From the NCBI RefSeq assembly GCF_001677475.2, contig NZ_CP015229.1: 64,000 bases of DNA. One strand, written 5' to 3'. Source of the DNA: Escherichia coli. GTDB lineage: Bacteria; Pseudomonadota; Gammaproteobacteria; Enterobacterales; Enterobacteriaceae. The translations under genes were made by a program, and so were the position numbers. Positions 1 to 64,000 of this stretch are shown piece after piece. The notes under the pieces were generated by a model. The model had not been told where the DNA came from and did not search any database. It saw only the letters and a program-made list of their open reading frames with translations. Numbering within the stretch: the first letter of the stretch is position 1; the number at the start of each line of letters is the position of its first letter.

Positions 1-2506
1 TTTCCCATGCGTGAGCACCGGTGGCATAAGGCTTCACCACACCGTCAATACAGGTAGCCAGCCACAGGGAAACAGATTCCTCAGCCAGACGTGTCGACAG
101 CTTTTCCGGAAGGTAATCGTTGATATTGGCGGCATAGCCAGGCTTGAAGTTCAGGACAAACTTTTTAGCCATTGCACGATCGCAGTAATATTTGCCCACT
201 TGCTCCTGCTCGCTGCGGGCAAATCCTTCCGGCATTACCACGTCCTCACCGTAGACTGATTCAATAAGAAGGCGGGCTGCGTGTGGCATTTGAATAGCGC
301 CTTGCTCACGCAGTACACGCTGCGTCAGCCAGATTCGTCCATGATCGGGATAGACATATGCACTGTTACGCATGGCACTGCCGAACCATTCGTCACCAGG
401 AGCGTCGTCCCAGACGGGGGCCAGAATCAGCAATTCAGGAGGGGAACGCTCGTCTTTTCCGTCACGCTTTAACTGACCATTAATATCGCGGATATGCCGC
501 TGTAATCGCCCCGCCCGTTGGATCAGCAAATCAACAGAGGCCAGGTCGGAGATCATTTCGTCCAGGTCAATATCCACACTTTGTTCAATTACTTGCGTAC
601 AAACAATGACTTGCGATAATCTCTGTAAACTACAACTTTTACCAAAGCGTGCCAACGTTTCCGTTTCAATTCGCTGGCGATCGCTAAAAGCAAAGCGGCT
701 ATGAAAAAGAGAAAGGCTGGAAGCAGGAATGACGCCGCGGGCAAGTAACTGACGATAAACTTTAATAGCATCATCGACAGAATTCCGGATCCAGGCGATG
801 CATTTCCCCTGACTTACCGCCGATTCGATACGCGCAATACACTCTTGTTCGCTATGAAGCCAACCCACGCTCACGCTACGCTCAACGTCTTTGCGCGTCG
901 CTACCCGGTGTGAATGCACATCGGATTTCGTAACGTGCGTCAGCCAGGGGTAATCATCCTTTTCCAGGAACGGAGCTTCTTGCTGGCCCTCTGTACCACG
1001 CGCAAAGGCAGCAACGAGTTTGTCGCGCTGCTGTTGAGATAACGTGGCAGAAAGCAAAATGACGCTGTTTCCGCCACGCGCCTGCAGCTCGATCAGCCCT
1101 TCAAGAATGCATGACATGTAAGCGTCACAGGCATGGATCTCATCAGCCAGCAGGATTTTGTTACTCAGTCCCAGAAGCCGCAGATTATTATGTTTGAACG
1201 GCATCACAGCCATCATCGCCTGATCCAGCGTGCCGACGCCAATTTCAGCCAGCAACGCCTTCTTGTTACTGTCAGCAAACCAGGCCGCACATCCCTGGCT
1301 GAAAGCTTGTTCATCCGGTTCTTCTGACCCGACTAAATCACCGGACCAGAGTGATTCATTAAAGCGGTCCATTAATGTGCGGGCACTGTGTGCCAGCACC
1401 AGGCTGGGGCGGGATTGTGGCGAATAGAAAGCAAGCCAGGTTTTGACCAGCCGATCGTACATGGCATTGGCCGTTGCCATTGTTGGCAGGCCAAAAAACA
1501 AACCCTGCGCTTTCCCCGCAGCCATCAACCTGTGCGCCAGGATAAGCGCCGCTTCTGTTTTACCTGCGCCGGTTACATCCTCCAGAATAAATAACTGTGG
1601 TCCCGGCTGGCTGATATCCAGATCCAGCACCTTTTGCTGTAGCGGTGTCGGATTCTCAATAAAAGGAAACAGCGTATTAATTCCGGTGAAAGGCGCGGTT
1701 TCTGCTTTTGGAGGAAAGACGGTTAAGGCGTTTTGAGCCTGAACTAAAGTTTTCTGCCAGTAATCTTCAATATCCATTGTCTGTGCGACGCGTGGAAAAA
1801 ATCGCGTTGACGATCCCGTCCAGTCTGCAAGTACGACGGTTGCAGAGATATACCAGGAAAGTTGTTTTATAAGTTCAACGCCCTCGTCATCATCCCAGAA
1901 TGTGGGGATCTCTATGAGCGGAAACAGTGCCTTGATTGCAAGGAGAAAATCTCGTGCGGCAGCTTTGTCTTCAGGCAGAAAGTTGTCCAGTTCATCCATA
2001 CGGTCAGGAGGCCGACCATGATGCCCGGTAGTTATGGGCATCCACATATCTATTACCCGTTTGAGCTTGCGCGGAGAGAGTGAAGATGCAGGAAGCAATT
2101 CTTCGCATTCACTTAAATAATGGTGCCACAACCAGTAACCCAGCGTTGAATGAGAGATTTTTTCGTAATTTTTTCTAGAGCTTTCCGGAACCTTGAGTTG
2201 CGGGTGCAGGTAAAGTTGCTGAAAAGAGCGGGCAAATTTTCCAGTATCGTGCCAGCACAATAGCCAGGCGAAAAATTGTGCTGCCTGCTCCGTATCAGCG
2301 AAACCTAGTTGACGAAAATAGTCAGCCAGCCCGAAGCAATTGCTTTTAACCATTAAATAGCCCATCGCGGCTACATCCAGCGAATGCCAGCAAAGAAGGT
2401 GATAGTCGTCGCCCCCGTCTTTCTCGCCGCGTCGGGTTTTTCCCCAGAAATCAAAAAAAGTCACAATATTTTTATCCTTCAGTAAACTTAAAGGATATTT
2501 ACGCAT
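1..2506 (-). CDS. cas3: Cas3 (HD nuclease + SF2 helicase), CRISPR-associated; C-terminus lies outside the window
   Basis: Minus-strand frame is open from the ATG at 2504-2506 to the window edge (about 835 codons, no stop seen; absent from the ORF track because its stop is off-window). Translation begins MRKYPLSLLKDKNIVTFFDFWGKT and contains HD-domain motifs (LLCWHSLDVAAMG, WHDTGKF), Walker A (EDVTGAGKTEAALILA) and a DExH box (LLADEIHACD). Start codon uncertain (in-frame GTG at 2462-2464 is an alternative). Confidence 0.8.
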   Translation of the reverse strand, partial: MRKYPLSLLKDKNIVTFFDFWGKTRRGEKDGGDDYHLLCWHSLDVAAMGYLMVKSNCFGLADYFRQLGFADTEQAAQFFAWLLCWHDTGKFARSFQQLYLHPQLKVPESSRKNYEKISHSTLGYWLWHHYLSECEELLPASSLSPRKLKRVIDMWMPITTGHHGRPPDRMDELDNFLPEDKAAARDFLLAIKALFPLIEIPTFWDDDEGVELIKQLSWYISATVVLADWTGSSTRFFPRVAQTMDIEDYWQKTLVQAQNALTVFPPKAETAPFTGINTLFPFIENPTPLQQKVLDLDISQPGPQLFILEDVTGAGKTEAALILAHRLMAAGKAQGLFFGLPTMATANAMYDRLVKTWLAFYSPQSRPSLVLAHSARTLMDRFNESLWSGDLVGSEEPDEQAFSQGCAAWFADSNKKALLAEIGVGTLDQAMMAVMPFKHNNLRLLGLSNKILLADEIHACDAYMSCILEGLIELQARGGNSVILLSATLSQQQRDKLVAAFARGTEGQQEAPFLEKDDYPWLTHVTKSDVHSHRVATRKDVERSVSVGWLHSEQECIARIESAVSQGKCIAWIRNSVDDAIKVYRQLLARGVIPASSLSLFHSRFAFSDRQRIETETLARFGKSCSLQRLSQVIVCTQVIEQSVDIDLDEMISDLASVDLLIQRAGRLQRHIRDINGQLKRDGKDERSPPELLILAPVWDDAPGDEWFGSAMRNSAYVYPDHGRIWLTQRVLREQGAIQMPHAARLLIESVYGEDVVMPEGFARSEQEQVGKYYCDRAMAKKFVLNFKPGYAANINDYLPEKLSTRLAEESVSLWLATCIDGVVKPYATGAHAWE

Positions 2507-2640
2507 ATATTAAAAATTATCTGTGATATATATCGTTCAATAAAATATTTACATTATGAATAATCAAATAATTTTCATCCGTAATATATATGAATAATAA
2601 ACATAGGCATAATATTCACATAAACAATATAAATTAAAAA
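2507..2640 (-). promoter_or_regulatory. AT-rich tract immediately upstream of cas3; probable cas3 promoter region
   Basis: About 130 bp of roughly 80% A+T directly 5' of the cas3 start; position fits a promoter. H-NS-type silencing of E. coli cas promoters is established knowledge; no -35/-10 assigned. Confidence 0.35.
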
Positions 2641-3117
2641 AGGGTGCAGGAGACCAAACCATCACAATTCAGTACGCGGGGTTTTATCCCCGCGTGGTGG
2701 CTACTTCTTCGATTCGTAAGCGAAAACTGCCTTAAACTCCATACCACGTTCTCTGATACTCAACTCACACAACGAGTCGCCTACCATCAGCGTGAATCAT
2801 CGTACTGTACAACACAGTACGATGATTGCCACAAGGGCATATTTTGTCAGCATGTCTTGCCTCCCTGCAAAGAAGAGACTAACATTCGAATTGTTTGGGT
2901 TCGAACGTAAGCCTCAGGTTGATAGAAATATCGCCTGGGGCTTTTGTCCATCTGGAACCTCGCGAATGCTTAACGCCAGACAGCCTCAAGCACCCGACGC
3001 CATTCTATACCTGATAATTCTTCCAGCGGCGTTCACGTTTAAAATCAGGAATGCTGCTCGCAAAATAAAAACGCCCCCATCATTTCTGACAGAGGCGTTT
3101 AATTTATCCGGCAATAT

Positions 3118-3852
3118 CTACCCTTCGTGTAACCCACATTCCCTTTTTAAGCCAAAGAAACGAGTTTCTTCTTCCGCCATGCCGGGTTCCCATTTACGGG
3201 TTGTATGGGTATCGCCCACCGATAAATATCCTTCGTCCCATAATGGGTGATATTTCAGGCCATGTTTTTGCAGATACTGATATATCGTTCGGTTATCCCA
3301 GTCGATAATCGGCAGCACTTTAAATACGCCACGCTGAATTGCCAGCACCGGTAAATTGGCGCGACTGCCGGATTGTTCGCGGCGCAGGCCAGCAAACCAC
3401 GTTTGCGCATTCAGTTCTTTCAGCGCCCGGTTCATCGGTTCGACTTTGTTGATGTCATTGTACTTTTCAATGCCTTCAACGCCCTGCTCCCATAGTTTTC
3501 CGTAACGTGCTTCCTGCCAGGCGGCGCTTTCGGTAGCGCGGTACACTTTCAGGTTGAGCTTGAGTTTGTCCGTTAACTCGTCAATAAAGCGGTAGGTTTC
3601 CGGGAACAAGTAACCCGTATCGGTGAGGATCACTGGAATATCCGGGCGAATCTGATTCACCAGATGCAGGCTCACCGCCGCCTGAATGCCGAAACTGGAA
3701 GAAAGTACATATTCACCGGGCAGATTATCCAGCGCCCAGGCAACGCGGCCTTCAGCGTCCAGTTTTTCCAGTTCGGCGTTAGTTTCTGCCAGCGCCAGAA
3801 TGCGATCTACCTTCGGCAGTTCGTTCAGGGCGTTTAGATCGAGTTTGGACAT
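3118..3852 (-). CDS. cysH: phosphoadenosine phosphosulfate (PAPS) reductase
   Basis: 244-aa frame [15 protein letters not shown]...KRECGLHEG; recognised as CysH. ORF-track entry 3118..4005 extends to an upstream in-frame start that I do not use. Confidence 0.93.
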
Positions 3853-3873
3853 AGATTCCTCACTGTTTGCCTT

Positions 3874-3906
3874 GCCTGATGCGACGCTCACGCGTCTTAT
3901 CAGGCC
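3874..3906. repeat. REP (repetitive extragenic palindrome) between cysH and cysI
   Basis: Imperfect palindrome GCCTGATGCGACGCTCACGCGTCTTATCAGGCC, the typical REP consensus. Confidence 0.7.
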
Positions 3907-3925
3907 TACAAGACCGGGCTGATGG

Positions 3926-5638
3926 TTAATCCCACAAATCGCGCGCCGGATCGAGCACCGGGCGAATGATGCCCGCACGCACCGTAAAGTCGCCGAAGCC
4001 TTCACCCGCTTCGCGCTCTTTCGCCCAGCGCCCTATCAGTTCATCAAGCGACGCCAGGATTTCCGGTTCGGTGATGTTTTCTTTATACATCCGTGGGATA
4101 CGTGTCCCAATGCGGTTGCCGCCAAGATGCAGGTTGTAGCGACCCGGCGCTTTACCCACCAGGCCCACTTCCGCCAGCATCGCGCGACCACAACCGTTCG
4201 GGCAGCCTGTTACACGCATCACGATATGCTCATCGCTGACACCATGTTTCGCCATTAAATTATCGATGTTGTCGATAAAAGACGGCAGGAAACGCTCCGC
4301 TTCCGCCATCGCCAGCGGGCAAGTCGGGAATGACACGCAGGCCATTGAGTTTTCACGCTGCGGCGTGACGGCATTCATTAACCCGCTCTCTTTAGCGATC
4401 TTCTCGATCTTTGCTTTCTCACTTTCCGGCACACCGGCGATGATCAGATTCTGGTTCGCCGTAATGCGGAAATCACCTTTGTGGATCTTCGCGATCTCCA
4501 GCAGGCCGGTTTTCAGCGGACGCCCAGGATAATCAAGGATGCGACCATTTTCGATAAACAGCGTCAGGTGCCAGTTATCATCAATGCCTTTAACCCAGCC
4601 AATACGATCGCCACGTCCGGTAAATTCATACGGGCGGATAGGTTCGAACTTGACCCCCGCACGACGTTCCACTTCCGCTTTAAACGTCTCAATACCCACG
4701 CGCTCCAGCGTGTATTTGGTTTTGGCATTTTTACGATCGGTTCGATTACCCCAGTCACGCTGAGTCGTCACGACGGCTTCCGCCACCGCCAGCGTATGCT
4801 CCAGCGGCAGATAGCCAAACTCGCTCGCGGTGCGGGCGTAGGTTTTTTTGTTACCGTGTTCGATGGAAAGCCCACCGCCCACCAGCAGGTTAAAGCCCAC
4901 CAGCTTGCCGTTTTCGGCGATCGCCACGAAGTTCATGTCGTTGGCGTGCAGATCGATATCGTTCTGCGGCGGGATCACTACCGTGGTTTTGAATTTACGC
5001 GGCAAATAAGTCTGACCGAGGATCGGTTCTTCATCGGTGGTGGCGACTTTTTCCTGATCGAGCCAGATCTCCGCATACGCGCGGGTACGCGGCAGCAGAT
5101 GTTCAGATATTTTCTTCGCCCATTCATAAGCTTCCGCGTGCAGCTGCGACTCGTAAGGGTTCGAGGTGCAGAGTACGTTACGGTTCATGTCGTTAGCAGT
5201 CGCCAGCGCATCAAGACCGACCGAGTGCAGCATCTGGTGCACCGGTTTGACGTTCTTTTTCAGAATGCCGTGGAACTGAAACGTCTGGCGGTTGGTCAGG
5301 CGAATGCTGCCATAGATGGTGTTTTCACCGGCAAATTTGTCTATCGCCTGCCACTGTTTGGTGGTGATCACGCCACCCGGCAGACGGCAGCGCAACAGCA
5401 TCGCGTGGCGCGGCGCCAGCTTCTGTTCAGCACGTTCGGCGCGGATGTCGCGGTCATCCTGCTGATACATGCCGTGGAAGCGGATCAGCAGGAAGTTGTC
5501 GCCCTTAAAGCCGCCGGTCAGACCGTCGTTTAAATCTTCCGCAATGGTGCCGCGCAGGTAGTTGCTTTCAAGCTTCATGCGCTCGGCGTCTGTCAGTTTT
5601 CCTTCGACCACTAAAGGCCCTGGATGTTTTTCGCTCAT
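3926..5638 (-). CDS. cysI: sulfite reductase (NADPH) hemoprotein beta subunit
   Basis: 570-aa ORF; recognised CysI sequence with the C-terminal Cys cluster (TGCPNGCGR). Confidence 0.95.
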
Positions 5639-7437
5639 TAGTAGACATCTCGCTGATAACGGCGCTCTACGCGCAGCTCACTTAAAAATTCATCCGCCGC
5701 TTCGGTGTCCATGCCACCAAATTCGGCAATCACTTCCAGAAGTGCCTGCTCAACGTCTTTCGCCATGCGATTAGCGTCGCCGCAGACATAAATGTGGGCA
5801 CCGTCATTGATCCAGCGCCACAGCTCCGCGCCCTGTTCGCGCAGTTTGTCTTGTACGTAAACTTTTTCTTTTTGATCGCGCGACCAGGCGAGATCGATAC
5901 GTGTCAGCACGCCCTCTTTGACGTAGCGCTGCCACTCCACCTGGTAGAGGAAATCTTCCGTAAAGTGCGGGTTGCCAAAGAACAGCCAGTTTTTACCCGG
6001 CGCTTCATCGGCAGCACGTTGCTGCATAAAGGCGCGGAACGGCGCGATGCCGGTGCCTGGGCCAATCATAATCACCGGGGTTTCCGGGTTAGCGGGCAGG
6101 CGGAAGTTATCGTTATGTTCGATAAAGACGCGGACTTCGCCCTCTTCTTCCACGCGGTCAGCGAGGAAGCTGGAGGCACCACCGGCACGGGCGCGGCCTT
6201 CCACGTCGTAACGCACCACACCAACGGTAACGTGCACTTCGTTCTCGACTTCCGCCTGCGAGGAGGCGATGGAATACAGGCGCGGGGTCAGCGGGCGCAG
6301 CAGATTAATCAGCGCTTCGGCATCCAGTTGCGCCGGAGAGAAACGCACCATGTCGACAATCGGCGTCGTCGCGGCGTAATGCTGTAACTTCGCTTTATCG
6401 CCCACCAGCGGCAGCAGCGTTTCGCTGCGCGTTAAGGTAGCGTAGTTCTCAACGATATTGGCGGTGTTGACGGTTAGTTCGAAGTGCCACTGTAGCGCTT
6501 CGTTCAGAGGCAACGTTTTGCCCTCGACGGTGACAGGTTCATCGCCTTTCAGCCACAGCAGTTCGACAAGTTCTTTCACCAGTGCCGGATCGTTTTGATA
6601 CCAGACGCCCAGCGCATCGCCCGGCTGATAACGCAGACCAGAGTCACCTAAGTCAATTTCGATATGGCGAACGTCTTTTTCAGAGTTACGCCCGGTAATT
6701 TTCTGGTTAACCGAAAGGCTGGCCACCAGCGGCGCGTCTTTGCTATACGGGCTGGTGTGGATTTCATTTACCGCGCCAGTAGCGACGGATTGCGAAGGTG
6801 CCGCGACAGGCGCACGCGATTTAAGCGCATCAACCACGCGGGCGCGCCACTCGCTGGCAGCAGCCTGGTATTCAACATCGGCATCGACACGGTCGAGCAG
6901 GCGTTCACCACCCAGTTCCGCCAGCTTGCTGTCAAAATCTTTCCCGGACTGGCAGAAAAATTCATAAGAGCTATCGCCGAGGCTAAACACGGCAAACGCG
7001 GTGTTTTCCAGCTTTGGCGCTTTTTTGGAGAACAGGAACTTATGCAGCGCGACGGCTTCTTCCGGCGGTTCCCCTTCCCCTTGCGTTGACGTCACCACGA
7101 TAAGCAGTTTTTCGCTGGCGATTTGTTTGAATTTATAGTCGCCCGCGTTCACCAGCTTAACGTTCAGTTTTGCCGCTAATAAATCATCGCGTAATGCTTC
7201 AGCAACCCGGCGCGCATTGCCGGTTTGCGAAGCGGAGATAATAGTTATACCCGGCATTTCTGCGGCGGGCGCTGGCGTCGCTGCAAGCGCAGCAGGCTGC
7301 TGGTTGAGCACGCCCCAGAAATAGCCAGAAACCCAGGCAAGCTGGGTGGGAGTTAAATCGGTCGTGGCCGCCTGAAGGCGTGCCAGTTGCTCCGGGTTCA
7401 ACGGAAGCAACGCGGAAGGTGGGACCTGTGTCGTCAT
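5638..7437 (-). CDS. cysJ: sulfite reductase (NADPH) flavoprotein alpha subunit
   Basis: 599-aa ORF with flavodoxin-like and FAD/NADPH-binding regions; its stop overlaps the cysI start by 1 nt, consistent with a cysJIH operon. Confidence 0.95.
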
Positions 7438-7752
7438 GCGTCGTTATGTTCCAGTAAGCAAAGCTGTTTCTGCGCCCTGTCAGCGCCCATAAAACAGAAG
7501 AGAAGGTAAGGTTAACGGGGTGAACGGTGTGGATTAAAGACGGGATAGCGATAACTAATAACCAAATCGACTAACCTGTTTTAGCAATAGTCTTTAACAA
7601 CAAAACAGATTAACCAACCCAATGAAAAACAAATGAATTTAGCCAATCATTAAGATAAATTAGCGATTTTGCGCAACAAAGTCGTTTTAGATAATGCGAA
7701 AAAACAGCCTTTCCGGTACTCTACGGCGGTTTTATCGTCCTGTAGAGAAATT

Positions 7753-8118
7753 ATGATGTCCACCACGTTATTTAAAGATTTCACCTTCGAAGCCGCTCAC
7801 CGCTTACCACACGTCCCGGAAGGACATAAATGTGGTCGCCTGCACGGGCATTCCTTTATGGTGCGACTGGAAATTACCGGGGAAGTCGATCCGCATACGG
7901 GCTGGATTATCGATTTCGCTGAACTGAAAGCGGCGTTTAAGCCAACTTATGAGCGCCTCGATCACCATTATCTCAATGATATTCCAGGCCTGGAAAACCC
8001 GACCAGCGAGGTTTTAGCAAAATGGATTTGGGATCAGGTTAAACCCGTTGTGCCGCTGTTAAGTGCGGTGATGGTAAAAGAAACCTGCACCGCAGGTTGT
8101 ATCTATCGCGGCGAATGA
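7753..8118 (+). CDS. queD: 6-carboxy-5,6,7,8-tetrahydropterin synthase (queuosine biosynthesis)
   Basis: 121-aa frame [33 protein letters not shown]...; ORF-track entry 7669..8118 is an N-terminal over-extension. Confidence 0.9.
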
Positions 8119-8195
8119 TAAGAGTGTGTCGGCGGTCAATTTCCCTTAAGTAACGCTATGTTAGGGTATTGTGTTCTGGATATCTGGGGCATGAC

Positions 8196-9467
8196 ATGGA
8201 AGACGACTGCGACATTATTATTATTGGTGCCGGTATTGCAGGCACCGCTTGCGCGTTACGCTGCGCGCGAGCGGGTTTATCCGTTTTGTTACTGGAACGC
8301 GCTGAAATCCCCGGCAGCAAAAATCTTTCCGGCGGGCGTTTATATACCCAGGCGCTCGCGGAACTCCTCCCACAATTTCATCTGACCGCGCCTCTTGAAC
8401 GACGCATCACTCACGAAAGCCTTTCCCTGTTAACGCCGGATGGCGCAACGACGTTTTCCAGCTTACAGCCCGGCGGTGAATCCTGGAGTGTATTACGTGC
8501 ACGTTTCGATCCGTGGCTGGTTGCCGAAGCCGAAAAAGAAGGTGTCGAATGCATCCCTGGTGCGACGGTGGATGCGCTGTATGAAGAAAACGGCAGGGTG
8601 TGTGGTGTCATTTGTGGTGACGATATTCTCCGCGCCCGTTATGTGGTGCTGGCAGAAGGTGCCAACAGCGTCCTGGCTGAACGTCACGGGTTAGTGACTC
8701 GTCCTGCTGGCGAAGCGATGGCGTTGGGGATCAAAGAAGTGCTGTCGCTGGAAACATCCGCTATTGAAGAACGTTTTCATCTGGAGAATAACGAAGGCGC
8801 AGCGTTGCTGTTCAGCGGCGGGATCTGTGATGACTTACCCGGCGGCGCATTTCTTTATACTAATCAACAAACGCTCTCGTTAGGGATTGTTTGCCCGCTC
8901 TCTTCCCTTACGCAAAGTCGTGTTCCGGCAAGCGAGCTGCTGGCTCGCTTTAAAACGCATCCGGCAGTGCGCCCGCTTATCAAAAACACGGAATCACTGG
9001 AGTATGGTGCGCATCTGGTGCCAGAAGGTGGCTTGCACAGTATGCCGGTGCAATACGCCGGTAACGGCTGGCTGCTGCTGGGCGATGCGTTGCGCAGTTG
9101 CGTCAATACCGGAATTTCCGTGCGCGGCATGGATATGGCGCTAACTGGCGCGCAGGCGGCGGCACAAACGCTGATAAGCGCCTGCCAGCATCGCGAGCCG
9201 CAAAATCTGTTTGCGCTTTATCATTACAACGTAGAGCGCAGCCTGCTGTGGGATGTTCTACAGCGCTATCAGCATGTTCCGGCGCTTTTGCAACGCCCTG
9301 GCTGGTATCGGGCGTGGCCTGCGCTAATGCAGGATATTTCCCGTGATTTATGGGATCAGGGTGATAAACCTGTTCCGCCGCTGCGCCAGTTGCTCTGGCG
9401 TCATTTACGTCGTCATGGCCTGTGGCATCTGGCGGGCGATGTTGTCAGGAGTATTCGATGTCTGTAG
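8196..9467 (+). CDS. ygcN: FixC-like electron-transfer-flavoprotein:quinone oxidoreductase (FAD-dependent)
   Basis: 423-aa frame from ATG 8196 (MEDDCDIIIIGAGIAGTACAL... with a GxGxxG FAD fold), GGGG Shine-Dalgarno 6-8 nt upstream; ORF-track start 8169 is a TTG extension. Confidence 0.88.
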   Translation: MEDDCDIIIIGAGIAGTACALRCARAGLSVLLLERAEIPGSKNLSGGRLYTQALAELLPQFHLTAPLERRITHESLSLLTPDGATTFSSLQPGGESWSVLRARFDPWLVAEAEKEGVECIPGATVDALYEENGRVCGVICGDDILRARYVVLAEGANSVLAERHGLVTRPAGEAMALGIKEVLSLETSAIEERFHLENNEGAALLFSGGICDDLPGGAFLYTNQQTLSLGIVCPLSSLTQSRVPASELLARFKTHPAVRPLIKNTESLEYGAHLVPEGGLHSMPVQYAGNGWLLLGDALRSCVNTGISVRGMDMALTGAQAAAQTLISACQHREPQNLFALYHYNVERSLLWDVLQRYQHVPALLQRPGWYRAWPALMQDISRDLWDQGDKPVPPLRQLLWRHLRRHGLWHLAGDVVRSIRCL

Positions 9468-9718
9468 CCCGTAATCTCTGGCGCGCTGCTGATGCGCCGC
9501 ACATTGTTCCGGCTGACTCCGTTGAGCGTCAGACGGTACAACGGTTGATTAACGCTTGTCCGGCTGGTCTTTTTTCGCTCACACCGGAAGGTGACTTACG
9601 CGTTGATTATCGCGGCTGCCTGGAGTGTGGCACCTGCCGTTTGCTGTGCGACGAATCAACACTACAACAGTGGCGCTATCCGCCTTCCGGATTCGGCATC
9701 ACCTACCGTTTTGGATAA
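9458..9718 (+). CDS. ygcO: FixX-like ferredoxin-like protein
   Basis: 86-aa frame MSVARNLWRA...CLECGTCRLLCDES; AGGAG 6 nt upstream of the ATG; overlaps the ygcN 3' end by 10 nt. Confidence 0.85.
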   Translation: MSVARNLWRAADAPHIVPADSVERQTVQRLINACPAGLFSLTPEGDLRVDYRGCLECGTCRLLCDESTLQQWRYPPSGFGITYRFG

Positions 9719-9734
9719 ATAATAAGGATAATTT

Positions 9735-10310
9735 ATGCCCCTCTTACACCTGCTCCGCCAGAATCCGGTGATTGCTGCCGTTAAAGATAATGCCAGCCTG
9801 CAACTGGCAATCGACTCTGAATGCCAGTTTATTTCCGTGTTGTACGGCAATATCTGCACCATTAGTCAAATCGTTAAAAAGATTAAAAATGCCGGAAAAT
9901 ATGCTTTTATTCATGTTGATTTGCTGGAAGGCGCGTCAAATAAAGAAGTGGTGATTCAGTTTTTGAAACTGGTGACTGAGGCGGATGGAATTATCAGCAC
10001 CAAAGCATCGATGCTAAAAGCGGCAAAAGCGGAAGGTTTTTTCTGTATTCATCGTCTGTTTATTGTTGATTCAATTTCGTTTCACAACATTGATAAGCAA
10101 GTTGCGCAATCGAATCCGGATTGTATTGAGATCCTGCCAGGCTGTATGCCCAAAGTGCTGGGCTGGGTGACGGAGAAAATCCGCCAACCGCTGATTGCCG
10201 GCGGGCTGGTGTGCGATGAAGAAGATGCGCGTAATGCGATTAACGCGGGTGTTGTGGCGCTTTCCACCACGAATACCGGGGTCTGGACGTTAGCGAAAAA
10301 ATTGCTTTGA
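9735..10310 (+). CDS. ygcP: GlpP-family putative transcription antiterminator
   Basis: 191-aa ORF; size and sequence fit the GlpP (glycerol-3-phosphate-responsive antiterminator) family as annotated for E. coli YgcP. Confidence 0.85.
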   Translation: MPLLHLLRQNPVIAAVKDNASLQLAIDSECQFISVLYGNICTISQIVKKIKNAGKYAFIHVDLLEGASNKEVVIQFLKLVTEADGIISTKASMLKAAKAEGFFCIHRLFIVDSISFHNIDKQVAQSNPDCIEILPGCMPKVLGWVTEKIRQPLIAGGLVCDEEDARNAINAGVVALSTTNTGVWTLAKKLL

Positions 10311-10344
10311 CGGGATACTCGTAACGAGTTGAATTTGTGTGATT

Positions 10345-10460
10345 TGTAGGCTGCACGCCACATCCGACATTCAGCGCCTGATACGACGCTTGACGCTTGA
10401 CGCGTCTTATCAGGCTTGCAAGTCCCCAGCCCAGAACCGTAGGCAGGATCATCCGGCAGC
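10345..10460. repeat. BIME / REP cluster between convergent ygcP and ygcQ
   Basis: REP-type palindromes, including GCCTGATACGACGCTTGACGCTTGACGCGTCTTATCAGGC (10376-10415) and flanking GC-rich REP-like arms. Confidence 0.65.
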
Positions 10461-10463
10461 ACG

Positions 10464-11324
10464 TTATTGGCAATCTGCGTGAATGGTTGTCACCAGTGCC
10501 TCCAGTACCGCTTTCCAGTCATCTACCACGCCAACATCTGCCTGTGAAAATACCGCTGCGCTGGCGTCATGATTAATCGCCACCACAAACTTGCTATTGC
10601 GTACGCCCGCCATTAACGCTGCTGCGCCGGAAGCGCCAACAACAATGCACACCTCAGGCGCCAGCAGATGTCCGGAAATACCAATCACTTTTTCAGCATC
10701 AACGCCACCGTTCATCACTCGCGCCCGACTGTAGCCCACTTCGGCTCCCAGCTTTTCTGCCAGCATAGCAATTTCCTGGTTATCTGCCTCTCCGCCCTGC
10801 CCCACCACCAGCACCTGTCTGGCCTCAGCTAATGGGTCGCGGGTAACATTTTTCAGGTTTTCTATGCTAACCAGCCAGTCGGGAAGCGCACCTGGGACAA
10901 TGTTCAGTTGCTGCATACCAGAGGGCAACGTGGCGTTTTTATCTGCTCCCGCCTGACGTGCCAGCGAAAGGCATAGCGGGCGTTTTTCTGTTTGCAGCGT
11001 CGCCGTTAGCGCATTTCCCCAGTGGGATTTGCGCACGCTTACGGTTGGAATATCTAACGAAGTCACCTGGCAGATGCTTGCACCATGTAAACGCCAGGCC
11101 AGCCGGGTCGACAGTTCATCGCCAAATGTTCCCGGCGGAAAGAGAACAACGTCCGCAGGCGTTCGCTGCCACTGTTCCACCAGCGCATCCAGCACCTGTT
11201 CCGCCACTACGGGCTGTGGTTCAATCTGCCAGTGCGCCAGCGTACAACCGCTGAAATCCTGCGCCGCCAGCCAGCTCGCTATTGCGGCATTCTCCTGATT
11301 TATTGTCACAATTGCGATATTCAT
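10464..11324 (-). CDS. ygcQ: electron transfer flavoprotein alpha-subunit-like (FixB-like)
   Basis: 286-aa frame from MNIAIVTINQ...; its ATG overlaps the ygcR stop (ATGA), suggesting translational coupling. Confidence 0.85.
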   Translation of the reverse strand: MNIAIVTINQENAAIASWLAAQDFSGCTLAHWQIEPQPVVAEQVLDALVEQWQRTPADVVLFPPGTFGDELSTRLAWRLHGASICQVTSLDIPTVSVRKSHWGNALTATLQTEKRPLCLSLARQAGADKNATLPSGMQQLNIVPGALPDWLVSIENLKNVTRDPLAEARQVLVVGQGGEADNQEIAMLAEKLGAEVGYSRARVMNGGVDAEKVIGISGHLLAPEVCIVVGASGAAALMAGVRNSKFVVAINHDASAAVFSQADVGVVDDWKAVLEALVTTIHADCQ

Positions 11325-12100
11325 GGCTGCATCCTTTGGCGTAAATAGTCCTGCCATAGCTTTTGCGCTTTTTCTGCTACCGTTTGCCCATCAATCAGCG
11401 TCGCTCCGCGTCGTTGCTCTGCTCTTGCCAGTTGCAGACACTGCATCGCTGGCATTTCGGCAGCAACAGTTTTACGGATAATTTCTGCTTTCCCCGCCGC
11501 CATTCGCTGACGCATTCCCGGTACTGGCAAGGCCACTTCACCGCACTGACGCACGGCAATCACCGCAGGCAAGCGAACCCGGCAACAGCGCAGCCCGTTT
11601 TCAGTACGCTGTTCGAGGGTGATAAACGGCGCGTCGAGAGTAAAACGCTCCACCTGGGTGAAGCAGGGCCAGCCCAGCATTTCCGCCAGCAAAAATGGCG
11701 TTTGCCCATTCTGCCCTTCGCTGCTTTGGCAGCCGGTAATTATCAGATCCAGCGGATTCTGACGCTGCCATTCGGCAATATGGCGAGCGACAAATTCCGG
11801 CGCAAAGCGCAGATCTGCCGCCGTCTCCAGCAATACAGCTTCCTCAAACCCAAGCGCCATGAGATAGCGCAGCCAGTGCAACGCCCGTTCATTCCCCATG
11901 CTCAACGCGGTTAAAGACATCGACGTACCGTTTTTTCTCTGCGCCAACAGCAGCGCGGCGGCAGCCTGTTCATCAGCACCGAGTAAACTTCGCAGAAACG
12001 AAACATCCGGTCCGCTATTACCCTGAGCCGCCGCCTGCCACTCTTTTTCCGCCAGCATTCCGGCATCCGGTTCGGCTTTAAACGCTAACAGAATGTTCAT
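11321..12100 (-). CDS. ygcR: electron transfer flavoprotein beta-subunit-like (FixA-like)
   Basis: 259-aa ORF with ETF-beta-like sequence. Confidence 0.88.
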   Translation of the reverse strand: MNILLAFKAEPDAGMLAEKEWQAAAQGNSGPDVSFLRSLLGADEQAAAALLLAQRKNGTSMSLTALSMGNERALHWLRYLMALGFEEAVLLETAADLRFAPEFVARHIAEWQRQNPLDLIITGCQSSEGQNGQTPFLLAEMLGWPCFTQVERFTLDAPFITLEQRTENGLRCCRVRLPAVIAVRQCGEVALPVPGMRQRMAAGKAEIIRKTVAAEMPAMQCLQLARAEQRRGATLIDGQTVAEKAQKLWQDYLRQRMQP

Positions 12101-13415
12101 TCGTACCTCCTACATTTCCCGCCGCCACCAGCGGGAGTGCTTTGGTTTCTGGTGCCCATAGCCAGGTCACGACAAAACCAACCAACAACACTGCCGCCAG
12201 GAGCAATAAGGTGACTTGCATTCCCCACTGCGCCAGCACCCACGGCAGCAGGCCAGTACTTACCGCCGCGCCCAACCGACTCATGGCGGTGGCAAAACCG
12301 ACGCCCAGCGAGCGAATGTCAGTAGGAAAACTTTCCGCAGGCAAAATGCCCACCAGATTACTGACTGCCGAAATGGTGGTGCTGAAGAGAACAAAAAGCA
12401 GCAGCGTTAATGAACTGCCGGAAGGCAAACAGGCCATCACGACCAGCGTTGCCGCCAGCAGCAAAAAACTTCCCAGCAAAAATTTGCGATGTGCCAGCAG
12501 GTGCGTCAGAACTAATCCCAGCAGCGCACCCACAATTAACAACGCATTAAGCATCAGGCTAGCGGTCAACGCATCTTCCAGACCAATAGTCTGGGCGATA
12601 GTTGGCAGCCAGGTATAAATCACAAACCATGGGATTACGAGGCAGACAAAGAAGACACTGTTAAACGCCGTGCGCCGCCAGTAGCGCGAAGAGAACAAGG
12701 TTTTGATGTGTTTATGGGTCGCCGTTGCCACTTCATCGCCCAGTAAAACATGGGGACCAAAATAGCGATGCACGATAGCGTGAGCTTCAGCAAAACGCCC
12801 CTGTCGCAGTAGCCAGCGTGGCGATTCTGGCGTTCCCCAGCGTAATAACGTAATCAATAACGCGGGCAGAGCTGCCGATGCCAGCAGCCAGCGCCAGGCC
12901 TCCGGGCTTTCGCTAATAAAGTGATGTCCGGCAATACTTGCCAGCACATAGCCTACGGTCCACACCACGCTGAACGCGCCCAGCAAAATACCGCGGTGGC
13001 GGCGCGGGGAAAATTCAGCCAGCAAGGTGTGACCGACTGAGTAATCGCCTCCCAGACCAATGCCAATCAAAATGCGCAGTCCAATAAGATGCTCTGGCGT
13101 GGTGGCAAAAAATTGTAAAAACGAAGCAAGCGTAATCAGCAAAAAGCTGAAGGTGAAGATTTTTTGTCGCCCAATATGGTCGGAGATCCAGCCCAGAACC
13201 AGGCTGCCAAGAAACAAACCAAGGAGTGCTGAGCCGCCAATCATTCCCGCCATAAACGGCGTCAGTTGCATGGCGGGCGTAAGCTGAATAATGGCGTAAC
13301 CAATGACGCCGAGGACATAACCGTCGGTCAGGTGTGCGCCGAAAGTGAGCGCAGCAATGCGGCAGTGAAAACGGTTAAGTGGTAAATCATCCATTCGCAC
13401 CGGTGAAGTGTTCAT
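12078..13415 (-). CDS. ygcS: MFS transporter (sugar-porter-like)
   Basis: 445-aa frame from MNTSPVRMDDLPL...; multiple hydrophobic helices; AAGGGG Shine-Dalgarno 6 nt upstream; 3' end overlaps ygcR by 23 nt. Confidence 0.85.
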   Translation of the reverse strand: MNTSPVRMDDLPLNRFHCRIAALTFGAHLTDGYVLGVIGYAIIQLTPAMQLTPFMAGMIGGSALLGLFLGSLVLGWISDHIGRQKIFTFSFLLITLASFLQFFATTPEHLIGLRILIGIGLGGDYSVGHTLLAEFSPRRHRGILLGAFSVVWTVGYVLASIAGHHFISESPEAWRWLLASAALPALLITLLRWGTPESPRWLLRQGRFAEAHAIVHRYFGPHVLLGDEVATATHKHIKTLFSSRYWRRTAFNSVFFVCLVIPWFVIYTWLPTIAQTIGLEDALTASLMLNALLIVGALLGLVLTHLLAHRKFLLGSFLLLAATLVVMACLPSGSSLTLLLFVLFSTTISAVSNLVGILPAESFPTDIRSLGVGFATAMSRLGAAVSTGLLPWVLAQWGMQVTLLLLAAVLLVGFVVTWLWAPETKALPLVAAGNVGGTNEHSVSV

Positions 13416-13508
13416 CTTTACCCCTTCATTGTCCGGTAATAAGAACGGCTTCTCGCCTGAGAAGCCGAAAAGGCAACGCTCCGTCATCGCGGAACGCTGC
13501 CTGACACA

Positions 13509-14963
13509 TTATTTTTCAATCGGATAGATAGTACCCGTATTCATAATGCCGTTAGGATCGAACTGCTTTTTCAGCCCTTCCAGCAACGCCCACGCGCTGC
13601 CGTGTTCCAGTTTGCTCCAGTGAACGCGATGTTTACCGATACCGTGGTGGTGCACCATCGAACCACCGAGGCGAATGGTTTCTTCGCAGATGATTTTGTT
13701 GAGCGGATTGTGGTACTTGTCGATTTCCTCTTCCGGCTTACAGTCAACGACGTTGTAGTCGTAGACGAAGTACATGTTGGTGCCGTTCTGGTAGCTATGA
13801 GAGGAGTGACCGCCCAGCATGGTGATGTCGTCGGCGTGCGGGAACTCGGTACGAATACGGTTAATAACGCTTTCGTAGATTTCGTGAATGCAGCTCCAGC
13901 AGCCGGACACTTCGGTGGTAAAGCCCATGTTGCCGGTTTTGAGGATCTGCACACGTTCAGCGGCCACTTTATCCGGCCCCCAGTTCAGGTGATTAAACCA
14001 GGTTTCGATCAGCTTGCTGTCCACTCGCTGGCATTGCGGGTAACGTGCCACGATTTCCGCAATCCCTTCGCCTGTCGCCTTCGCAATGCGAGGGTTACCT
14101 TCAGCCATAAAGATCAGCACACATTTACCATCGGCAAAATGGGTGAAGTGTTGGGTGCCATCTTCAGCGTCATACAAACGAGCGATCGACGGACGATACC
14201 CTTCCACCATGATTTCACGCAGGATGTTGAAGCCGGTTTTCATGTCTTCCAGGATATAGCCGTAGAAGAGGTTGTTTTCCGGGGTGAACTTAAAGATTTT
14301 CACAGTTACTTCAGTGATATAGCACAATGCACCTTCGTTGCCGATGATGATGTGACGAATGTCCGGGCCTGCCGCGCGGCGTGGTACGTTTTTAATGCGT
14401 GTTACGGTGCCATCAGCCAATACTGCTTCCAGACCAACGACCATATCTTCGATTGCGCCGTAGAGTGTGGAGAACTGCCCGATACTGCGGGTTGCTACCA
14501 GGCCGCCCATCTGCGCCAGCGGCTTTGACTGCGGAGAATGCCCCGTGGTGTAACCTTTTTCACGCAACGCGTTTTCCAGCACTTCCAGCGGAACACCGCA
14601 TTGCGCCGTGGCCTGCATATTCTCAATATCAATATTAATGATTTGATTCATGGCAGAGCCGTCGAGCACCACCGAGTTTTCCACAACGGTTTCCAGCCCA
14701 CCTTCGGTGGCGGAAGCACCGGTACGTGGCACACCGTTAATTTTGTGCGCATTCATAAAATTCAGCACACGGGATACTTGTTCTGTGGAACCGAGTTTTA
14801 CGACCGCTGCCGGAATCGGCAAAGTATAAATGCCATGAATATCCGGAAATTTACGAAAACGGTCAATACTGTTCTTCTTTAATACTGTTTCATCGGTAAT
14901 TATGCGATCTGCACCAACAATTTCCTTTAGCTGGTCGACAATCGCTGCGCGAGATAAAGACAT
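13509..14963 (-). CDS. ygcU: FAD-linked oxidase / dehydrogenase (alkyl-DHAP-synthase-like family)
   Basis: 484-aa ORF MSLSRAAIVDQLKEIVGADRI...; FAD-binding PCMH-type fold. Confidence 0.88.
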   Translation of the reverse strand: MSLSRAAIVDQLKEIVGADRIITDETVLKKNSIDRFRKFPDIHGIYTLPIPAAVVKLGSTEQVSRVLNFMNAHKINGVPRTGASATEGGLETVVENSVVLDGSAMNQIINIDIENMQATAQCGVPLEVLENALREKGYTTGHSPQSKPLAQMGGLVATRSIGQFSTLYGAIEDMVVGLEAVLADGTVTRIKNVPRRAAGPDIRHIIIGNEGALCYITEVTVKIFKFTPENNLFYGYILEDMKTGFNILREIMVEGYRPSIARLYDAEDGTQHFTHFADGKCVLIFMAEGNPRIAKATGEGIAEIVARYPQCQRVDSKLIETWFNHLNWGPDKVAAERVQILKTGNMGFTTEVSGCWSCIHEIYESVINRIRTEFPHADDITMLGGHSSHSYQNGTNMYFVYDYNVVDCKPEEEIDKYHNPLNKIICEETIRLGGSMVHHHGIGKHRVHWSKLEHGSAWALLEGLKKQFDPNGIMNTGTIYPIEK

Positions 14964-15032
14964 AGTAATTCCTTCCTGATAATAAAAATGGAATAATCAT
15001 TAATAAGAGAAAACAGAAACCACCGTTATGGA

Positions 15033-15818
15033 TTAGCGCACTAAATAACCACCATCGACCACTAATAAATGCCCGTTAACATAATTTGAAGCCGGACTTG
15101 CGAGGAATACGGCTGCGCCCATTAAATCCTGAGTATCGCCCCAACGGTTTGCTGGAATATGATCAAGAACGCGCTGATTGGTTTCTGGATTACTGCGTGT
15201 CGCCAGCGTAATATCTGTTGCATAATAGCCAGGGGCAATACCATTTACCTGAATATTATATTGACCTAGTTCATCACAATAAGCTTTGGTGAATCCGGCA
15301 AGAGCATGTTTAGTGGCAGAATATGCAGGTGACCATTGTCCACCTAAGTAAGAGAATAATGAACAGATATTAATGATTTTACCGCTTTTCTGCGGGATCA
15401 TAATTTTTGCAGCTTCATAGCTTAACTCGAATGCGGCGGTCAGGTTCACATCAATCATCGGGTCCCAGTCGGCACGACCGAAGTCCAGCACCTTATTCAG
15501 CTTACAAATACCGGCATTGTTAATCAGAATATCGACGGTACCGAAACGTTCGCAACAGGCGGCGATTATCTTCTGCGGCGCGCCTTCTGCGGTGATATCC
15601 ACCTGCATGAAGTCCACCTCAACACCCTGTTTTTCAATCATTTCCTTTGTTTCGCCGTTATCTTTAACGAAGCTTGGAATAAAGATATTTGCGCCTGCTT
15701 TGGCCAGCGCCATGGCAAATGCCTGGCCTAAACCGCTATTCCCGCCGGTAACAATTGCGGTTTTACCTTTCAGGGAGAAAAAATCCATTGAGAACGCATT
15801 GAGAGATTCGATTGACAT
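15033..15818 (-). CDS. ygcW: short-chain dehydrogenase/reductase (SDR) family oxidoreductase
   Basis: 261-aa frame MSIESLNAFSMDFFSLKGKTAIVTGGNSGLGQA (TGxxxGxG NAD(P) motif); GGAG 7 nt upstream of ATG 15816-15818. ORF-track extension to 15893 reads through the leader terminator and is rejected. Confidence 0.88.
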   Translation of the reverse strand: MSIESLNAFSMDFFSLKGKTAIVTGGNSGLGQAFAMALAKAGANIFIPSFVKDNGETKEMIEKQGVEVDFMQVDITAEGAPQKIIAACCERFGTVDILINNAGICKLNKVLDFGRADWDPMIDVNLTAAFELSYEAAKIMIPQKSGKIINICSLFSYLGGQWSPAYSATKHALAGFTKAYCDELGQYNIQVNGIAPGYYATDITLATRSNPETNQRVLDHIPANRWGDTQDLMGAAVFLASPASNYVNGHLLVVDGGYLVR

Positions 15819-15841
15819 AGTTAGCTCCAATTTCCGTAAGG

Positions 15842-15890
15842 CAAAAAAAAAGAAAGGTAACTTCCCCCGCGAGAGGGAAGTTACCTTTCT
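15842..15890 (-). terminator. Intrinsic (Rho-independent) terminator in the 5' leader of ygcW; candidate antitermination target
   Basis: Minus-strand RNA: 15-bp perfect inverted repeat (15852-15866 / 15875-15889, 8-nt spacer) followed by nine U (complement of the A-run 15843-15851), ending 24 nt upstream of the ygcW start codon. Confidence 0.7.
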
Positions 15891-16064
15891 CATTATCTCT
15901 GGTAACTGGAGATAATTTTTATCATAAGGGCATAATCGCTAATGTGATCGTAATCACAGTGTGATATTCGAATTGTCAAATAATTTTAAAAAGCAGAAGC
16001 GTGATTACTCTCACACAACACCACTGCTTTCCATGTTATTTCTTATTGCAATTACTAGAGACCT

Positions 16065-16112
16065 GAGAAAAGTAATCCACCTGAAAGGGCGGCTTACTTT
16101 TCTCTTTTTTTT
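16065..16112 (+). terminator. Intrinsic terminator in the 5' leader of yqcE; candidate antitermination target
   Basis: 11-bp perfect inverted repeat GAGAAAAGTAA (16065-16075) / TTACTTTTCTC (16094-16104) followed by eight T (16105-16112), ending 25 nt upstream of the yqcE ATG; sequence-related to the ygcW leader terminator. Confidence 0.7.
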
Positions 16113-16136
16113 GTCTATTACAAATGGGAATACGAT

Positions 16137-17414
16137 ATGCAACACAACTCATATCGCCGTTGGATAACCCTCGCGATAATTAGTTTTAGCGGCGGCGTTA
16201 GTTTCGACCTGGCTTATTTACGTTATATTTATCAAATTCCCATGGCGAAATTTATGGGATTCAGCAATACCGAGATAGGTTTAATAATGAGTACCTTTGG
16301 TATTGCGGCTATTATTCTTTATGCCCCCAGCGGCGTTATTGCCGATAAATTTTCACACCGCAAAATGATTACTTCCGCGATGATCATTACCGGATTACTG
16401 GGTCTGTTAATGGCAACATATCCACCGCTGTGGGTAATGCTCTGTATTCAGGTCGCCTTTGCGATAACGACGATTTTAATGCTGTGGTCGGTGTCGATTA
16501 AAGCCGCATCGTTGCTGGGCGATCATAGCGAGCAAGGGAAAATTATGGGCTGGATGGAAGGGCTGCGCGGCGTCGGTGTAATGTCGCTGGCGGTGTTTAC
16601 CATGTGGGTCTTTTCTCGCTTTGCACCGGATGACAGCGCCAGCCTGAAAACGGTCATTATTATCTATAGTGTGGTTTACATTCTGCTGGGCATTTTGTGT
16701 TGGTTTTTTGTTAGCGATAACAACAACCTGCGCAATACCAATAACGAAGAAAAACAGTCATTCCAGCTTAGCGACATCCTGGCCGTTTTGCGCATCAGCA
16801 CCACCTGGTATTGCAGCATGGTGATTTTTGGTGTCTTCACCATCTACGCCATTCTGAGTTACTCCACCAACTATCTGACCGAAATGTACGGCATGTCGCT
16901 GGTGGCGGCGAGCTACATGGGGATTGTGATCAACAAAATATTCCGCGCACTGTGCGGCCCACTTGGTGGCATTATCACCACCTACAGCAAAGTGAAATCC
17001 CCTACCCGCGTGATCCAAATCCTTTCCGTACTCGGCTTGCTGGCGTTAACTGCCCTGCTCGTCACGAACTCTAACCCGCAATCGGTCGCGATGGGGATTG
17101 GCCTGATTTTACTGCTGGGATTCACCTGTTACGCCTCACGCGGGCTGTACTGGGCCTGCCCTGGCGAAGCGAGAACACCGTCTTACATTATGGGCACCAC
17201 GGTAGGTATTTGTTCGGTGATTGGATTCCTGCCGGATGTCTTCGTTTACCCGATTATCGGCTACTGGCAAGACACCCTGCCCGCTGCAGAAGCCTACCGC
17301 AATATGTGGCTGATGGGCATGGCGGCGCTTGCCATGGTGATCGTCTTTACCTTTTTGCTGTTCCAAAAAATTCGTACTGCTGATAGCACCCCTGCTATGG
17401 CTAGCAGCAAGTAA
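16137..17414 (+). CDS. yqcE: MFS transporter
   Basis: 425-aa ORF with about 12 hydrophobic segments; GGGA Shine-Dalgarno upstream. Confidence 0.88.
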   Translation: MQHNSYRRWITLAIISFSGGVSFDLAYLRYIYQIPMAKFMGFSNTEIGLIMSTFGIAAIILYAPSGVIADKFSHRKMITSAMIITGLLGLLMATYPPLWVMLCIQVAFAITTILMLWSVSIKAASLLGDHSEQGKIMGWMEGLRGVGVMSLAVFTMWVFSRFAPDDSASLKTVIIIYSVVYILLGILCWFFVSDNNNLRNTNNEEKQSFQLSDILAVLRISTTWYCSMVIFGVFTIYAILSYSTNYLTEMYGMSLVAASYMGIVINKIFRALCGPLGGIITTYSKVKSPTRVIQILSVLGLLALTALLVTNSNPQSVAMGIGLILLLGFTCYASRGLYWACPGEARTPSYIMGTTVGICSVIGFLPDVFVYPIIGYWQDTLPAAEAYRNMWLMGMAALAMVIVFTFLLFQKIRTADSTPAMASSK

Positions 17415-17440
17415 GTCCAGAAAATTACAGGAGAAAAATC

Positions 17441-18919
17441 ATGTCGAAAAAATACATCATAGGGATTGATGGCGGAAGTCAGAGCACAAAAGTGGTGATG
17501 TATGATCTGGAAGGTAATGTGGTTTGCGAAGGCAAAGGCTTATTGCAGCCGATGCACACGCCAGATGCCGATACCGCAGAACATCCTGACGACGATTTAT
17601 GGGCATCATTATGTTTTGCCGGTCACGATTTGATGAGTCAGTTTGCCGGGAATAAAGAAGATATTGTCGGTATTGGTCTGGGATCCATCCGTTGCTGCCG
17701 TGCGTTATTGAAAGCCGATGGCACGCCAGCTGCGCCGTTGATTAGCTGGCAGGATGCACGCGTTACACGCCCTTACGAACATACGAATCCTGACGTGGCA
17801 TATGTCACCTCTTTTTCAGGTTATCTGACGCATCGCTTAACCGGCGAGTTTAAAGACAATATCGCCAACTATTTTGGTCAGTGGCCGGTGGATTATAAGA
17901 CCTGGGCATGGAGCGAAGATGCCGCGGTAATGGAAAAGTTTAATATCCCCCGCCAGATGCTTTTTGACGTGCAAATGCCGGGCACCGTTCTTGGGCATAT
18001 CACACCTCAAGCCGCGCTGGCGACGCATTTCCCGGCAGGACTGCCGGTTGTTTGTACCACCAGTGATAAACCGGTAGAAGCTCTGGGAGCTGGGTTACTG
18101 GATGATGAAACGGCGGTGATTTCTCTTGGCACCTACATCGCGCTGATGATGAACGGTAAAGCACTGCCGAAAGATCCAGTAGCGTACTGGCCGATTATGT
18201 CTTCTATTCCGCAAACATTGCTGTATGAAGGTTACGGTATCCGCAAAGGCATGTGGACAGTAAGCTGGCTGCGCGACATGTTAGGCGAGTCGTTAATTCA
18301 GGATGCCAAAGCACAGGATCTTTCACCGGAAGATTTGCTCAACAAAAAAGCTTCTTATGTGCCGCCTGGCTGTAATGGTCTGATGACGGTGCTGGACTGG
18401 CTGACCAATCCGTGGGAACCGTACAAACGCGGGATTATGATCGGCTTTGATTCCAGCATGGATTACGCATGGATATATCGTTCGATACTGGAAAGCGTGG
18501 CGCTGACGCTGAAGAACAATTACGACAATATGTGTAATGAAATGAATCACTTTGCAAAGCATGTGATCATTACTGGCGGCGGTTCGAACAGCGATCTGTT
18601 TATGCAGATTTTTGCCGACGTGTTCAACCTTCCGGCACGCCGTAACGCCATTAATGGTTGTGCAAGCCTGGGGGCAGCGATTAATACGGCGGTAGGTCTG
18701 GGGCTATACCCGGATTACGCAACGGCTGTCGACAAAATGGTTCGCGTGAAAGATATCTTTATGCCTGTTGAGAGCAACGCCAAACGCTACGACGCGATGA
18801 ATAAAGGCATTTTCAAAGACCTAACCAAACACACTGATGTGATCCTGAAAAAATCGTATGAAGTGATGCATGGTGAGCTGGGAAATGCGGATTCTATCCA
18901 GAGCTGGTCGAATGCGTGA
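17441..18919 (+). CDS. ygcE: FGGY-family carbohydrate kinase
   Basis: 492-aa ORF MSKKYIIGIDGGSQSTKVVMYD... (FGGY N-terminal motif). Confidence 0.9.
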   Translation: MSKKYIIGIDGGSQSTKVVMYDLEGNVVCEGKGLLQPMHTPDADTAEHPDDDLWASLCFAGHDLMSQFAGNKEDIVGIGLGSIRCCRALLKADGTPAAPLISWQDARVTRPYEHTNPDVAYVTSFSGYLTHRLTGEFKDNIANYFGQWPVDYKTWAWSEDAAVMEKFNIPRQMLFDVQMPGTVLGHITPQAALATHFPAGLPVVCTTSDKPVEALGAGLLDDETAVISLGTYIALMMNGKALPKDPVAYWPIMSSIPQTLLYEGYGIRKGMWTVSWLRDMLGESLIQDAKAQDLSPEDLLNKKASYVPPGCNGLMTVLDWLTNPWEPYKRGIMIGFDSSMDYAWIYRSILESVALTLKNNYDNMCNEMNHFAKHVIITGGGSNSDLFMQIFADVFNLPARRNAINGCASLGAAINTAVGLGLYPDYATAVDKMVRVKDIFMPVESNAKRYDAMNKGIFKDLTKHTDVILKKSYEVMHGELGNADSIQSWSNA

Positions 18920-18965
18920 ATGAGGTAGGCCGGGCGGAAAACTGCCCGGCCTGAACATACCTAAA

Positions 18966-19786
18966 TGGTTATCCCCGCTAACGCGGGGAACTCACTGAAA
19001 ACACCGGCGAGATCGTATTTTTTGCCGGTTTATCCCCGCTCGCGCGGGGAACTCTACCGGAAGGCAGGCACATTAGATCAGGTGATCGGTTTATCCCCGC
19101 TCGCGCGGGGAACTCCAGTGAGCGGAAGAAGAATGACTAACAGAGAGCGGTTTATCCCCGCTCGCGCGGGGAACTCCCCAGCCACAACAGCCACGCGTCG
19201 CGCTGTTCCGGTTTATCCCCGCTCGCGCGGGGAACTCGGAAACCGCCCCGGCGGTGGTTGGCTGTTTGCCGGTTTATCCCCGCTCGCGCGGGGAACTCTT
19301 TGCGCCGGAAATAGGAATCGTATTCGGTCTCGGTTTATCCCCGCTCGCGCGGGGAACTCTTATGCATCTCATCAAGCTTGTCGCCAAACGACGGTTTATC
19401 CCCGCTCGCGCGGGGAACTCTTAAATCGCGCTGGAAAAAAATGGTTTTTGCGCGGTTTATCCCCGCTCGCGCGGGGAACTCACACCCCGTTGCAATAAAT
19501 GGTCTGGGGGCTGCGGTTTATCCCCGCTCGCGCGGGGAACTCCAAACGCTTCTTCGTAGGCAGCACTGTAGGCCCGGTTTATCCCCGCTCGCGCGGGGAA
19601 CTCGGTGAAAAGATGAGTGCATACTGGTTTGTTTTCGGTTTATCCCCGCTCGCGCGGGGAACTCTCTTTTCCCGCTAATCACGACCAGATCCTGTCCGGT
19701 TTATCCCCGCTCGCGCGGGGAACTCGTAAAACCTCCTCGCGCCCACAATCGCAGCGGCGGTTTATCCCCGCTCGCGCGGGGAACTC
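18966..19786 (-). CRISPR. CRISPR array, 14 repeats (29 nt) and 13 spacers (32 nt each); orphan array between ygcE and queE
   Basis: Thirteen identical repeats CGGTTTATCCCCGCTCGCGCGGGGAACTC (plus-strand reading) at 19026, 19087, 19148, 19209, 19270, 19331, 19392, 19453, 19514, 19575, 19636, 19697 and 19758, plus one degenerate terminal repeat TGGTTATCCCCGCTAACGCGGGGAACTC at 18966-18993. AT-rich leader lies at the high-coordinate end, so the array is read on the minus strand. Confidence 0.97.
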
Positions 19787-19990
19787 TCTAAACATAACCT
19801 ATTATTAATTAATGATTTTTTAAGCCAGTCACAATCTACCAACTTTACAGGATCACACAAACAACACATCTATTATGTTAAAGAGCACTTAATCCATTGA
19901 TTGAAAAGGTAAATATTTAAAATAACTCTATACAAACTAAAATCTACCAAACTCCGACGTAATAATTTTCACCCCAGAGAAAAATTAACG
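19787..19990 (-). promoter_or_regulatory. CRISPR leader (AT-rich) containing the presumed array promoter
   Basis: About 200 bp of AT-rich sequence abutting the first perfect repeat, opposite the degenerate repeat; position and composition typical of a type I-E leader. Confidence 0.55.
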
Positions 19991-20125
19991 CCACAGAATT
20001 TGTAGAGAATGACAATGATTAGTCCGGAATGGGCAAAATGGATGAGTTTTCAGAGGCGACAAAAAATATAAATGAGTGGAAGTCTTTACAGGTTCCACCC
20101 ATTTATAACGTATATAAATGTGTAA

Positions 20126-20797
20126 TCAGGCAATATTTAAATATTTATGTGTTTGCATCGACAAACGCCAGTTACGCGCAATGCAAGTTTCAATGCACAA
20201 ACGTGTGGCATCATCCTTTTGGCTAATCGGCTGCAGTGCAATGACTCGCGGTTTATCATCGGTCAGCGTCGCAAGCAATTCATCCAGTGCTTCGATATCA
20301 CGTACGCGTCCAACTGGGTGTTTGATTTCGTTAGCTCGCTCCAGGGCTTGCGACAATACTTCATAACCACCACGCATATTTAGCTTTGGCGACACGGTGA
20401 CCCAGGTATTCGGCGTACAACGCACTTCATGAGTACCGCTGGTTTCTATCTGGCAACTGAAACCGTTCTTTTCGAGCAGGTCAGTTAGTGGCATCAAGTC
20501 ATGAATACAAGGTTCACCACCCGTAATCACCACGTGACGCGCGGTGTATCCCTGACGACCGATGACTGCGAGTAAGTCTTCACTGCTTGCTGCTCCCCAC
20601 TTATCACTCTCTTTCGTTTTACCTAGAATGCTGAAAAGGGAAACTTCCCGATCCTCAAGCTTTTCCCATGTGTGTTTGGTGTCGCACCAGGCACAGCCGA
20701 CCGGGCATCCCTGTAAACGAATAAAAATAGCGGGGACGCCGGTAAAGTAACCCTCACCTTGCAGGGTCTGGAACATCTCGTTAATCGGGTACTGCAT
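20126..20797 (-). CDS. queE: 7-carboxy-7-deazaguanine synthase (radical SAM)
   Basis: 223-aa ORF MQYPINEMFQTLQGEGYFTGVPAIFIRLQGCPVGCAWCDTK (CxxxCxxC-type radical-SAM cluster motif). Confidence 0.93.
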   Translation of the reverse strand: MQYPINEMFQTLQGEGYFTGVPAIFIRLQGCPVGCAWCDTKHTWEKLEDREVSLFSILGKTKESDKWGAASSEDLLAVIGRQGYTARHVVITGGEPCIHDLMPLTDLLEKNGFSCQIETSGTHEVRCTPNTWVTVSPKLNMRGGYEVLSQALERANEIKHPVGRVRDIEALDELLATLTDDKPRVIALQPISQKDDATRLCIETCIARNWRLSMQTHKYLNIA

Positions 20798-20969
20798 AGC
20801 ATTCTCTGTGAAGTGGATAATTGTTAATTATTGCAGATCCTGCCACAACAATCATGTCTTATTAACATTCTGTTACAGGCAGGTTTAAAGAAAAATGAGA
20901 AACAGATCGTTAATAATAAAAGGGAGTAACGTATTATGTCAGAAATAAATAAAGTAAAGGGATTTAATC

Positions 20970-21077
20970 ATGTCAAAAACATTCACCAAAATTATACTTA
21001 TTTTTTCTGTGTTCGTTTTTAATTATAACGAATCTCAAATTACCGATGCCGCCGTCAATTTATTTATCCAGCTTTAA
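20970..21077 (+). CDS. hypothetical small protein (35 aa) with hydrophobic N-terminal segment; speculative
   Basis: ATG 20970 preceded by AAGGGA 8 nt upstream; encodes [35 protein letters not shown]; ends 13 nt before ygcG. An overlapping alternative 28-aa frame starts at 20936 ([28 protein letters not shown]). No homology evidence. Confidence 0.25.
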
Positions 21078-21090
21078 TGGGAAATTTATA

Positions 21091-21945
21091 ATGCGCTATT
21101 TCATACTAATATTCACATTCGTGTGTTCCTTTGTTGCAGCCCAACCAACTATTGTCCCACAATTACAGCAACAAGTTACGGATCTTACGAGTAGCTTAAA
21201 CTCACAAGAAAAGAAAGAACTGACGCGGAAGTTAGAATCTATTTTCAATAATACCCAAGTGCAAATTGCTGTATTAATTGTTCCCACAACCAAAGACGAG
21301 ACAATTGAACAATATGCTACACGGGTTTTTGACAATTGGCGTTTAGGAGATGCCAAACGTAATGATGGGATACTGGTCATTGTTGCCTGGTCGGATCGTA
21401 CTGTCCGCATCCAGGTAGGTTATGGGCTGGAAGAAAAGGTAACCGATGCTCTGGCTGGAGATATCATCCGTAGCAACATGATACCCGCATTTAAACAACA
21501 AAAATTAGCTCAGGGATTAGAGCTAGCTATAAACGCTTTGAATAACCAACTCACTTCACAACACCAATATCCGGCTAATCCTTCAGAAAGTGAATCAGCG
21601 TCTTCCAGTGATCATTATTACTTTGCTATTTTTTGGGTATTTGCAGTGATGTTCTTCCCTTTCTGGTTTTTTCATCAAGGCAGTAGTTTTTGTCGCGCAT
21701 GTAAAAGTGGAGTCTGTATTTCAGCAATCTATCTTTTAGATTTATTCCTGTTCTCCGATAAAACTTTTTCCATTGCTGTATTTTCCTTCTTTTTTACTTT
21801 CACCATATTTATGGTCTTTACCTGTTTATGTGTACTTCAGAAAAAAGCATCTGGTAGAATTTATCATTCAGACAACAGCGGTTCCGGTGGCGGCTCAGAT
21901 AGCGGCGGATTTAGCGGCGGGGGCGGCGCATCTGGCCGCTGGTAA
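21091..21945 (+). CDS. ygcG: TPM-domain protein with signal peptide, C-terminal hydrophobic region and Gly/Ser-rich tail
   Basis: Frame from ATG 21091 ([20 protein letters not shown]..., signal-peptide-like); C-terminus ...[24 protein letters not shown]-track start 21046 lacks an RBS and would bury the signal peptide. Confidence 0.75.
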
Positions 21946-21952
21946 CTCAACC

Positions 21953-21985
21953 ATAAAAAATGCCAGCCCGGAGGCTGGCATTTTT
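21953..21985. terminator. Bidirectional intrinsic terminator between ygcG (+) and eno (-)
   Basis: Hairpin TGCCAGCC-CGGA-GGCTGGCA (21961-21980) flanked by an A-run (21955-21960) and a T-run (21981-21985). Confidence 0.7.
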
Positions 21986-22004
21986 AAATCAGATAAAGTC
22001 AGTC

Positions 22005-23318
<1,314 letters not shown>

Positions 23319-23390
23319 TCACTAGTTAAACTGAAACTCCAGACAAACAACGCGTACCCAGGGTACGCGTTGCCGTTCTAACTTTTTTAC

Positions 23391-25043
<1,653 letters not shown>

Positions 25044-25255
25044 TTAGGTTGAAAAGACGATGGAATAACCAGGACGGGAAAGCAGTATACCCGAACATGA
25101 CCTGTGCCACAAACTTTCATTATCCCTCCTCTTCGCCAGCGCACTATTGAAATCAGGAGTGAGAAAATAGCCCCTTTGGGGTAAATGTTTTTGACGCAAA
25201 TCAAGCGCTTGTCATTTAAAAAATGACACAAATCGCGCTTGACCACGTAATTCCC

Positions 25256-26047
25256 TTAGAGATCAATTTCCTGCCGTTTTACCTGTTGCCAGACTTCTTC
25301 CATTGTTTCGAGGTCAACACCTGTCATTTCCAGTCCACGCGCGGCAACAATACGCTCCACTTCGCGAAAACGACGCTCGAATTTTTCGTTCGCTTTTTGC
25401 AATGCGATTTCCGCTTTTGTCCCTAAATGACGAGCCAGATTGACCGTGGCAAACAGCAGGTCGCCCATTTCCTCCTCCAGTTTAGCCTGGTCGATAACAG
25501 CCTGCCGTGCCTCGTACATCACCTCGTCGATCTCTTCGTAGACTTTATCGACTACCGGACCAAGCGTCGTCCAGTCAAAACCAACGTTGGCGCAACGTTT
25601 CTGGATTTTTTGCGCACGCATTAAAGCCGGTAAACTACGAGGAATATCGTCCAGCGCCGAATGCTGCGCTTTCTGCGCGCGCTCTTCGGTTTTGATTTGC
25701 TCCCAACGGGCAAGCACTTCACTACTGTTTTCGGCAGAACTGTAAGCAAAAACATGCGGATGGCGACGTTCTAACTTATCGCTGATCGCGGCGCAAATAT
25801 CATTAAAGTCAAAGCGCCCTTCTTCCTGGGCCATTTGTGCGTAAAACACCACCTGGAACAGCAGATCGCCCAGTTCACCGCGAAGATCGTCAAAATCTTC
25901 ACGGGCGATGGCGTCCAGCACCTCGTAGGTTTCTTCAAGGGTGTAAGGCGCAATGGTGGCAAATGTCTGCTCTTTATCCCACGGGCAGCCGTTTTCCGGA
26001 TCGCGCAGGCGCTGCATAATAGTGAGCAAACGGTCGATTTGATTCAT
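25256..26047 (-). CDS. mazG: nucleoside triphosphate pyrophosphohydrolase MazG
   Basis: 263-aa ORF MNQIDRLLTIMQRLRDPENGCPWDKEQTF... Confidence 0.95.
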   Translation of the reverse strand: MNQIDRLLTIMQRLRDPENGCPWDKEQTFATIAPYTLEETYEVLDAIAREDFDDLRGELGDLLFQVVFYAQMAQEEGRFDFNDICAAISDKLERRHPHVFAYSSAENSSEVLARWEQIKTEERAQKAQHSALDDIPRSLPALMRAQKIQKRCANVGFDWTTLGPVVDKVYEEIDEVMYEARQAVIDQAKLEEEMGDLLFATVNLARHLGTKAEIALQKANEKFERRFREVERIVAARGLEMTGVDLETMEEVWQQVKRQEIDL

Positions 26048-26117
26048 TGAATTGTCCTGAAAATTGCGGGTCTGTCAGGTGGAAACCTGTGACCAGAATA
26101 GAAGTGAGTAAGTAACA

Positions 26118-26453
26118 CTACCCAATCAGCACGTTAATTTTGGCTTTAATGAGCTGTAATTCCTCTGGGGCAACCGTTCCTTTTTTCGTTGCTCCTCTTG
26201 CCCGCCAGGCGATACTTTTTACCTGATCAGCTAACGCTACGCCATCACGTTTCTGACCGGATAAAACAACTTCGAACGGATATCCTTTTGATTGCGTTGT
26301 ACAAGGAACACACAAACACATACCTGTTTTGTTGTTGTACATGAACGGACTCAGGACAACAGCCGGACGATGTCCGGCTTGCTCGCTACCTTTTGTCGGG
26401 TCAAAATCAACCCAAATCAGATCGCCCGTATCGGGTACGTATCGGCTTACCAT
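26118..26453 (-). CDS. mazF: MazF endoribonuclease toxin (type II toxin-antitoxin)
   Basis: 111-aa [67 protein letters not shown]...; start overlaps the mazE stop by 1 nt. Confidence 0.96.
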   Translation of the reverse strand: MVSRYVPDTGDLIWVDFDPTKGSEQAGHRPAVVLSPFMYNNKTGMCLCVPCTTQSKGYPFEVVLSGQKRDGVALADQVKSIAWRARGATKKGTVAPEELQLIKAKINVLIG

Positions 26454-26701
26454 TACCAGACTTCCTTATCTTTCGGCTCCCCCCAGTCGATATTCTCGTG
26501 GAGGTTTTCCGGCGTGATGTCGTTGACCAGTTCAGCAAGCGTAAATACGGGCTCTTTACGCACTGGCTCAATAATTAATTTGCCATCCACCAGGTCAATC
26601 TTCACTTCATCATCAATATTCAGATTGAGCGCCTGCATTAACGTAGCCGGGATCCGCACTGCAGGAGAATTTCCCCAACGCTTTACGCTACTGTGGATCA
26701 T
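26453..26701 (-). CDS. mazE: MazE antitoxin
   Basis: 82-aa [50 protein letters not shown]... Confidence 0.96.
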
Positions 26702-26719
26702 AACCCTTTCCTCAAACCG

Positions 26720-26770
26720 CTATCATATGTAGATACAGTATATATCAATCTACATTGTAGATACGAGCTA
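26720..26770 (-). promoter_or_regulatory. mazEF promoter/operator region with alternating palindrome
   Basis: TGTAGATAC at 26728-26736 and 26755-26763 with inverted ATCTACAT between them, directly upstream of mazE; matches the known mazEF autoregulatory palindrome (from memory). Confidence 0.5.
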
Positions 26771-26778
26771 ATTTCGGT

Positions 26779-29013
26779 CTAACTCCCGTGCAACCGACGC
26801 GCGTCGATAACATCCGGCACCTGGTTGAGTTTACCCAGCACGCGGCCCAGCACTTGCAGGTTGTAAATCTCAATGGTCATGTCGATGGTCGCCAGTTGCT
26901 GTTTGGTGTCGCTACGGCTGGCAACGCCAAGTACGTTCACCTTCTCGTTGGCGAGAATGGTCGTGATATCACGTAACAACCCACTACGATCATTAGCCAC
27001 CACGCGGACCACCAGCGAATACCCGGCGGAGTAGCTCTCGCCCCATACCGCATCAACAATGCGTTCCGGCGCATGGGAGCGCAGTTCCGCCAGTTGTTCG
27101 CAATCGGCGCGGTGTACTGAAATACCGCGTCCCTGGGTAATGAAGCCGACAATCTCATCTCCAGGAATCGGCTGGCAGCAGCGCGCGATGTGGTGCATCA
27201 GGTTACCGACACCTTCAACCACCACACGACCGTTATCTTTACTGCGGTTTTGCGGTGTGTAGCTTTTTTGCTGAAGCTGTTTCAGCGCGGCGGCGTCCTG
27301 CTCTTCGGCACTCGGCTTATTAAATTGCGATTGCAGGAAGTTCACCATCTGATTGAGACGGATATCCCCGCCACCAATCGCCGCCAGCAACTCGTCGACA
27401 TCATTGAAGTTGTAACGCGGCAGCAGATGTTTTTCTGCTTCTTTCAGGCTGATCCCCAGATGTTCCAGCTCGTCGTCAAGGATTTGCCGCCCAGCCAGAA
27501 TGTTTTTGTCACGGTCCTGTTTACGGAACCAGGCGTGAATTTTCGAACGCCCACGGCTGGTTGTGACGTAACCGAGGTTTGGGTTTAACCAGTCACGGCT
27601 GGGGTTCGGCTGTTTCTGGGTGATAATTTCAATCTGGTCGCCCATCTGCAGCTGGTAGGTGAACGGCACAATGCGCCCGCCAATTTTTGCCCCAATGCAG
27701 CGGTGTCCGACATCACTGTGGATGTGGTAAGCGAAGTCCAGCGGCGTTGATCCCGCAGGCAAATCAACGACGTCACCTTTCGGCGTAAAGACGTACACCC
27801 GGTCGTCAAAGACCTGGCTGCGTACTTCGTCGAGCATTTCGCCGGAATCAGCCATCTCTTCCTGCCACGCAATCAGTTTACGCAGCCAGGCAATTCGGTC
27901 TTCATGTCCCGAACGTGCGCCGCCAGCTGCCGCGCCTTCTTTATATTTCCAGTGCGCAGCAACACCCAACTCTGCATCTTCATGCATCTGTTTGGTGCGG
28001 ATTTGGATCTCTACGGTTTTGCCACCCGGCCCCAGAACCACGGTATGAATAGACTGATAACCGTTTGGTTTCGGGTTAGCGACGTAATCGTCAAACTCAT
28101 CCGGCAGGTGGCGATAGTGAGTGTGCACTATCCCCAGTGCGGCATAACAATCCTGTAAACGCTCGGCGACAATACGTACCGCACGCACATCAAACAGCTC
28201 ATCGAAGGCGAGGTTCTTTTTCTGCATTTTGCGCCAGATGCTGTAGATGTGTTTCGGTCGACCATACACTTCAGCTTTAACGCCTTCAGCTTTCATCTCA
28301 GCGCGCAGATGGCCGACAAACTCTTCGATATAGTGTTCGCGGTCGAGACGGCGTTCATGCAACAGTTTTGCGATGCGTTTGTATTCGGTCGGGTGGAGAT
28401 AACGGAAGCAGTAATCTTCCAGCTCCCATTTCAGTTGCCCAATCCCAAGACGGTTTGCCAACGGCGCGTAGATATTGGTGCACTCTTTTGCCGCCAGTAC
28501 GCGTTCATCTTCCGGCGCATCTTTTACTTCACGCAGATGAGCAATACGCTCCGCCAGTTTGATGACCACGCAGCGAAAATCATCGACCATCGCCAATAAC
28601 ATCCGGCGAACGTTATCGACCTGTTCGGAGGAAACAGAATCAGTGTGCGTCGCTTTCAGCTGGCGGATCGCCGCCATATCACGCACGCCGTGAATAAGGT
28701 TAACGACAGACTTACCGACGCTCTCACGCAGCACATCTTCGCTGACTACGTTGGCATCGGCCAGAGGGAACAGCAGCGCCGCCCGCAGCGTGTCAATGTC
28801 CATACTTAATGTCGAGAGGATCTCCACCATCTCAACACCACGCCACAATAACAGACTGGCATCCGGATGCCCCTGCGTCTGTTGCAGACAATACGCCCAG
28901 GTTTCGGCTAAGCACTCACACGACTTCTGGCTGGTAATACCCAGACTTGCGATCCATTTTTCCGGATCAAATTCACCAGCCTTATTGATATGTGCACTTC
29001 TTACCGCAACCAT
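26779..29013 (-). CDS. relA: GTP pyrophosphokinase ((p)ppGpp synthetase I)
   Basis: 744-aa ORF MVAVRSAHINKAGEFDPEKWIASLGITSQ... Confidence 0.97.
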   Translation of the reverse strand: MVAVRSAHINKAGEFDPEKWIASLGITSQKSCECLAETWAYCLQQTQGHPDASLLLWRGVEMVEILSTLSMDIDTLRAALLFPLADANVVSEDVLRESVGKSVVNLIHGVRDMAAIRQLKATHTDSVSSEQVDNVRRMLLAMVDDFRCVVIKLAERIAHLREVKDAPEDERVLAAKECTNIYAPLANRLGIGQLKWELEDYCFRYLHPTEYKRIAKLLHERRLDREHYIEEFVGHLRAEMKAEGVKAEVYGRPKHIYSIWRKMQKKNLAFDELFDVRAVRIVAERLQDCYAALGIVHTHYRHLPDEFDDYVANPKPNGYQSIHTVVLGPGGKTVEIQIRTKQMHEDAELGVAAHWKYKEGAAAGGARSGHEDRIAWLRKLIAWQEEMADSGEMLDEVRSQVFDDRVYVFTPKGDVVDLPAGSTPLDFAYHIHSDVGHRCIGAKIGGRIVPFTYQLQMGDQIEIITQKQPNPSRDWLNPNLGYVTTSRGRSKIHAWFRKQDRDKNILAGRQILDDELEHLGISLKEAEKHLLPRYNFNDVDELLAAIGGGDIRLNQMVNFLQSQFNKPSAEEQDAAALKQLQQKSYTPQNRSKDNGRVVVEGVGNLMHHIARCCQPIPGDEIVGFITQGRGISVHRADCEQLAELRSHAPERIVDAVWGESYSAGYSLVVRVVANDRSGLLRDITTILANEKVNVLGVASRSDTKQQLATIDMTIEIYNLQVLGRVLGKLNQVPDVIDARRLHGS

Positions 29014-29060
29014 CGTCCTCTCCTTTAGGGACCAGACCTGCCGAAATCGGCAAATCGCAA

Positions 29061-30362
29061 CTATTTAACGCGCGAGAAAAGTACCATCGATTCCAGATGT
29101 CCCGTGTGTGGGAACATATCCAGCATCGCCAGTCGCGCAATGGTAAATCCTGCTTTTAATAACGCTTCGCTATCCCGAGCCAGCGTTGCAGGGTTACAGG
29201 ATACATAAACTATACGAATAGGTTCCAGTTTTATAATTTGCTGCATAACACCTGCGGCACCTGCTCGCGCCGGGTCCAGCAACACTTTATCGAAGCCGTT
29301 TTTCGCCCACGGCTGCTTTGTGACATCTTCTTCAAGATTTTCGTGATAAAACGTCACATTCTGTAAGCCATTAAGACGCGCATTCTGCTGGCCTTTTTCC
29401 ACCAGCGCCGGAACACCTTCTACACCGACCACACTGGCAGCTTGTGTCGCCAATGGCAGTGTAAAGTTGCCCATTCCGCAGAACAGATCCAGTACGCGAT
29501 CTTCAGGTTGCACATCCAGCCATTCCAACGCACGCGCTACCATTTTTTGGTTCACACCCGCATTGACCTGAATAAAATCGCGCGGGCTAAAAGTTAAGCG
29601 CAACCCATTTGAGTCATACCAAGGCATCTCACCAGAGACGGTTTCGAGTATCTCACTATCGGGGGCGAGATACAGATCCAGGCCTTCAGAATGCGAAAAG
29701 CGTTCCAGTTTTTCGCGATCTGCCGAACTTAGCGGTGCGGTATGGCGCAAAATCATCAGCGTGCCGCTGGTTGCCTGTACCAGTTCAACATGACCAAGAT
29801 GGCGCATAGCTTGTAAGCTGCCCAGGCATGCCCTGACTTTGGGCAGCAATGCTTCAAGTTGGGGCACTAAAATGGGGCATTGTTTAACGTCGACAATGTC
29901 ACTGGAGCCCGCTTTGCGAAACCCCATCTGAAGTTGCTGTGTTTTCGGTAAGTAGTTCAGACTTAAACGCGCGCGACGGCGATAGCCCCAGGGAACATCG
30001 GCGATCACTTCAGAGACTTCGTGTTTCATTAATCGGGCGAGTGCCGCACTTTTGCTTCGCTGCTGTAAATCCACACTGGCGTGTTGTTGCTGACAGCCGC
30101 CGCATACGCCAAAATGAGGACAGCGTGGCGTTTCGCGTTCCGGGCTATCGCTTAACCGGCGTACGACTTTAGCGCGGGCATACTGTTTTTTATCTTCAGT
30201 AACAGTAACTTCCGCGTTTTCCTGCGGCAATAATCCGGGGATAAATAGCGTTTTGCCGTTATGTCGCGCCACGCCCTGACCAAAAGAGTCGAGGTCGTTG
30301 ACTGAAACGGTTATGATCTGACGCGTCGTCGTGCGTCGTTTTGCAGAGTAGAATTGCGCCAT
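29061..30362 (-). CDS. rlmD: 23S rRNA (uracil1939-C5)-methyltransferase
   Basis: 433-aa [46 protein letters not shown]...; Cys cluster [11 protein letters not shown]. Confidence 0.95.
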
Positions 30363-30418
30363 TGGCGAGACTTTCTCAATTTAACAGTGTGACCTTAATT
30401 GTCCCATAACGGAACTCC

Positions 30419-33175
30419 ATGACCAACTACAGCCTGCGCGCACGCATGATGATTCTGATCCTGGCACCGACCGTCCTTATTGGTTTATTGCTGAGTATCT
30501 TTTTCGTCGTGCATCGCTATAACGACTTGCAGCGTCAACTGGAAGATGCCGGTGCCAGCATTATTGAGCCGCTTGCAGTTTCTACTGAATATGGCATGAG
30601 CCTGCAAAATCGCGAATCTATCGGTCAGTTAATAAGCGTACTGCATCGTCGCCATTCCGATATTGTTCGCGCGATTTCGGTTTATGATGAAAATAACCGA
30701 CTCTTTGTCACCTCCAATTTTCATCTTGATCCTTCATCAATGCAGCTCGGCAGCAACGTGCCGTTTCCACGCCAGCTCACTGTCACTCGTGACGGCGATA
30801 TTATGATCCTCCGCACGCCGATTATTTCTGAGAGTTACTCCCCCGACGAATCGCCCAGTAGCGATGCCAAAAATAGTCAAAATATGTTGGGATATATTGC
30901 GCTTGAGCTGGATCTTAAATCGGTTCGCTTGCAGCAATATAAAGAGATCTTTATTTCCAGCGTGATGATGCTGTTTTGTATCGGTATTGCGCTTATTTTT
31001 GGCTGGCGCTTAATGCGCGATGTAACCGGTCCGATTCGCAACATGGTGAATACCGTCGACCGCATCCGTCGCGGGCAACTCGACAGCCGGGTGGAAGGAT
31101 TTATGCTCGGCGAGCTGGATATGCTGAAAAACGGTATCAACTCGATGGCAATGTCGCTGGCTGCTTATCACGAAGAGATGCAGCACAATATCGACCAGGC
31201 GACGTCCGATCTGCGTGAAACGCTGGAGCAGATGGAAATTCAGAACGTTGAGTTGGATCTGGCGAAAAAGCGCGCCCAGGAAGCGGCGCGTATTAAATCC
31301 GAGTTTTTGGCAAATATGTCACACGAGCTGCGTACACCACTGAATGGTGTTATTGGCTTTACCCGCCTGACGCTGAAAACAGAATTAACACCAACGCAGC
31401 GCGATCACCTGAATACGATTGAACGTTCGGCAAATAATTTGCTGGCAATTATTAATGATGTTCTCGACTTCTCGAAACTGGAAGCAGGTAAGCTGATTCT
31501 GGAAAGTATTCCATTCCCACTACGCAGCACGCTGGATGAAGTCGTTACCCTGCTGGCACATTCTTCTCACGATAAAGGGCTGGAACTGACGCTCAATATT
31601 AAGAGCGACGTGCCCGATAACGTAATTGGCGACCCACTGCGATTACAGCAAATCATCACTAACCTGGTAGGGAATGCAATTAAATTCACCGAGAATGGCA
31701 ACATTGATATTCTGGTAGAAAAACGTGCGCTGAGTAATACCAAAGTTCAGATTGAAGTGCAGATTCGGGATACCGGCATTGGTATTCCTGAACGCGATCA
31801 ATCGCGCTTATTCCAGGCCTTCCGACAGGCTGATGCCAGTATTTCCCGCCGTCATGGTGGCACCGGGCTGGGGCTGGTGATTACACAAAAACTGGTTAAT
31901 GAAATGGGCGGCGATATTTCGTTCCATAGCCAGCCGAATCGCGGTTCAACTTTCTGGTTCCACATTAATCTCGATCTGAATCCGAACATTATTATCGAAG
32001 GGCCATCCACCCAGTGCCTCGCCGGCAAGCGCCTGGCCTATGTCGAACCAAACTCCGCAGCAGCGCAATGCACGCTGGATATTTTAAGTGAAACGCCGCT
32101 GGAAGTGGTTTATAGCCCAACGTTCTCCGCGCTGCCTCCCGCGCATTACGACATGATGTTGTTAGGCATCGCGGTGACCTTCCGCGAGCCGCTAACAATG
32201 CAACATGAGCGATTAGCGAAAGCGGTATCGATGACCGATTTCCTGATGCTGGCACTTCCTTGCCATGCACAAGTCAATGCTGAAAAACTCAAGCAAGATG
32301 GTATCGGCGCGTGTCTGCTGAAACCATTAACACCTACGCGCCTGTTACCTGCCCTGACGGAATTTTGTCATCACAAACAAAACACGCTTTTGCCTGTAAC
32401 CGATGAAAGTAAGCTGGCAATGACAGTCATGGCGGTTGATGACAACCCCGCTAACCTGAAACTTATCGGCGCATTGCTGGAAGATATGGTGCAACATGTG
32501 GAACTTTGCGATAGCGGGCATCAGGCGGTTGAACGGGCGAAACAGATGCCGTTCGATTTGATCTTAATGGATATTCAAATGCCGGACATGGATGGCATCC
32601 GGGCCTGCGAGCTCATCCACCAGCTCCCCCATCAGCAACAAACGCCGGTTATCGCGGTAACGGCGCATGCAATGGCCGGGCAAAAAGAGAAGCTGCTTGG
32701 CGCAGGGATGAGCGATTATCTGGCGAAACCGATTGAAGAAGAGCGATTGCATAATTTGCTGTTGCGCTACAAGCCTGGCAGCGGCATTTCCTCTCGCGTC
32801 GTGACGCCTGAAGTCAACGAAATTGTGGTGAACCCGAATGCAACCCTCGACTGGCAACTGGCACTACGCCAGGCAGCAGGAAAAACCGATTTAGCGCGCG
32901 ATATGCTGCAAATGTTACTCGATTTCCTGCCTGAAGTTCGCAACAAAGTTGAGGAACAGCTGGTTGGAGAAAACCCGGAAGGCCTGGTTGATTTGATTCA
33001 TAAACTGCATGGCAGTTGCGGCTATAGCGGTGTGCCGCGTATGAAGAATCTCTGCCAGCTGATCGAACAACAGCTACGTAGCGGTACTAAAGAAGAAGAT
33101 TTGGAGCCGGAGCTGCTGGAACTGTTAGACGAGATGGATAATGTAGCGCGCGAAGCCAGCAAAATTCTCGGGTAA
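30419..33175 (+). CDS. barA: hybrid sensor histidine kinase BarA
   Basis: 918-aa ORF with HAMP, HisKA (HELRTPLNG), HATPase, receiver and HPt regions. Confidence 0.96.
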
Positions 33176-33250
33176 TGGACGTCTTGTCGAGTAGCAATCG
33201 GCTTTTTATGACGCTGGTTTCAGATTGGTGACAAAGTGCCTGTGTTTATG

Positions 33251-33285
33251 CCGGATGCGGCGTTAACGCCTTATCCGGCCTACAA
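33251..33285. repeat. REP element downstream of barA
   Basis: GCCGGATGCGGCGTTAACGCCTTATCCGGCCTACA palindrome. Confidence 0.7.
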
Positions 33286-33370
33286 AACCAATTAAATTCA
33301 ATGAATTAAAAAGTATGTTGGCCTGATACGTAGCGCAACAGGCAATTTTGCGTTTGGCATCAGTCTCAAA

Positions 33371-33400
33371 CCGGCTCCTGACAGAGCCGGTTTTGGTTTT
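33371..33400 (+). terminator. Intrinsic terminator hairpin between barA and gudD
   Basis: AACCGGCTC-CTGACAG-AGCCGGTT followed by TTTGGTTTTCTG. Confidence 0.5.
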
Positions 33401-33405
33401 CTGTC

Positions 33406-34746
33406 TTAACGCACCATGCACGGACGCTTGTTATCGAACGTCCAGCCAGGAATCAGATACTGCATTCCCATTGCATCGTCACGCGCGCCAAGCCCGTGTT
33501 TCTGATACAGCTCGTGGGCTTTCATCACCTGATCCATATCGATTTCTACGCCCAATCCTGGTTTTTGCGGCACCTGTACCAGCCCGCCTTTGATCTCAAA
33601 CGGTTCTTTGGTCAGACGCTGATTGCCTTCCTGCCAGATCCAGTGCGTATCAATAGCAGTAATTTTACCCGGTGCAGCAGCGGCTACATGGGTAAACATC
33701 GCCAGGGAAATATCGAAGTGGTTGTTAGAGTGTGAACCCCAGGTCAGGCCAAATTCATGGCACATTTGCGCCACACGTACCGAACCTTGCATCGTCCAGA
33801 AATGCGGATCCGCCAGCGGGATATCAACGGATTGTAACGAGAGCGTATGGCCCATCTGCCGCCAGTCGGTGGCGATCATATTGGTTGCGGTCGGCAGGCC
33901 AGTCGCGCGACGGAACTCAGCCATCACTTCACGCCCGGAGAAACCTTGCTCCGCACCACACGGATCTTCTGCATAAGCCAGCGAACCTTTCAGGTATTTA
34001 CCAATTTTAATCGCTTCGTTCAGCGACCAGGCACCGTTAGGATCGAGCGTAATACGCGCCTGTGGGAAGCGTTGCGCCAGTGCCACAATAGATTCTGCTT
34101 CTTCTTCCCCGGCCAGTACACCGCCCTTCAGTTTGAAATCGTTGAAGCCATATTTTTCATATGCTGCTTCCGCCAGGCGCACCACCGCATCCGGCGTCAT
34201 CGCTTCTTCGTGACGCAGGCGATACCAGTCACATTTATCATCCGGCTGGCTTTGATACGGCAGCGGTGTGGCTTTGCGATTACCGACGAAGAACAGATAA
34301 CCGAGCATTTCGACTTCGCTACGCTGTTGACCATCGCCCAGCAGCGATGCCACGTTAACCCCCAGATGCTGCCCCAGCAGATCCAGCATTGCCGCTTCTA
34401 TCCCGGTAACTACATGAATAGTGGTACGCAAATCAAATGTCTGCAAACCGCGCCCGCCGGCATCACGATCGGCAAATGTATTACGCACCAGCGTCAGAAC
34501 GTTTTTGTATTCACCTAGCGTTTTACCCACCACCAGCGGAATCGCATCTTCCAGCGTTTTACGGATTTTCTCGCCGCCGGGAATTTCCCCTACGCCGGTG
34601 TGACCGGAATTATCTTTGATAATCACAATATTACGCGTGAAGAACGGTGCGTGTGCACCACTCAGATTCATCAGCATACTGTCATGACCCGCCACCGGGA
34701 TGACCTGCATTTCAGTAACAACAGGCGTCGTAAATTGAGAACTCAT
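33406..34746 (-). CDS. gudD: glucarate dehydratase
   Basis: 446-aa frame [32 protein letters not shown]... (enolase superfamily); AAGGA Shine-Dalgarno 7 nt upstream; ORF-track start 34770 is an extension. Confidence 0.95.
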
Positions 34747-34766
34747 GTTTATGTCCTTATTCAGAA

Positions 34767-36107
34767 TCAATGACGGCCGAAAACGGGACGTTTACGGTCA
34801 AAGGTCCAGCCGGGGATCAGGTACTGCATCGGACCTGCGTCGTTACGCGCACCGCCAAGCAGACGTTTATAGGCTTCATGCGCCTTTTGTACCTGCTCCC
34901 AGTCCAGTTCCACGCCCAGACCGGGCGCATCAGGAACGGCAATTTTTCCGTTTTTAATCTCCAGCGGATTTTTGGTCAGGCGACAATCTCCCTCCTGCCA
35001 AATCCAGTGGGTATCGATAGCGGTAGGATTACCCGGTGCCGCCGCACCCACATGGGTAAACATCGCCAGAGAGATATCAAAGTGGTTATTGGAATGGCAG
35101 CCCCAGGTCAGCCCCCAGTCGTCGCAAAGCTGCGCTACGCGGACTGCACCGGAAAGCGTCCAGAAGTGCGGGTCGGCAAGTGGAATATCTACCGCATTGA
35201 GCATCACCGCATGGCCCATTTCGCGCCAGTTGGTGGCGATCATGTTAGTCGCGACGGGCAAGCCGGTCGCCCGTCGAAACTCCGCCATCACTTCACGTCC
35301 GGAGAAACCCTGTTCTGCGCCACATGGATCTTCGGCATAGGTGAGAACATCATTCAGCCCTTTGCACAGATAAATGGCTTCATCAAGCAGCCATGCACCG
35401 TTGGGATCAACGGTAATTCGCGCATCCGGGAAGAGTTTCTTCAATGCACGAACAGTGTCGATTTCTTGCTCGCCAGGTAACACTCCGCCCTTAAGTTTGA
35501 AATCTTTAAAGCCATAGCGATCCTGTGAGGCTTCCGCCAGACGTACAACGGCTTCGCTGTTCATCGCTTTCTGATGCCGCAATTGATACCACTCATGGTT
35601 GCCCGGCGTATTTTCCAGATAAGGAAGATCGGTTTTGGTCCGATCACCGATATAAAACAGATAACCGAGGACGGTAATAGCATCGCGTTGCTTGCCTGGC
35701 CCTAACAGTTCGCAGACCGGAACATTCAGCGCCTTACCTAGCAGGTCAAGCAAGGCGGCTTCCAGCGCCGCCACGGCATTAACGCGCAATTCAAAAGTCC
35801 AGGCACCTTTGCCGAAGGTATCAAAATCGGCTGCCTGATTACCTTTATGCACCTGCTGGACCACTTTATTCAGGCGCGCAACTTCCTGGCCCAGAACCAT
35901 CGGAATAGCATCGACAAGCGTCTGATAAATCACCTCTCCGCCTGGCGCTTCACCAATGCCGGAATGTCCGGCATTATCGGTGAGTACCACGATATTGCGG
36001 GTGAAATATGCGTCATGTGCACCACCAATATTAAGCAACATGCTATCGTGCCCGGCGACCGGAATGACTTTCATATCAGTAATAACAGGACTGGATTGTG
36101 TCGTCAT
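34767..36107 (-). CDS. gudX: glucarate dehydratase-related protein
   Basis: 446-aa [34 protein letters not shown]...; paralogue of gudD. Confidence 0.95.
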
Positions 36108-36108
36108 C

Positions 36109-37461
36109 TTATTGCCCCGCGACAGGTTTCAGCTCGATACGCTTGATATCGCCCACCAGCACCAGGTAGCTCAGTACCGCGATTAAGGCATGAACACCAA
36201 CATAAATCAGCGCCCCATTAAAGGAGCCAGTCGTGCCAACGATATAACCAATTGCGATTGGCGTGACGATGCCAGAAATGTTACCGAACATGTTGAACAG
36301 GCCACCGGAAAGACCGCTGATCTCTTTTGGCGCGGTATCTGCCATTACTGCCCAACCTAGCGCCCCGATGCCCTTACCGAAGAAGGCCAGCGCCATAAAG
36401 CCGATGATCATCCACTCAACATTGACGTAGTTGCAGAACACCATCACCATCGACAGCAACATGCCCATTACGATCGGTGTTTTACGCGCAATGTTCAGCG
36501 ATCCCGTGCGGCGCATCAGCCAGTCGGAAATAATCCCACCCAGCACACCGCCGATAAAACCGCAAACCGCCGGAACGGAAGCCACAAAGCCCGCTTTCAG
36601 AATCGACATCCCACGCGCCTGCACCAGATAAACCGGAAACCAGGTAATGAAAAAGTAAGTCAGGGCGTTGATACAGTACTGACCGATATAAACGCCGATC
36701 ATCATCCGTGACCCGAGCAGCTGTTTGATCTGCCCCCACTTCACGCTGAACGGCACTTTAACTTTGGTATTTTGCTGATCCATATTGATCAGCGCGCCAC
36801 CCGCGGCGATGTACTCCAACTCTTTCTGATTTACACCCGGATGTTGATTTGGCTCGTGGATGACTTTCAACCAGATAAAGCTGATGACAATGCCCAGACC
36901 GCCCATAAAGAAGAAGACGTGTGACCAGCCCACTTCATGCGTCAGCCAGCCCATAATCGGCGCGAAGATCACCGTTGCGAAGTATTGAGCGGAGTTAAAA
37001 ATCGACACCGCCGTTCCCCTTTCCTGCGCCGGAAACCAGGCCGCAACAATGCGACTGTTGCCGGGGAAAGATGGCGCTTCAGCAAGCCCGACCAGGAAGC
37101 GCAGCGTAAACAGGGCAACGATAATGCCGAATCCACTAAAGATATCGACGAAGCCTTGCAGCAAGGTAAACATCGACCAGATAAAGATCGACCAGAAGTA
37201 GACGCGTTTTGAACCAAAACGATCCAGCAACCAGCCACCTGGGATCTGCCCGATAACATAAGCCCATGAGAAGGCAGAGAACACATAGCCCATTCCCACG
37301 GGATCAAGGCCGATATCTTTGGCCATTTCCGAACCGGCAATAGAAAGCGTAGCGCGGTCGCCGTAGTTGAAGGATGTGACGATAAACAACATCACCACTA
37401 TCCAGTAACGAGCATTCGTGCGTTTTTCCACACTGCTCGCAGCCTGACTTAAAGAACTCAT
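36109..37461 (-). CDS. gudP: glucarate/galactarate MFS transporter
   Basis: 450-aa [46 protein letters not shown]... Confidence 0.95.
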
Positions 37462-37894
37462 TGTTGCACTCCTGAAAATTCGCGTTAGCCACGCTCACTC
37501 TGGACTGCGACATCGCCAGGAAATCAGAGGTGACGTAGGGTGTTTTTGCCGTTTTTATAGGTCGTTCGCCGAATACGGCGCGTGTTTATATCTGGCAATA
37601 GCAGTATAAAAAGCGCGCCATAGCGGCTCACCGTGCAACAACACAACATTAATGCGTTCAATGAGGCCCGATTTTGGCATTAGCCCTGGACGGTGGAATC
37701 CACTTCACGGAAATGAAAACAAGAACAAGAAAGGAAGGGTTAAAACGAAGAAATAAAGAAGAGTATGAAATGGATCGCTTGACTCCAGGCAAACGCCAGT
37801 AAAAATCCGCGCTATGAAGCAGTTTTTACTGGCATTTGCCTGAAAAGATTCGATTCAGCATCGCTAAAACGGCATTTACCGCTCGCTGAACGTA

Positions 37895-38344
37895 TCAGGA
37901 CAACAGCGTGCCCCAATGTTCGACCCACGGATTTGATTCCGTTTCCGGTTCCGGGTTCTCACTGGCGTCAATCAACAGCATTTCGCCAACCCGCTGAGCG
38001 CTCTGTTCCTGCAACAATGCATCGAACTGTTTGCCGCCATTGCAGAAATTCACATAACTACTGTCGCCGAGCGCAATCACGCCATAACGCAGATTCGGCT
38101 GGAAGCCCAGACTATCTTTGATTCCCTGAAAGAGCGGCACAATGCTATCAGGAAGGTCGCCCTGCCCGGTCGTGGACGTAACCACCAGAACATACTTATC
38201 CTGATAGGGCAGCCAGTCGCTTAATTCAGGATCTTCAAATACCGTTGCTTTGTGGCCCTGCGCGGTCAGAATTGCTTCCGCTTCTTCCGCCACTAACAGC
38301 GAATTTCCGTACATAGTGCCCACAAAAATACCAATTTCCGCCAT
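37895..38344 (-). CDS. yqcA: flavodoxin-like protein YqcA
   Basis: 149-aa [34 protein letters not shown]... Confidence 0.92.
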
Positions 38345-38361
38345 ACCGTTTTCTCCCTGGA

Positions 38362-39144
38362 TTAGGAACTTATCTCTCCATCCTGACCCGATGGCGCACT
38401 GAACTCAACCCTTTCATTTTCAGGAAGCAGACCCCGCCAGCCAAATTGTGATAACGCCTGCATCCAGGTGCCGTCCAGGCCCGCGTGAATAGTCAACGGC
38501 TCGCCAGTAAAAGGATGCGTCAATGACAACTGACTGGCATGCAGCATTAACCGCTGAAGGCCAAAATGTTCAGCACCGCTGCGATTCTGGCGTAAATCAC
38601 CATGTTTGCTGTCGCCAATAATCGGGTGGCGCAAATGGGCAAGATGGCGACGGAGCTGGTGCTTGCGTCCGGTTTTCGGCTCCAGTTCCACCAGGCCGTA
38701 GCGCGTGGTCGGATAACGTCCGGTCGCTACCGGCATTTCTACGGTCGCCAGACCGCGATAATGCGTCACTGCTGGCTGTGGGCCTTTATCTTCGCGGGCA
38801 AATTTATCAGCGATTTTGTCCAGTTCTTCCACCAGTGGATAATCCAGAACTGCTTCTTCCATCAACCAGCCGCGCACAATCGCATGGTAACGTTTCTGGA
38901 TTTGGTGCTGTTCAAACTGTTGTGCCAGCAGCCGTCCGGCCTCGCTGGATAATCCCATCAACAACACACCAGAAGTTGGTCGGTCCAGACGATGAGCAGT
39001 AAACACATGCTGGCCTATCTGGTCACGCACGGTTTGCATGACCACTACTTTCTCGTCGCGATCCAGCCAGCTGCGGTGAACCAGCCAGCCGGAGGGTTTA
39101 TTTACCGCAACCAGCCATTCATCCTGATAGAGTATTTCCAGCAT
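38362..39144 (-). CDS. truC: tRNA pseudouridine(65) synthase
   Basis: 260-aa [28 protein letters not shown]... (RluA-family motif). Confidence 0.94.
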
Positions 39145-39473
39145 TAGCTCGCATCATCCGCAAAAAGAGCATCCAGTTTTTCCAGCTCAGCCAGAATAAG
39201 CGCGCGTTGCGGGTGGTCCGTCGCCAGCGCCATTTCATAATAGGGAGCAACGGCAAAAGCGCCCGGTAACGGCTGGTTGTTTTCTAACAAATCGTGCATT
39301 CGCGGGATCAGCACCCACTGCAACCACTCCAGTGGTTCCATGGTGTCCATAAAGAACGGTTGGGTACTATTAAATTGATGCGGCTGGGGTTCATCGTTTC
39401 GCCAGTGCTGATGTTCACGCAGTAACGCTTCAAGCGCCTGCAACTGGAGACGAACGCGGTCATGAGTGGTCAT
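39144..39473 (-). CDS. yqcC: DUF446-family protein YqcC
   Basis: 109-aa ORF MTTHDRVRLQLQALEALLREHQHWR... Confidence 0.9.
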   Translation of the reverse strand: MTTHDRVRLQLQALEALLREHQHWRNDEPQPHQFNSTQPFFMDTMEPLEWLQWVLIPRMHDLLENNQPLPGAFAVAPYYEMALATDHPQRALILAELEKLDALFADDAS

Positions 39474-39518
39474 AAAGCAACCTCAATAAGAAAAACTGCC
39501 GCGAAGGATAGCAGGAAT

Positions 39519-39884
39519 AAAAAAAGGGAGCACTGTATTCACAGTGCTCCCGGTTCGTTTCGCAGCATTCCAGCTACTTTTGTTGCTCCCTGCTCATCCT
39601 TGACAACTTTTCCTCTGGCCTTGCGGCCAATCGTTCGTCCTGAACTATTGCTTCCTGCTCACACCACCCCGATGTGATACTTCATCCTGAAGTGTCCCTG
39701 GCCTTCCTGACCCACCGAATCATCCTGACCGGTTCTCATTCTCCATCCTGGAGGTGTCCTTTAACGCGTCCTGCGTCATCCTCTTCGCTTCGTCCAGAAG
39801 CCTTTCCCTGAAACACCATCCTGGTGTGTCCTTCAGAAGTGTCATCATCCTGATGTTCACTTCGTTGTCTGACTCCCTGTCGAC
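39519..39884 (-). ncRNA. csrB: CsrB regulatory sRNA (CsrA-sequestering)
   Basis: Minus-strand transcript begins GUCGACAGGGAGUCAGACAACGAAG (complement of 39860-39884), carries many GGA-containing CAGGAUG / AGGGA motifs (plus-strand CATCCTG / TCCCTG), and ends in a hairpin GGGAGCACTG...CAGTGCTCCC (39526-39551) plus U-run. Confidence 0.9.
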
Positions 39885-40094
39885 GAAGATAGAATCGTCT
39901 TTTTCGCGAAGTCTTACAAGGCGCTTACAGACAATGCCTTAAGGAAAATTTCATATGAAAGTTAAGAATTGACAAGCAATATATTGATTTTAAATGAGAA
40001 TAACGATTCTTATCTTTTTAAGTATTCGCTTATTTCCTGGCGATCTCCTACAGAGTCTGTAAGAGATCTCTCACAACCAGATGGGGTATTTGGA

Positions 40095-40640
40095 TTACAG
40101 AAGAGGCTTAAGTTGATTAAGGAATTCCGCAAGATTTGAGGCTAAATGCGCCCGTTTACGTGTTCCCAGCGTCTCTTTGCACACTTCACCGGAGAGATTA
40201 CACACCGAGATGACCTCTAACTCTTCTTCCAGTGTCGCGATAAATAGCGTGGGCGGCAGTTTTAGCCTTTTCTGAGTCACCAGATGACCAATCTGATTTT
40301 CCTGCACCCGACGGAAGTCGTCTTCACTCCAGGTTTGCAGCAATGTCAGTTTGATATCGCCAAACTGCGCATGCATATCCCCGGCAAACTGAGTCGTATA
40401 AAAGGTATGAATTGTGGGTTGTATCACAATATCAAAAGCGCGTTCAACCGCGTTTACATTTTGTTCCCCGGTAAACGGCTGGGGTTGCCAGTATACGGCG
40501 TCTTCGGTGGTTGAAATAATGCACGGTGAAGGAACGCCGTACAGTTCCTCACTCAACGGCCAGCTTTTATGCTCTTCATGCCACGCATCGCAGTAGCGTG
40601 CAGTAAAATCTGTCAGGGCTTGTGCGGTCAAATCGTCCAC
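40095..40640 (-). CDS. syd: SecY-interacting protein Syd
   Basis: 181-aa [31 protein letters not shown]... Confidence 0.93.
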
Positions 40641-40707
40641 TAATTTCTCTCTTCACTTAAACCAGATACACTTGTCGTTTAGTTTATCTGGTTTATGACG
40701 GTGAAAC

Positions 40708-41556
40708 ATGTCTTCTTATGCAAACCATCAGGCACTTGCGGGCCTGACTCTTGGAAAATCAACCGATTACCGGGATACCTATGACGCCAGCCTGCTACAA
40801 GGCGTTCCGCGTAGTCTGAATCGCGATCCGCTGGGTCTGAAAGCGGATAACCTGCCTTTTCACGGTACGGATATCTGGACGCTGTATGAACTTTCCTGGC
40901 TGAATGCGAAAGGTTTGCCGCAGGTCGCCGTCGGTCACGTTGAACTTGATTACACCAGCGCAAATCTGATTGAGTCGAAGAGTTTTAAGCTCTATCTCAA
41001 CAGTTTTAACCAGACGCGTTTCAATAAATGGGATGAGGTGCGCCAGACGCTGGAGCGCGACTTAAGCACTTGCGCCCAAGGTAAGGTTAGCGTGGCGTTA
41101 TATCGTCTTGATGAACTGGAAGGCCAACCGATAGGTCATTTCAATGGCACTTGCATTGATGACCAGGATATCACTATCGATAACTATGAATTCACTACTG
41201 ACTATCTGGAGAATGCCACCAGTGGCGAAAAAGTAGTAGAAGAGACGCTCGTCAGCCACCTGCTGAAATCAAATTGCCTGATCACCCATCAACCAGATTG
41301 GGGATCGATCCAAATTCAGTATCGTGGACGCCAAATTGACAGAGAAAAACTGCTGCGTTACCTGGTTTCTTTCCGTCATCACAACGAGTTCCACGAACAG
41401 TGCGTGGAACGCATCTTTAATGACCTGTTACGCTTCTGCCAGCCAGAGAAATTGAGCGTTTACGCACGTTATACCCGTCGTGGCGGTCTGGACATTAACC
41501 CGTGGCGCAGTAATAGCGATTTTGTCCCATCGACCACAAGACTGGTTCGGCAATAA
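40708..41556 (+). CDS. queF: NADPH-dependent 7-cyano-7-deazaguanine reductase
   Basis: 282-aa [38 protein letters not shown]... Confidence 0.95.
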
Positions 41557-41667
41557 ATTTTTTCTCAATTTTGCGTGCTGGATTCACGCAGAAGGTTGTG
41601 AAAGGTCATCAGGCAGGGCTATTGTAATCAAAGGGAATGACGATATTCGTCCCATAAGGAGTTTTTC

Positions 41668-43032
41668 TTGATTACACATATTAGCCCGCTTGGCTCCATG
41701 GATATGTTGTCGCAGCTGGAAGTGGATATGCTTAAACGCACCGCCAGCAGCGACCTCTATCAACTGTTTCGCAACTGTTCACTTGCCGTACTGAACTCCG
41801 GTAGTTTGACCGATAACAGCAAAGAATTGCTGTCTCGTTTTGAAAATTTCGATATTAACGTCCTGCGCCGTGAACGCGGCGTAAAGCTGGAACTGATTAA
41901 TCCCCCGGAAGAGGCTTTTGTCGATGGGCGAATTATTCGCGCTTTGCAGGCCAACTTGTTCGCGGTTCTGCGTGACATTCTCTTCGTTTACGGGCAAATC
42001 CATAACACCGTTCGTTTTCCCAATCTGAATCTCGACAACTCCGTCCACATCACTAACCTGGTCTTTTCCATCTTGCGTAACGCTCGCGCACTGCATGTCG
42101 GTGAAGCGCCAAATATGGTGGTCTGCTGGGGTGGTCACTCAATTAACGAAAACGAGTATTTGTATGCCCGTCGCGTCGGGAATCAGCTGGGCCTGCGTGA
42201 GCTGAATATCTGCACCGGCTGTGGTCCGGGAGCGATGGAAGCGCCGATGAAAGGTGCTGCGGTCGGACACGCGCAGCAGCGTTACAAAGACAGTCGTTTT
42301 ATTGGTATGACAGAGCCGTCGATTATCGCCGCTGAACCGCCTAACCCGCTGGTCAACGAATTGATCATCATGCCGGATATCGAAAAACGTCTGGAAGCGT
42401 TTGTGCGTATCGCTCACGGTATCATTATCTTCCCTGGCGGTGTGGGTACGGCAGAAGAGTTGCTGTATTTGCTGGGAATTTTAATGAACCCGGCCAACAA
42501 AGATCAGGTTTTACCATTGATCCTCACCGGCCCGAAAGAGAGCGCCGACTACTTCCGCGTACTGGACGAGTTTGTCGTGCATACGCTGGGTGAAAACGCG
42601 CGCCGCCATTACCGCATCATCATTGATGACGCCGCTGAAGTCGCTCGTCAGATGAAAAAATCGATGCCGCTGGTGAAAGAAAATCGCCGCGACACTGGTG
42701 ACGCTTACAGCTTTAACTGGTCAATGCGCATTGCGCCAGATTTGCAAATGCCGTTTGAGCCGTCTCACGAGAACATGGCTAATCTGAAGCTTTACCCGGA
42801 TCAACCTGTTGAAGTGCTGGCTGCCGATCTGCGCCGTGCGTTCTCCGGTATTGTGGCGGGTAACGTAAAAGAAGTCGGTATTCGCGCCATTGAAGAGTTT
42901 GGTCCTTACAAAATCAACGGCGATAAAGAGATTATGCGTCGTATGGACGACCTGCTACAGGGTTTTGTTGCCCAGCATCGTATGAAGTTGCCAGGCTCAG
43001 CCTACATCCCTTGCTACGAAATCTGCACGTAA
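41668..43032 (+). CDS. ppnN: pyrimidine/purine nucleotide 5'-monophosphate nucleosidase (LOG-family)
   Basis: 454-aa [39 protein letters not shown]... Confidence 0.93.
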
Positions 43033-43587
43033 TCTCCCTCCCCCGGTGACGTTTGTTGCCGGGTTTTCTCGTTTTTGGTCACATACCCATCAATTTATTT
43101 CATTTGTTATATGAATGTTTCTTACCACCATCACGCGATAAATATCATTACAGTTAATATGTCATACAATTTATGTTGTAACGCAAACGTTTTCCTATTT
43201 TCATAAACCACATTTTATCGCTATGAAAAAGAAATTATCGCCATGATTAACTAAAAGTATTGATTTTTTCAGTTCAACCTACATATATTGCGCGCCCCGG
43301 AAGAAGTCAGATGTCGTTTAATGGGCAAATATTGCCCTTAAATTCTCTTTTACTTTTGATTTACAGAGTAAAGCGTTGGGATAATCTATCTTCCAAGTAG
43401 ATTATTGTATTTGGGATCAAGATCACTGATAGATACATAACTTGTGTGTATCTTTCCGCCCTCAAATTATTACGGCGGTAAATGATTAAGCCATCGCCGA
43501 TAGACAGATTTCATTTTTACGGTCAGGCACCTTCCCGGGCTGAACTGGCTAAAAGCTGAATTATTTGCATTCCTCCAGGAGAAATAG

Positions 43588-44877
43588 ATGGAAACGACTC
43601 AAACCAGCACGATTGCGTCGAAAGACTCTCGTAGTGCCTGGCGCAAGACAGACACCATGTGGATGCTGGGCCTTTACGGCACGGCAATCGGCGCGGGCGT
43701 GCTGTTCCTGCCAATCAACGCCGGTGTTGGCGGTATGATCCCGCTGATCATCATGGCTATCCTTGCGTTCCCGATGACATTTTTTGCACACCGCGGCCTG
43801 ACTCGCTTCGTACTGTCTGGTAAAAACCCAGGCGAAGACATCACCGAGGTTGTAGAAGAACACTTTGGTATTGGCGCAGGTAAACTGATTACCCTGCTCT
43901 ACTTCTTCGCTATCTACCCGATCCTGCTGGTTTATAGCGTGGCAATCACCAATACAGTTGAAAGCTTCATGTCTCACCAGCTGGGTATGACACCACCGCC
44001 GCGTGCGATTCTGTCGCTGATCCTGATCGTGGGTATGATGACCATCGTTCGCTTCGGTGAGCAGATGATCGTTAAAGCGATGAGTATTCTGGTATTCCCG
44101 TTTGTTGGCGTACTGATGCTGCTGGCTCTGTACCTGATCCCGCAGTGGAACGGCGCAGCACTGGAAACGCTGTCTCTGGACACTGCATCGGCAACCGGAA
44201 ACGGTCTGTGGATGACCCTGTGGCTGGCAATTCCGGTAATGGTGTTCTCGTTCAACCACTCTCCGATCATCTCTTCTTTCGCTGTTGCGAAGCGTGAAGA
44301 GTACGGCGATATGGCAGAACAGAAATGCTCGAAGATCCTGGCATTCGCACACATCATGATGGTGCTGACCGTAATGTTCTTCGTCTTCAGCTGCGTACTG
44401 AGCCTGACTCCGGCAGACCTGGCTGCGGCTAAAGAGCAGAACATCTCGATTCTGTCTTACCTGGCTAACCACTTTAACGCACCGGTTATCGCGTGGATGG
44501 CTCCGATTATCGCGATTATCGCTATCACCAAATCCTTCCTCGGCCACTACCTGGGCGCACGTGAAGGCTTCAACGGTATGGTGATTAAATCTCTGCGTGG
44601 TAAAGGTAAGTCTATCGAAATCAACAAGCTGAACCGTATCACTGCGCTGTTCATGCTGGTAACGACCTGGATTGTTGCCACCCTGAACCCGAGCATCCTG
44701 GGTATGATTGAAACCTTGGGCGGCCCAATCATCGCGATGATCCTGTTCCTGATGCCGATGTACGCAATCCAGAAAGTACCGGCAATGCGTAAGTACAGCG
44801 GTCACATCAGCAACGTATTCGTTGTCGTGATGGGTCTGATTGCAATCTCCGCAATCTTCTACTCTCTGTTCAGCTAA
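43588..44877 (+). CDS. sdaC: serine:H+ symporter
   Basis: 429-aa [49 protein letters not shown]...; GGAG RBS upstream. Confidence 0.96.
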
Positions 44878-44934
44878 GTCCTTTCGCGCCGCTTTCGGGC
44901 GGCGCTTCCTCCGTTTTAACGCGATGTATTTCCT

Positions 44935-46302
44935 ATGATTAGCGTATTCGATATTTTCAAAATCGGCATTGGCCCTTCCAGTTCTCATACCGTTGGACCA
45001 ATGAAAGCGGGTAAACAATTTACCGACGATCTGATTGCCCGTAACCTGCTTAAAGACGTGACCCGCGTGGTGGTTGATGTGTACGGCTCGCTCTCTCTGA
45101 CCGGTAAAGGCCACCACACTGATATCGCCATAATTATGGGTCTGGCGGGTAACCTGCCGGATACCGTGGATATCGATTCCATCCCTGGTTTTATTCAGGA
45201 TGTGAATACTCATGGTCGCCTGATGCTGGCAAACGGTCAGCATGAAGTGGAGTTCCCGGTTGATCAGTGCATGAACTTCCATGCCGACAACCTTTCTCTG
45301 CATGAAAACGGTATGCGCATTACCGCGCTGGCGGGCGATAAAGTCGTTTACAGCCAGACTTATTACTCTATCGGCGGTGGCTTTATTGTTGATGAAGAAC
45401 ATTTTGGTCAGCAGGATAGCGCACCGGTTGAAGTTCCTTATCCGTACAGTTCAGCAGCCGATCTGCAAAAACATTGTCAGGAAACCGGGCTGTCACTCTC
45501 TGGCCTGATGATGAAAAACGAGCTGGCGCTGCACAGCAAAGAAGAGCTGGAACAGCACCTGTCGAACGTCTGGGAAGTCATGCGTGGCGGTATTGAGCGC
45601 GGTATTTCTACCGAAGGCGTGTTGCCTGGCAAACTGCGCGTTCCGCGCCGTGCTGCGGCACTACGCCGGATGCTGGTCAGCCAGGATAAAACCACCACTG
45701 ACCCGATGGCGGTAGTTGACTGGATCAACATGTTTGCACTGGCAGTGAACGAAGAGAACGCTGCTGGCGGTCGCGTGGTGACTGCGCCGACTAACGGTGC
45801 GTGCGGGATTATCCCGGCTGTGCTGGCGTACTACGATAAGTTTATCCGCGAAGTGAACGCTAACTCTCTAGCTCGTTACCTGCTGGTAGCCAGCGCCATT
45901 GGTTCTCTTTATAAGATGAACGCGTCAATTTCTGGTGCCGAAGTGGGTTGCCAGGGTGAAGTTGGTGTGGCGTGCTCTATGGCGGCAGCTGGTCTGGCAG
46001 AACTGTTAGGCGCAAGCCCGGCGCAGGTGTGCATCGCAGCGGAGATCGCCATGGAGCACAACCTCGGTCTGACGTGTGACCCGGTCGCGGGGCAGGTTCA
46101 AGTGCCATGCATCGAGCGTAACGCCATTGCGGCAGTGAAAGCGGTGAATGCTGCACGTATGGCGCTGCGCCGTACCAGCGAGCCGCGCGTCTGCCTCGAT
46201 AAAGTTATCGAAACCATGTACGAAACAGGTAAAGATATGAACGCCAAGTACCGCGAAACCTCTCGCGGCGGCCTGGCAATGAAGATCGTTGCCTGCGATT
46301 AA
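44935..46302 (+). CDS. sdaB: L-serine deaminase II
   Basis: 455-aa ORF MISVFDIFKIGIGPSSSHTVGPMKAGKQF... Confidence 0.96.
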   Translation: MISVFDIFKIGIGPSSSHTVGPMKAGKQFTDDLIARNLLKDVTRVVVDVYGSLSLTGKGHHTDIAIIMGLAGNLPDTVDIDSIPGFIQDVNTHGRLMLANGQHEVEFPVDQCMNFHADNLSLHENGMRITALAGDKVVYSQTYYSIGGGFIVDEEHFGQQDSAPVEVPYPYSSAADLQKHCQETGLSLSGLMMKNELALHSKEELEQHLSNVWEVMRGGIERGISTEGVLPGKLRVPRRAAALRRMLVSQDKTTTDPMAVVDWINMFALAVNEENAAGGRVVTAPTNGACGIIPAVLAYYDKFIREVNANSLARYLLVASAIGSLYKMNASISGAEVGCQGEVGVACSMAAAGLAELLGASPAQVCIAAEIAMEHNLGLTCDPVAGQVQVPCIERNAIAAVKAVNAARMALRRTSEPRVCLDKVIETMYETGKDMNAKYRETSRGGLAMKIVACD

Positions 46303-47169
<867 letters not shown>

Positions 47170-47175
47170 CGGCGT

Positions 47176-47205
47176 GCCGGATACGGCGCAAACGTCGTAT
47201 CCGGC
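47176..47205. repeat. REP element between xni and fucO
   Basis: GCCGGATACGGCGCAAACGTCGTATCCGGC palindrome. Confidence 0.7.
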
Positions 47206-47223
47206 ATTATCACATCAGCGCAT

Positions 47224-48372
47224 TTACCAGGCTGTATGGTAAAGCTCTACAATATCCTCAAGCGTTGCTTCACGCGGGTTGCCACCGGTACAAACATCAT
47301 CCAGTGCCGCCTGCGCCAGTGCCGGAATATCTTCCTTGCGTACACCAACATCACGCAAATGTGGCGGAATACCGACATCACGGTTGAGAGCAAACACCGC
47401 TTCAACAGCGGCATTACGCGCCTCTTCCAGGCTCATACCTTCCACTTTCACGCCCATAACGCGCGCGATATCGCGGTACTTCTCACCGGTAAAGTCAGCG
47501 TTATAGCGCATGACATGCGGTAGCAGGATGGCGTTTGCAACACCGTGTGGAGTGTTATAAAACGCGCCCAATGGATGCGCCATACCATGCACCAACCCTA
47601 ACCCAACATTCGAGAAGCCCATACCCGCAACATACTGCCCGAGCGCCATTTCTTCTCCGGCATCCTTATCACCAGCAACCGATCCTCGCAGCGCCCCAGC
47701 AATGATTTCAATCGCTTTAATGTGCAGCGCATCGGTTAGCGCCCACGCGCCACGGGTAATATACCCCTCAATAGCATGAGTGAGCGCATCGACACCCGTC
47801 GCGGCTTTCAGCGCTGGAGGCATACCATCCATCATGTCAGCGTCAATAAACGCCACCTGCGGGATATCATGCGGATCAACGCAAACAAACTTGCGCCGTT
47901 TCTCTTCGTCAGTGATCACGTAGTTAATGGTCACTTCTGCCGCAGTGCCTGCTGTGGTGGGGATTGCCAGAATCGGTACACTGGGTTTATTGGTCGGGGA
48001 AAGCCCTTCCAGGCTACGCACATCGGCAAACTCCGGGTTGTTGCTGATAATGCCAATCGCTTTACAAGTATCCTGTGGAGAACCACCACCAATAGCGATC
48101 AGGTAATCCGCGCCGCTATTCTGGAATACACCGAGCCCTTCTTTGACGACAGTAATTGTTGGGTTGGGCACTACGCCGTCGTAAATCGCCCATGCCAGCC
48201 CTTCAGCATCCATCTTATCGGTCACTTTCGCCACCACGCCGCATTGCACCAGCGTTTTATCGGTGACGATCAGCGCCTTCTGATAACCACGGCGTTTCAC
48301 CTCATCGGTTAAAGCCCCAACAGCACCCCGACCAAACCATGCCGTTTCGTTCAGAATCATTCTGTTAGCCAT
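47224..48372 (-). CDS. fucO: L-1,2-propanediol oxidoreductase (lactaldehyde reductase)
   Basis: 382-aa frame MANRMILNETAWFGRGAVGALTDEVKRRGYQKALIVTDK...; AGGAG 7 nt upstream of the second ATG. Confidence 0.95.
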   Translation of the reverse strand: MANRMILNETAWFGRGAVGALTDEVKRRGYQKALIVTDKTLVQCGVVAKVTDKMDAEGLAWAIYDGVVPNPTITVVKEGLGVFQNSGADYLIAIGGGSPQDTCKAIGIISNNPEFADVRSLEGLSPTNKPSVPILAIPTTAGTAAEVTINYVITDEEKRRKFVCVDPHDIPQVAFIDADMMDGMPPALKAATGVDALTHAIEGYITRGAWALTDALHIKAIEIIAGALRGSVAGDKDAGEEMALGQYVAGMGFSNVGLGLVHGMAHPLGAFYNTPHGVANAILLPHVMRYNADFTGEKYRDIARVMGVKVEGMSLEEARNAAVEAVFALNRDVGIPPHLRDVGVRKEDIPALAQAALDDVCTGGNPREATLEDIVELYHTAW

Positions 48373-48399
48373 CATCCTTCTCCTTGTTGCTTTACGAAA

Positions 48400-49047
48400 T
48401 TACTCTTCAATCCGTAACCCATAGGTTTTGAATTTCTCCAGCACTACGGCAATCTCTTCATCGCTCAGCACTGGCACCGGGTCCGTAATCGCCAGGGTCG
48501 TCAGGTAAAGTTGCGCCAGCACTTCAACTTCATGCGCCAGCCATAACGCTTTTTCCAGATTAACCTCACAAGCGATAAGCCCATGATGTTGTAACAAAGT
48601 TGCCTTACGATTTTTGAGAGCCAGCGCAACATGTTCAGAAAGTTCGCGTGTTCCAAAGGTCGCATAAGGCGCGCAAGGAATAGAATTACCGCCAGCCGCC
48701 GCAATCATGTAGTGAATAGCGGGGATCGGTCGGTTAAGAATGGAAACTGCCGTGCAATGAACGGCATGATTGTGAACAACCGCGTTGGCATCTGGTCTGC
48801 TTTGATAGGCCGCCATATGGAAACGCCACTCGCTTGAGGGGAGCTTTCCTTCCTCATGTTTACCGTTGCCATCAATAAAGACAATATGCGACTCCGTCAG
48901 TTTTTCATATGGAATGCCTGTAGGCGTAATCAGCATCCCATCCTGATAACGTACACTGACGTTACCCGCTGTCCCCTGGTTCAGTCCCAGGCGGGTCATT
49001 TCCAGGCAAGTGTCAATAATCTGACGAGCAAGTTTATTTCGTTCCAT
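48400..49047 (-). CDS. fucA: L-fuculose-phosphate aldolase
   Basis: 215-aa ORF MERNKLARQIIDTCLEMTRLGLNQGTAGNVSVRY... Confidence 0.96.
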   Translation of the reverse strand: MERNKLARQIIDTCLEMTRLGLNQGTAGNVSVRYQDGMLITPTGIPYEKLTESHIVFIDGNGKHEEGKLPSSEWRFHMAAYQSRPDANAVVHNHAVHCTAVSILNRPIPAIHYMIAAAGGNSIPCAPYATFGTRELSEHVALALKNRKATLLQHHGLIACEVNLEKALWLAHEVEVLAQLYLTTLAITDPVPVLSDEEIAVVLEKFKTYGLRIEE

Positions 49048-49593
49048 TAGCTACCTCTCTCTGATTCAAAACAGGGCAATAATGTTGTTCCTTTCACACT
49101 ATTGAATTAGCCGTTTAATTACCCACCATCTTCTTCCTGATTAACAAGAAAGAAATTTACAAGCTTATATTTTGTGACCTGGTTCAACTAATCACAGTAA
49201 ATAACTGCAAGTTCTCTTTTTATAACCCAATTAAAAATGACCGCTCTTAAAAATATTTATCAAAACGGTCATTTTTCTATTCACCCAAGCCAGGAATGCC
49301 CGTTTTCGGCATAAACAATTAATACGGTCATCGGGTTTGTGTTTTTTATGATTTATTTTCTGAAACGGGCATGAAATTTCGATTATTAAAGTGATGGTAG
49401 TCACATAAAGTCACCTCCCAGCTAATAAGTGTGACCGCCGTCATATTACAGAGCGTTTTTTATTTGAAAATGAATCCATGAGTTCATTTCTGACAGGCAA
49501 ATATTCACTGATATGAAGCCCGAACTCGCTGGTTTTGCACTTTTGAAAACATAACCGATTACGTGCTTAAGCTTCTGAACCTAAGAGGATGCT
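49048..49593. promoter_or_regulatory. Divergent fucAO / fucPIKUR control region
   Basis: 546-bp AT-rich intergenic region between divergent operons; contains inverted repeat AAAAATGACCG (49233-49243) / CGGTCATTTTT (49266-49276). Specific FucR/CRP sites not assigned. Confidence 0.55.
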
Positions 49594-50910
49594 ATGGGAA
49601 ACACATCAATACAAACGCAGAGTTACCGTGCGGTAGATAAAGATGCAGGGCAAAGCAGAAGTTACATTATTCCATTCGCGCTGCTGTGCTCACTGTTTTT
49701 TCTTTGGGCGGTAGCCAATAACCTTAACGACATTTTATTACCTCAATTCCAGCAGGCTTTTACGCTGACAAATTTCCAGGCTGGCCTGATCCAATCGGCC
49801 TTTTACTTTGGTTATTTCATTATCCCAATCCCTGCCGGGATATTGATGAAAAAACTCAGTTATAAAGCAGGGATTATTACCGGATTATTTTTATATGCCT
49901 TGGGCGCTGCATTATTCTGGCCCGCTGCAGAAATAATGAACTACACCTTATTTTTAGTTGGCCTATTTATTATTGCAGCCGGATTAGGTTGTCTGGAAAC
50001 TGCCGCAAACCCTTTTGTTACGGTATTAGGGCCGGAAAGCAGTGGTCACTTCCGCTTAAATCTTGCGCAAACATTTAACTCGTTTGGCGCAATTATCGCG
50101 GTTGTCTTTGGACAAAGTCTTATTTTGTCTAACGTGCCACATCAATCGCAAGACGTTCTCGATAAAATGTCTCCAGAGCAATTGAGTGCGTATAAACACA
50201 GCCTGGTATTATCGGTACAGACACCTTATATGATCATCGTGGCTATCGTGTTACTGGTCGCCCTGCTGATCATGCTGACGAAATTCCCAGCATTGCAGAG
50301 TGATAATCACAGTGACGCCAAACAAGGATCGTTCTCCGCATCGCTTTCTCGCCTGGCGCGTATTCGTCACTGGCGCTGGGCGGTATTAGCGCAATTCTGC
50401 TATGTCGGCGCACAAACGGCCTGCTGGAGCTATTTGATTCGCTACGCTGTAGAAGAAATTCCAGGTATGACTGCAGGCTTTGCCGCTAACTATTTAACCG
50501 GAACCATGGTGTGCTTCTTTATTGGTCGTTTCACCGGTACCTGGCTCATCAGTCGCTTCGCACCACACAAAGTCCTGGCCGCCTACGCATTAATCGCTAT
50601 GGCACTGTGCCTGATCTCAGCCTTCGCTGGCGGTCATGTGGGCTTAATAGCCCTGACTTTATGCAGCGCCTTTATGTCGATTCAGTACCCAACAATCTTC
50701 TCGCTGGGCATTAAGAATCTCGGCCAGGACACCAAATACGGTTCGTCCTTCATCGTTATGACCATCATTGGCGGCGGTATTGTCACTCCGGTCATGGGTT
50801 TTGTCAGTGACGCGGCGGGCAACATCCCCACTGCTGAACTGATCCCCGCACTCTGCTTCGCGGTCATCTTTATCTTTGCCCGTTTCCGTTCTCAAACGGC
50901 AACTAACTGA
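49594..50910 (+). CDS. fucP: L-fucose:H+ symporter
   Basis: 438-aa ORF MGNTSIQTQSYRAVDKDAGQSRSYIIPFALLCSLFFLWAVANNLNDILLPQFQQAF... Confidence 0.96.
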   Translation: MGNTSIQTQSYRAVDKDAGQSRSYIIPFALLCSLFFLWAVANNLNDILLPQFQQAFTLTNFQAGLIQSAFYFGYFIIPIPAGILMKKLSYKAGIITGLFLYALGAALFWPAAEIMNYTLFLVGLFIIAAGLGCLETAANPFVTVLGPESSGHFRLNLAQTFNSFGAIIAVVFGQSLILSNVPHQSQDVLDKMSPEQLSAYKHSLVLSVQTPYMIIVAIVLLVALLIMLTKFPALQSDNHSDAKQGSFSASLSRLARIRHWRWAVLAQFCYVGAQTACWSYLIRYAVEEIPGMTAGFAANYLTGTMVCFFIGRFTGTWLISRFAPHKVLAAYALIAMALCLISAFAGGHVGLIALTLCSAFMSIQYPTIFSLGIKNLGQDTKYGSSFIVMTIIGGGIVTPVMGFVSDAAGNIPTAELIPALCFAVIFIFARFRSQTATN

Positions 50911-50942
50911 ACATATTTTCCGAATAAAGTGAGGAATCTGTA

Positions 50943-52718
50943 ATGAAAAAAATCAGCTTACCGAAAATTGGTATCCGCCCGGTTATTGACGGTCGTCGCA
51001 TGGGTGTTCGTGAGTCGCTTGAAGAACAAACAATGAATATGGCGAAAGCTACGGCCGCACTGCTGACCGAGAAACTGCGCCATGCCTGCGGAGCTGCCGT
51101 CGAGTGTGTCATTTCCGATACCTGTATCGCGGGTATGGCTGAAGCCGCTGCTTGCGAAGAAAAATTCAGCAGTCAGAATGTAGGCCTCACCATTACGGTA
51201 ACCCCTTGCTGGTGCTATGGCAGTGAAACCATCGACATGGATCCAACCCGCCCGAAAGCCATTTGGGGCTTTAACGGCACTGAACGCCCCGGTGCTGTTT
51301 ACCTGGCAGCGGCTCTGGCAGCTCACAGCCAGAAAGGCATCCCGGCATTCTCCATTTACGGTCATGACGTTCAGGATGCCGATGACACATCGATTCCTGC
51401 CGATGTTGAAGAAAAACTGCTGCGCTTTGCCCGCGCCGGTTTGGCCGTCGCCAGCATGAAAGGTAAAAGCTATCTGTCGCTGGGCGGCGTTTCGATGGGT
51501 ATCGCCGGTTCCATTGTTGATCACAACTTCTTTGAATCCTGGCTGGGAATGAAAGTCCAGGCGGTGGATATGACCGAACTGCGTCGCCGTATCGATCAGA
51601 AGATTTACGACGAAGCCGAACTGGAAATGGCGCTGGCCTGGGCTGATAAAAACTTCCGCTATGGCGAAGATGAAAATAACAAACAGTATCAACGCAATGC
51701 CGAGCAAAGCCGCGCAGTTCTGCGAGAAAGTTTACTGATGGCGATGTGTATCCGCGACATGATGCAAGGCAACAGCAAACTGGCCGATATTGGTCGCGTG
51801 GAAGAATCACTTGGCTACAACGCCATCGCTGCGGGCTTCCAGGGACAACGTCACTGGACCGATCAATATCCCAATGGCGACACCGCCGAAGCGATCCTTA
51901 ACAGTTCATTTGACTGGAATGGCGTGCGTGAACCCTTCGTCGTGGCGACCGAAAACGACAGTCTTAACGGCGTGGCAATGCTAATGGGCCACCAGCTCAC
52001 CGGTACCGCTCAGGTATTTGCCGATGTGCGTACCTACTGGTCACCAGAAGCAATTGAACGTGTAACGGGGCATAAACTGGATGGACTGGCAGAACACGGC
52101 ATCATCCATTTGATCAACTCCGGTTCTGCTGCGTTGGACGGTTCCTGTAAACAACGCGACAGCGAAGGTAACCCGACGATGAAGCCACACTGGGAAATCT
52201 CTCAGCAAGAGGCTGACGCTTGCCTCGCCGCTACCGAATGGTGCCCGGCGATCCACGAATACTTCCGTGGCGGCGGTTACTCTTCTCGCTTCCTTACCGA
52301 AGGCGGCGTCCCGTTCACTATGACTCGTGTCAACATCATCAAAGGCCTGGGACCGGTACTGCAAATCGCGGAAGGCTGGAGTGTTGAGTTACCGAAGGAT
52401 GTGCATGACATCCTCAACAAACGCACCAACTCAACCTGGCCAACCACCTGGTTTGCACCACGTCTCACCGGTAAAGGGCCGTTTACGGATGTGTACTCGG
52501 TAATGGCGAACTGGGGCGCTAACCACGGGGTTCTGACCATCGGCCACGTTGGCGCAGACTTTATCACTCTCGCCTCCATGCTGCGTATCCCGGTATGTAT
52601 GCACAACGTTGAAGAGACCAAAGTGTATCGTCCTTCTGCCTGGGCCGCGCACGGCATGGATATTGAAGGCCAGGATTATCGCGCTTGCCAGAACTACGGC
52701 CCGTTGTACAAGCGTTAA
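50943..52718 (+). CDS. fucI: L-fucose isomerase
   Basis: 591-aa [39 protein letters not shown]... Confidence 0.97.
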
Positions 52719-52826
52719 TACATTACTCCCTGATGTGATGCCCGGTCGCTCCGGCTATCGGGCCTGAACAAGCAAGAGTGGTTAGCCGGATAAGCAATGT
52801 TATCCGGCTATATTGCAGGAGCGATT

Positions 52827-54245
52827 ATGAAACAAGAAGTTATCCTGGTACTCGACTGTGGCGCGACCAATGTCAGGGCCATCGCGGTTAATCGGCAGGG
52901 AAAAATTGTTGCCCGCGCCTCAACGCCTAATGCCAGCGATATCGCGATGGAAAACAACACCTGGCACCAGTGGTCTTTAGACGCCATTTTGCAACGCTTT
53001 GCTGATTGCTGTCGGCAAATCAATAGTGAACTGACTGATTGCCACATCCGCGGTATCGCCGTCACCACCTTTGGTGTGGATGGCGCTCTGGTAGATAAGC
53101 AAGGCAATCTGCTCTATCCGATCATTAGCTGGAAATGTCCGCGAACAGCAGCGGTAATGGACAATATTGAACGGTTGATCTCCGCACAGCAGTTGCAGAC
53201 TATTTCTGGTGTCGGAGCCTTTAGTTTCAATACGTTATATAAATTGGTGTGGTTGAAAGAAAATTATCCACAACTGCTGGAACGCGCGCACGCCTGGCTC
53301 TTTATTTCGTCGCTGATTAACCACCGTTTAACCGGCGAATTCACTACTGATATCACGATGGCCGGAACCAGCCAGATGCTGGATATCCAGCAACGCGATT
53401 TCAGTCCGCAAATTTTACACGCCACCGGTATTCCACGCCGACTCTTCCCTCGTCTGGTGGAAGCGGGTGAACAGATTGGTACGTTACAGAACAGCGCCGC
53501 AGCAATGCTCGGCTTACCCGTTGGCATACCGGTGATTTCCGCAGGTCACGATACCCAGTTCGCCCTTTTTGGCGCTGGTGCCGAACAAAATGAACCCGTG
53601 CTCTCTTCCGGTACATGGGAAATTTTAATGGTCCGTAGCGCCCAGGTTGATACTTCGCTGTTAAGTCAGTACGCCGGTTCTACCTGCGAGCTGGATAGCC
53701 AGGCAGGGTTGTATAACCCAGGTATGCAATGGCTGGCATCCGGCGTGCTGGAATGGGTGAGAAAACTGTTCTGGACGGCTGAAACTCCCTGGCAAATATT
53801 GATTGAAGAAGCTCGCCTGATCGCGCCTGGCGCAGATGGAGTGAAAATGCAGTGTGATTTATTGTCGTGCCAGAACGCTGGCTGGCAAGGAGTGACGCTT
53901 AATACCACGCGGGGGCATTTCTATCGCGCGGCGCTGGAAGGGTTAACCACGCAATTACAGCGCAATCTACAGATGCTGGAAAAAATCGGGCACTTTAAAG
54001 CCTCTGAATTATTGTTAGTCGGCGGAGGAAGTCGCAACACATTGTGGAATCAGATTAAAGCCAATATGCTTGATATTCCGGTAAAAGTTCTCGACGATGC
54101 CGAAACGACCGTCGCAGGAGCTGCGCTGTTCGGTTGGTATGGCGTAGGGGAATTTAACAGCCCGGAAGAAGCCCGCGCGCAGATTCATTATCAGTACCGT
54201 TATTTCTACCCGCAAACTGAACCTGAATTTATAGAGGAAGTGTGA
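52827..54245 (+). CDS. fucK: L-fuculokinase (FGGY family)
   Basis: Frame shared with ORF-track entry 52797..54245; I place the start at ATG 52827 ([17 protein letters not shown]...) because AGGAG sits 5 nt upstream, whereas ATG 52797 has no RBS and lies in the loop of a 10-bp palindrome. The 52797 start remains possible. Confidence 0.9.
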
Positions 54246-54246
54246 A

Positions 54247-54660
54247 ATGCTGAAAACAATTTCGCCGTTAATTTCTCCCGAACTATTGAAAGTGCTGGCA
54301 GAGATGGGGCATGGAGATGAAATTATTTTTTCCGATGCTCACTTTCCCGCCCATTCGATGGGACCGCAGGTGATCCGCGCTGATGGCCTGTTGGTGAGCG
54401 ACTTGCTCCAGGCGATTATCCCGTTATTTGAGCTGGACAGTTATGCACCACCGCTGGTGATGATGGCGGCGGTAGAAGGTGACACTCTCGATCCTGAAGT
54501 AGAACGACGTTATCGTAATGCGCTTTCACTACAAGCCCCCTGTCCTGACATCATCCGCATCAATCGTTTTGCGTTTTATGAACGGGCGCAAAAAGCCTTT
54601 GCGATCGTTATCACAGGCGAACGAGCGAAGTACGGGAATATTCTTTTAAAAAAGGGGTAA
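54247..54660 (+). CDS. fucU: L-fucose mutarotase
   Basis: 137-aa [45 protein letters not shown]... ending ...ILLKKG. Confidence 0.9.
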
Positions 54661-54725
54661 CACCGTAATCTCATACCGGTACGCCCGCATGACGCGGGCG
54701 GTTATCGAATGATGGGGTGAAAAAT

Positions 54726-55457
54726 ATGAAAGCGGCACGCCAGCAAGCGATAGTCGACCTGCTGCTGAACCATACCAGCCTGACCACGGAAGCTCTCTCT
54801 GAACAGCTAAAGGTCAGTAAAGAAACCATTCGTCGCGATCTCAATGAATTACAGACGCAGGGTAAAATTCTGCGCAATCATGGGCGCGCTAAATATATCC
54901 ACCGTCAAAATCAAGACAGTGGCGATCCCTTTCACATCCGGCTGAAAAGCCATTATGCGCATAAAGCAGATATCGCGCGCGAGGCGCTCGCGTGGATTGA
55001 AGAAGGGATGGTAATAGCCTTAGACGCAAGTTCAACCTGCTGGTATCTGGCACGCCAGTTGCCTGACATCAACATCCAGGTCTTCACCAATAGCCATCCG
55101 ATTTGCCATGAACTCGGTAAACGCGAACGCATTCAACTGATCAGTTCCGGCGGCACACTTGAGCGCAAATATGGTTGTTACGTCAATCCCTCTCTGATTT
55201 CCCAGCTTAAATCGCTGGAAATCGATCTGTTTATTTTTTCTTGTGAAGGGATCGATAGCAGCGGCGCACTGTGGGACTCCAATGCGATCAACGCTGATTA
55301 CAAATCAATGCTATTAAAACGTGCCGCGCAATCGTTGTTATTGATTGATAAAAGTAAATTTAATCGTTCAGGGGAAGCCCGCATCGGGCATCTGGATGAG
55401 GTCACGCACATTATTTCTGATGAGCGCCAGGTTGCGGCTTCTTTGGTAACAGCCTGA
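54726..55457 (+). CDS. fucR: DeoR-family transcriptional activator of the fuc regulon
   Basis: 243-aa frame MKAARQQAIVDLLLNHTSLTTEALSEQLKVSKETIRRDLNEL...; ORF-track start 54717 is a GTG extension. Confidence 0.94.
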   Translation: MKAARQQAIVDLLLNHTSLTTEALSEQLKVSKETIRRDLNELQTQGKILRNHGRAKYIHRQNQDSGDPFHIRLKSHYAHKADIAREALAWIEEGMVIALDASSTCWYLARQLPDINIQVFTNSHPICHELGKRERIQLISSGGTLERKYGCYVNPSLISQLKSLEIDLFIFSCEGIDSSGALWDSNAINADYKSMLLKRAAQSLLLIDKSKFNRSGEARIGHLDEVTHIISDERQVAASLVTA

Positions 55458-55500
55458 CGGAAAGGATAGCAGGCCGGAGACGACGCCCCGGCCTTGCCTG

Positions 55501-56601
55501 TTATCGCTCGTCGCGACGACCACCCACAGCAGCCCAGATACGGCGGACGTGCACCGTCACTTCTTCGCGATCGTGATACAACTGCCGCGCCTGAATCTGA
55601 GCATTTATGCCATGTTCATCAAGCTGTGCCTGAATATACGCCAGATTGTGTGACACTTCTTCATAGCGTTTTTTCATCGGCAGTTTGAGGTTGAAAATGG
55701 TTTCACGGCACCAGCCATTAACCAGCCACTGCGCCATCAATGCCGCAACTTTCGCCGGTTTTTCAACCATATCGCATACCATCCAGGAGATATTGCTGCG
55801 TGTCGGACGGAATTTGAAACCGTCTTCCCGCAGCCACGTCACCTGCCCGGTATCCATCAGACTTTGCGCCATCGGGCCGTTGTCGACGGAATAAACCCAC
55901 ATGTTGCGCTTTACCAGTTGGTAGGTCCAGCCGCCTGGGCAAGCGCCCAAATCCACCGCCCACATCCCGTTCGCCAGGCGTTCATCCCACTCATCCACAG
56001 GAATAAACACATGAAATGCCTCTTCCAGTTTGAGCGTGGAACGACTCGGCGCATCTGCCGGAAATTTCAGGCGCGGAATGCCCATATAGAACGGCGAATT
56101 ATTGTTGCTGTATGAGTAACCGGTATAGCAGCAACCTGGGGCAATAAAGAATACATGCACAACCGGACGCTTCGGCGTTTCATAGTTCGCCAGCACCCCG
56201 GCATCGCGCAAGGCAGCGCGTAGCGGCACGGTGAATTTACGGCAGAATTTCAGCAACTCTTTGCTTTCGTTGGTATCGGCAACTTCAACACGCAGTTCAC
56301 CGCCCTTCTCTACTACACCCTGTAACATGCCGACAATGGGGGTAATACGATCTTCTGGCGGCAAATGCTGCAGGAGTTCCCCCACCACAAACCACTGGCG
56401 GGCAAAAATTAATGAACTGAACGGCAGCTCACGGATTAACTTATCGCCATCATCAGGTTGATAACATTCATAAATGACATAACCCGCATTCTCTTTCACG
56501 CGGGCAAAACCGAAAATTTCCCGCTGGCCGGCTTTATCGGTAATTTCTGCGGCGCACTCTTTTTCAAAGCCCGGACGGCACAGCAATACAACCTTATTCA
56601 T
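55501..56601 (-). CDS. rlmM: 23S rRNA 2'-O-ribose C2498 methyltransferase
   Basis: 366-aa [45 protein letters not shown]... Confidence 0.94.
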
Positions 56602-56989
56602 GACTTACGCCCTTGCGCTTTAAACGGATAGCACCAACTAACATTAACGCCCAGCCCGCAAGGAAGCTCACGCCGCCAACCGGAGTGACAAACGCCCACA
56701 AACGCAGATGGGACAGTGCCAGGCAATAAAGGCTGCCGCTGAACAGCACCGTGCCTAACGCGAGGAAAACGCTACTCCAGTAAAACCAGATACTGATGCG
56801 ACGCTGCATTGCCACCGCCAGACCTAAGATCGCCAGCGTATGAAACGCCTGGTATTCGAGACCGGTCTGGATCCAGCCCATCTCAACGGCCCCCATGGTT
56901 TTACTTAACACATGCGCGCCAAAAGCGCCCAGTGCCACAAAAATGAAGCCGCTAATGGCGGCGAAAATCAGCATAAAACGGCTGGTCAT
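56594..56989 (-). CDS. ygdD: DUF423 inner-membrane protein
   Basis: 131-aa hydrophobic [31 protein letters not shown]...; overlaps the rlmM start by 8 nt. Confidence 0.9.
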
Positions 56990-57007
56990 GGTCGTACCCT
57001 ACGTAAA

Positions 57008-57925
57008 TTATTGTTCATAACGAAAGCGGAATTTTTCTTGTTCAGCAGCGGCTTTCGCCAGGATCCATTGACGAAAGGCGGCTATTTTACCCAGTTCTGC
57101 CTGGCTGTCATGACAAACCAGATAAAAAGCGTTTTTACTGACCAGAACATCATTAAACGGGCAAACAAGACGTCCGGCCTCGATTTCAGATTGCGCCATC
57201 ACGTTATTTGCCAGCGCCACTCCCTGCCCGTGGATAGCCGCTTGCAGCACCATGGCGCTATGGCTAAAAATTGGCCCTTGCTGAACGTTGATATGATTTA
57301 ACCCCAATTGGCGAGTATATGTCTGCCAGTCACGGCGTGACGCATCATGTAATAACGTATGTTTAGCCAGATCTTCCGGGGTCTTCAAGGGTTTTTCGCC
57401 AGTCAGCAGTAGCGGCGAACACACCGGCAATAAATATTCGGCGTACAGTTTTTCCACCCGTAGCCCCGGCCAGTTGCCCCGACCATAAAATATCGCCACA
57501 TCAACATCATCCGCCAGCTTATCTTCCTGACGATCAACCGCCTGGATTCGAACGTCAATTCCCGGATAAGCTGAATTAAAGCTGGAAAGTCGCGGAACCA
57601 ACCAATGAATGGCGAAACTGGGGAGTAAACTGACCGTCAACGCCCCCTTGGCGCTACGGGCCTGGAGTTTACGCGTCGCTTCGGTTAATTGCGAAAATAT
57701 CTCTTTGATATCGAGGAAATAGCTTTGACCTTCCTCGGTCAGCAGGAGTGAACGATTACGGCGGCGGAACAGTTTTAGCCCCAGAAAATCCTCAAGAGAC
57801 TTGATTTGATGACTTACTGCGGCCTGGGTCACAAAAAGCTCTTCTGCTGCGCGAGTGAAACTTAAATGGCGTGCTGCGGCATCAAAAACTCGTAAGGCAT
57901 TTAGCGGTGGTAATCGTTTAGACAT
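57008..57925 (-). CDS. gcvA: LysR-type regulator of the glycine cleavage system
   Basis: 305-aa ORF MSKRLPPLNALRVFDAAARHLSFTRAAEELFVTQAAVSHQIKSLEDFLGLKLF... Confidence 0.96.
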   Translation of the reverse strand: MSKRLPPLNALRVFDAAARHLSFTRAAEELFVTQAAVSHQIKSLEDFLGLKLFRRRNRSLLLTEEGQSYFLDIKEIFSQLTEATRKLQARSAKGALTVSLLPSFAIHWLVPRLSSFNSAYPGIDVRIQAVDRQEDKLADDVDVAIFYGRGNWPGLRVEKLYAEYLLPVCSPLLLTGEKPLKTPEDLAKHTLLHDASRRDWQTYTRQLGLNHINVQQGPIFSHSAMVLQAAIHGQGVALANNVMAQSEIEAGRLVCPFNDVLVSKNAFYLVCHDSQAELGKIAAFRQWILAKAAAEQEKFRFRYEQ

Positions 57926-58053
57926 GGCTTTTAAACTTTGATGTTAAATGAATTTAACAATTAGATCACACTGTGTAACCTATTAGTTTTTTTAATCTGA
58001 GCCATTATAAATTGTCCGTTGAGCTTCTACCAGCAAATACCTATAGTGGCGGC

Positions 58054-58259
58054 ACTTCCTGAGCCGGAACGAAAAGTTTTATCGGAATGCGTGTTCTGGT
58101 GAACTTTTGGCTTACGGTTGTGATGTTGTGTTGTTGTGTTTGCAATTGGTCTGCGATTCAGACCATGGTAGCAAAGCTACCTTTTTTCACTTCCTGTACA
58201 TTTACCCTGTCTGTCCATAGTGATTAATGTAGCACCGCCTAATTGCGGTGCTTTTTTTT
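58054..58259 (+). ncRNA. gcvB: GcvB regulatory sRNA
   Basis: Begins ACTTCCTGAGCCGGAACGAAAAGTTTTATCGG 7 nt after a TATAGT -10 (58042-58047), contains the G/U-rich region GTTGTGATGTTGTGTTGTTGTGTTTGC, ends with hairpin CACCGC-CTAATT-GCGGTG plus T8; divergent from gcvA as in E. coli. Confidence 0.92.
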
Positions 58260-58275
58260 ACCTTGCGATCGCGAA

Positions 58276-58503
58276 TTACTGATCCAGTTCGACCATCTCT
58301 TTCACGTCGGTACGGTTGATCTGCTGTTTGTTGCCATTAGCGTCTTTATACGAAATCATACCGGTATCGTTATCAGTCTGTGGTTTGCCGTCAGAGACGA
58401 TGGTACGTCCGTCATTGGTGTGCATCACATAGTTCGAACCGGAACAGGCGCTCAGGGCAAAAGTCAGCATACAGGCAGAAATAATTGCGGCAGTCTTTTT
58501 CAT
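58276..58503 (-). CDS. ygdI: DUF903 lipoprotein
   Basis: 75-aa frame [22 protein letters not shown]... (lipobox LSAC); AGGAG 6 nt upstream of the second ATG. Confidence 0.9.
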
Positions 58504-58694
58504 CATCTTCTCCTTAAAGCGATTAATAAATCTTAATAGTATTGATTAACAGGCTAAAATTAACGCCTAACACTATTCAGCATATGTTACTGACGCGGCT
58601 TCGCCAGGATATCCAGATAATTCTGATGGTTAGCACCCTCCTTGTATCAAAGTGAATTTTGCGTCACGATCGGTGCATCAAGCCGAGGAGTACC

Positions 58695-59900
58695 ATGAAC
58701 GTTTTTAATCCCGCGCAGTTTCGCGCCCAGTTTCCCGCGCTACAGGATGCGGGCGTCTATCTCGACAGCGCCGCGACCGCGCTTAAACCTGAAGCCGTGG
58801 TTGAAGCCACCCGACAGTTTTATAGCCTGAGCGCCGGAAACGTCCATCGCAGCCAGTTTGCCGAAGCCCAACGCCTGACCGCGCGTTATGAAGCTGCGCG
58901 GGAAAAAGTGGCACAATTACTGAATGCATCAGATGACAAAAATATCGTCTGGACGCGCGGCACCACTGAATCCATCAACATGGTGGCACAATGCTATGCG
59001 CGTCCGCGTCTGCAACCGGGCGATGAGATTATTGTCAGCGTGGCAGAACACCACGCCAACCTCGTCCCCTGGCTGATGGTCGCCCAACAAACCGGAGCCA
59101 AAGTGGTGAAGTTGCCGCTTAATGCGCAGCGTCTGCCAGATGTCGATTTGTTACCAGAGCTGATTACTCCCCGTAGCCGGATTCTGGCGTTGGGCCAGAT
59201 GTCGAACGTCACTGGCGGCTGCCCGGATCTGGCGCGAGCGATTACCTTTGCCCATTCAGCCGGGATGGTGGTGATGGTTGATGGTGCTCAGGGGGCAGTG
59301 CATTTCCCCGCGGATGTTCAGCAACTGGATATTGATTTCTATGCTTTTTCAGGTCACAAACTGTATGGCCCGACAGGGATAGGCGTGCTGTATGGCAAAT
59401 CAGAACTGCTGGAAGCGATGTCGCCCTGGCTGGGCGGCGGCAAAATGGTTCACGAAGTGAGTTTTGACGGCTTCACTACTCAATCTGCGCCGTGGAAACT
59501 GGAAGCTGGAACGCCAAATGTCGCTGGTGTCATAGGATTAAGCGCGGCGCTGGAATGGCTGGCAGATTACGATATCAACCAGGCCGAAAGCTGGAGCCGT
59601 AGCTTAGCAACGCTGGCGGAAGATGCGCTGGCGAAACGTCCCGGCTTTCGTTCATTCCGCTGCCAGGATTCCAGCCTGCTGGCCTTTGATTTTGCTGGCG
59701 TTCATCACAGCGATATGGTGACGCTGCTGGCGGAGTACGGTATTGCCCTGCGGGCCGGGCAGCATTGCGCTCAGCCGCTACTGGCAGAATTAGGCGTAAC
59801 CGGCACACTGCGCGCCTCTTTTGCGCCATATAATACAAAGAGTGATGTGGATGCGCTGGTGAATGCCGTTGACCGCGCGCTGGAATTATTGGTGGATTAA
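58695..59900 (+). CDS. csdA: cysteine desulfurase (sulfur-transfer) CsdA
   Basis: 401-aa frame [35 protein letters not shown]... (PLP-dependent class V); ORF-track start 58659 is an extension. Confidence 0.95.
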
Positions 59901-60343
59901 TGACGAACCCGCAATTCGCCGGACATCCGTTCGGCACAACCGTAACCGCAGAAACGTTACGCAATACCTTCGCACCGTTGACGCAATGGGAAGATAAATA
60001 TCGCCAGTTGATCATGCTGGGGAAACAGCTTCCGGCTTTGCCAGACGAGTTAAAAGCGCAGGCTAAAGAGATTGCCGGATGCGAAAACCGCGTCTGGCTG
60101 GGATATACCGTGGCTGAAAACGGTAAAATGCACTTCTTTGGCGACAGCGAAGGGCGCATTGTGCGCGGCCTGCTGGCGGTGTTGTTGACTGCCGTTGAGG
60201 GGAAAACCGCCACCGAGTTGCAGGCACAGTCACCGCTGGCATTGTTTGATGAGCTGGGATTACGTGCGCAACTTAGCGCCTCACGCAGCCAGGGGTTGAA
60301 TGCGTTAAGCGAGGCGATTATCGCTGCGGCGAAGCAGGTTTAA
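59900..60343 (+). CDS. csdE: sulfur acceptor protein CsdE
   Basis: 147-aa [46 protein letters not shown]...; start overlaps the csdA stop (TAATG). Confidence 0.95.
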
Positions 60344-60355
60344 GCACAGAACCGG

Positions 60356-60385
60356 GTCGGATAAGACGTTTGCGTCGCATCCGAC
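60356..60385. repeat. REP element between csdE and tcdA
   Basis: GTCGGATAAGACGTTTGCGTCGCATCCGAC palindrome. Confidence 0.65.
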
Positions 60386-60393
60386 CTGATTGT

Positions 60394-61200
60394 TTACCCC
60401 TGACGCGCCGCTTTCGCCATCATCTTCTTCAGCGCATGAGAAACCGCAACAAAACCAAAGGTGGCGGTCACCATCGTCGCGGCACCAAAGCCAGATGCAC
60501 AATCCATCCGCTTTGGCCCTTCTGCCGTGGCTTTCATCGCACACACCGTACCGTCTGACTGCGGATACACCAATGCTTCGGTAGAGAACACGCAATCCAC
60601 ACCGAGCTTACCTTTACTGTTTTTCACTACGCCAAAATCGCTTTTCAGGCGCTCGCGCAACTTCGCCGCCAACGGGTCCTGAATCGTTTTCGCCAGATCG
60701 GTAACCTGAATCTGCGTCGGGTCAATCTGCCCACCAGCGCCACCAGTCGTGACCAGCGGGATTTTATTGCGCCGACAATAAGCAATCAGCGCCGCTTTGG
60801 GCCGTACACTATCAATAGCATCAATCACGTACGAATAACCGGCATTCATATATTGCGCTACGTTATCCGGCGTCACGAAGTCATCCACCACCGTTACACG
60901 GCACTCCGGGTTAATCTGGCGAATACGCTCCGCCATTACTTCCGCTTTTGCCAGCCCGACGTTATCGCGCAGAGCGTGAATTTGCCGATTGGTATTGGTG
61001 ACGCACACATCATCCATATCGATAAGCGTGATTGCGCCAATCCCCGTGCGCGCTAGCGCTTCCGCCGCCCAGGAACCGACACCGCCAATACCCACCACAC
61101 AAATATGCGCGTCAGCAAACAGTTGCAATGCTTTTTCACCATACAGACGCGCTGTGCCACCAAAACGCTGACGCCATGCATCACTAATTACCACAGACAT
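60394..61200 (-). CDS. tcdA: tRNA threonylcarbamoyladenosine dehydratase (E1-like)
   Basis: 268-aa ORF MSVVISDAWRQRFGGTARLYGEKALQLFADAHICVVGIGGVGSWAAEALAR... (ThiF/MoeB-type GxGxxG). Confidence 0.94.
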   Translation of the reverse strand: MSVVISDAWRQRFGGTARLYGEKALQLFADAHICVVGIGGVGSWAAEALARTGIGAITLIDMDDVCVTNTNRQIHALRDNVGLAKAEVMAERIRQINPECRVTVVDDFVTPDNVAQYMNAGYSYVIDAIDSVRPKAALIAYCRRNKIPLVTTGGAGGQIDPTQIQVTDLAKTIQDPLAAKLRERLKSDFGVVKNSKGKLGVDCVFSTEALVYPQSDGTVCAMKATAEGPKRMDCASGFGAATMVTATFGFVAVSHALKKMMAKAARQG

Positions 61201-61223
61201 AGCACCTCAGAATTAAAAAGGGC

Positions 61224-61403
61224 GAGGTTATCCCTCACCCTAAACGCATAAATGCCTGATGCGCTACGCTTATCAGGCCTACATAACTCCTGCAATATTT
61301 TGGATTTGCATGAGTTGTAGGCCGGATAAGGCGTTCACGCCGCATCCGGCATGAACCACGCGCACTTAGTCAATAATCAGGATGAGAGGTTATCCCTCAC
61401 CCT
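61224..61403. repeat. BIME (two REP palindromes) flanked by perfect 18-bp direct repeats
   Basis: Direct repeats GAGGTTATCCCTCACCCT at 61224-61241 and 61386-61403; between them REP GCCTGATGCGCTACGCTTATCAGGCCTACA (61254-61283) and REP TAGGCCGGATAAGGCGTTCACGCCGCATCCGGC (61318-61350). Confidence 0.75.
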
Positions 61404-61438
61404 GTCGTATCCGTCAAAACGGTATACAGAATATCACA

Positions 61439-62536
61439 TCAGCCGCTAAAGACGTTACCTGCGCCCGGGGCGGTTTTCAGCACCCAGACACGTCCATAGT
61501 GGTTGTACCAACCTGCGCGGTGTCCGGCTTCCGGCCCGATCCCTTGATAGATATCGAAGTGTTGGCCTTTGATTGCGCCACCGACATCCAGCGCCACCAT
61601 CAGACGCAATTCGTACTGACCGTTAAATTTGCCGTTATTATCCAGCAGCGGCACTTCTGCCAGCAAGGTAGTACCTGGCGGAATAATTGAACGATCAGAG
61701 GCAACAGAAGCACGGCCAACCAGCGGCACCGCACTTGCCCCTTTCACCGGTGCAAAAGATTGCGGTTTAAAGAAGACGAAAGACGGGTTCTGTTCAAGCA
61801 GCTCGCGAACCTCGGCTTCACTGTGTGTTTCGCCCCAGTGACGAATCGCCTGCATCGACATATCTTCTTTTTTCACTTCGCCACGGTCGATCAGCACCTT
61901 ACCAATGCTGCGATAGGCATGACCGTTTTTCCCTGCATAGCTGAAAAAGTTAAGCGGACTGCCATCACCAAAGTCGATATACCCGCTACCCTGCACATCC
62001 ATAATGAAGTTATCCATCAGGGAGTTACTGTAAGCGAGAATATATTTATCACTCAGCGCTCCTGCGTAGATCTCCGCACGAGACGGCAGACGACCACGTT
62101 TTTGCGGCATACGGTAAATCGGATACTGGAACTCGCCCTGGCGGGTATGGCGTGCCTGAATTACCGGCGTGTAATAGCCTGTAAACTGCACGTTACCATA
62201 GTTGTCGGCACCTTCCATCTGCCAGGCATCAATGCCGAACTGGCGCATATTGCGGGTATCACCGCCTGCGCGCAGCCACTCTTGCACCGCGTTATAAACA
62301 TTACTCTGGTTGCCATACAGACGCGGTGACGAATTACGGATATGGTTAATTTGCTCGGCAAAATCACCGGCGTTAATCGGCGCGCCAACGGCATCTGGCT
62401 GGTTCACCAGAGAGAAAGGCTGGGTAAATTTCCCGTCTTTATATTGCTGTCCGCGATCGGTTGGTTTGGAAGAGCAGGCGGCAAGCATTGCCACAACCGT
62501 GCCCATAAGAAGGTACTTTACCCAACGTCCTTTCAT
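61439..62536 (-). CDS. mltA: membrane-bound lytic murein transglycosylase A
   Basis: 365-aa frame MKGRWVKYLLMGTVVAMLAACSSKPTDRG... (lipobox LAAC); ORF-track extension to 62818 reads antisense through the tRNA genes and is rejected. Confidence 0.95.
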   Translation of the reverse strand: MKGRWVKYLLMGTVVAMLAACSSKPTDRGQQYKDGKFTQPFSLVNQPDAVGAPINAGDFAEQINHIRNSSPRLYGNQSNVYNAVQEWLRAGGDTRNMRQFGIDAWQMEGADNYGNVQFTGYYTPVIQARHTRQGEFQYPIYRMPQKRGRLPSRAEIYAGALSDKYILAYSNSLMDNFIMDVQGSGYIDFGDGSPLNFFSYAGKNGHAYRSIGKVLIDRGEVKKEDMSMQAIRHWGETHSEAEVRELLEQNPSFVFFKPQSFAPVKGASAVPLVGRASVASDRSIIPPGTTLLAEVPLLDNNGKFNGQYELRLMVALDVGGAIKGQHFDIYQGIGPEAGHRAGWYNHYGRVWVLKTAPGAGNVFSG

Positions 62537-62689
62537 TGTTCTCTTCTTCAGGTTAAAAAATAAGGCGCAACGAAGATAACAAACCGCCGCGTTTAATGAA
62601 ATGAGCAGCCTCTCCCTGACGCAAATTTTGCACAAAAAATAGGCTTTAGTGATTTGTTTTTGTTCAAAATCATGCCAAATCCGTGATCG

Positions 62690-62740
62690 GGGTAAAAAAA
62701 AGGTTGCATGAAAACGCGAGCGGAGTATAGTGCGCATCCA
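62690..62740 (+). promoter_or_regulatory. Promoter of the tRNA-fMet (metZWV) operon
   Basis: TTGCAT (62704-62709), 16-nt spacer, TATAGT (62726-62731), GC-rich discriminator, upstream A-tract; mature tRNA 5' end at 62745. Confidence 0.6.
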
Positions 62741-62744
62741 CGGA

Positions 62745-62821
<77 letters not shown>

Positions 62822-62854
62822 ATTAAAATTTGATGAAGTAAAGCAGTACGGTGA

Positions 62855-62931
<77 letters not shown>

Positions 62932-62965
62932 ATCAAAATTTGATGAAGTAAAAGCAGTACGGTGA

Positions 62966-63042
<77 letters not shown>

Positions 63043-63050
63043 ATTATTGA

Positions 63051-63073
63051 ACACCCTGACGGGTGTTTTTTTG
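63051..63073 (+). terminator. Intrinsic terminator of the tRNA-fMet operon
   Basis: ACACCC-TGAC-GGGTGT followed by T7. Confidence 0.85.
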
Positions 63074-63088
63074 TTTCTGCTCTCCCAT

Positions 63089-63116
63089 AAAAAAGGCGCC
63101 ATTCAGCGCCTTTTTA
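63089..63116. terminator. Bidirectional terminator hairpin between metV and amiC
   Basis: A6-GGCGC-CATTCA-GCGCC-T5, immediately 3' of the amiC stop at 63117. Confidence 0.7.
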
Positions 63117-64000
63117 TCATCCCCTTCTCGCCAGCGTCGCCCCATCGGCAAAATACGCTTTAATCCCCGCAAGAATAGACTCCGCAACTTCCTGCTGGAA
63201 AGTCGCCGTTTTCAGTTTACGCTCTTCCTCAACGTTACTGATAAACGCCGTTTCGACCAGAATGGAGGGAATATCTGGTGCCTTTAGTACGGCAAACCCG
63301 GCCTGTTCAACCTGATTTTTATGCAGCTTGTTGATTTTACCGAGCTTATTCAGCACCGCTTTACCAAACTTAAGGCTGTCGGCAATGGTCAGCGACTGCA
63401 CCATATCGAACATGGTGTGGTCGACATAGCGGTCACCGCTTTTGCTCACGCCACCAATCAAGTCCGAGGCGTTCTGGGTCTGTGCCAGATATTTTGCCGC
63501 AGTACTGGTTGCGCCTTTGGTTGAGAGCGCAAACACTGAGGAACCGCTCGGCTGGCGACTGGTAAAGGCGTCTGCATGGATAGAGACAAACAGGTCGGCA
63601 CGCTGTTTCTGGGCTTTTGCTACGCGCACTTGCAACGGAATGAAGATGTCTTCATTGCGCGTCATGTACACCTTCATATTGCCCTCTTTCTCGATCAGAG
63701 AGCGCAAACGGCGAGCTATTTGCAATACCACGTCTTTTTCGCGCGTTTTGTATTTCCCCACCGCACCGGAGTCTTCGCCGCCGTGGCCAGGGTCAAGCAT
63801 AATAACAATCGGACGATCGCGCCCTGCTTTACCCGGTTGTGGACCACTTTGTGCTGGCGGCACCTGCTTTTCGAGGTCGCCTTTGTTGTAATCCTCCAGC
63901 AGCGCCAGCAGCGGGTCCTGCATATCCTGTGCATTGGCCGGATAGAGGTCCATCACCAGACGCTCTTTAAACCCGGCGACCGGCGCAAGGGCAAACAGCT
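63117..64000 (-). CDS. amiC: N-acetylmuramoyl-L-alanine amidase AmiC (C-terminal part; N-terminus outside window)
   Basis: Frame open from the window edge to stop at 63117; encodes the Amidase_3 catalytic region ...[19 protein letters not shown]...FVSIHADAF... ending ...[16 protein letters not shown]. Confidence 0.93.

What the first reader, a model, noticed from the sequence alone, without database searches (positions are those of the whole stretch)
18966..19786. Orphan CRISPR array with a variant type I-E-like repeat and 13 strain-specific spacers
Seen in sequence: 13 perfect 29-nt repeats plus one degenerate distal repeat, with uniform 32-nt spacers, between ygcE and queE and about 16 kb from cas3; no cas gene is adjacent. 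The repeat read in transcription direction is GAGTTCCCCGCGCGAGCGGGGATAAACCG, which differs by one loop base from the K-12 repeat as I recall it (GCCA loop versus GCGA here; from memory, needs checking). Spacers, plus strand, distal to leader-proximal: ACTGAAAACACCGGCGAGATCGTATTTTTTGC; TACCGGAAGGCAGGCACATTAGATCAGGTGAT; CAGTGAGCGGAAGAAGAATGACTAACAGAGAG; CCCAGCCACAACAGCCACGCGTCGCGCTGTTC; GGAAACCGCCCCGGCGGTGGTTGGCTGTTTGC; TTTGCGCCGGAAATAGGAATCGTATTCGGTCT; TTATGCATCTCATCAAGCTTGTCGCCAAACGA; TTAAATCGCGCTGGAAAAAAATGGTTTTTGCG; ACACCCCGTTGCAATAAATGGTCTGGGGGCTG; CAAACGCTTCTTCGTAGGCAGCACTGTAGGCC; GGTGAAAAGATGAGTGCATACTGGTTTGTTTT; TCTCTTTTCCCGCTAATCACGACCAGATCCTG; GTAAAACCTCCTCGCGCCCACAATCGCAGCGG. Spacer targets and any self-targeting are unknown.
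Basis: partly seen in the sequence, partly recalled or inferred. Interest (0 to 1): 0.5.

Follow-up and report, generated by a model that had tools for sequence, protein, structure and literature searches.

The report
Standard E. coli second CRISPR array
This is the well-known second CRISPR array of the E. coli type I-E immune system, in its usual place between ygcE and queE. Its spacers mostly remember temperate phages, so it is real but ordinary.

Summary
The array is real. It has 13 perfect 29-nt repeats, one degenerate terminal repeat and 13 spacers of 32 nt, at 18965-19786. An AT-rich leader lies on its right, so it is transcribed on the minus strand.

It is not an orphan in the biological sense. 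It is the canonical E. coli CRISPR-II locus (CRISPR2.2-3), found between ygcE and queE in 5409 of 5426 complete E. coli genomes. That locus is one half of the split type I-E system. An open cas3 of the E1 variant lies 16.5 kb away, at 2-2509 (-).

The one-base loop change in the repeat (GCCA to GCGA) against K-12 is confirmed. It is a catalogued allele: 40 complete E. coli genomes carry it, and it is the usual I-E repeat core in Cronobacter sakazakii.

No complete genome shares the array. Spacer 5, however, is 31/32 identical to a spacer in the CRISPR-I arrays of roughly 100 genomes.

Six spacers (1, 3, 4, 6, 7, 9) match temperate phages or prophages. Five of the six have the expected 5'-AAG PAM on the expected side. 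Six spacers, including the four newest, have no target.

No self-target exists within the window.

Verdict: already known, low interest.

The parts
18965..19786 (-). CRISPR-II (CRISPR2.2-3) array: 14 repeats and 13 spacers, transcribed right to left
   Evidence: Searches give the anatomy. Searches give the orientation from the PAM side. Searches show the leader on the right and the degenerate repeat on the left.
19026..19786 (-). 13 identical 29-nt repeats. The RNA sense is GAGUUCCCCGCGCGAGCGGGGAUAAACCG, with a 7-bp stem and a GCGA loop.
   Evidence: One search found 13 exact copies against 0 expected. One search gives the same hairpin and the same energy (-15.1 kcal/mol) as the K-12 repeat.
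18965..18993 (-). Degenerate leader-distal terminal repeat (5 mismatches)
   Evidence: A nearly identical terminal repeat sits next to ygcE in K-12, Br_167, MEI003, 1190 and SC418.
19787..20125 (-). AT-rich leader (31% GC). The repeat-proximal part is conserved with other E. coli CRISPR2.3 leaders.
   Evidence: alignment A1; GC content. In one search, leader plus queE are 99.2% identical to strain 1190.
2..2509 (-). cas3, cas-E1 variant. 836 sense codons are open (835 from the ATG at 2506) and the gene is cut by the window edge.
   Evidence: One search shows the open frame. One search shows the Cas3 HD and helicase core domains above their cut-offs. One search gives 96.6% amino-acid identity to the Br_167 Cas3 and 28% to the K-12 Cas3.
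18994..19025 (-). Spacer 1. Matches 30/32 in a prophage tail-gene region of E. coli N1420, with PAM AAG.
19116..19147 (-). Spacer 3. Matches 31/32 in lambdoid and related temperate phages (phiV10, HK629, O157 typing phages), in three large plasmids and in many prophages. PAM is AAG.
19177..19208 (-). Spacer 4. Matches 29-30/32 at the cox gene of P2-like phages and prophages. The diverged copies carry GTG or AAA in place of the PAM.
19238..19269 (-). Spacer 5. 31/32 identical to a spacer in the CRISPR-I (iap-cas2) arrays of roughly 100 complete E. coli genomes. No protospacer was found.
19299..19330 (-). Spacer 6. Matches 27/32 in Salmonella prophage ZC-S1_prp, next to its integrase. The 18 PAM-proximal bases are perfect and the PAM is AAG.
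19360..19391 (-). Spacer 7. Matches 32/32 in E. coli prophages (an eae-like domain gene, for example in strain EC2) and 30/32 in P22-like Salmonella phages ST160 and SE1. PAM is AAG.
19482..19513 (-). Spacer 9. Matches 31/32 in a prophage holin gene of E. coli 40EC, with PAM AAG.
17441..18919 (+). ygcE, the left flank of the locus
20126..20797 (-). queE (ygcF), the right flank of the locus

Best explanation
This is the cas-distal array (CRISPR-II, the fused CRISPR2.2-3 form) of the Escherichia coli type I-E CRISPR-Cas system, in a strain that carries the cas-E1 gene variant.

**Shown here**
- The repeat, spacer and leader anatomy is that of the E. coli CRISPR-II locus.
- The spacers were taken from temperate phages and prophages at sites preceded by 5'-AAG. 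That is the signature of I-E Cas1-Cas2 adaptation, and it fixes the transcription direction as the minus strand.
- The repeat allele is uniform across the array, as it is in other strains that carry this allele with entirely different spacers.

**Inferred from established I-E biology**
- New units are added next to the leader by copying the first repeat. A loop mutation there would therefore spread through the array.
- The leader drives a pre-crRNA.
- Cas6e cuts at the 3' base of each hairpin. This gives 61-nt crRNAs with the 5' handle AUAAACCG and a 21-nt 3' hairpin handle.
- Cascade uses these crRNAs to find AAG-flanked protospacers and recruits Cas3, which degrades the invading temperate-phage DNA.
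- In E. coli the system is normally repressed by H-NS, so present-day activity is conditional.

**Not visible**
- The rest of the cas operon lies beyond the left edge of the window.
For: - **Array anatomy.** 13 exact repeats against 0 expected by chance, a 61-nt period and 32-nt spacers.
- **Locus.** 5409 of 5426 complete E. coli genomes match this query region, and every row listed for the match is annotated CRISPR plus ygcE. K-12 and Br_167 show the same gene order, with the full I-E operon and CRISPR-I to the left of cas3. [quoted passage not shown]
- **Leader.** It aligns with the CRISPR2.3 leaders of other strains and shares a conserved block with CRISPR-I leaders.
- **Repeat fold.** The hairpin and its energy are identical to those of the K-12 repeat.
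- **PAM.** AAG lies immediately 5' of the protospacer, in crRNA sense, for spacers 1, 3, 6, 7 and 9. My estimate is that five AAG out of six targets has a chance probability of about 6e-9, at 1/64 per site.
- **Targets.** They are lambdoid, P22-like and P2-like phages and prophage genes. This agrees with the published finding that E. coli spacers mainly target prophages (PMC10910852).
- **cas3.** It is open over 836 sense codons, with the HD and helicase domains present, and is 96.6% identical to the Cas3 of a strain with a complete I-E1 operon.
- **Repeat allele.** The same allele fills the whole CRISPR-II array in MEI003 (17 copies), 1190 (4) and SC418 (at least 5), each with a different set of spacers.
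Against: - Only cas3 is visible, and it is cut at codon 836 of about 899. The cascade genes, cas1, cas2 and CRISPR-I lie outside the window, so the completeness of the system is unknown.
- No promoter-like site on the minus strand of the leader passed the simple sigma-70 scan.
- The four newest spacers (10-13), and also spacers 2 and 8, have no target in GenBank phages, PLSDB plasmids, 5426 E. coli genomes, IMG/VR or (spacers 12 and 13) JGI metagenomes.
- Expression and interference cannot be tested from sequence alone.
- From general knowledge, E. coli I-E is H-NS-silenced under laboratory conditions.
Confidence: 0.85

Rival explanations
1. Relic array. It was built by I-E adaptation in the past, but the strain now has a defective or permanently silent cas operon. 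The array would then be a passive fossil that provides no immunity.
For: - The cas operon beyond cas3 is not in the window.
- The neighbouring hok gene is a pseudogene, so some decay has occurred in this region.
- Published work describes E. coli arrays as stable and slow-changing, and the system as repressed (PMC10910852).
- No target was found for the newest spacers.
Against: - All 13 repeats are perfect, the leader is conserved, and cas3 has no stop codon over 836 codons.
- The closest relatives with this cas3 variant have a complete I-E1 operon.
- One spacer still matches circulating prophages 32/32 with a correct PAM.
Confidence: 0.13
2. A truly orphan or mobile array, unrelated to the chromosomal I-E system. 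It might belong to another CRISPR type or have arrived on a mobile element.
For: No cas gene is adjacent, and the array is separated from cas3 by 16.5 kb of metabolic genes.
Against: - The locus, the flanks and the leader are the conserved chromosomal CRISPR-II locus, and 5409 of 5426 genomes match this region.
- There are no mobile-element genes at the flanks.
- The repeat differs by one base from the K-12 I-E repeat.
- The PAM is the I-E AAG.
Confidence: 0.01
3. Not a CRISPR at all. The tandem repeats would belong to the 177-aa ORF listed at 18965-19498 (+), or be another kind of intergenic repeat.
For: the ORF listing reports an open frame across part of the array.
Against: - The ORF is simply the 61-nt period read through, and it has no independent support.
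- The unique 32-nt inserts match phage DNA next to AAG.
- The region is annotated as CRISPR in RefSeq genomes.
Confidence: 0.01

Closest known systems
E. coli K-12 MG1655 CRISPR-II array (ygcE-queE, CRISPR2.2/2.3), NC_000913.3
   Same: It has the same flanking genes, the same orientation and leader side, and the same degenerate repeat next to ygcE. It also has 29-nt repeats, 32-nt spacers and the same hairpin.
   Different: - The K-12 repeat loop is GCCA, and the repeat ends in ..AACAC at this locus. Here the loop is GCGA and the end is ..AACTC.
- K-12 has a 0.5-kb gap between the terminal repeat and a 6-spacer array. Here the array is fused and has 13 spacers.
- No spacer is shared.
- K-12 carries the cas-E2 variant, and its Cas3 is only 28% identical.
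CRISPR-II arrays of E. coli MEI003, 1190 and SC418 (RefSeq complete genomes)
   Same: They have the identical 29-nt repeat allele throughout the array, the same locus and the same fused arrangement. The leader plus queE of strain 1190 are 99.2% identical to the window.
   Different: The spacer sets are completely different, and the arrays differ in length (4 spacers in 1190, about 18 in MEI003).
Type I-E repeat of Cronobacter sakazakii (GTGTTCCCCGCGCGAGCGGGGATAAACCG)
   Same: It has the same GCGA loop and an identical 27-nt core, and it lies next to complete I-E cas clusters (PMC7822459).
   Different: Position 2 of the repeat differs (T there, A here). It is a different genus and a different locus.
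E. coli CRISPR-I (CRISPR2.1, iap-cas2) arrays, for example in STEC434
   Same: They belong to the same repeat family. One of their spacers is 31/32 identical to spacer 5 and lies in the same orientation.
   Different: They are adjacent to cas2 and have a different leader (L1). Their repeat ends in ..AACAC and has a GCCA or GUCA loop.

Membership tests
Type I-E CRISPR array (E. coli 'type 2' repeat family) | A 29-nt repeat with a GC-rich 7-bp stem, a 4-nt loop and the 3' tail AUAAACCG | tested here: met
   13 exact copies. The fold is identical to that of the K-12 repeat. There is one base difference from the K-12 repeat, read directly.
Type I-E CRISPR array (E. coli 'type 2' repeat family) | 32-nt spacers, giving a 61-nt unit | tested here: met
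   All 13 spacers are 32 nt and the spacing is 61 throughout.
Type I-E CRISPR array (E. coli 'type 2' repeat family) | Protospacers flanked by a 5'-AAG (AWG) PAM on the side fixed by the leader | tested here: met
   AAG is present for spacers 1, 3, 6, 7 and 9. It is absent only in the diverged homologues of the spacer 4 target.
Type I-E CRISPR array (E. coli 'type 2' repeat family) | An AT-rich leader at one end and a degenerate repeat at the other | tested here: met
   The leader is 31% GC against 51% for the window. It aligns with known leaders. The degenerate repeat is at 18965.
Type I-E CRISPR array (E. coli 'type 2' repeat family) | A cognate I-E cas operon in the same genome | tested here: inconclusive
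   The 5' 836 codons of cas3 (E1 variant) are present and open. The cascade genes, cas1 and cas2 lie outside the window. They are present in the closest relative.
Type I-E CRISPR array (E. coli 'type 2' repeat family) | Transcription and Cas6e processing into 61-nt crRNAs | not testable with these tools
   This needs RNA data or a cleavage assay. The simple promoter scan found nothing on the minus strand of the leader.
E. coli CRISPR-II locus (CRISPR2.2-3) | Located between ygcE and ygcF (queE) | tested here: met
   The definition is in PMC3903273.
E. coli CRISPR-II locus (CRISPR2.2-3) | A conserved 'leader 2.3' next to the array | tested here: met
   Alignment A1. The leader plus queE are 99.2% identical to strain 1190.
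Orphan CRISPR array (no cognate cas genes) | No cas genes of the matching type in the genome or neighbourhood | tested here: not met
   A type I-E cas3 lies 16.5 kb away in the same window. The locus is a described component of the I-E system.

The most novel reading that the evidence does not exclude
The GCGA-loop allele marks a minor lineage of E. coli CRISPR-II arrays. In that lineage, the array far from the cas genes has been completely rebuilt several times in nature. The four strains examined carry the allele in every recognised full repeat of the array, and no spacer is shared among them. This would point to real natural adaptation at CRISPR-II, against the prevailing view that E. coli I-E arrays are nearly static. 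The presence of spacer 5 in the CRISPR-I arrays of other strains could then reflect recurrent capture of a favoured protospacer.
Probability: 0.12. Interest if true: 0.35.

Novelty: already known. Interest (0 to 1): 0.08.

Why it matters
It matters little beyond strain typing. The locus, the repeat family, this particular repeat allele and the preference for prophage targets are all documented. The spacer list could serve as a strain or lineage fingerprint, and it records past contact with lambdoid, P22-like and P2-like temperate phages. The only mildly useful points are that the GCGA-loop allele clearly supports adaptation, and that one spacer recurs across the two arrays of different strains.

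Tried and rejected
- **Rfam.** Neither the gathering threshold nor a relaxed E-value gave a CRISPR repeat family hit over the array. The only relaxed hit was a chance match to anti-hemB at E = 0.047. No repeat classification is available from Rfam.
- **Promoter scan.** The sigma-70 scan of the leader found no minus-strand site at its thresholds. I did not map the promoter.
- **IHF consensus.** WATCAANNNNTTR has a perfect match at -116 to -104 from the first repeat. From memory, the K-12 CRISPR-I site lies about -9 to -35, so I make no claim from this match.
- **GTDB species representatives.** An exact scan for the repeat found single copies only, in a Pluralibacter MAG and in Klebsiella oxytoca. 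The source genome is not among the representatives, so genome-wide self-targeting and the cas operon could not be checked.
- **IMG/VR scans.** I scanned spacers 13, 12, 11, 10, 8 and 2 with the seed-side 23 nt, leaving every sixth base free. There were no hits except one 23/32 match for spacer 11 in an AT-rich unrelated contig. I regard that as chance despite an AAG beside it.
- **JGI metagenome scans.** Spacers 13 and 12 gave nothing.
- **Unmatched spacers against E. coli genomes.** Spacers 2, 6, 8 and 10-13 gave no match at E <= 5 in 5426 genomes.
- **Self-targeting.** Within the window, no match was longer than 16 nt.
- **A non-E. coli Escherichia species.** I considered this because the ygc region is only 96-98% identical to the best genomes. 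I rejected it because the eno-relA region is 98.9% identical to an ordinary E. coli.

Full report
**1. The observation**

The sequence at 18965-19786 is a textbook CRISPR array.

- The 29-mer CGGTTTATCCCCGCTCGCGCGGGGAACTC occurs 13 times without a mismatch, from 19026 to 19786, at an exact 61-nt step. None of 100 shuffles of the window contained a single copy.
- A fourteenth, degenerate copy (ATGGTTATCCCCGCTAACGCGGGGAACTC, 5 mismatches) is in register at 18965-18993.
- The 13 inserts are all 32 nt. Spacer 12 was transcribed two bases out of register. The true sequence is TCTTTTCCCGCTAATCACGACCAGATCCTGTC, at 19665-19696.
- A 177-aa ORF listed across the array is only the repeat period read through.

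**2. Where it sits**

Gene order was taken from annotated E. coli genomes that align with the window and from the ORF list. The order is:

- cas3 (2-2509, minus strand, cut by the window edge)
- a hok/sok remnant
- cysH, cysI and cysJ
- queD
- ygcN to ygcW
- yqcE
- ygcE (17441-18919)
- the array
- queE (20126-20797)
- ygcG, eno, pyrG, mazG and onwards

The organism is E. coli in the broad sense. The eno-relA stretch is 98.9% identical to an ordinary E. coli strain, while the ygc region is 96-98% identical.

5409 of 5426 complete E. coli genomes match the query that spans this region, and every row listed for the match is annotated CRISPR plus ygcE. Almendros et al. [quoted passage not shown] CRISPR-II lies between ygcE and ygcF and holds either one array, CRISPR2.2-3, or two arrays 0.5 kb apart.

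The window has the fused single-array form. The degenerate repeat next to ygcE is followed directly by the array. In K-12 and Br_167 a gap of about 0.5 kb follows that repeat.

**3. Orientation and leader**

The 339 bp between the last repeat and queE is 31% GC, against 51% for the window. It aligns along its whole length with the CRISPR-II leaders of other strains. It also shares an invariant block, AGTTGGTAGATTGT, and the repeat-proximal TATG.TTAG motif with CRISPR-I leaders.

The leader is on the right and the degenerate repeat is on the left, so transcription runs on the minus strand. In RNA sense the repeat is GAGUUCCCCGCGCGAGCGGGGAUAAACCG. This direction is confirmed independently by the PAM side (section 5).

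**4. The repeat "variant"**

I read the K-12 repeats from NC_000913.3. They are CGGTTTATCCCCGCTGGCGCGGGGAACTC at CRISPR-I and the same with ..AACAC at CRISPR-II. The only difference inside the hairpin is one loop base, GCCA in K-12 and GCGA here. The predicted hairpin and its energy (-15.1 kcal/mol) do not change.

The allele is not new.

- The exact 29-mer is present in 40 of 5426 complete E. coli genomes, always on the chromosome and mostly under a CRISPR annotation.
- In the three genomes I opened (MEI003, 1190, SC418) it fills the CRISPR-II array. The exceptions are the terminal degenerate repeat and, in MEI003 and SC418, one or two units that my pattern did not recognise.
- Other loop alleles also exist in E. 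coli. GUCA occurs in the CRISPR-I array of Br_167.
- The 27-nt core with the GCGA loop is the most frequent I-E repeat reported for Cronobacter sakazakii, next to full I-E cas clusters (PMC7822459).

An array that is uniform for a loop mutation is what the known adaptation mechanism predicts, because each new unit duplicates the leader-proximal repeat. That step is inferred, not shown here. Arrays carrying this allele have entirely different spacers in four strains, which shows that the allele is compatible with spacer acquisition.

**5. Spacer targets and PAM**

I searched the concatenated spacers against GenBank phages, PLSDB plasmids and complete E. coli genomes. I then read the flanks of the best matches.

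| Spacer | Best match | Target | Bases at the PAM position |
|---|---|---|---|
| 1 | 30/32 | Prophage tail-gene region, E. coli N1420 | AAG |
| 3 | 31/32 | phiV10, HK629, O157 typing phages, three large plasmids, many prophages (ea22/eae-like early region) | AAG |
| 4 | 29-30/32 | cox gene of P2-like phages and prophages | GTG or AAA, in diverged copies |
| 6 | 27/32, with 18 PAM-proximal bases perfect | Salmonella prophage ZC-S1_prp, next to its integrase | AAG |
| 7 | 32/32, and 30/32 | E. coli prophages (eae-like domain gene); P22-like phages ST160 and SE1 | AAG |
| 9 | 31/32 | Prophage holin gene, E. coli 40EC | AAG |

Five of the six target families therefore have 5'-AAG directly upstream of the protospacer in crRNA sense. 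On the window plus strand this appears as CTT after the protospacer. At 1/64 per site, the chance probability is of the order of 1e-8 by my estimate. AAG is the type I-E adaptation PAM, and its G corresponds to the last base of the repeat. The targets are all temperate phages or prophages, which agrees with the recent survey of E. coli spacers (PMC10910852).

Spacer 5 has no protospacer. It is 31/32 identical, in the same orientation, to a spacer in the CRISPR-I array (iap-cas2) of many strains. It accounted for 36 of the 60 sampled rows out of 184 matching records, which suggests roughly 100 genomes. I confirmed the position in STEC434.

Spacers 2, 8 and 10-13 have no convincing match anywhere I could search. 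That includes IMG/VR and, for spacers 12 and 13, JGI metagenomes. No spacer matches the rest of the window over more than 16 nt. Self-targeting elsewhere in the genome cannot be assessed.

**6. The cas genes**

The minus-strand frame from 2509 to the window edge is open for 836 sense codons.

- It carries the Cas3 HD domain and the helicase core domain, both above the curated cut-offs.
- It is 96.6% identical to the 899-aa Cas3 of strain Br_167. That strain has a complete operon: cas3, casA, casB, cas7, cas5, cas6e, cas1, cas2, then CRISPR-I and iap.
- It is only 28% identical to the K-12 Cas3. Its GC content is 50%, against 45% for K-12 cas3.
- This fits the E1 variant rather than the K-12 E2 variant of Almendros et al.. 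The same paper notes that CRISPR-II leaders are alike whichever cas variant is present.

The remaining cas genes would lie to the left of the window and were not seen.

**7. Conclusion**

The finding is a correct reading of a well-known feature. The label "orphan" applies only in the narrow sense that no cas gene is adjacent. Biologically this is the second array of the split E. coli I-E system.

The most likely mechanism is the standard one. The leader drives transcription on the minus strand. Cas6e cleaves at each hairpin. Cascade is guided to AAG-flanked protospacers in temperate phages, and Cas3 degrades the target. Activity is conditional on relief of H-NS repression, which I take from general knowledge and did not test.

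The main uncertainty is whether the strain's cas operon is complete and ever expressed. The relic reading, at about 0.13, cannot be excluded from this window.

The spacer set is unique among 5426 complete genomes apart from spacer 5. That is normal strain-level variation for this locus.

Novelty: already known. Interest: low.

Noticed in passing
window 2701-2853 (-), with sok RNA at 2838-2995 (-): The hok-family toxin ORF between cas3 and cysH has an in-frame stop at codon 19 (..CCTVR* against ..CCTVLGF.. in strain Br_167). The sok antisense RNA still scores 113 bits in Rfam. This looks like a decayed hok/sok module.
   Followed up: partly
window 19238-19269 (spacer 5); L008 3001-3032: The same spacer, with one mismatch and in the same orientation, sits in the other array (CRISPR-I, next to cas2) of roughly 100 complete E. 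coli genomes. The explanation could be independent capture of a favoured protospacer or exchange between arrays. No protospacer was found.
   Followed up: partly
window 18965-19498 (+): the ORF listing reports a 177-aa ORF that is only the CRISPR period read in frame. Gene callers could pick it up as a false gene.
   Followed up: yes
window 2-2509 (-): The cas3 here is the E1 variant. It is 28% identical to the K-12 Cas3 at the protein level and 96.6% identical to Br_167. Its GC content is 50%, against 45% for K-12 cas3.
   Followed up: yes
window 39516-39875 (-), 58054-58259 (+), 61275-61317 (-), 62745-63042 (+): Known RNA genes lie elsewhere in the window: CsrB, GcvB, the ES036 sRNA and three tandem tRNA-Met(CAT) genes with a 110-nt period.
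   Followed up: no
L011 14861-15973 and 23794-25142, against window 2510-2700 and about 10393-10397: The closest complete genome (Br_167) has an IS421 element between cas3 and hok, and an IS3-family element between ygcP and ygcQ. The window has neither.
   Followed up: no
L013 3603-3625 (IMG/VR UViG_3300021964_010872): Spacer 11 matches 23/32 here, preceded by AAG, at the 3' end of a 364-aa ORF in an AT-rich viral contig unrelated to enterobacterial phages. I judge this a chance match.
   Followed up: partly
window 19891-19903 (-116 to -104 from the first repeat, minus strand): A perfect match to the IHF consensus WATCAANNNNTTR lies in the distal leader. It is further from the repeat than the IHF site I recall for the K-12 CRISPR-I leader. 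Its significance is unknown.
   Followed up: no

Follow-up and report, generated by a model that had tools for sequence, protein, structure and literature searches.

The window analysed here is a 64,000-nt stretch of the Escherichia coli contig NZ_CP015229.1. Between the divergently transcribed queE and the TPM-domain gene ygcG it carries a spacer of 293 nt (29.7% GC), in which two small overlapping open reading frames are found. The features of the interval are the following.

20126..20797, minus strand: queE, the divergent neighbour, whose upstream regulatory region overlaps the yqcG locus.
20883..21060, plus strand: stretch homologous (~60–74% identity, by alignment) to the DNA upstream of lemA and to the first ~30 codons of that gene.
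20920..20926, plus strand: Shine-Dalgarno-like AAGGGAG, 9 nt upstream of ATG 20936.
20936..21022, plus strand: 28-aa ORF (ATG 20936-20938, stop 21020-21022), opening at the K-12 yqcG start codon.
20957..20962, plus strand: Shine-Dalgarno AAGGGA with a 7-nt spacer to ATG 20970, very probably the ancestral lemA ribosome-binding site.
20970..21077, plus strand: 35-aa ORF (ATG 20970-20972, stop 21075-21077), very probably a 5' remnant of lemA in the ancestral lemA frame.
20975..20979, plus strand: homopolymer run A5 (AAAAA, against AAAA in K-12), the sole length difference in the alignment.
21078..21090, plus strand: 13-nt spacer TGGGAAATTTATA, containing the GGGA ribosome-binding site of ygcG.
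21091..21945, plus strand: ygcG, a TPM-domain gene (Pfam PF04536, E = 2.5e-37).

Further on from ygcG lie eno and pyrG, and upstream there is a CRISPR array. The latter (~18965-19870) is type I-E-like, with a 61-nt period and the repeat CGGTTTATCCCCGCTCGCGCGGGGAAC; it yields long repetitive pseudo-ORFs, and Tandem Repeats Finder rows cover 19147-19605. A LacI-family regulator gene takes its place in AR_0077 and AR_0081.

The earlier note on this DNA, made from the letters alone, had picked out the small ORF immediately upstream of ygcG, and its reading is accurate: the 35-aa frame runs from ATG 20970 to a stop codon 13 nt before the ygcG ATG at 21091. The AAGGGA motif that it placed 8 nt upstream of the start is there, with the spacing corrected to 7 nt, and the overlapping 28-aa frame that it saw behind a GGGAG is preceded by AAGGGAG at 20920-20926, 9 nt away. 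In the alleles of DSM101139 and CUVET, where PGAP annotates nothing, this second motif has the weaker form AAGGAAG. The hydrophobic N-terminal segment ascribed to the 35-aa peptide is real but short. Its core spans ~10–11 residues and reaches a Kyte-Doolittle maximum (19-residue window) of 1.22, compared with 1.43 for K-12 YqcG and 1.91 for the LemA N-terminus. A single-pass membrane protein has a hydrophobic helix of ~18–20 residues, and the scan finds none in the 35-aa peptide; the core is signal-peptide-like and too short for a canonical transmembrane helix.

The caution that AT-rich DNA generates such ORFs was justified. Of 2,000 dinucleotide shuffles of the 293-nt spacer, 20% contain an ATG-initiated ORF of ≥35 codons; the length of the ORF by itself therefore carries no information. 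The fraction falls to 2.1% when an SD-like motif is required as well, and to 0.3% when the stop must also lie ≤20 nt from ygcG. The view that both ORFs arose by chance in AT-rich intergenic DNA and never belonged to a gene could draw on the first of these figures and on the lack of a Pfam or NCBIfam match for the 28-aa and the 35-aa peptide, a lack shared by K-12 YqcG itself, for which NCBIfam holds no HMM. Set against this are the rarity of the combined features, direct homology to the annotated yqcG and homology to the start region of lemA. The last two already refute a chance origin, which we consider practically untenable. The combination of ORF, SD and stop position is non-random and is explained by homology to yqcG and ancestral lemA.

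The interval 20936-21077 is almost certainly the yqcG locus in a split allele, judging from its alignment with K-12. There yqcG (b4682, annotated as "cell envelope stress response protein YqcG"; in BW25113, L002 1737-1877) is 141 nt long, encodes 46 aa and maps to the 142 nt at 20936-21077. As in K-12, the frames lie on the ygcG strand between queE and ygcG. Whether the A-run has four or five letters decides between a single 46-aa frame and the pair of 28-aa and 35-aa frames: because of the one extra A at 20975-20979 the K-12 frame is broken in the window, the frame from 20936 stops at 21022, and the uninterrupted 46-codon frame to the TAA at 21075 is missing. The 28-aa ORF matches YqcG residues 1–14 (11/14 identities, BLASTP E = 3e-6) and then runs out of frame into an early stop, while the 35-aa ORF matches residues 14–46 (27/33 identities, E = 2e-17). 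Read against K-12, the two ORFs are thus two pieces of one frame, not independent candidates.

Annotation of this allele is uneven. In AR_0077, whose allele is 99.8% identical to that of the window, and likewise in AR_0081, PGAP calls a "hypothetical protein, frameshifted"; in two other A5 strains it annotates nothing at the yqcG locus. GenBank already has the exact 35-aa peptide, on at least 1,000 contigs and under the names "small protein involved in the cell envelope stress response" and "membrane stress resistance protein". The exact 28-aa peptide is absent from a collection of 15 billion proteins, and we infer that its ORF is an incidental frame. Of the proposal of an unannotated small membrane protein, the presence of a small-protein gene at this spot stands; "unannotated" does not, since the gene is yqcG, named in K-12-type genomes. 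The feature is real and was correctly read, but the locus is already known and annotated elsewhere and is not a new gene. Tagged K-12 YqcG was reportedly detected by Hemm et al. in 2008, and its levels are said to go up after SDS/EDTA envelope stress (Hemm et al. in 2010). The gene was first located only in 2008, and it has sparse transposon insertions in TraDIS (Goodall et al. 2018, PMC5821084).

We compared the region 20700-21200 by megablast with 5,426 complete E. coli genomes, 5,421 of which matched, and counted alleles with short queries across the A-run that are unable to cross-match under megablast. The K-12 type with an intact 46-aa yqcG (A4) is found in 2,722/5,426 genomes (50%) and the window type (A5) in 1,162/5,426 (21%), ST131 strains among them; in a further 1,452/5,426 (27%) its place is taken by a full-length gene annotated as "LemA family protein". 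The 46-aa K-12 YqcG, which K-12-based resources present as a validated small protein of the stress response, therefore cannot be made in about half of E. coli genomes (~21% split, ~27% lemA). YqcG-type proteins of 46, 39, 36 (Shigella sonnei) and 35 aa coexist, and in some strains the yqcG locus contains IS insertions or is replaced as a whole. More broadly, the queE-eno interval is a polymorphic hot spot (window 20883 onward; L003 3271-6305; L009 500-3873). Its states include lemA with two to three tandem TPM paralogs and yqcG with ygcG; an IS3 element lies between yqcG and ygcG in L008, IS4 adjoins ygcG in L001 and L011, and in L007 the whole unit is exchanged for a nanE/ptsG-like island.

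The lemA haplotype bears on the origin of yqcG. Haplotypes with lemA and with yqcG are nearly identical up to ~20882 and from 20883 on are diverged but homologous. In a BLASTN search of 28 Gb the lemA upstream region with the first 12 codons matched the yqcG region in 3,900 genomes (E = 4e-10 to 1e-5). Anchored at the start codon, the 35-aa ORF of the window aligns with lemA ungapped at 62–67% nucleotide identity over ~70–80 nt, and the score of this ungapped lemA prefix was reached by 0/500 shuffles. At the protein level 12/30 residues are identical to LemA, co-linear from Met1, which on its own is not significant. ATG 20970 and its SD (AAAGGGATTTAAnCATG) line up exactly with the lemA start in five distinct lemA alleles, the SD region reading AAAGGGATTTAAACATG in lemA alleles and AAAGGGATTTAATCATG in the window. 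All A5 alleles align gap-free to the five lemA alleles, a 1-nt gap being needed by A4 alleles alone, and in A4 (K-12) alleles the lemA SD is mutated to AAATGGA. The upstream ATG at 20936 is invariant in all haplotypes, yet in most lemA strains it opens just ATG-TTT-TAA.

These alignments make it very probable that the locus derives from lemA, with A5 as the ancestral state. Since A5 aligns gap-free to lemA, the window would keep the ancestral frame and the 46-aa frame of K-12 would be derived: a 1-nt deletion in the A-run very probably fused the upstream ATG to the lemA stump and so produced the 46-aa YqcG. E. coli LemA starts MLRIFIVIIFIFNLSGC; this is a signal peptide of the lipoprotein type, and its lipobox is LSGC. 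The n- and h-regions of the stump are homologous to those of LemA, and its lipobox Cys17 is replaced by Phe, because of which lipoprotein processing is not expected. The stump is thus best pictured as a former lipoprotein signal peptide (n-region and ~10-residue h-region, no lipobox Cys) followed by ~18 residues. The small-membrane-protein part of the earlier proposal is weak, since the core has ~10 residues and comes from the signal peptide of a lipoprotein, now lacking the lipobox cysteine. The LemA domain occupies residues 32–193 of the 200-aa protein and starts beyond the homologous stump; neither the 35-aa nor the 46-aa peptide has a match in Pfam to PF04011 (LemA, a domain of ~150 residues).

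The C-terminal resemblance DDVAAVS / TDAAVN prompted the idea of an in-frame internal lemA deletion, with the 5' part joined to the 3' part and the original stop retained. The best 3' alignment lay elsewhere, and the 3'-half alignment was matched or beaten by 44/500 shuffles, so the idea was dropped as unproven. Comparison of the 3' half of the remnant with lemA, and of the TPM genes with one another, did not locate the 3' junction of the deletion; the haplotypes are mosaic. Our literature search found no paper linking yqcG or ygcG to lemA.

The downstream side of the junction points in the same direction. Two or three TPM-domain genes come after lemA in the haplotype that has it, and the lemA stop codon is separated from the first TPM start by the same 13-nt spacing as in the window (L003 3873/3887; L012 1000/1014). 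There lemA stands first in the operon, and in the window too a TPM-domain gene, ygcG, lies downstream across a 13-nt junction. The window YgcG is 96% identical to that of K-12 and 79% identical overall to the final TPM gene of the complete operon (L009 TPM3), rising to ~95% from residue ~80 onward; its N-terminal ~80 residues have no close match to any paralog. From these sequences ygcG appears to be the surviving partner of a former lemA-TPM operon.

Several further observations concern ygcG itself. In L009 TPM3 the N-terminus matches TPM2 and the C-terminus matches YgcG, as in gene conversion between tandem TPM paralogs. In a comparison that asked whether ygcG is a TPM1/TPM3 chimera, the third TPM gene of HR5-1 was not ygcG-like. 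The window gene has 855 nt versus 873 nt in K-12 and AR_0077, with six residues (SGGGGS) of a Gly/Ser-rich C-terminal repeat missing. A scan for YgcG orthologs in species-representative genomes returned 2 loci, one of them a 413-bp contig (L010, NZ_RAWK01000597.1) in the Corallococcus aberystwythensis assembly, with a fragment 96% identical to E. coli YgcG at very low coverage (cov 0.67); contaminating E. coli DNA is almost certainly its source.

Does the peptide do anything? Synonymous-substitution bias across strains, which had been suggested as a check, is absent: among 7–8 DNA alleles the yqcG locus has 15 nonsynonymous and 2 synonymous segregating sites, a test of just 17 sites and 8 alleles. 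The corresponding figures are 26 and 19 for ygcG (Fisher test against yqcG, P = 0.034) and 5 and 82 for queE (P = 4e-12). Pairwise pN/pS is 0.5–2 for the stump, 0.3–0.5 for ygcG, whose constraint is itself fairly relaxed, and 0.01–0.03 for queE; segregating sites make up 12.6% of the yqcG locus. As to conservation of the reading frame, the other suggested check, the 35-aa frame is open in 7/7 yqcG-type alleles examined base by base (window included), which have diverged only ~5–8%. With these small numbers the peptide shows no detectable purifying selection, which is consistent with neutral evolution, as is the heterogeneity in length. Because of this lack of constraint the peptide is probably a by-product; on balance we think that it has no function of its own, and a functionless by-product of gene decay is the most likely description of it.

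Some data speak for a function. The 35-aa ORF could be a short YqcG isoform, membrane-associated and active in envelope stress, with A5 and A4 both working versions: its ancestral SD and ATG are intact and its initiation region is unstructured, the frame is open in 1,162 genomes, and 27 of 33 residues are shared with a protein named for the cell envelope stress response in K-12. In addition, a CRISPRi screen flagged yqcG under DNA-damaging agents, and TraDIS insertions are sparse. We nevertheless hold this to be unlikely. The excess of nonsynonymous sites, with pN/pS of ~1 or higher, does not fit a conserved isoform, and A5 strains by definition do without the N-terminal 13 residues of YqcG. 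There are variants of 36 and 39 aa and loci disrupted by IS elements, ~27% of strains carry lemA instead, the core of ~10–11 residues (KD(19) 1.22) is too short for a transmembrane helix, the lipobox Cys is lost, and deletion of yqcG is viable in K-12 (PMC4974570). The CRISPRi flag and the few TraDIS insertions could also stem from polarity, from effects in cis or from AT-rich DNA covered by H-NS. That K-12 YqcG is expressed speaks for a possible importance of the product. Detecting a small protein is, for all that, not evidence of function here, because the yqcG sequence evolves without detectable constraint.

A related possibility accepts the descent from lemA and adds a gain. K-12 YqcG would have been born from debris, A5 would be the pre-fusion intermediate in which the bare stump is still expressed, one or both peptides would have acquired an envelope-stress or PhoQ/QueE function, and the polymorphism would be selected. 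Its evolutionary part, origin and polarity, is well supported, but the functional part is not, and as a whole we rate it as quite improbable.

Translation of the 35-aa ORF probably continues, with the ORF as first cistron of a predicted yqcG-ygcG transcript: its SD and ATG are intact, its initiation region is unstructured, and its K-12 version is a detected protein. Ribosomes would start at the ancestral lemA start at 20970, make a 35-aa signal-peptide-like fragment and terminate on the ygcG ribosome-binding site. It was also suggested that the small ORF might be a leader peptide for ygcG. As an attenuation-type leader it does not hold up: we found no terminator-like site between the small ORF and ygcG, no Rfam family matched the locus, and there is no stable RNA structure, both initiation regions being less stable than shuffles (z = +1.3 for the ygcG junction and +1.1).

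More generally, the ORF might be a regulatory uORF or leader that controls ygcG by attenuation or by termination-reinitiation coupling. The geometry is suggestive, in that the stop abuts the weak GGGA SD of ygcG 13 nt before its ATG, is conserved in position in all yqcG-type alleles, recurs as lemA-TPM spacing in intact operons and comes that close in just 0.3% of shuffles. This geometry is, however, fully explained as inherited operon architecture, the juxtaposition of the 35-aa ORF and ygcG being that of an ordinary operon junction. Runs of regulatory codons are absent, as are terminators, Rfam families and stable folds, and many operons show simple coupling as a passive trait that does not amount to a dedicated leader. 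A regulatory role of this kind is accordingly improbable in our judgement, while the 13-nt junction and the weak GGGA SD leave room for passive termination-reinitiation coupling.

The other side of the spacer has to be considered as well. According to Yadavalli et al. (2016, PMC4974570), queE transcription goes up strongly when yqcG is deleted in an mgrB mutant, and PhoP-P binds the 300-bp region upstream of queE. The spacer between queE and yqcG is also reported to contain sigma-70 promoters pointing both ways and to bind H-NS (Shimada et al. 2014, PMC3946193), and an RpoS SELEX peak falls in it as well (Shimada et al. 2017, PMC5493296). In the window a sigma-70-like site CTGACA-18-TATTAT (10/12) runs on the minus strand from 20942 to 20913; it faces queE and overlaps the start codon of yqcG. 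The sequence GTATTATG around 20936 is invariant in all haplotypes, and what is conserved there may be a promoter element and not a start codon. Upstream of queE there are also two PhoP-box-like sites, at 20871-20887 (plus strand) and 20965-20981 (minus strand), each with 2 mismatches; the second overlaps ATG 20970 and the A-run, and a manual count against the direct-repeat consensus gives 2 mismatches in A5 versus 3 in A4.

Together with the low GC content of the locus (27.5%), these observations allow the view that the DNA is mainly cis-regulatory for the divergent, PhoP- and H-NS-controlled queE promoter and that both ORFs are incidental. The motif matches are no more numerous than chance would give, with 3 sigma-70-like sites against 2.0 expected and 21 PhoP-box-like sites in the window against 14.5 ± 4.2 expected, and the density of segregating sites in the locus argues against tight cis constraint. 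Such a role is moreover compatible with a lemA stump and does not exclude it. We regard a mainly cis-regulatory locus as a real but minority possibility. Regarding queE itself, the window allele differs from those of K-12 and DSM101139 at 59–60 synonymous and 2 nonsynonymous positions (pS ~0.39, pN/pS 0.01), and the 138-nt spacer adjoining it differs by just 1–4 nt. Synonymous-rich divergence beside a near-identical spacer implies that E. coli has two deeply diverged classes of queE allele and that a recombination breakpoint lies close to the 5' end of the gene.

Taken as a whole, the locus is in our opinion probably the A5 state of yqcG, a lemA 5' stump that would head the yqcG-ygcG transcription unit. 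Any role that it retains would more likely be positional, either by delivering ribosomes to the weak ygcG start or by acting in cis on the queE regulatory region. The split allele as such offers practical points only and no new biology. The "frameshifted" label given to A5 against the K-12 reference illustrates reference bias in pseudogene calling. Descent from lemA and the reversed polarity of this "frameshift" would make a modest new evolutionary footnote, and the descent suggests a hypothesis for the envelope-stress response, namely that the promoter was inherited from a lemA-TPM envelope operon.

Three known systems can be set beside the locus. With K-12 YqcG it shares the position between queE and ygcG, the start codon at 20936, the stop codon and co-linear DNA. 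K-12 has one 46-aa frame, while PGAP labels the window allele a pseudogene; the 46-aa product is impossible in the window, which could make a 35-aa C-terminal version or a 28-aa peptide with an unrelated tail. With the LemA family (PF04011) it has in common the chromosomal position, start codon, SD, first ~30 codons and the 13-nt spacing to the TPM gene, but it lacks the whole LemA domain and the lipobox and would be a remnant, not a family member. Like attenuator leaders (e.g. trpL) and coupled upstream cistrons, it is a short ORF with its own SD that ends just before the next gene; unlike the attenuators, it is associated with no terminator/antiterminator hairpins, regulatory codon runs or significant RNA structure.

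Follow-up and report, generated by a model that had tools for sequence, protein, structure and literature searches.

An intact chromosomal mazEF operon at the relA-mazG site of Escherichia coli, with two MazF differences from K-12

Positions 26118-26778 of the 64,000-nucleotide stretch of E. coli DNA analyzed here (the whole stretch is called "the window") consist exactly of mazF, mazE and the spacer between relA and mazE. We read this interval as the chromosomal mazEF (chpAI/chpAK) type II toxin-antitoxin (TA) operon of E. coli, located at the relA-mazG site, and put the probability of that reading at roughly 0.96. The locus is an ordinary one and already known. The original prediction had described a canonical type II TA pair adjoining relA, with a 1-nt stop/start overlap and an alternating palindrome upstream, and had listed it as a known system with minor sequence variants. 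That description holds throughout: the two proteins pass the NF007386, NF007312, PemK_toxin and MazE_antitoxin models, the genes stand in the K-12 order, the overlap and the palindrome are both present, the latter with the K-12 sequence, and we found nothing new at the locus.

The arrangement of the genes is that of a type II TA operon, in which the antitoxin gene comes first and the toxin gene second, on the same strand and in overlapping frames (Table 1). At the junction the coding strand reads TAATG, base 26453 being common to the TAA stop codon of mazE and the ATG start codon of mazF. On the upstream side, 77 nt separate the relA stop codon from the mazE ATG, and mazG follows 70 nt downstream of mazF on the same strand. 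The corresponding K-12 system, MazE-MazF (ChpAI-ChpAK, b2783/b2782; structures 1UB4, 1MVF, 3NFC and 5CR2), has the same genes in the same order with the same neighbours and the same 1-nt overlap. Over the surrounding region, the gene order rlmD-relA-mazE-mazF-mazG-pyrG-eno is that of MG1655, and the window aligns to MG1655 (NC_000913.3, 2907500-2914500) at 98.2% identity over 7 kb with zero gaps. The placement is also the usual one for the species, as mazEF lies between relA and mazG, under annotated mazE/mazF, in 4418 of the 5426 complete RefSeq E. coli genomes. In the interval from mazF to mazG we found no terminator-like site on the minus strand, which is consistent with the reported co-transcription of relA-mazEFG; the K-12 literature likewise describes transcription of relA that can read through into mazEF.

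Table 1. Features of the mazEF locus, its neighbours and the RNA genes of the window (window coordinates)
Feature	Position	Strand	Description	Source or comparison
mazF	26118..26453	(-)	endoribonuclease toxin, 111 aa	ORF listing
mazE	26453..26701	(-)	antitoxin and autorepressor, 82 aa	ORF listing
Promoter/operator spacer	26702..26778	(-)	relA stop codon to mazE start	comparison with K-12
relA	26779..29013	(-)	GTP pyrophosphokinase, 744 aa; upstream neighbour	
mazG	25256..26047	(-)	nucleoside triphosphate pyrophosphohydrolase, 263 aa	NF007113, 368 bits
MazF codon 9	26427..26429	(-)	ACG (Thr); changed base 26428	K-12 ATG (Met)
MazF codon 68	26250..26252	(-)	AAA (Lys); changed base 26252	K-12 GAA (Glu)
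Antisense RNA aMEF (ameF, b4844)	26413..26812	(+)	400 nt	transferred from MG1655 annotation
Small hairpin, mazF codons 26-31	26361..26379	(-)	mRNA GCCGGAC-AUC-GUCCGGC	
CsrB	39516-39875	(-)	sRNA gene	Rfam, ARAGORN
GcvB	58054-58259	(+)	sRNA gene	Rfam, ARAGORN
ES036	61275-61317	(-)	sRNA gene	Rfam, ARAGORN
tRNA-Met(CAT) group	62745-63042	(+)	tRNA genes	Rfam, ARAGORN

Both proteins are identified by direct comparison with their crystallised counterparts. MazE matches K-12 MazE, and the E. coli MazE of crystal structures 1MVF and 1UB4, at 82 of 82 positions, and MazF is identical at 109 of 111 positions (98.2%) to the E. coli MazF chains 3NFC, 5CK9 and 1UB4 in the PDB; the phmmer E-values, 5e-72 for MazF and 5e-52 for MazE, exclude chance. 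Against the NCBIfam equivalog models, MazF scores 225.1 bits on NF007386 (cut-off 120; residues 1-111 of 111) and MazE 196.2 bits on NF007312 (cut-off 113). The corresponding Pfam families, PF02452 (PemK_toxin) and PF04014 (MazE_antitoxin), are matched at 85 bits (cut-off 23) and 52.9 bits (cut-off 24.7). The PADLOC defence-system models gave no match to MazE or MazF.

We checked the conserved residues of MazF in alignments of 50-110 orthologues. The residues E24, R29 and T52, which are invariant or nearly so across ~110 orthologues, are kept in the window protein as in K-12, and the translation also retains G10, G27, P30, N40, D76 and Q77, six residues whose conservation is evident from the alignment of orthologues. 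Roles for the conserved and catalytic residues of MazF (Arg29, Thr52, Glu24 and others) have been described (PMC10864209, PMC8086154). An AlphaFold model of MazF built from a 50-sequence alignment (pLDDT 87, pTM 0.82) contains seven strands and helices at residues 37-43, 83-86 and 96-110, that is, an SH3-like beta-barrel with a C-terminal helix. Given its 98% identity to the characterized protein, the window MazF is probably a ribosome-independent enzyme that cuts single-stranded RNA at ACA.

The relA-mazE spacer holds the regulatory sequences known from K-12. Its coding strand reads ...GTATCTACA-A-TGTAGAT-TGATATATACT-GTATCTACA-TATGATAGCGGTTTGAGGAAAGGGTT-ATG, with the two copies of GTATCTACA at 26764-26756 and 26736-26728 and the TGTAGAT between them at 26754-26748. 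This central element is complementary to the ATCTACA in both flanking copies (26762-26756 and 26734-26728), and the three together make up the mazEF promoter's "alternating palindrome", without a change from K-12. The function of the palindrome is attributed to the work of Marianovsky 2001, as cited in PMC5888573, and on the strength of that literature MazE would be expected to bind the copy in the window. A Shine-Dalgarno-like GAGGAAAGGG stands before the mazE ATG. The spacer differs from K-12 at only two bases, 26769 and 26778, both of which fall outside the palindrome. Sigma-70-like hexamers, TAGACC and TACAAT, occur at 26781-26754 as consensus matches only; the change at 26778 converts the -35-like TAGGCC of K-12 into the TAGACC of the window, again at the level of a consensus match only.

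The same region is expected to be covered on the opposite strand by the antisense RNA aMEF, which in K-12 extends over 2911051-2911450 (+) and which we placed on the window by the offset of the gap-free alignment. Followed along the operon, it lies opposite the 3' end of relA, the promoter, all of mazE and the 5' end of mazF, and seven single-base differences from K-12 lie inside it. The base responsible for MazF M9T corresponds to position +16 of aMEF. In K-12, aMEF stimulates the synthesis of both MazE and MazF, and an abundant monocistronic mazE transcript requires it; the study that reported these effects left the origin of that transcript open (PMC8749433).

Every sequence element needed by the K-12 mechanism is intact in the window, and by analogy with K-12 we can outline how the module would operate. 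The promoter within the 77-nt spacer would drive a joint transcript of mazE and mazF, supplemented by read-through from relA, and the TAATG overlap would couple the translation of the two genes. Dimers of MazE would bind dimers of MazF by way of the MazE C-terminal tail, blocking the RNA-binding groove, and MazE, by itself or in the MazE-MazF complex, would repress its own promoter by binding to the alternating palindrome. Once the labile MazE was lost (through ClpAP and Lon), MazF would be free to cut single-stranded RNA at ACA, its targets including its own mRNA and rRNA precursors, and translation and growth would come to a halt. The antisense RNA aMEF would modulate the expression of the pair. 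The same analogy suggests that this strain expresses the module in active form.

Several other systems resemble the window pair to different degrees. The chromosomal paralogue of E. coli, ChpBS-ChpBK (chpB), likewise combines a toxin of the PemK/MazF fold with an AbrB-type antitoxin. However, the window proteins reach only 54 bits (toxin) and 35 bits (antitoxin) on the ChpB and ChpS models, far below the equivalog cut-offs of 129 and 101, and chpB occupies a different chromosomal location, so we rejected the identification of the pair as chpB. The plasmid systems PemI-PemK (R100) and Kis-Kid (R1) share with the window the combination of PF02452 and PF04014, an antitoxin-first operon and an RNA-cleaving toxin, and the window MazF matches Kid (1M1F) at E = 4e-9; they differ in being plasmid-borne and distant in sequence, in acting through post-segregational killing and in having a different cleavage preference. 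A further group is formed by the orthologous mazEF pairs of other Enterobacterales (Salmonella, Pseudescherichia, Kosakonia, Pantoea, Providencia and Klebsiella aerogenes), whose MazF proteins are 67-85% identical to that of the window and which have the same mazE-mazF order with an overlapping or abutting junction. Unlike the window pair, these do not lie beside relA: the orthologues that we inspected (loci L008-L013) adjoin transposases, a resolvase, hok, parG, cas3 or higBA. Such neighbourhoods fit a view of mazEF as a mobile cassette.

Within E. coli itself the operon is not universal. It is absent from ~1000 of the 5426 complete genomes (about 19%), in which relA is followed directly by mazG, and this presence/absence polymorphism has already been described, as has the use of the same relA-mazG site by parDE in Salmonella (PMC7167474). 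Genomes without mazEF have a different relA-mazG spacer of 95 nt (locus L006:993-1087) that contains its own inverted repeat (GCTGGATA...TATCCAGC). Because this spacer differs from the sequences that flank mazEF in the window (26048-26117 and 26702-26778), the two states differ by replacement and not by a clean deletion. As a separate observation, divergence from K-12 amounts to 2.6-3.0% across mazG, mazF and relA (25256-29013) and to only 0.6-0.9% in the flanking pyrG and rlmD (23391-25028 and 29061-29862), and this step suggests that recombination has left a mosaic in the neighbourhood of mazEF.

Compared codon by codon with MG1655, mazF has 8 synonymous and 2 replacement changes (M9T and E68K) and mazE has 4 synonymous and 0 replacement changes, proportions that are consistent with purifying selection. 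For the neighbouring genes, the same comparison gives 58 synonymous and 0 replacement changes in the 2235 nt of relA, and 19 synonymous and 2 replacement changes in mazG (D102Y and V185I), the former arising from a two-base codon change, GAT>TAC. One of the synonymous changes in mazF, Thr93 ACA>ACG (window 26175), removes a MazF cleavage motif from the mazF mRNA, which has 8 ACA sites in the window and 9 in K-12; in the K-12 mazE and mazF coding regions we counted 2 and 9 sites, respectively, the numbers also given in the literature (PMC5888573).

These counts bear on whether mazEF might be a decaying or functionally silent remnant in this lineage. The operon is dispensable, as shown by the ~1000 of 5426 complete genomes that lack it while relA and mazG remain undisturbed (PMC7167474), and MazF carries two replacements where relA carries none in 2235 nt. 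Yet both reading frames are intact and of full length; the overlap, the Shine-Dalgarno sequence and the operator are unchanged; all catalytic and conserved residues of MazF are kept; and synonymous changes exceed replacements by 12 to 2 across mazEF. We regard decay or silence as highly improbable and continue with the interpretation of the locus as an intact operon.

The original prediction had quoted MazF as reading ...YVPDTGDLIW... and ...SGQKRDG..., had suspected that it was one or two residues removed from the K-12 protein, and had named pairwise alignment as the way to settle the matter. The peptides are as quoted, and the alignment with K-12 returns an identical MazE and two differences in MazF, M9T and E68K. 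To place these among E. coli strains, we searched the 5426 complete RefSeq E. coli genomes with short queries designed so that no 28-base seed could leave out the variant base. The Thr allele of codon 9 (a 31-mer query) occurs in 490 of these genomes, including that of the type strain ATCC 11775, and the Met allele of K-12 in 3919, so that Thr and Met together account for 4409 of the 4418 locus-bearing genomes. At codon 68, the Glu allele of K-12 was found in 3840 of the 5426 and the Lys allele in 0 of them with two query designs: the first, a 31-mer, could miss alleles with a flanking SNP, such as that of assembly L004, and the second, a 32-mer redesigned around this SNP, also had no match.

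M9T is a common allele, and E68K is rare, yet already deposited. The exact T9/K68 protein is public under the name "endoribonuclease MazF [Escherichia coli]" (e.g., ANO90587.1) on ~50 contigs. Over 6336 bp, a GenBank E. coli assembly (L003, GCA_043014985.2) is 100% identical to the window, and a further assembly (L005) is 99.9% identical over 6.3 kb. Assembly L004 encodes the same T9/K68 MazF from another mazF haplotype, five synonymous sites away from that of the window. This material speaks directly to the idea that the two MazF differences arose as errors in sequencing or assembling the window, in favour of which we can name only the rarity of E68K among complete genomes. The contigs with the identical protein represent numerous assemblies and read sets that are independent of one another, the matches of L003 and L005 to the window extend over 6.3 kb, and M9T by itself is present in 490 complete genomes. 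As the identical allele recurs in independent assemblies, M9T and E68K are real natural alleles; the error reading is in practice refuted, and we consider its probability next to nil.

In a wider comparison, no complete RefSeq E. coli genome exceeds 98.6-99.0% identity to the window, the maximum over positions 20000-44000 being about 98.6%. Draft GenBank E. coli assemblies, in contrast, reach 99.9-100% at the mazEF locus, and the source lineage seems to be without a representative among the complete genomes searched. The possibility that the window is not E. coli was rejected in view of the L003 match (100% over 6.3 kb) and the annotation of the identical MazF as an E. coli protein.

Both replacements fall at positions that are among the most variable in the MazF orthologue alignment. 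Across ~110 orthologues, position 9 is occupied by A, S, M, E, T, V, Q or C and position 68 by E, K, S, N, T, Q, R or D, with Lys the second commonest residue at the latter (18 of 110). In the AlphaFold model, residue 9 belongs to the N-terminal coil before strand 1 (11-16), and residue 68 to the beta4-beta5 loop (residues 65-70, between strand 4 at 61-64 and strand 5 at 71-74), a surface loop of lower confidence (mean pLDDT 77 for residues 61-70). The SamF inhibitor peptide fills the pocket of MazF that otherwise receives MazE residues 54-67 (site II), and it is contacted by M38, Y39, K42, G57-F60 and V108 (PMC12557383), none of which is near residue 9 or 68 in sequence. Neither residue is mentioned in the SamF paper (PMC12557383), in the mutant study of Tripathi 2014 or in papers on the substrate contacts of MazF (including PMC8086154). 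M9T and E68K thus represent natural variation at variable, solvent-exposed positions and are most likely neutral; with E68K found in 0 of the 5426 complete genomes, their neutrality is something that we infer.

A different interpretation would accept the operon as canonical but have E68K, alone or together with M9T, measurably change the behaviour of MazF. The substitution is a charge reversal adjoining R69, and the added positive charge could raise the affinity for RNA or alter the binding of the acidic MazE tail. It sits in the lower-confidence loop described above, and a structural paper on Klebsiella MazEF names the beta4-beta5 loop as one of three that differ between homologues and that might influence substrate recognition (PMC8086154). 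The allele, in addition to being absent from all 5426 complete genomes, occurs on at least two mazF haplotypes five synonymous sites apart (those of the window and L004), from which it follows that it has persisted or spread. On the other hand, the occurrence of Lys, besides S, N, T, Q, R and D, indicates that position 68 tolerates almost anything, the papers on SamF contacts at MazE site II and on substrate contacts omit both residues, and MazE is unchanged, which gives no hint of co-adaptation. That E68K has a functional effect is unlikely, and a measurable change in MazF behaviour strikes us as very unlikely; neutral polymorphism in an otherwise ordinary MazF remains our preferred account.

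Two of the synonymous changes in mazF, 26364 T>C and 26376 A>G, concern the two partners of a single pair in the small hairpin within the gene (Table 1), a perfect stem of 7-9 bp, and convert this pair from U-A to C-G. The hairpin is located immediately upstream of the aMEF promoter region. Among the 5426 complete E. coli genomes, the pair is U-A in 3002 and C-G in 1317, with U-G, the wobble intermediate, in 38 and a C.A mismatch in 2, which makes 4359 genomes in all. These haplotype counts match the expectation for a selected stem, but they go back to very few evolutionary events at tightly linked sites. Across six other genera, some orthologues keep the wobble-position pairs and others break them, the peptide A-G-H-R-P-A accounts for most of the inverted repeat, and the folding of the hairpin in its 81-nt context is modest (z = -1.66). 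We think it quite unlikely either that the hairpin is a selected RNA element, for example one that yields monocistronic mazE, or that E68K alters the RNA affinity of MazF, its flanking-base preference or its affinity for MazE. If the former were true, the hairpin would point to how the monocistronic mazE transcript arises.

Elsewhere in the window, a match to the Rfam sok antitoxin RNA at 2838-2995 (-), scoring 113 bits where the gathering score is 59, points to a putative type I TA locus of the hok/sok type near cysJIH-like ORFs. Rfam and ARAGORN also found the CsrB, GcvB and ES036 sRNA genes and three tandem tRNA-Met(CAT) genes, a set that agrees with the K-12 map of this region.

The physiological role of chromosomal mazEF is disputed, with proposals that include stress response, programmed death, phage defence and a selfish element (PMC7167474). 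The present locus matters very little: it confirms an intact textbook mazEF on an E. coli chromosome and puts on record a common allele of MazF (M9T) and a rare one (E68K), both of which are in public databases. Its sole value would be as a natural-variant control for structure-function work on MazF.

Follow-up and report, generated by a model that had tools for sequence, protein, structure and literature searches.

The perfect palindrome that lies a short distance upstream of fucK in Escherichia coli is very probably a derivative of a REP, and is probably the 3′ member of a decayed REP pair, that is, of a BIME remnant, in the fucI–fucK spacer. The second of these gradings covers our best explanation as a whole, in which the BIME remnant would be an immobile fossil and a barrier within the mRNA, with fucK initiated independently; the parts of this explanation are graded below. 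The identity of the palindrome and its homology to canonical REPs are plain from the comparisons presented here. The palindrome is a derivative, and not a canonical REP, because two features that define REPs, the GTAG motif and an imperfect stem, are both missing. Its existence is confirmed, and it turns out to be an ordinary feature. Already established are REPs and BIMEs, their effects on mRNA, and the start of the 472-residue FucK; only the recognition of the fuc hairpin pair as a decayed BIME may be new. Our literature search returned no paper linking fucI or fucK to REP or BIME, no paper on the mapping of the fucK start, and no paper on the expression, RNA 3′ ends or mRNA decay of the fuc operon or on the fucPIKUR spacer.

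The sequence that we analysed, referred to here as the window, is a stretch of 64,000 nucleotides from contig NZ_CP015229.1 that carries the fucPIKUR operon together with fucA, the latter on the minus strand. On the basis of the list of open reading frames and of RefSeq and K-12 annotation of matching loci, fucP occupies positions 49594–50910; fucI, which encodes L-fucose isomerase (C-terminus ...NYGPLYKR*), occupies positions 50943–52718 of the plus strand, as judged from the same list and RefSeq annotation of matching E. coli loci. The gene for L-fuculokinase, fucK (52827–54245, plus strand; 472 aa), is placed by RefSeq and K-12 annotation and corresponds to FUCK_ECOLI in UniRef; fucU and the activator gene fucR follow it in the operon. 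From fucP to fucR, K-12 and the window are 98.5% identical. The fucI–fucK spacer, between the fucI stop codon (52716–52718) and the fucK start at 52827, measures 108 nt.

Identity of the hairpins in the fucI–fucK spacer

The palindrome, which we call hairpin 2 (52783–52810, plus strand; TAGCCGGATAA-GCAATG-TTATCCGGCTA) and assign as a degenerate y-type REP, was delineated by reading of the sequence, with a repeat finder and by folding. Its arms (52783–52793 and 52800–52810) were found by the repeat finder to be 100% complementary and to form an 11-bp stem; the perfect inverted repeat that the initial annotation had placed at 52784–52793/52800–52809 thus holds up, with a stem one base pair longer than had been noted. 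The loop, GCAATG (52794–52799), ends in an ATG (52797–52799), and hairpin 2 folded alone as RNA has a predicted free energy of −16.7 kcal/mol. In 100 dinucleotide shuffles of the window, hairpins whose stem is perfect over 11 bp or more and whose loop measures 3–10 nt arose 0.16 times per shuffled window on average, and at most 3 times. When perfect stems of 10 bp or more are counted, the real window has some 10 separate hairpin loci, the majority of them terminators and REPs. Hairpin 2 is therefore far beyond chance, although intergenic hairpins of its class are common.

Several features place hairpin 2 with the REPs. The motif GCCGGATAA occurs seven times in the window against 0.57 expected, and two other sites that carry it are canonical REPs, at 33250–33283 (GCCGGATGCGGCGTTAACGCCTTATCCGGCCTAC) and at 61317–61350 (GTAGGCCGGATAAGGCGTTCACGCCGCATCCGGC). 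In addition, the y-REP frame GCCGGAT-N(8-24)-ATCCGGC has four matches in the window against 0 expected; one is hairpin 2 and the others are three REP-type hairpins, two of them canonical REPs (33250, 61321). The 10-mer GCCGGATAAG is common to hairpin 2 and y REPs, such that the conserved foot, with AAG after the 5′ arm, is present, and the location between the fucI stop and the fucK start is extragenic, as is that of REPs. Other features set it apart. A REP has been defined as an imperfect palindrome of 30–40 nt with a conserved two-base mismatch and a GTAG 5′ of the foot (PMC3333891). The body of hairpin 2 is 24 nt long (28 nt with the outer pairs), as against 30 nt in y REPs, and its stem is perfect, with AA opposite TT where REPs have the mismatch. 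Where relatives read TGTAGGCCGG Escherichia reads GGTTAGCCGG, without GTAG 5′ of the palindrome foot, and GTAG occurs nowhere in the fucI–fucK spacer of the window. Nor is hairpin 2 a high-copy element: the variant occupies a median of one place per genome, and the foot motif alone is repeated.

Upstream of hairpin 2, and separated from it by a 19-nt linker (52764–52782, plus strand) that varies in length and sequence among genera in the spacer alignment, lies a second stem-loop, hairpin 1 (52740–52763, plus strand; GCCCGGT...AYCGGGC), which folds at −14.8 kcal/mol and which we take to be the iREP-like half of the decayed BIME, its flanking CTAC having become CTGA. In the spacer alignment hairpin 1 and the GCCCGGTGGCGCAAGCTTACCGGGCCTAC of Klebsiella and Citrobacter line up column for column; in pair counts on the alignment 95.8% of the cells of hairpin 1 are paired, and two of its pairs show double-sided changes. 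The iREP-like hairpin 1, the linker and the REP-like hairpin 2 together form the arrangement of a BIME, homologous to the ...CTAC-linker-GTAG... pairs of relatives. Among the defined BIME classes, BIME-1 has the L linker and an IHF site, and BIME-2 has y/z2 and the S linker; judged by eye, hairpin 1 fits none of the y, z1 and z2 types, and neither L nor S can be recognised in the linker.

The homology was established by comparison of the window with the fucK loci of 42 other enterobacterial species (n = 43), from each of which the fucI–fucK spacer was extracted; 27 spacers were aligned. Most spacers of Klebsiella, Citrobacter and Salmonella, together with that of Raoultella planticola, contain a canonical inverted REP pair, for example GCCCGGTGGCGCAAGCTTACCGGGCCTAC - linker - GTAGGCCGGATAAGCGCAGCGCCATCCGGC. 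In the alignment hairpin 2 falls on the second REP of these pairs (GTAGGCCGGATAAGCGCAGCGCCATCCGGC in relatives) and hairpin 1 on the first, so that both the alignment and the pair counts support positional homology to canonical REPs. Pairing of the 7-bp cores is retained in 96–100% of the aligned sequences, whereas the AA/TT pairs and the outer T-A/A-T pairs are found only in Escherichia; because the REP cores hardly vary, the pair counts say little more than that the structure has been retained. In Citrobacter sp. NCU1 the site reads GCCGGATAAGCGCAATGCCATCCGGC; a 2-nt deletion together with a change of CC to TT would turn this sequence into the E. coli hairpin. The flanking tetranucleotides have decayed in Escherichia (CTAC to CTGA and GTAG to GTTAG), and in hairpin 2 of E. 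coli the upper stem is lost and the AA/GC mismatch is now AA/TT.

A strong hairpin, be it a BIME, a single REP or another GC stem, is present in 43/43 spacers, and the type of element differs by lineage. A single REP is found in C. sedlakii and E. whittamii; a terminator-like GC stem followed by a T-run in Raoultella terrigena, Enterobacter sp. 10-1, Raoultella sp. BIGb0138 and Symbiopectobacterium; a GC stem with no clear T-run in Kluyvera and others; and a different long inverted repeat in two Citrobacter. The spacer of Escherichia whittamii, at 54 nt, contains hairpin 1 only, and hairpin 2 is therefore dispensable within the genus. Either the site already carried a REP pair in the ancestor shared by Escherichia, Citrobacter, Klebsiella and Salmonella, or REPs have re-occupied it repeatedly. 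In Escherichia both copies would then have lost GTAG/CTAC, and the second copy would in addition have lost its upper stem and exchanged the AA/GC mismatch for AA/TT pairs, resulting in the perfect 11-bp stem. That different genera have REPs at this site need not mean a conserved function, since a permissive spacer could have received such insertions more than once.

Annotation has little bearing on this assignment. A scan of positions 52000–53600 against Rfam at a permissive threshold gave no match at the hairpin and two chance-level matches elsewhere (E = 0.58 and 3.3), both far below gathering scores. The K-12 record contains no REP features anywhere, even at canonical REPs, and because it omits these, the lack of a REP annotation at the fuc spacer is uninformative.

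The behaviour of mobile elements at hairpin 2 agrees in one respect with that expected of a REP and is predicted to differ in another. Strain BH100 (NZ_CP025251.1) carries IS1397, of the IS3 family, inside hairpin 2 (positions 4085–5516 of locus L049), flanked by a duplication of GTTA that corresponds to 52799–52802. A passage of PMC1525189 (citing Clement 1999 and Wilde 2001/2003) states that IS1397 inserts specifically into REP/palindromic units; hairpin 2 is, in this single natural case, the target of a REP-specific insertion sequence. TnpA-REP, the RAYT of E. coli, requires GTAG and a two-base mismatch in the stem (Ton-Hoang et al., PMC3333891), and when a y REP was made perfect by a GC-to-TT change its binding and cleavage by TnpA-REP were abolished (PMC3333891). 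Since hairpin 2 bears both disabling changes, it is predicted to be neither bound nor cut by TnpA-REP, and would be an immobile fossil copy, invisible to TnpA-REP/RAYT.

Recognition of hairpin 2 by IS1397 takes place at the level of DNA, as would the activity of the element if gyrase, Pol I, IHF or another protein were to engage it as a duplex or cruciform and act thereby on chromosome structure. Binding of proteins at the DNA level has been reported for REPs and BIMEs. However, no IHF consensus stands out in the linker, and the hairpin is a degenerate variant found at a single locus; we consider a DNA-level role very unlikely.

The start codon of fucK

The reading frame of fucK is open from the ATG within the loop of hairpin 2 (52797–52799, plus strand), which would yield a protein of 482 aa, as well as from the ATG at 52827, which yields one of 472 aa. 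We regard it as close to certain that fucK starts at ATG 52827. This start is preceded by the Shine-Dalgarno sequence AGGAG (52817–52821, plus strand) and the 5-nt spacer CGATT; both the presence of ATG 52797 in the loop and the distance of 5 nt from AGGAG to ATG 52827, as initially described, are borne out by the sequence. Six nucleotides separate the end of the hairpin 2 stem from the Shine-Dalgarno sequence, which the stem does not occlude. In the PGAP annotation and in the curated K-12 record (NP_417283.2), fucK is a gene of 1419 nt and 472 aa that starts 109 nt after the last base of fucI, i.e. at 52827 of the window. The 472-aa form is found in at least 1000 contigs and is FUCK_ECOLI in UniRef; the 482-aa form is found in 45 contigs, mostly older GenBank records.

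The comparative evidence points the same way. The ATG aligned to 52827 is invariant in 43/43 sequences, nearly all of which have a Shine-Dalgarno sequence of the GGAG or GGGAG type 5–8 nt upstream of it (the exceptions have CAGGGG or GGGGGAG), and conservation of the FucK protein (MK[QNK][DE]...) begins across the 43 sequences exactly at the residue encoded by ATG 52827. Apart from the sequences whose spacer is of the E. coli type, only three Citrobacter sp. genomes have the in-frame ATG ten codons upstream, and in these it is likewise part of a REP loop; E. albertii, with the loop GCCATA, does not have it, and at 11 of the 42 orthologous loci no in-frame start of any kind lies upstream. Solved FGGY kinases begin 3–7 residues before the position aligned to residues 13–16 of the 482-aa form, such that the ten-residue extension has no counterpart among them, including the FucK of S. 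pneumoniae (4c23). Finally, the predicted cost of opening the region from −18 to +13 around the start is 20.5 kcal/mol for ATG 52797 and 7.4 kcal/mol for ATG 52827, and no Shine-Dalgarno sequence precedes ATG 52797.

That FucK truly starts at ATG 52797, with hairpin 2 regulating that start, has in its favour the open frame and the 482-aa entries of older GenBank records. Against it stand the missing Shine-Dalgarno sequence and the opening cost of 20.5 kcal/mol, the loss of the ATG in E. albertii and of any in-frame upstream start at 11 orthologous loci, an extension unmatched in solved FGGY kinases, and the agreement of curated K-12, PGAP and UniRef on 472 aa; we find this alternative barely credible. 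ATG 52797 is thus very probably unused, and the ATG in the loop is an accident of the loop sequence. The comparative and thermodynamic evidence confirms the 472-aa start of current annotation and marks the legacy 482-aa start as an artefact, due to an ATG that lies in a REP loop. The initial annotation had preferred the downstream start, and annotation, invariance in 43/43 sequences and opening costs support that preference. It had also seen in the hairpin a device at the fucK start codon, in which respect we differ: hairpin 2 is a degenerate REP, and E. albertii lacks the loop ATG. As for the proposal that the hairpin modulates fucI–fucK coupling, the gap between the genes is 108 nt, and therefore there is no termination–reinitiation coupling for hairpin 2 to modulate.

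Possible roles of the hairpin pair

A looser form of the coupling idea, in which the hairpin sets the ratio of fucI to fucK expression through the stability of the mRNA, is plausible. In particular, we tentatively suggest, as a reading with slightly less than an even chance, that the two hairpins form a barrier to 3′ exonucleases that keeps fucPI mRNA above fucKUR mRNA. Following an endonucleolytic cleavage downstream, both hairpins (−14.8 and −16.7 kcal/mol) would block 3′-to-5′ exonucleases, such that the fucP–fucI segment would outlive the fucKUR segment, as with the malE–malF REPs, whereas fucK would be translated by independent initiation at its own exposed AGGAG and ATG 52827. Burial of the accidental ATG 52797 by hairpin 2 would be a side effect. 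A stable stem-loop is indeed found at the 3′ boundary of the upstream cistron. The minimum free energy (MFE) of the 108-nt spacer has a z-score of −4.0 against mononucleotide shuffles, and that of positions 52719–52860 a z-score of −2.84 against dinucleotide shuffles. Protective hairpins of this kind are described for malEFG and other operons in a passage of PMC5927463, and shielding of the upstream segment from 3′-to-5′ exonucleases is the best-documented role of intercistronic hairpins such as these. If the hairpins set the FucI:FucK ratio, they would be relevant to engineering of the fuc operon in which its genes are deleted or rearranged, for example for the production of fuculose, 2′-fucosyllactose or propanediol.

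Nearly as likely as the mRNA barrier is a neutral relic: the hairpins would be leftovers of a selfish REP/BIME insertion that play no part in fuc expression and persist only since E. coli is young and the spacer tolerant. The loss of the features recognised by RAYT accords with such a relic, as do the lack of hairpin 2 in E. whittamii and the quite different spacer elements of other genera, and one strain, BH100, tolerates a 1.4-kb IS1397 within hairpin 2. On the other hand, a strong stem-loop has been kept in 43/43 spacers despite turnover of the sequence families, and the mutations that removed the mismatch raised the stability of the stem rather than degrading it.

Variation within Escherichia bears on the same choice. 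The 60-mer at 52775–52834 is present exactly in 4584 of 5423 complete E. coli genomes; a further 478 of the 5423 differ only by the loop change G52794A, the only common polymorphism within hairpin 2, and 324 only by T52826C. The stem is accordingly intact in at least 5386 of the 5423 (at least 99%). Among nine Escherichia sequences, 15 spacer positions vary, including 3 of the 6 loop positions and 0 of the 22 stem positions (P = 0.025 for no variable position in the stem), a distribution that argues against a neutral relic and weakly fits a selected RNA stem. However, identity across E. coli reaches at least 97% over the entire spacer, so that the test of stem constraint has low power and conservation of the stem is itself only weakly informative, a point in favour of the relic.

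The hairpins might instead act as a transcription attenuator, by making transcription pause or terminate in part, intrinsically or through Rho, between fucI and fucK, as Espeli et al. reportedly described in 2001 for BIMEs within operons. In Raoultella, Enterobacter sp. 10-1 and Symbiopectobacterium the spacer has a GC stem with a T-run that resembles an intrinsic terminator; reduced read-through may therefore be the conserved trait at this junction. In E. coli, however, no T-run follows the hairpins (the tail after hairpin 2 is TATATTGC, unlike that of an intrinsic terminator), and read-through is required for fucK, fucU and the activator gene fucR, which lie downstream. Promoter and terminator scans of positions 52300–53200 returned no sites and thus support neither a promoter for fucK within the operon nor an intrinsic terminator, and we count against attenuation both the negative terminator scan and the failure to find an internal promoter-like site. 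We judge an attenuator unlikely.

Proximity to the ribosome-binding site raises the further possibility of translational control, in which hairpin 2, positioned in the standby region (−44 to −17), and an anti-Shine-Dalgarno sequence in hairpin 1 would jointly tune or switch fucK initiation, a stronger form of the idea in the initial annotation. The stem of hairpin 2 ends 6 nt before AGGAG, and in many genera the distance from the REP foot to GGAG is 8–9 nt. Moreover, the loop of hairpin 1 contains TCGCTCC (52746–52752, plus strand), a speculative anti-Shine-Dalgarno sequence that is an exact 7-nt complement of GGAGCGA (52818–52824) and may be due to chance; the sole substitution there, a C to T in one locus (L005), keeps the pairing as G.U. 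Nevertheless, the Shine-Dalgarno sequence and the start lie outside hairpin 2, and the cost of opening them is a modest 7.4 kcal/mol; a nested fold that uses the TCGCTCC/GGAGCGA pairing lies 4.6 kcal/mol above the MFE; and no Rfam match was found at the hairpin. In addition, a 7-nt complement as good is found in 4.4% of shuffled spacers, and the match is restricted to Escherichia with the E. coli-type spacer, being absent from E. whittamii and other genera, on which grounds we demoted the anti-Shine-Dalgarno idea to speculation. We know of no ligand or sensor element for the fuc spacer. Taken together, we consider a translational regulator quite unlikely.

More specific, and highly improbable in our estimation, is a scenario in which the decayed REP pair has been domesticated, in Escherichia alone, to regulate fucK. 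With its perfect stem, hairpin 2 would insulate the ribosome-binding site and the loop of hairpin 1 would pair transiently with GGAGCGA at the Shine-Dalgarno sequence, such that translation of fucK would depend on folding of the spacer, for example as influenced by ribosomes terminating at fucI or by processing between the hairpins. If true, a fossil mobile repeat would have been turned into a cis-acting translational switch.

Comparison with known systems

With intrinsic terminators the fuc element shares a stable, GC-rich stem-loop downstream of a gene, and true terminator-like hairpins occupy the spacers of some relatives; it differs from them in that neither E. coli hairpin has a T-run, and the terminator scan was negative. 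The location of the hairpins downstream of a stop codon within an operon also recalls the down-regulation of translation by REPs near stop codons. For that effect a REP reportedly must lie within about 15 nt of the stop codon, as Liang, Rudd and Deutscher are said to have found in 2015. In the fuc spacer hairpin 1 begins 21 nt, and hairpin 2 64 nt, after the fucI stop, and a mechanism of the Liang type is therefore probably inapplicable.

The barrier that we favour most resembles the REP stabiliser of malE–malF. In both cases REP-type hairpins follow a promoter-proximal gene of an operon for sugar utilisation, and the downstream gene has its own Shine-Dalgarno sequence. The malE–malF intercistronic REP is reported to protect the upstream segment, in work attributed to Newbury in 1987. 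Protection of the upstream segment was measured for mal, whereas the fuc element is a decayed REP with a putative role.

By structure and position, the closest relatives of the fuc hairpins are the y-type REPs and BIMEs (Stern 1984; Gilson and Bachellier; Ton-Hoang 2012, PMC3333891), with which they share an extragenic location and the GCCGGATAAG...ATCCGGC foot. As in a BIME, hairpin 2 has an inverted REP-like partner on the other side of a short linker, and the two are placed exactly where relatives carry canonical REP pairs; as a REP would be, the site is a target of IS1397. Yet the body of hairpin 2 is 24 nt and not 30 nt, its stem is perfect and not AA/GC-mismatched, GTTAG stands for GTAG and CTGA for CTAC, and the element is a single-copy variant predicted to remain unbound and uncut by TnpA-REP. 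The fuc spacer offers a natural example of REP decay, in which the GTAG and the mismatch have been lost and the stem has been kept or even improved, in an element that is still hit by IS1397.

Hairpin 1 and the fucK Shine-Dalgarno region

The loop of hairpin 1 (52740-52763), the upstream of the two hairpins in the 108-nt fucI-fucK spacer, contains the heptamer TCGCTCC (52746-52752), which is exactly complementary to GGAGCGA (52818-52824) in the Shine-Dalgarno region of fucK. The single natural substitution found within TCGCTCC is a C-to-T change that retains pairing as G.U, and the complementarity itself is borderline with respect to chance, being equalled in 4.4% of shuffles. At position 52758 the window carries a T where all sampled E. 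coli carry a C, and a G-C pair of hairpin 1 thereby becomes G.U. The adjoining position, 52757, is also polymorphic (A; O157:H7 has G and strain 2013C-4282 has T). When the segment 52719-52860 was compared with 5,424 complete E. coli genomes, an identical match was found in none of them, the best match being 99.3%.

The fucI-fucK spacer in other genomes and the downstream junction

In E. coli BH100 (NZ_CP025251.1), a 1.4-kb IS1397 lies inside the fucI-fucK hairpin (positions 4085-5516 of the fetched fucK locus, L049), oriented like the operon itself and with the target duplication GTTA, such that fucI and fucK are set apart by the element. The spacer is disrupted in up to 3 of 5,424 genomes.

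Spacers of 51-54 nt, located just upstream of locus position 2501, occur in Enterobacter sp. 10-1, Raoultella terrigena, Raoultella sp. BIGb0138 and Symbiopectobacterium (loci L024, L025, L039 and L042), and are made up of a GC stem-loop with a T-run on its 3' side, a terminator-like arrangement immediately 5' of the fucK Shine-Dalgarno sequence. The spacers of Citrobacter amalonaticus S646 and Citrobacter sp. MGH106 (L011 and L043, again upstream of 2501) are 183 and 118 nt long and contain no REPs; in their place is an element of a different kind, which has the long inverted repeat GCAGGACAAAAA...TTTTTGTCCTGC and may be another small mobile repeat. A 382-bp contig labelled 'Agrococcus sp.' (L045), whose encoded FucK fragment matches the query at 99% identity, is likely contamination, and a contig labelled Serratia marcescens 1001295B (L010), with a fuc spacer of the Citrobacter/Klebsiella type, may be mislabelled.

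Whereas the fucI-fucK spacer is long and structured, only 1 nt separates the end of fucK (54245) from the start of fucU (54247), a close spacing of the sort typically seen with translational coupling. At the 3' end of fucU (about 54647-54652), six consecutive A residues are present in the window as opposed to seven in K-12, so that FucU ends in ...LLKKG* (137 aa) rather than ...LLKKGVTP* (140 aa); this difference could reflect either a genuine indel in the homopolymer or an error in sequencing.

REP-type hairpins elsewhere in the window

As reference REP copies we used a canonical y REP in the barA/gudD spacer (33250-33283) and, in the tcdA/mltA spacer (about 61262-61355), a BIME comprising a z-type inverted REP and a y REP with GTAG. 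A y-REP-like hairpin, TGCCGGATACGGCGCAAACGTCGTATCCGGCA, is also present in the gap that separates ygdG/xni from the convergently oriented fucO (47175-47206); it is a perfect palindrome with an 11-bp perfect stem and, like the fuc hairpin (52783-52810), lacks the stem mismatch usual in REPs.

Follow-up and report, generated by a model that had tools for sequence, protein, structure and literature searches.

The fucU gene in the window, the 64,000-nt stretch of Escherichia coli DNA analysed in this study, very probably carries a genuine, inherited 1-bp deletion (A7 to A6) near its 3' end, which on comparative grounds would represent an ordinary strain variant fixed in the clone. As the A6 run is common to independent assemblies of this E. 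coli clone, an inherited variant rather than an assembly error is indicated; thus, of the two explanations offered in the original prediction, strain polymorphism or sequencing/assembly error, the former is strongly favoured.

The fucU gene and its 3' tract

In the window, fucU has its place in the fuc operon, flanked by fucK and fucR, as judged from the open reading frames (ORFs) and from synteny with annotated genomes. The features relevant to the deletion are as follows.

52827-54245, + strand: fucK (L-fuculokinase, 472 aa), upstream neighbour, intact (ORF list)
54247-54660, + strand: fucU (L-fucose mutarotase) CDS, 137 codons plus TAA (ORF list)
54648-54653, + strand: A6 run, site of the 1-bp deletion (alignment: A6 in IMT5155, A7 in CU42ET-1 and Nissle)
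54648-54654, + strand: A_AAA_AAG heptamer, in phase with fucU (computed codon phase, TT-A AAA AAG)
54654-54657, + strand: G4 run adjoining the A run (tract typing)
54657-54668, + strand: remnant of the ancestral frame, now out of frame (GTA ACA CCG, i.e., Val138 Thr139 Pro140)
54658-54660, + strand: TAA stop that the deletion moves into frame (GGG GTA A to GGG TAA)
54666-54668, + strand: ancestral TAA stop (from the bases that are coding in A7 references)
54726-55457, + strand: fucR (fuc operon activator, 243 aa), downstream neighbour, intact (ORF list and annotation of homologous loci)

The 3' codons of fucU read ATT CTT TTA AAA AAG GGG TAA, and both the sequence and the ORF list therefore bear out the predicted frame end of ILLKKG followed by TAA at 54658-54660. 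The stop had also been described as lying within an A6G4 tract; the tract is present, but the TAA comes immediately after it, a trivial difference. When one base is added to the tract, the frame ends in KKGVTP-TAA and encodes 140 aa, three residues more, just as had been proposed, and the FucU length of 140 aa given in the original prediction agrees with PDB 2WCV, the NCBIfam model and the proteins of Nissle 1917, CU42ET-1 and S40. In these three genomes, the 140-aa FucU is encoded by a 423-bp CDS (WP_000920840.1), and the 140 residues of 2WCV end in KKGVTP. The suspected homopolymer indel relative to the 140-aa reference was recovered in the alignment as A7 to A6: since the references read A7G4, the missing base is, by this alignment, an A and not a G. 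The window and the reference differ here directly by a single base, and chance is not at issue.

The frameshift at codon 138 meets a TAA at once, such that only Val-Thr-Pro is lost and no aberrant tail is added. The stop is thereby shifted 8 nt upstream, from 54666-54668 to 54658-54660, leaving 65 nt between the new fucU stop and the fucR start. Translation from 54654 yields GVTP followed by a stop, the remnant of the ancestral frame. A scan of positions 54400-54900 revealed no promoter or terminator consensus; thus, there is no obvious regulatory consequence of the moved stop, and an effect on fucR is unlikely.

The fucU-fucR spacer was observed to contain a stable predicted stem-loop (54668-54718) with a core hairpin at 54682-54700 (CGCCCGC-AUGAC-GCGGGCG) within a longer helix. 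The 106-nt fold has a minimum free energy of -35.6 kcal/mol (z = -3.75 versus shuffled sequences), and as no T-run follows the stem-loop, it is not a canonical intrinsic terminator. Upstream, the fucK frame is open 5' to an ATG at 52797 (window 52797-52826), which would give a protein of 482 aa, while RefSeq places the start of fucK in homologous loci at the equivalent of 52827 (472 aa); the two versions differ in the choice of start codon and not in sequence.

Except for the last three residues, the protein encoded in the window is FucU by all of the sequence criteria checked. Over residues 1-137, it matches the 140-aa E. coli reference and the PDB chain 2WCV without a difference, and family-invariant residues are retained (e.g., His22, Tyr111, Tyr129-Gly-Asn131 and Gly137). 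The protein scored 299 bits against the NCBIfam equivalog NF011949 (cut-off 141), covering profile positions 1-137 of 140, and 126.8 bits against Pfam PF05025 (RbsD_FucU; cut-off 25), covering model positions 1-136 of 138. It stops at Gly137 and lacks the C-terminal KKGVTP end, which is typical of orthologues but is not a formal defining feature of the family.

Inherited deletion or sequencing error

To place the A6 run in its lineage, the exact FucK (ANO90609.1) and exact RlmM proteins of the window were used as markers, and the look-ups gave 25 and 24 contigs, respectively. The 137-aa FucU was found in 22 of the 25 exact-FucK contigs and in 18 of the 24 exact-RlmM contigs, counts which rest on the collapsing of similar gene neighbourhoods, with the DNA-level check covering the window, L015/L023 and L016. 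Contig L015 (GCA_043014985.2) carries A6 and matches the window with 100% identity over 9,419 nt; L016 (GCA_018682865.1), which also carries A6, differs by 1 SNP over 9.4 kb. The contigs with a 140-aa FucU from these look-ups were all at least 10 SNPs from the window: the A7 contigs L017, L018, L025 and L026 show 10-23 differences from it, with a SNP set in common, and the A7 contig L024 is 129 SNPs away. The confinement of A6 to one haplotype and its absence from the sister haplotypes are as expected of a derived, inherited deletion.

The quality of the window sequence was assessed by comparison with S40, with which it shares 98.35% identity over 36 kb. Six 1-bp indels were found, and the one in fucU is the only coding one. 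The five others (window positions 33314, 37542, 43037, 62645 and 62935) are all intergenic, lying between barA and gudD, between gudP and yqcA, just after ppnN, between mltA and a tRNA gene, and in a tRNA spacer; three of them are in short homopolymers (37542, T5 vs T6; 62645, T3 vs T2; 62935, A4 vs A3). As these five indels are intergenic, the assembly of the window looks clean. An error-prone consensus would break genes as well, and the lack of any other coding indel in 36 kb thus argues that the base call is real.

An alternative hypothesis is that the A is missing through a homopolymer sequencing or assembly error in this record, and that the organism truly carries A7 and a 140-aa FucU. 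Miscalls of A7 as A6 are a typical fault of 454, PacBio and Nanopore consensus data, and A6G4 is rare, being found in 4 of the 5,423 complete genomes typed. Moreover, four chromosome-scale GenBank assemblies with a 137-aa FucU, L004 (CP181272.1), L007 (CP121347.1), L010 (CP148063.1) and L011 (CP165543.1), are error-prone, with further coding 1-bp indels within 6.4 kb; L007 has split fucI and rlmM genes and a truncated fucR. These four look like uncorrected long-read consensus sequences. However, A6 was seen at the DNA level in two independent drafts sharing the haplotype of the window and is accompanied by approximately 18-22 contigs of the same neighbourhood type, A7 occurs only on distinguishable sister haplotypes, and the 36 kb compared contain no additional coding indel. 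The error hypothesis is thus largely refuted, and we consider it highly unlikely for this record. A statistic based on the longest contig per block, considered as a measure of long-read versus short-read support, was rejected because it depends on allele frequency.

The base call in the window is therefore regarded as trustworthy, and the appropriate annotation for fucU is that of an intact 137-aa CDS rather than a pseudogene or an error. Within the lineage of the window, the A6 allele serves as a clone marker.

Gene order in the window follows that of K-12-like genomes, with no IS elements observed. Its exact proteins present in GenBank are ANO90609.1 (FucK) and ANO90612.1. The closest complete RefSeq E. 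coli genomes, from 5,426 searched, share approximately 98.5% identity over positions 40000-64000 and 96.6-96.8% over positions 1-24000, which correspond to the cas3-cysJIH-ygc region. As no complete RefSeq genome closely matches the window, its lineage looks sparsely sampled among finished genomes.

Length variants of the tract in E. coli

The tract was typed with queries of 91-93 nt differing only in the tract, for which 99% identity is reachable by an exact match alone, across the 5,423 complete RefSeq E. coli genomes in which the locus is present. The following alleles were obtained.

A7G4: 5,341 genomes; 140 aa
A6G4: 4 genomes; 137 aa
A7G3: 3 genomes; same 137 aa, with one G lost
A8G4: 3 genomes; 155-156 aa, with the tail ...YRYARMTRAVIE (tail seen in P0020 and P0101)

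A single-frame A7 tract thus accounts for 98.5% of the typed complete genomes, and A7 is taken as the ancestral as well as the majority state, sister genera also having 140-aa orthologues. The four A6G4 genomes are those of APEC IMT5155, ETEC1734, ETEC1706 and Z1324SEC0014; their fucU neighbours are intact, and PGAP annotates fucU in all four as a normal 137-aa L-fucose mutarotase, WP_000920839.1. The 137-aa allele is therefore already known, being catalogued in RefSeq under this accession, and similar alleles are sporadic across E. coli. Reference FucU proteins ending in LLKKG had been named in the original prediction as evidence that would count against an indel; one such protein does exist in WP_000920839.1, but it represents a rare allele only.

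In a larger protein collection, the exact 137-aa sequence was found on at least 1,000 contigs. The index held 3,923 blocks with the 137-aa form versus 105,763 with the 140-aa form, figures that count blocks rather than genomes and indicate scale only, and part of the public 137-aa count is probably artefact. Among the GTDB species-representative genomes, no match to the exact 40-nt A6 version was found. The complete genomes H141-H143 and H149-H151 are those with the A7G3 and A8G4 variants of the tract (54648-54657), and A7G3 is also carried by L005. Outside Escherichia, the FucU orthologue P0061 of Mangrovibacter sp. SLW1 has 137 aa and ends in ...YGNILLKKG, which points to a comparable slip, or a comparable error, in the corresponding tract.

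Recurrence was examined by comparing the 2.7-kb fucK-fucR segment across all of the fetched loci. At least 11 haplotype groups, separated by 12-54 SNPs, carry A6G4, and one further group carries A7G3. In several cases, a near-identical A7 haplotype stands beside an A6 group (IMT5155/Nissle, L004/S40, L012/L024 and window/L018). The occurrence of A6G4 on many backgrounds, together with A7G3, identifies the A/G tract as a hot spot of slippage, if a modest one, at which the length varies by plus or minus 1. Some of the A6 occurrences are surely long-read artefacts, and others are in locally clean assemblies. As A6G4, A7G3 and A8G4 have all been observed, length variants of this tract are by themselves no sign of poor assembly; neither are they proof of common ancestry.

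Slipped-strand mispairing during replication in the 7-nt A run is the most likely cause of the deletion and would have led to the loss of one A. The A6 allele is regarded as fixed in the E. coli clone of the window, and many other E. coli backgrounds have undergone the same loss of an A or the loss of a G from the adjoining G4 run. Phase variation at a contingency locus was also considered for this tract and was rejected, as both allelic states give an essentially complete protein and there is no on/off switch.

Consequences for FucU and comparison with known systems

The truncated FucU probably retains most of its mutarotase activity, although the lost residues are conserved. The KKGVTP end is kept in approximately 115 of 134 cluster representatives, including those of Citrobacter, Salmonella, Enterobacter, Raoultella, Edwardsiella and Hafnia, and in a 30-sequence alignment V138, T139 and P140 are each at least 90% conserved. 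This conservation of VTP across Enterobacterales makes a mild functional cost of the 3-residue loss possible, as far as can be judged from sequence comparison. The solved homologues (mouse 2WCU, 4A34, 3MVK, Atu2016 2OB5 and B. subtilis RbsD 1OGC) extend further than the residue that aligns with Gly137; the four with displayed alignments have V or T at position 138. As VTP is nearly invariant and V or T is found at position 138 in solved homologues, full activity of FucU(1-137) is not to be assumed.

These observations raise the possibility that the deletion is real but that FucU is inactive, the allele being either a first step towards gene decay or a loss-of-function variant because folding or the decamer interface depends on the conserved C-terminal Val-Thr-Pro. 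The retention of KKGVTP in most cluster representatives, the extension of the Pfam model to residue 139, and the solved homologues that continue beyond the Gly137 equivalent, with the conserved V/T138, would all be in keeping with such a loss of function. On the other hand, just 3 of the 140 residues are lost and the invariant residues up to Gly137 are intact; none of fucA, fucP, fucI, fucK and fucR is shortened in the clone, and fucU itself carries no secondary mutation; the same truncation persists in several lineages; and the in-phase A_AAA_AAG would permit some full-length product. Inactivation is thus unlikely, and the available sequences give no sign of decay of the fuc operon. An AlphaFold2 model of FucU built from the 30-sequence alignment (mean pLDDT 46.8) was poor and was discarded, and a full-text paper search on FucU structure and the C-terminus returned nothing usable on residues 138-140. 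The biological weight of the deletion is small: a near-neutral 3-residue truncation in an accessory enzyme of fucose catabolism.

The heptamer brought into phase by the deletion deserves separate consideration. A_AAA_AAG is a classic -1 slippery sequence of E. coli, known from dnaX and IS911, and it is in phase in the A6 allele only. Because a -1 slip re-reads one base, it would compensate exactly for the deleted A, and the computed product of a slip at this site ends in KKGVTP-stop and is exactly the wild-type 140-aa FucU (P0001). The A6 fucU might therefore be partly decoded by -1 frameshifting, giving both the 137-aa and the 140-aa FucU and rendering the deletion leaky or silent. Apart from the exact phase of the heptamer, the identity of the slipped product to the wild type and the established slipperiness of the site, this hypothesis can draw on a GGGA at 54634-54637, the only upstream feature, which lies 10 nt upstream of the heptamer, at the spacing of the Shine-Dalgarno-like stimulator of dnaX; however, the GGGA is a weak match to the anti-Shine-Dalgarno sequence. 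Furthermore, no downstream stimulatory structure was predicted at 5-9 nt from the heptamer: the predicted helix starts at 54668, 13 nt after it, and the strong GC hairpin at 54677-54707 lies 22 nt after it and beyond both fucU stops. The heptamer and the two-product arrangement also show no evolutionary conservation, belonging to a derived allele of one clone, which makes them a recent accident rather than a conserved feature. We therefore consider such dual decoding exceedingly improbable; a -1 slip in A6 fucU would be expected to give at most a low basal amount of full-length product. A related proposal, that the A6 allele is self-suppressing, with a -1 slip giving a few percent of full-length FucU and perhaps explaining the tolerance and recurrence of the allele across lineages, is very improbable as well. 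The preferred explanation remains an inherited deletion yielding a slightly shortened FucU.

Compared with the dnaX-type sites of programmed -1 frameshifting, A6 fucU has the identical heptamer in the correct phase but lacks a properly spaced downstream stimulator and conservation, and its heptamer is best regarded as an accidental by-product of the deletion. Compared with the A7G3 alleles, the window has lost an A rather than a G from the same tract, yet the resulting protein is the same, while the A8G4 alleles, again altered at this tract, shift to the other frame and add a foreign tail of approximately 19 residues. The WP_000920839.1 of APEC IMT5155, ETEC1734, ETEC1706 and Z1324SEC0014 is the same protein as that of the window, encoded by an ordinary CDS with the same A6G4 tract; however, the flanks in these strains are 31-51 SNPs per 2.7 kb away from those of the window, and none of the strains belongs to its clone. 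Their different flanking haplotypes indicate that their deletions are either independent or errors. Finally, the FucU of the window and that of E. coli K-12 (140 aa; 2WCV; WP_000920840.1) are alike in residues 1-137, in their position in fucPIKUR and in the RbsD_FucU domain, and they differ in the A run, A6 instead of A7, and in Val138-Thr139-Pro140, which the window protein lacks.

What the first reader, a model, noticed from the sequence alone, without database searches (positions are those of the whole stretch)
61224..61403. BIME flanked by perfect 18-bp direct repeats between tcdA and mltA
Seen in sequence: GAGGTTATCCCTCACCCT occurs twice in direct orientation (61224-61241 and 61386-61403), bracketing two REP palindromes. 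REP/BIME elements are not normally associated with long flanking direct repeats, so this looks like a duplication-mediated insertion footprint or a composite repeat unit.
Basis: seen in the sequence. Interest (0 to 1): 0.4.

Follow-up and report, generated by a model that had tools for sequence, protein, structure and literature searches.

The report
BIME-1 flanked by duplicated terminator hairpin
The two 18-base repeats are two copies of the small terminator hairpin that sits between mltA and tcdA. The hairpin was duplicated when a known mobile-looking repeat (BIME-1) landed on it, and about half of the other BIME-1 copies sampled are bracketed in the same way, which gives a concrete clue to how these elements insert.

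Summary
GAGGTTATCCCTCACCCT occurs exactly twice, 162 bp apart, around a BIME-1 (Y REP, L linker, Z REP).

Read on the minus strand (mltA to tcdA), the tcdA-proximal 18-mer is the first 18 nt of a 23-nt terminator-type hairpin plus T-run. This hairpin lies just upstream of the tcdA ribosome-binding site.

Enterobacter and Citrobacter carry that hairpin once, with no BIME. E. albertii and four cryptic Escherichia lineages carry the same BIME between two hairpin copies. In E. coli, 2751 of 5426 genomes are filled. The rest are mostly exactly 162 bp shorter, in at least four haplotypes that look like repeated deletions between the repeats. One Escherichia lineage has amplified the 162-bp unit in tandem.

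The arrangement is not peculiar to this locus. At 10 of 23 other BIME-1 loci the element is bracketed by direct copies (15-25 nt aligned) of a locus-specific stem-loop. Empty alleles checked at two of these loci hold a single hairpin.

So this is a hairpin-length target duplication. IS200/IS605-type transposition, the proposed model for REP mobility, makes no flanking repeats. I found no description of this in the papers I could read.

The parts
60394..61200 (-). tcdA coding sequence. The ATG is at 61200-61198 and the ribosome-binding GAGG at 61208-61205.
   Evidence: ORF list; RefSeq annotation of orthologous loci.
61210..61241 (-). Complete terminator-type hairpin AGGGTGAGG-GATAA-CCTCGCCCT (61241..61219) followed by TTTTTAATT. 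This is the right-hand (tcdA-proximal) copy of the duplicated target.
   Evidence: Terminator scan; RNA fold -16.8 kcal/mol, z -5.0; the same hairpin is present once in Enterobacter and Citrobacter.
61224..61241 (-). tcdA-proximal 18-mer of the finding. It is the 5' arm, loop and first 4 nt of the 3' arm of the hairpin above.
61242..61378 (-). BIME-1 body. It comprises a right-end remnant (61242-61253), Y REP (61254-61283), L linker (61284-61315), Z REP (61316-61351) and the left-end motif GATTATTGACTAAGTGCGCGTGGTTCA (61378..61352). The usual 13-nt right terminus GTCATCAGTCTCA is missing.
   Evidence: Inverted repeats; alignment to other BIME-1 copies; the L linker matches Rfam RF02751 ES036 above its gathering score.
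61379..61403 (-). Left-hand (mltA-proximal) copy of the hairpin, AGGGTGAGGGATAACCTCTCATCCT, with no T-run after it. It contains the second 18-mer (61386-61403).
   Evidence: it folds as a 10-bp hairpin, -14.5 kcal/mol.
61404..61438 (-). Spacer between the mltA stop codon and the first hairpin copy. Its haplotype TATACCGTTTTGACGGATACGAC is shared with one class of empty alleles.
61439..62536 (-). mltA coding sequence (stop codon at 61441..61439).
33198..33395 (+). Second BIME-1 of the window (element about 33221-33368, between barA and gudD). It is flanked by degenerate direct copies of a stem-loop: AATCGGCTTTTTATGACGCTGGTTT on the left and AACCGGCTCCTGACAGAGCCGGTTTT on the right.
   Evidence: fixed in 5205 of 5426 E. 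coli genomes.

Best explanation
A BIME-1 (also called RIB or RIP; Y REP, L linker, Z REP) inserted at the foot of the intrinsic-terminator-type hairpin between mltA and tcdA, in an ancestor of the genus Escherichia. The insertion duplicated the whole hairpin.

The upstream copy lost its T-run. The downstream copy kept the T-run and its position just before the tcdA ribosome-binding site, so the terminator/leader structure was preserved.

The same architecture holds at about half of the other BIME-1 loci examined: hairpin, then the BIME-1 with its inverted-repeat ends, then the hairpin plus T-run. It therefore behaves as a target-site duplication whose length is set by the target's structure (15-25 nt aligned at the loci sampled).

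Shown: the duplication, the single-copy empty sites, the generality, and the later consequences. Those consequences are recurrent precise deletion between the repeats in E. coli and tandem amplification of the 162-bp unit in one lineage.

Inferred: the mechanism. Strand transfers would occur at the 3' foot of the hairpin on each of the two strands. A GC stem followed by T gives the C|T site that the REP-associated Y1 transposase cleaves in single-stranded DNA. The two cuts would be staggered by the length of the hairpin, and gap filling would then duplicate the hairpin.
For: - Hairpin: the terminator scan and RNA folds identify it.
- Empty sites in other genera: Enterobacter asburiae, E. soli and Citrobacter sedlakii have mltA-stop, spacer, a single AGGGTGAGGGATAACCTC[A/G]CCCTTTTT, then tcdA.
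- Old, orthologous insertion: E. albertii and four cryptic Escherichia lineages carry the same right-end-truncated BIME at the same position between two hairpin copies. BIME identity is 88.7-95.7% across their copies and locus identity to the window is 89.6-94.5% in the four of these lineages that were aligned.
- E. coli polymorphism: 2751 of 5426 genomes are filled. The other alleles seen were exactly 162 bp shorter, apart from the APEC O2-211-type duplication allele.
- Recurrent deletion: empty haplotypes pair with filled haplotypes. The 536 type has the K-12 spacer and the left-copy hairpin. L150 has the window's spacer and is exactly the product of deletion between the window's 18-mers.
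- The 18-mer occurs nowhere else in Escherichia genomes.
- Generality: at 10 of 23 independent BIME-1 loci the element's own flanks align with score >=10, against 12 of 506 mismatched flank pairs. The repeats abut the element ends in 8 of 23 loci against 2 of 506 controls.
- Further empty sites: alleles at tkt|prohibitin (173 bp shorter) and ccmH|narP (176 bp shorter) hold one hairpin plus T-run.
- Symmetry: both strands read stem-TT followed by sAGAyTGwTGACAAA.
- Enzymology background: RAYT cleaves single-stranded DNA at C|T near hairpins and can act on both strands (PMC3333891).
Against: - About half of the BIME-1 loci show no recognisable right-hand hairpin copy.
It is not a whole-genome census.
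- Copies of a hairpin pair differ by 10-16%, mostly in the loop. All insertions seen are therefore old, and no fresh perfect duplication was observed.
- IS200/IS605-type Y1 transposases are described as making no flanking repeats (PMC3333891, PMC2817692).
- Several junctions lack a C|T at the stem end.
- At this locus the left junction carries 2 extra nt and the element lacks its 13-nt right terminus, so the exact original breakpoints are ambiguous.
- No experiment shows that the hairpin terminates transcription.
Confidence: 0.75

Rival explanations
1. Copy-choice, with no transposase. Replication stalls at the folded hairpin. The nascent strand switches to a BIME-1 elsewhere and then returns to the other foot of the folded hairpin. 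This re-copies the hairpin and so duplicates it.
For: The duplication length equals the hairpin length at every locus. That is what is expected if the two feet of a folded hairpin sit side by side. No enzyme is known to make such duplications.
Against: The element ends are the same conserved inverted repeats at independent loci. This points to end-specific processing rather than random template switching. There is no homology between the targets and the element ends.
Confidence: 0.15
2. The hairpin was already tandemly duplicated, and the BIME then inserted between the two copies without making any duplication of its own (the classical IS200/IS605 style).
For: It fits the published no-duplication rule for Y1 transposases (PMC3333891).
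Against: Three outgroup species and all empty alleles have one hairpin only. The same coincidence would be needed at 10 or more independent loci.
Confidence: 0.05
3. The BIME is a recent insertion within E. coli, and the E. coli empty alleles are the untouched ancestral state.
For: Some empty alleles (L148, L149) carry a hairpin identical to the Enterobacter one.
Against: E. albertii and the cryptic clades carry the same truncated element at the same site. The 536-type and L150-type empty alleles carry left-copy or lineage-specific variants plus the matching spacer haplotype of filled alleles.
Confidence: 0.05
4. The two 18-mers are independent occurrences of a selected regulatory motif, not a duplication.
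For: The hairpin is conserved across genera.
Against: The expected chance count is 0.02. The 18-mer is absent elsewhere in Escherichia genomes. Empty alleles differ by exactly one repeat plus the BIME.
Confidence: 0.02

Closest known systems
BIME-1 / RIB / RIP elements of E. coli (Gilson, Bachellier, Boccard, Oppenheim; reviewed in PMC3333891)
   Same: Two inverted REPs (Y and Z) separated by the long conserved L linker, a single copy per locus, an intergenic position at the 3' end of a gene, and presence/absence polymorphism among strains (PMC1187871, citing Bachellier 1997).
   Different: The descriptions I could read do not mention flanking duplications of the local terminator hairpin. This copy also lacks the 13-nt right terminus.
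REPINs mobilised by RAYT (TnpA-REP), relatives of IS200/IS605
   Same: REP doublets with GTAG/CTAC feet. The proposed enzyme recognises hairpins in single-stranded DNA and cleaves at C|T.
   Different: IS200/IS605 transposition makes no flanking repeats. Here a 15-25 nt duplication (as aligned) is found.
Classical MITEs (for example Correia, ERIC, RUP)
   Same: A short non-coding element with terminal inverted repeats, flanked by a target duplication and foldable into a long hairpin.
   Different: MITE duplications have a fixed short length set by the transposase (2-9 bp). Here the length varies and equals the target stem-loop.
Bacterial class C group II introns (from memory: Robart, Seo and Zimmerly 2007)
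   Same: They insert immediately after intrinsic-terminator stem-loops, recognising the DNA structure.
   Different: They are retroelements encoding a reverse transcriptase and do not duplicate the hairpin.
IS1397 / ISKpn1, which insert into REP loops
   Same: Structure-directed targeting of an extragenic hairpin.
   Different: Here the hairpin is the target and the BIME is the inserted element. Those insertion sequences make short fixed duplications.

Membership tests
BIME-1 (RIB/RIP) | One Y-type and one Z-type REP in inverted orientation | tested here: met
   Arms 61269-61283 and 61316-61330, 93% complementary. Aligns over its whole length with 23 other BIME-1 loci.
BIME-1 (RIB/RIP) | Long conserved L linker carrying an IHF site | tested here: inconclusive
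   A 32-nt linker is present, aligns to other copies, and matches Rfam ES036 at 46.6 bits against a gathering score of 37.6. IHF binding cannot be tested here.
BIME-1 (RIB/RIP) | Conserved outer motifs at both ends (left CAGATTGTTGACAAAGTGC; right GTCATCAGTCTCA) | tested here: not met
   The left motif is present (GATTATTGACTAAGTGC). The right 13-nt terminus is absent in the window, K-12, E. albertii and the clades. This is a truncated member.
BIME-1 (RIB/RIP) | A single unit per locus, not a tandem array | tested here: met
   One unit in the window and in E. coli. The exception is Escherichia sp. MOD1-EC7003, with at least 7 units.
Target-site duplication of a mobile element | An empty site with exactly one copy of the repeat | tested here: met
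   Alleles 162 bp shorter in E. coli and single-hairpin sites in Enterobacter and Citrobacter. The same holds at two other loci.
Target-site duplication of a mobile element | Repeats abut the element ends and recur at independent insertions | tested here: met
   8 of 23 loci anchored against 2 of 506 controls.
IS200/IS605-type (RAYT) single-strand transposition | No flanking direct repeats on insertion | tested here: not met
   Direct repeats, 15-25 nt as aligned, are present. The rule is stated in PMC3333891.
IS200/IS605-type (RAYT) single-strand transposition | Dependence on TnpA-REP acting on REP hairpins with a GTAG foot | not testable with these tools
   GTAG/CTAC feet are present in the sequence. 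Enzyme dependence needs an experiment.
Intrinsic (Rho-independent) terminator | A GC-rich stem-loop directly followed by a U-run | tested here: met
   9-bp stem, 5-nt loop, T5; -16.8 kcal/mol; conserved across three genera, with an A/G change in the 3' arm that keeps the pair as U-A or U-G.
Intrinsic (Rho-independent) terminator | Termination of transcription in vivo | not testable with these tools
   The only support is a computational listing of ygdL (= tcdA) in a BIME-associated attenuator cluster (PMC2965389).

The most novel reading that the evidence does not exclude
BIME-1 elements integrate by a structure-guided reaction at the feet of intrinsic-terminator hairpins on both DNA strands. 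This leaves a target duplication whose length equals the hairpin. It would be the first genomic footprint of how E. coli REP doublets insert. It would also mean that the REP-associated transposase, or another hairpin-foot nuclease, works differently from the IS200/IS605 paradigm. Captured hairpin pieces would then become the linker motifs of tandem BIME arrays, as seen in Escherichia sp. MOD1-EC7003.
Probability: 0.35. Interest if true: 0.8.

Novelty: new variant of a known kind. Interest (0 to 1): 0.6.

Why it matters
How REP/BIME elements spread is still described as unresolved; a 2026 preprint says the in vivo insertion mechanism 'is not fully established'. A reproducible, structure-defined target duplication at terminator hairpins gives three things. 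It gives a testable target rule: a GC stem followed by T. It gives a geometry: cuts at both feet of the hairpin. It explains why these elements sit in 3' UTRs without destroying termination. It also explains the presence/absence polymorphism of BIME-1 among strains as recurrent deletion between the duplicated hairpins. Finally, it shows one route from a single BIME-1 to a tandem array.

Tried and rejected
- **K-12 REP annotation:** I looked for REP/RIP features in the current RefSeq K-12 record, but none are listed. A whole-genome census from annotation was therefore not possible.
- **Older key papers:** I tried to read Bachellier 1997 (PMC1207841), Gilson 1991 (PMC333889) and Boccard & Prentki 1993 (PMC413762). 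None is held, so prior description of the flanking hairpins cannot be excluded.
- **Literature searches:** Seven full-text searches and nine papers searched for relevant terms gave no mention of terminator or hairpin duplication next to BIMEs.
- **tyrT repeats:** I tested from memory whether the 178-bp repeats downstream of tyrT are BIME-1. They are not. Only a REP further downstream matches.
- **Donor locus:** I considered a donor carrying the 18-mer (gene conversion, or an att-type core). This is rejected because the 18-mer occurs only at this locus in Escherichia.
- **Hairpin-foot detector:** My detector is lax, with an 18% background. It supports enrichment only roughly.
- **Source strain:** I could not identify it. 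No complete E. coli genome is more than 98.3% identical over 56000-64000.
- **Outgroups not retrieved:** E. fergusonii and Salmonella alleles were not obtained.

Full report
**1. The observation**

The 18-mer GAGGTTATCCCTCACCCT lies at 61224-61241 and 61386-61403. It has no other copy in the window even with three mismatches, against 0.02 matches expected by chance. The two copies are 162 bp apart. They bracket two REPs in inverted orientation.

Both flanking genes are on the minus strand. mltA ends at 61439 and tcdA starts at 61200. The natural reading direction is therefore the minus strand, from mltA to tcdA.

**2. What the 18-mer is**

On the minus strand, the tcdA-proximal copy is the first 18 nt of AGGGTGAGG-GATAA-CCTCGCCCT followed by TTTTTAATT.
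- This is a 9-bp stem with a 5-nt loop and a T-run.
- The terminator scan picks it up.
- It folds at -16.8 kcal/mol, z = -5.
- Its T-run ends a few bases before the tcdA ribosome-binding site.

The mltA-proximal copy is followed by TCATCCT rather than by a T-run. In this window it still folds as a 10-bp hairpin (-14.5 kcal/mol). In K-12 it folds with a 2-nt bulge (-11.7 kcal/mol).

The 144 nt between the 18-mers align over nearly their whole length to other BIME-1 copies. The L linker matches Rfam family ES036 above its gathering score.

**3. Empty sites and age of the insertion**

I scanned one genome from each of about 100,000 species for AGGGTGAGGGRTAACCTC. In Escherichia the pattern occurs only at this locus.

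| Lineage | State at the mltA-tcdA site |
|---|---|
| Enterobacter asburiae, E. soli, Citrobacter sedlakii | Single hairpin plus T-run, no BIME |
| E. albertii | Same BIME at the same position, between two hairpin copies |
| Four cryptic Escherichia lineages | Same as E. albertii |

- The BIME in all the filled lineages lacks the same 13-nt right terminus.
- BIME identity to the window copy is 88.7-95.7% across the copies in these lineages. The locus as a whole is 89.6-94.5% identical in the four lineages that were aligned.
- The insertion is therefore old and orthologous, and the state before it was a single hairpin.
- In E. albertii the upstream copy is AGAGTGAGAAATAATCTCGCTCT. It is still a full 9-bp hairpin, with two G-C to A-U double changes.

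**4. Polymorphism in E. coli**

Of 5426 complete genomes, 2751 are filled. These include K-12, BL21 and O157:H7. Apart from a duplication allele found in a few dozen genomes (section 8), the other alleles seen were exactly 162 bp shorter. These include 536, ST131 and APEC O1.

The empty alleles are not one haplotype.
- **536 type:** about 1100 genomes. It has the spacer of the K-12 filled allele and the left-copy hairpin variant (loop GGTAA).
- **L150:** it has the spacer of this window and is exactly what deletion between the window's perfect 18-mers would leave.
- **L148 and L149:** they have an Enterobacter-like hairpin.
- **L151:** it matches the second copy of a duplication allele described in section 8.

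Every non-coli Escherichia examined is filled. Taken together, this points to recurrent deletion between the repeats rather than to surviving never-occupied sites. This fits the 'excision of a whole BIME-1' attributed to Bachellier 1997, whose abstract I recall from memory; PMC1187871 reports only that BIME-1 are present or absent among isolates.

**5. Is this locus special?**

It is not. A metagenome scan for the BIME-1 left motif returned 120 stretches of DNA.

- At 10 of these 23 loci, the 45 nt left and right of the same element align with score >=10. Only 12 of 506 mismatched left/right pairs do so.
- At 8 of 23 loci the repeat abuts both element ends. Only 2 of 506 controls do so.
- Each repeat aligns over 15-25 nt and is a GC-rich stem-loop.
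- The right copy is usually followed by a T-run. The left copy is followed by TT plus the element end.

Empty alleles were checked at two of these loci.

| Locus | Filled genomes | Empty allele | Content of empty allele |
|---|---|---|---|
| tkt / prohibitin-family gene | 1214 | 173 bp shorter | One hairpin plus T-run |
| ccmH / narP | 1505 | 176 bp shorter | One hairpin plus T-run |

The junctions are two-fold symmetric. Each strand reads stem-TT followed by sAGAyTGwTGACAAA.

The second BIME-1 in this window lies between barA and gudD. It is fixed in E. coli and shows a decayed version of the same arrangement.

**6. Mechanism**

Shown:
- a hairpin-length duplication that behaves as a target-site duplication;
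- conserved inverted-repeat element ends;
- preservation of a complete terminator downstream of the insert.

Inferred: cuts or strand transfers occur at the 3' foot of the hairpin on each strand, staggered by the length of the hairpin, and are followed by gap filling. A GC stem followed by T offers the C|T dinucleotide next to a hairpin. That is what TnpA-REP cleaves in single-stranded DNA, and that enzyme can act on both strands of a BIME (PMC3333891).

Points against the enzymatic part:
- IS200/IS605 relatives are described as making no flanking repeats.
- Several junctions lack C|T.
- A copy-choice model at a folded hairpin is a live rival.

**7. Comparison with what is known**

The element is a known BIME-1, and its presence/absence polymorphism is known. 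I did not find the flanking duplication of the local terminator hairpin described in any paper I could read. Novelty is therefore claimed with caution: a newly noticed property of a known kind.

**8. Other variants seen at this locus**

- APEC O2-211 and a few dozen other genomes (up to about 80 fully match a probe for the window-type junction) carry a 278-bp direct duplication. It covers the mltA 3' end, the spacer and the hairpin, with half a BIME (one Z REP) at the join.
- Escherichia sp. MOD1-EC7003 has at least 7 tandem 162-bp units, each a BIME-1 plus a 20-nt hairpin piece. It also has a further AT-rich insertion of about 215 bp inside the first hairpin copy, again with short direct repeats.

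These variants suggest that this hairpin is a recurrent site of rearrangement.

**9. Verdict**

It is wrong in treating the arrangement as atypical for BIMEs, and it missed the terminator. The interest lies in the generality of the arrangement and in what it implies for how BIME-1 inserts.

Noticed in passing
L003:500-1128 (E. coli APEC O2-211, NZ_CP006834.2 4074199-4074827): A third allele, in a few dozen genomes (up to about 80). It is a 278-bp direct duplication (97.5% identical copies) of the mltA 3' end, spacer and hairpin, with only the left BIME motif, one Z REP and 'ATC' at the join. RefSeq annotates the extra fragment as a partial '3D domain-containing protein' pseudogene.
   Followed up: partly
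L021:13920-14685 and L020:1-600 (Escherichia sp. MOD1-EC7003): The 162-bp unit (BIME-1 plus a 20-nt hairpin piece) is repeated in tandem at least 7 times, and the assembly breaks inside the array. The first hairpin copy also carries an AT-rich insertion of about 215 bp, of unknown nature, flanked by GGTGAGGGATA repeats.
   Followed up: partly
window:33198-33395: A second BIME-1, between barA and gudD, fixed in E. coli (5205 of 5426 genomes). Its flanking stem-loop copies have decayed (own-flank score 8, not significant on its own).
   Followed up: yes
window:56000-64000 versus window:33040-33520: No complete E. coli genome is more than 98.3% identical over the 8-kb mltA region, and many strains tie at that value. 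The barA-gudD segment reaches 99.2% to strain 1190. The source looks like an unsampled or mosaic E. coli lineage.
   Followed up: partly
window:61275-61317 (minus): The BIME-1 L linker is what Rfam calls the sRNA family ES036/CssrF (RF02751; 46.6 bits against a gathering score of 37.6). The adjacent REP gives a sub-threshold match to naRNA4.
   Followed up: no
window:61391-61419 (minus): In this lineage the spacer plus the left hairpin copy reads TTGACG-17 nt-GATAAC, a weak sigma-70-like pair. It is absent in K-12 (TTTACG ... GGTAAC). The promoter scan did not call it.
   Followed up: no
L005:3420-3500 region (E. albertii NBRC 107761): The upstream hairpin copy has two compensatory G-C to A-U pair changes, and about 13 nt of the BIME left motif are deleted. 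The upstream hairpin therefore seems to be maintained as a structure.
   Followed up: partly
L147 (K-12 1285800-1288200, downstream of tyrV): The three 178-bp repeats after tyrV each end with the last 19 nt of the tRNA (AATCCTTCCCCCACCACCA). This unit-plus-duplicated-3'-end layout resembles the tandem array above, but the unit is not a BIME-1.
   Followed up: partly
window:60355-60389: A solitary REP-like sequence in the short gap between the convergent csdE and tcdA genes (80% match to the Z REP).
   Followed up: no
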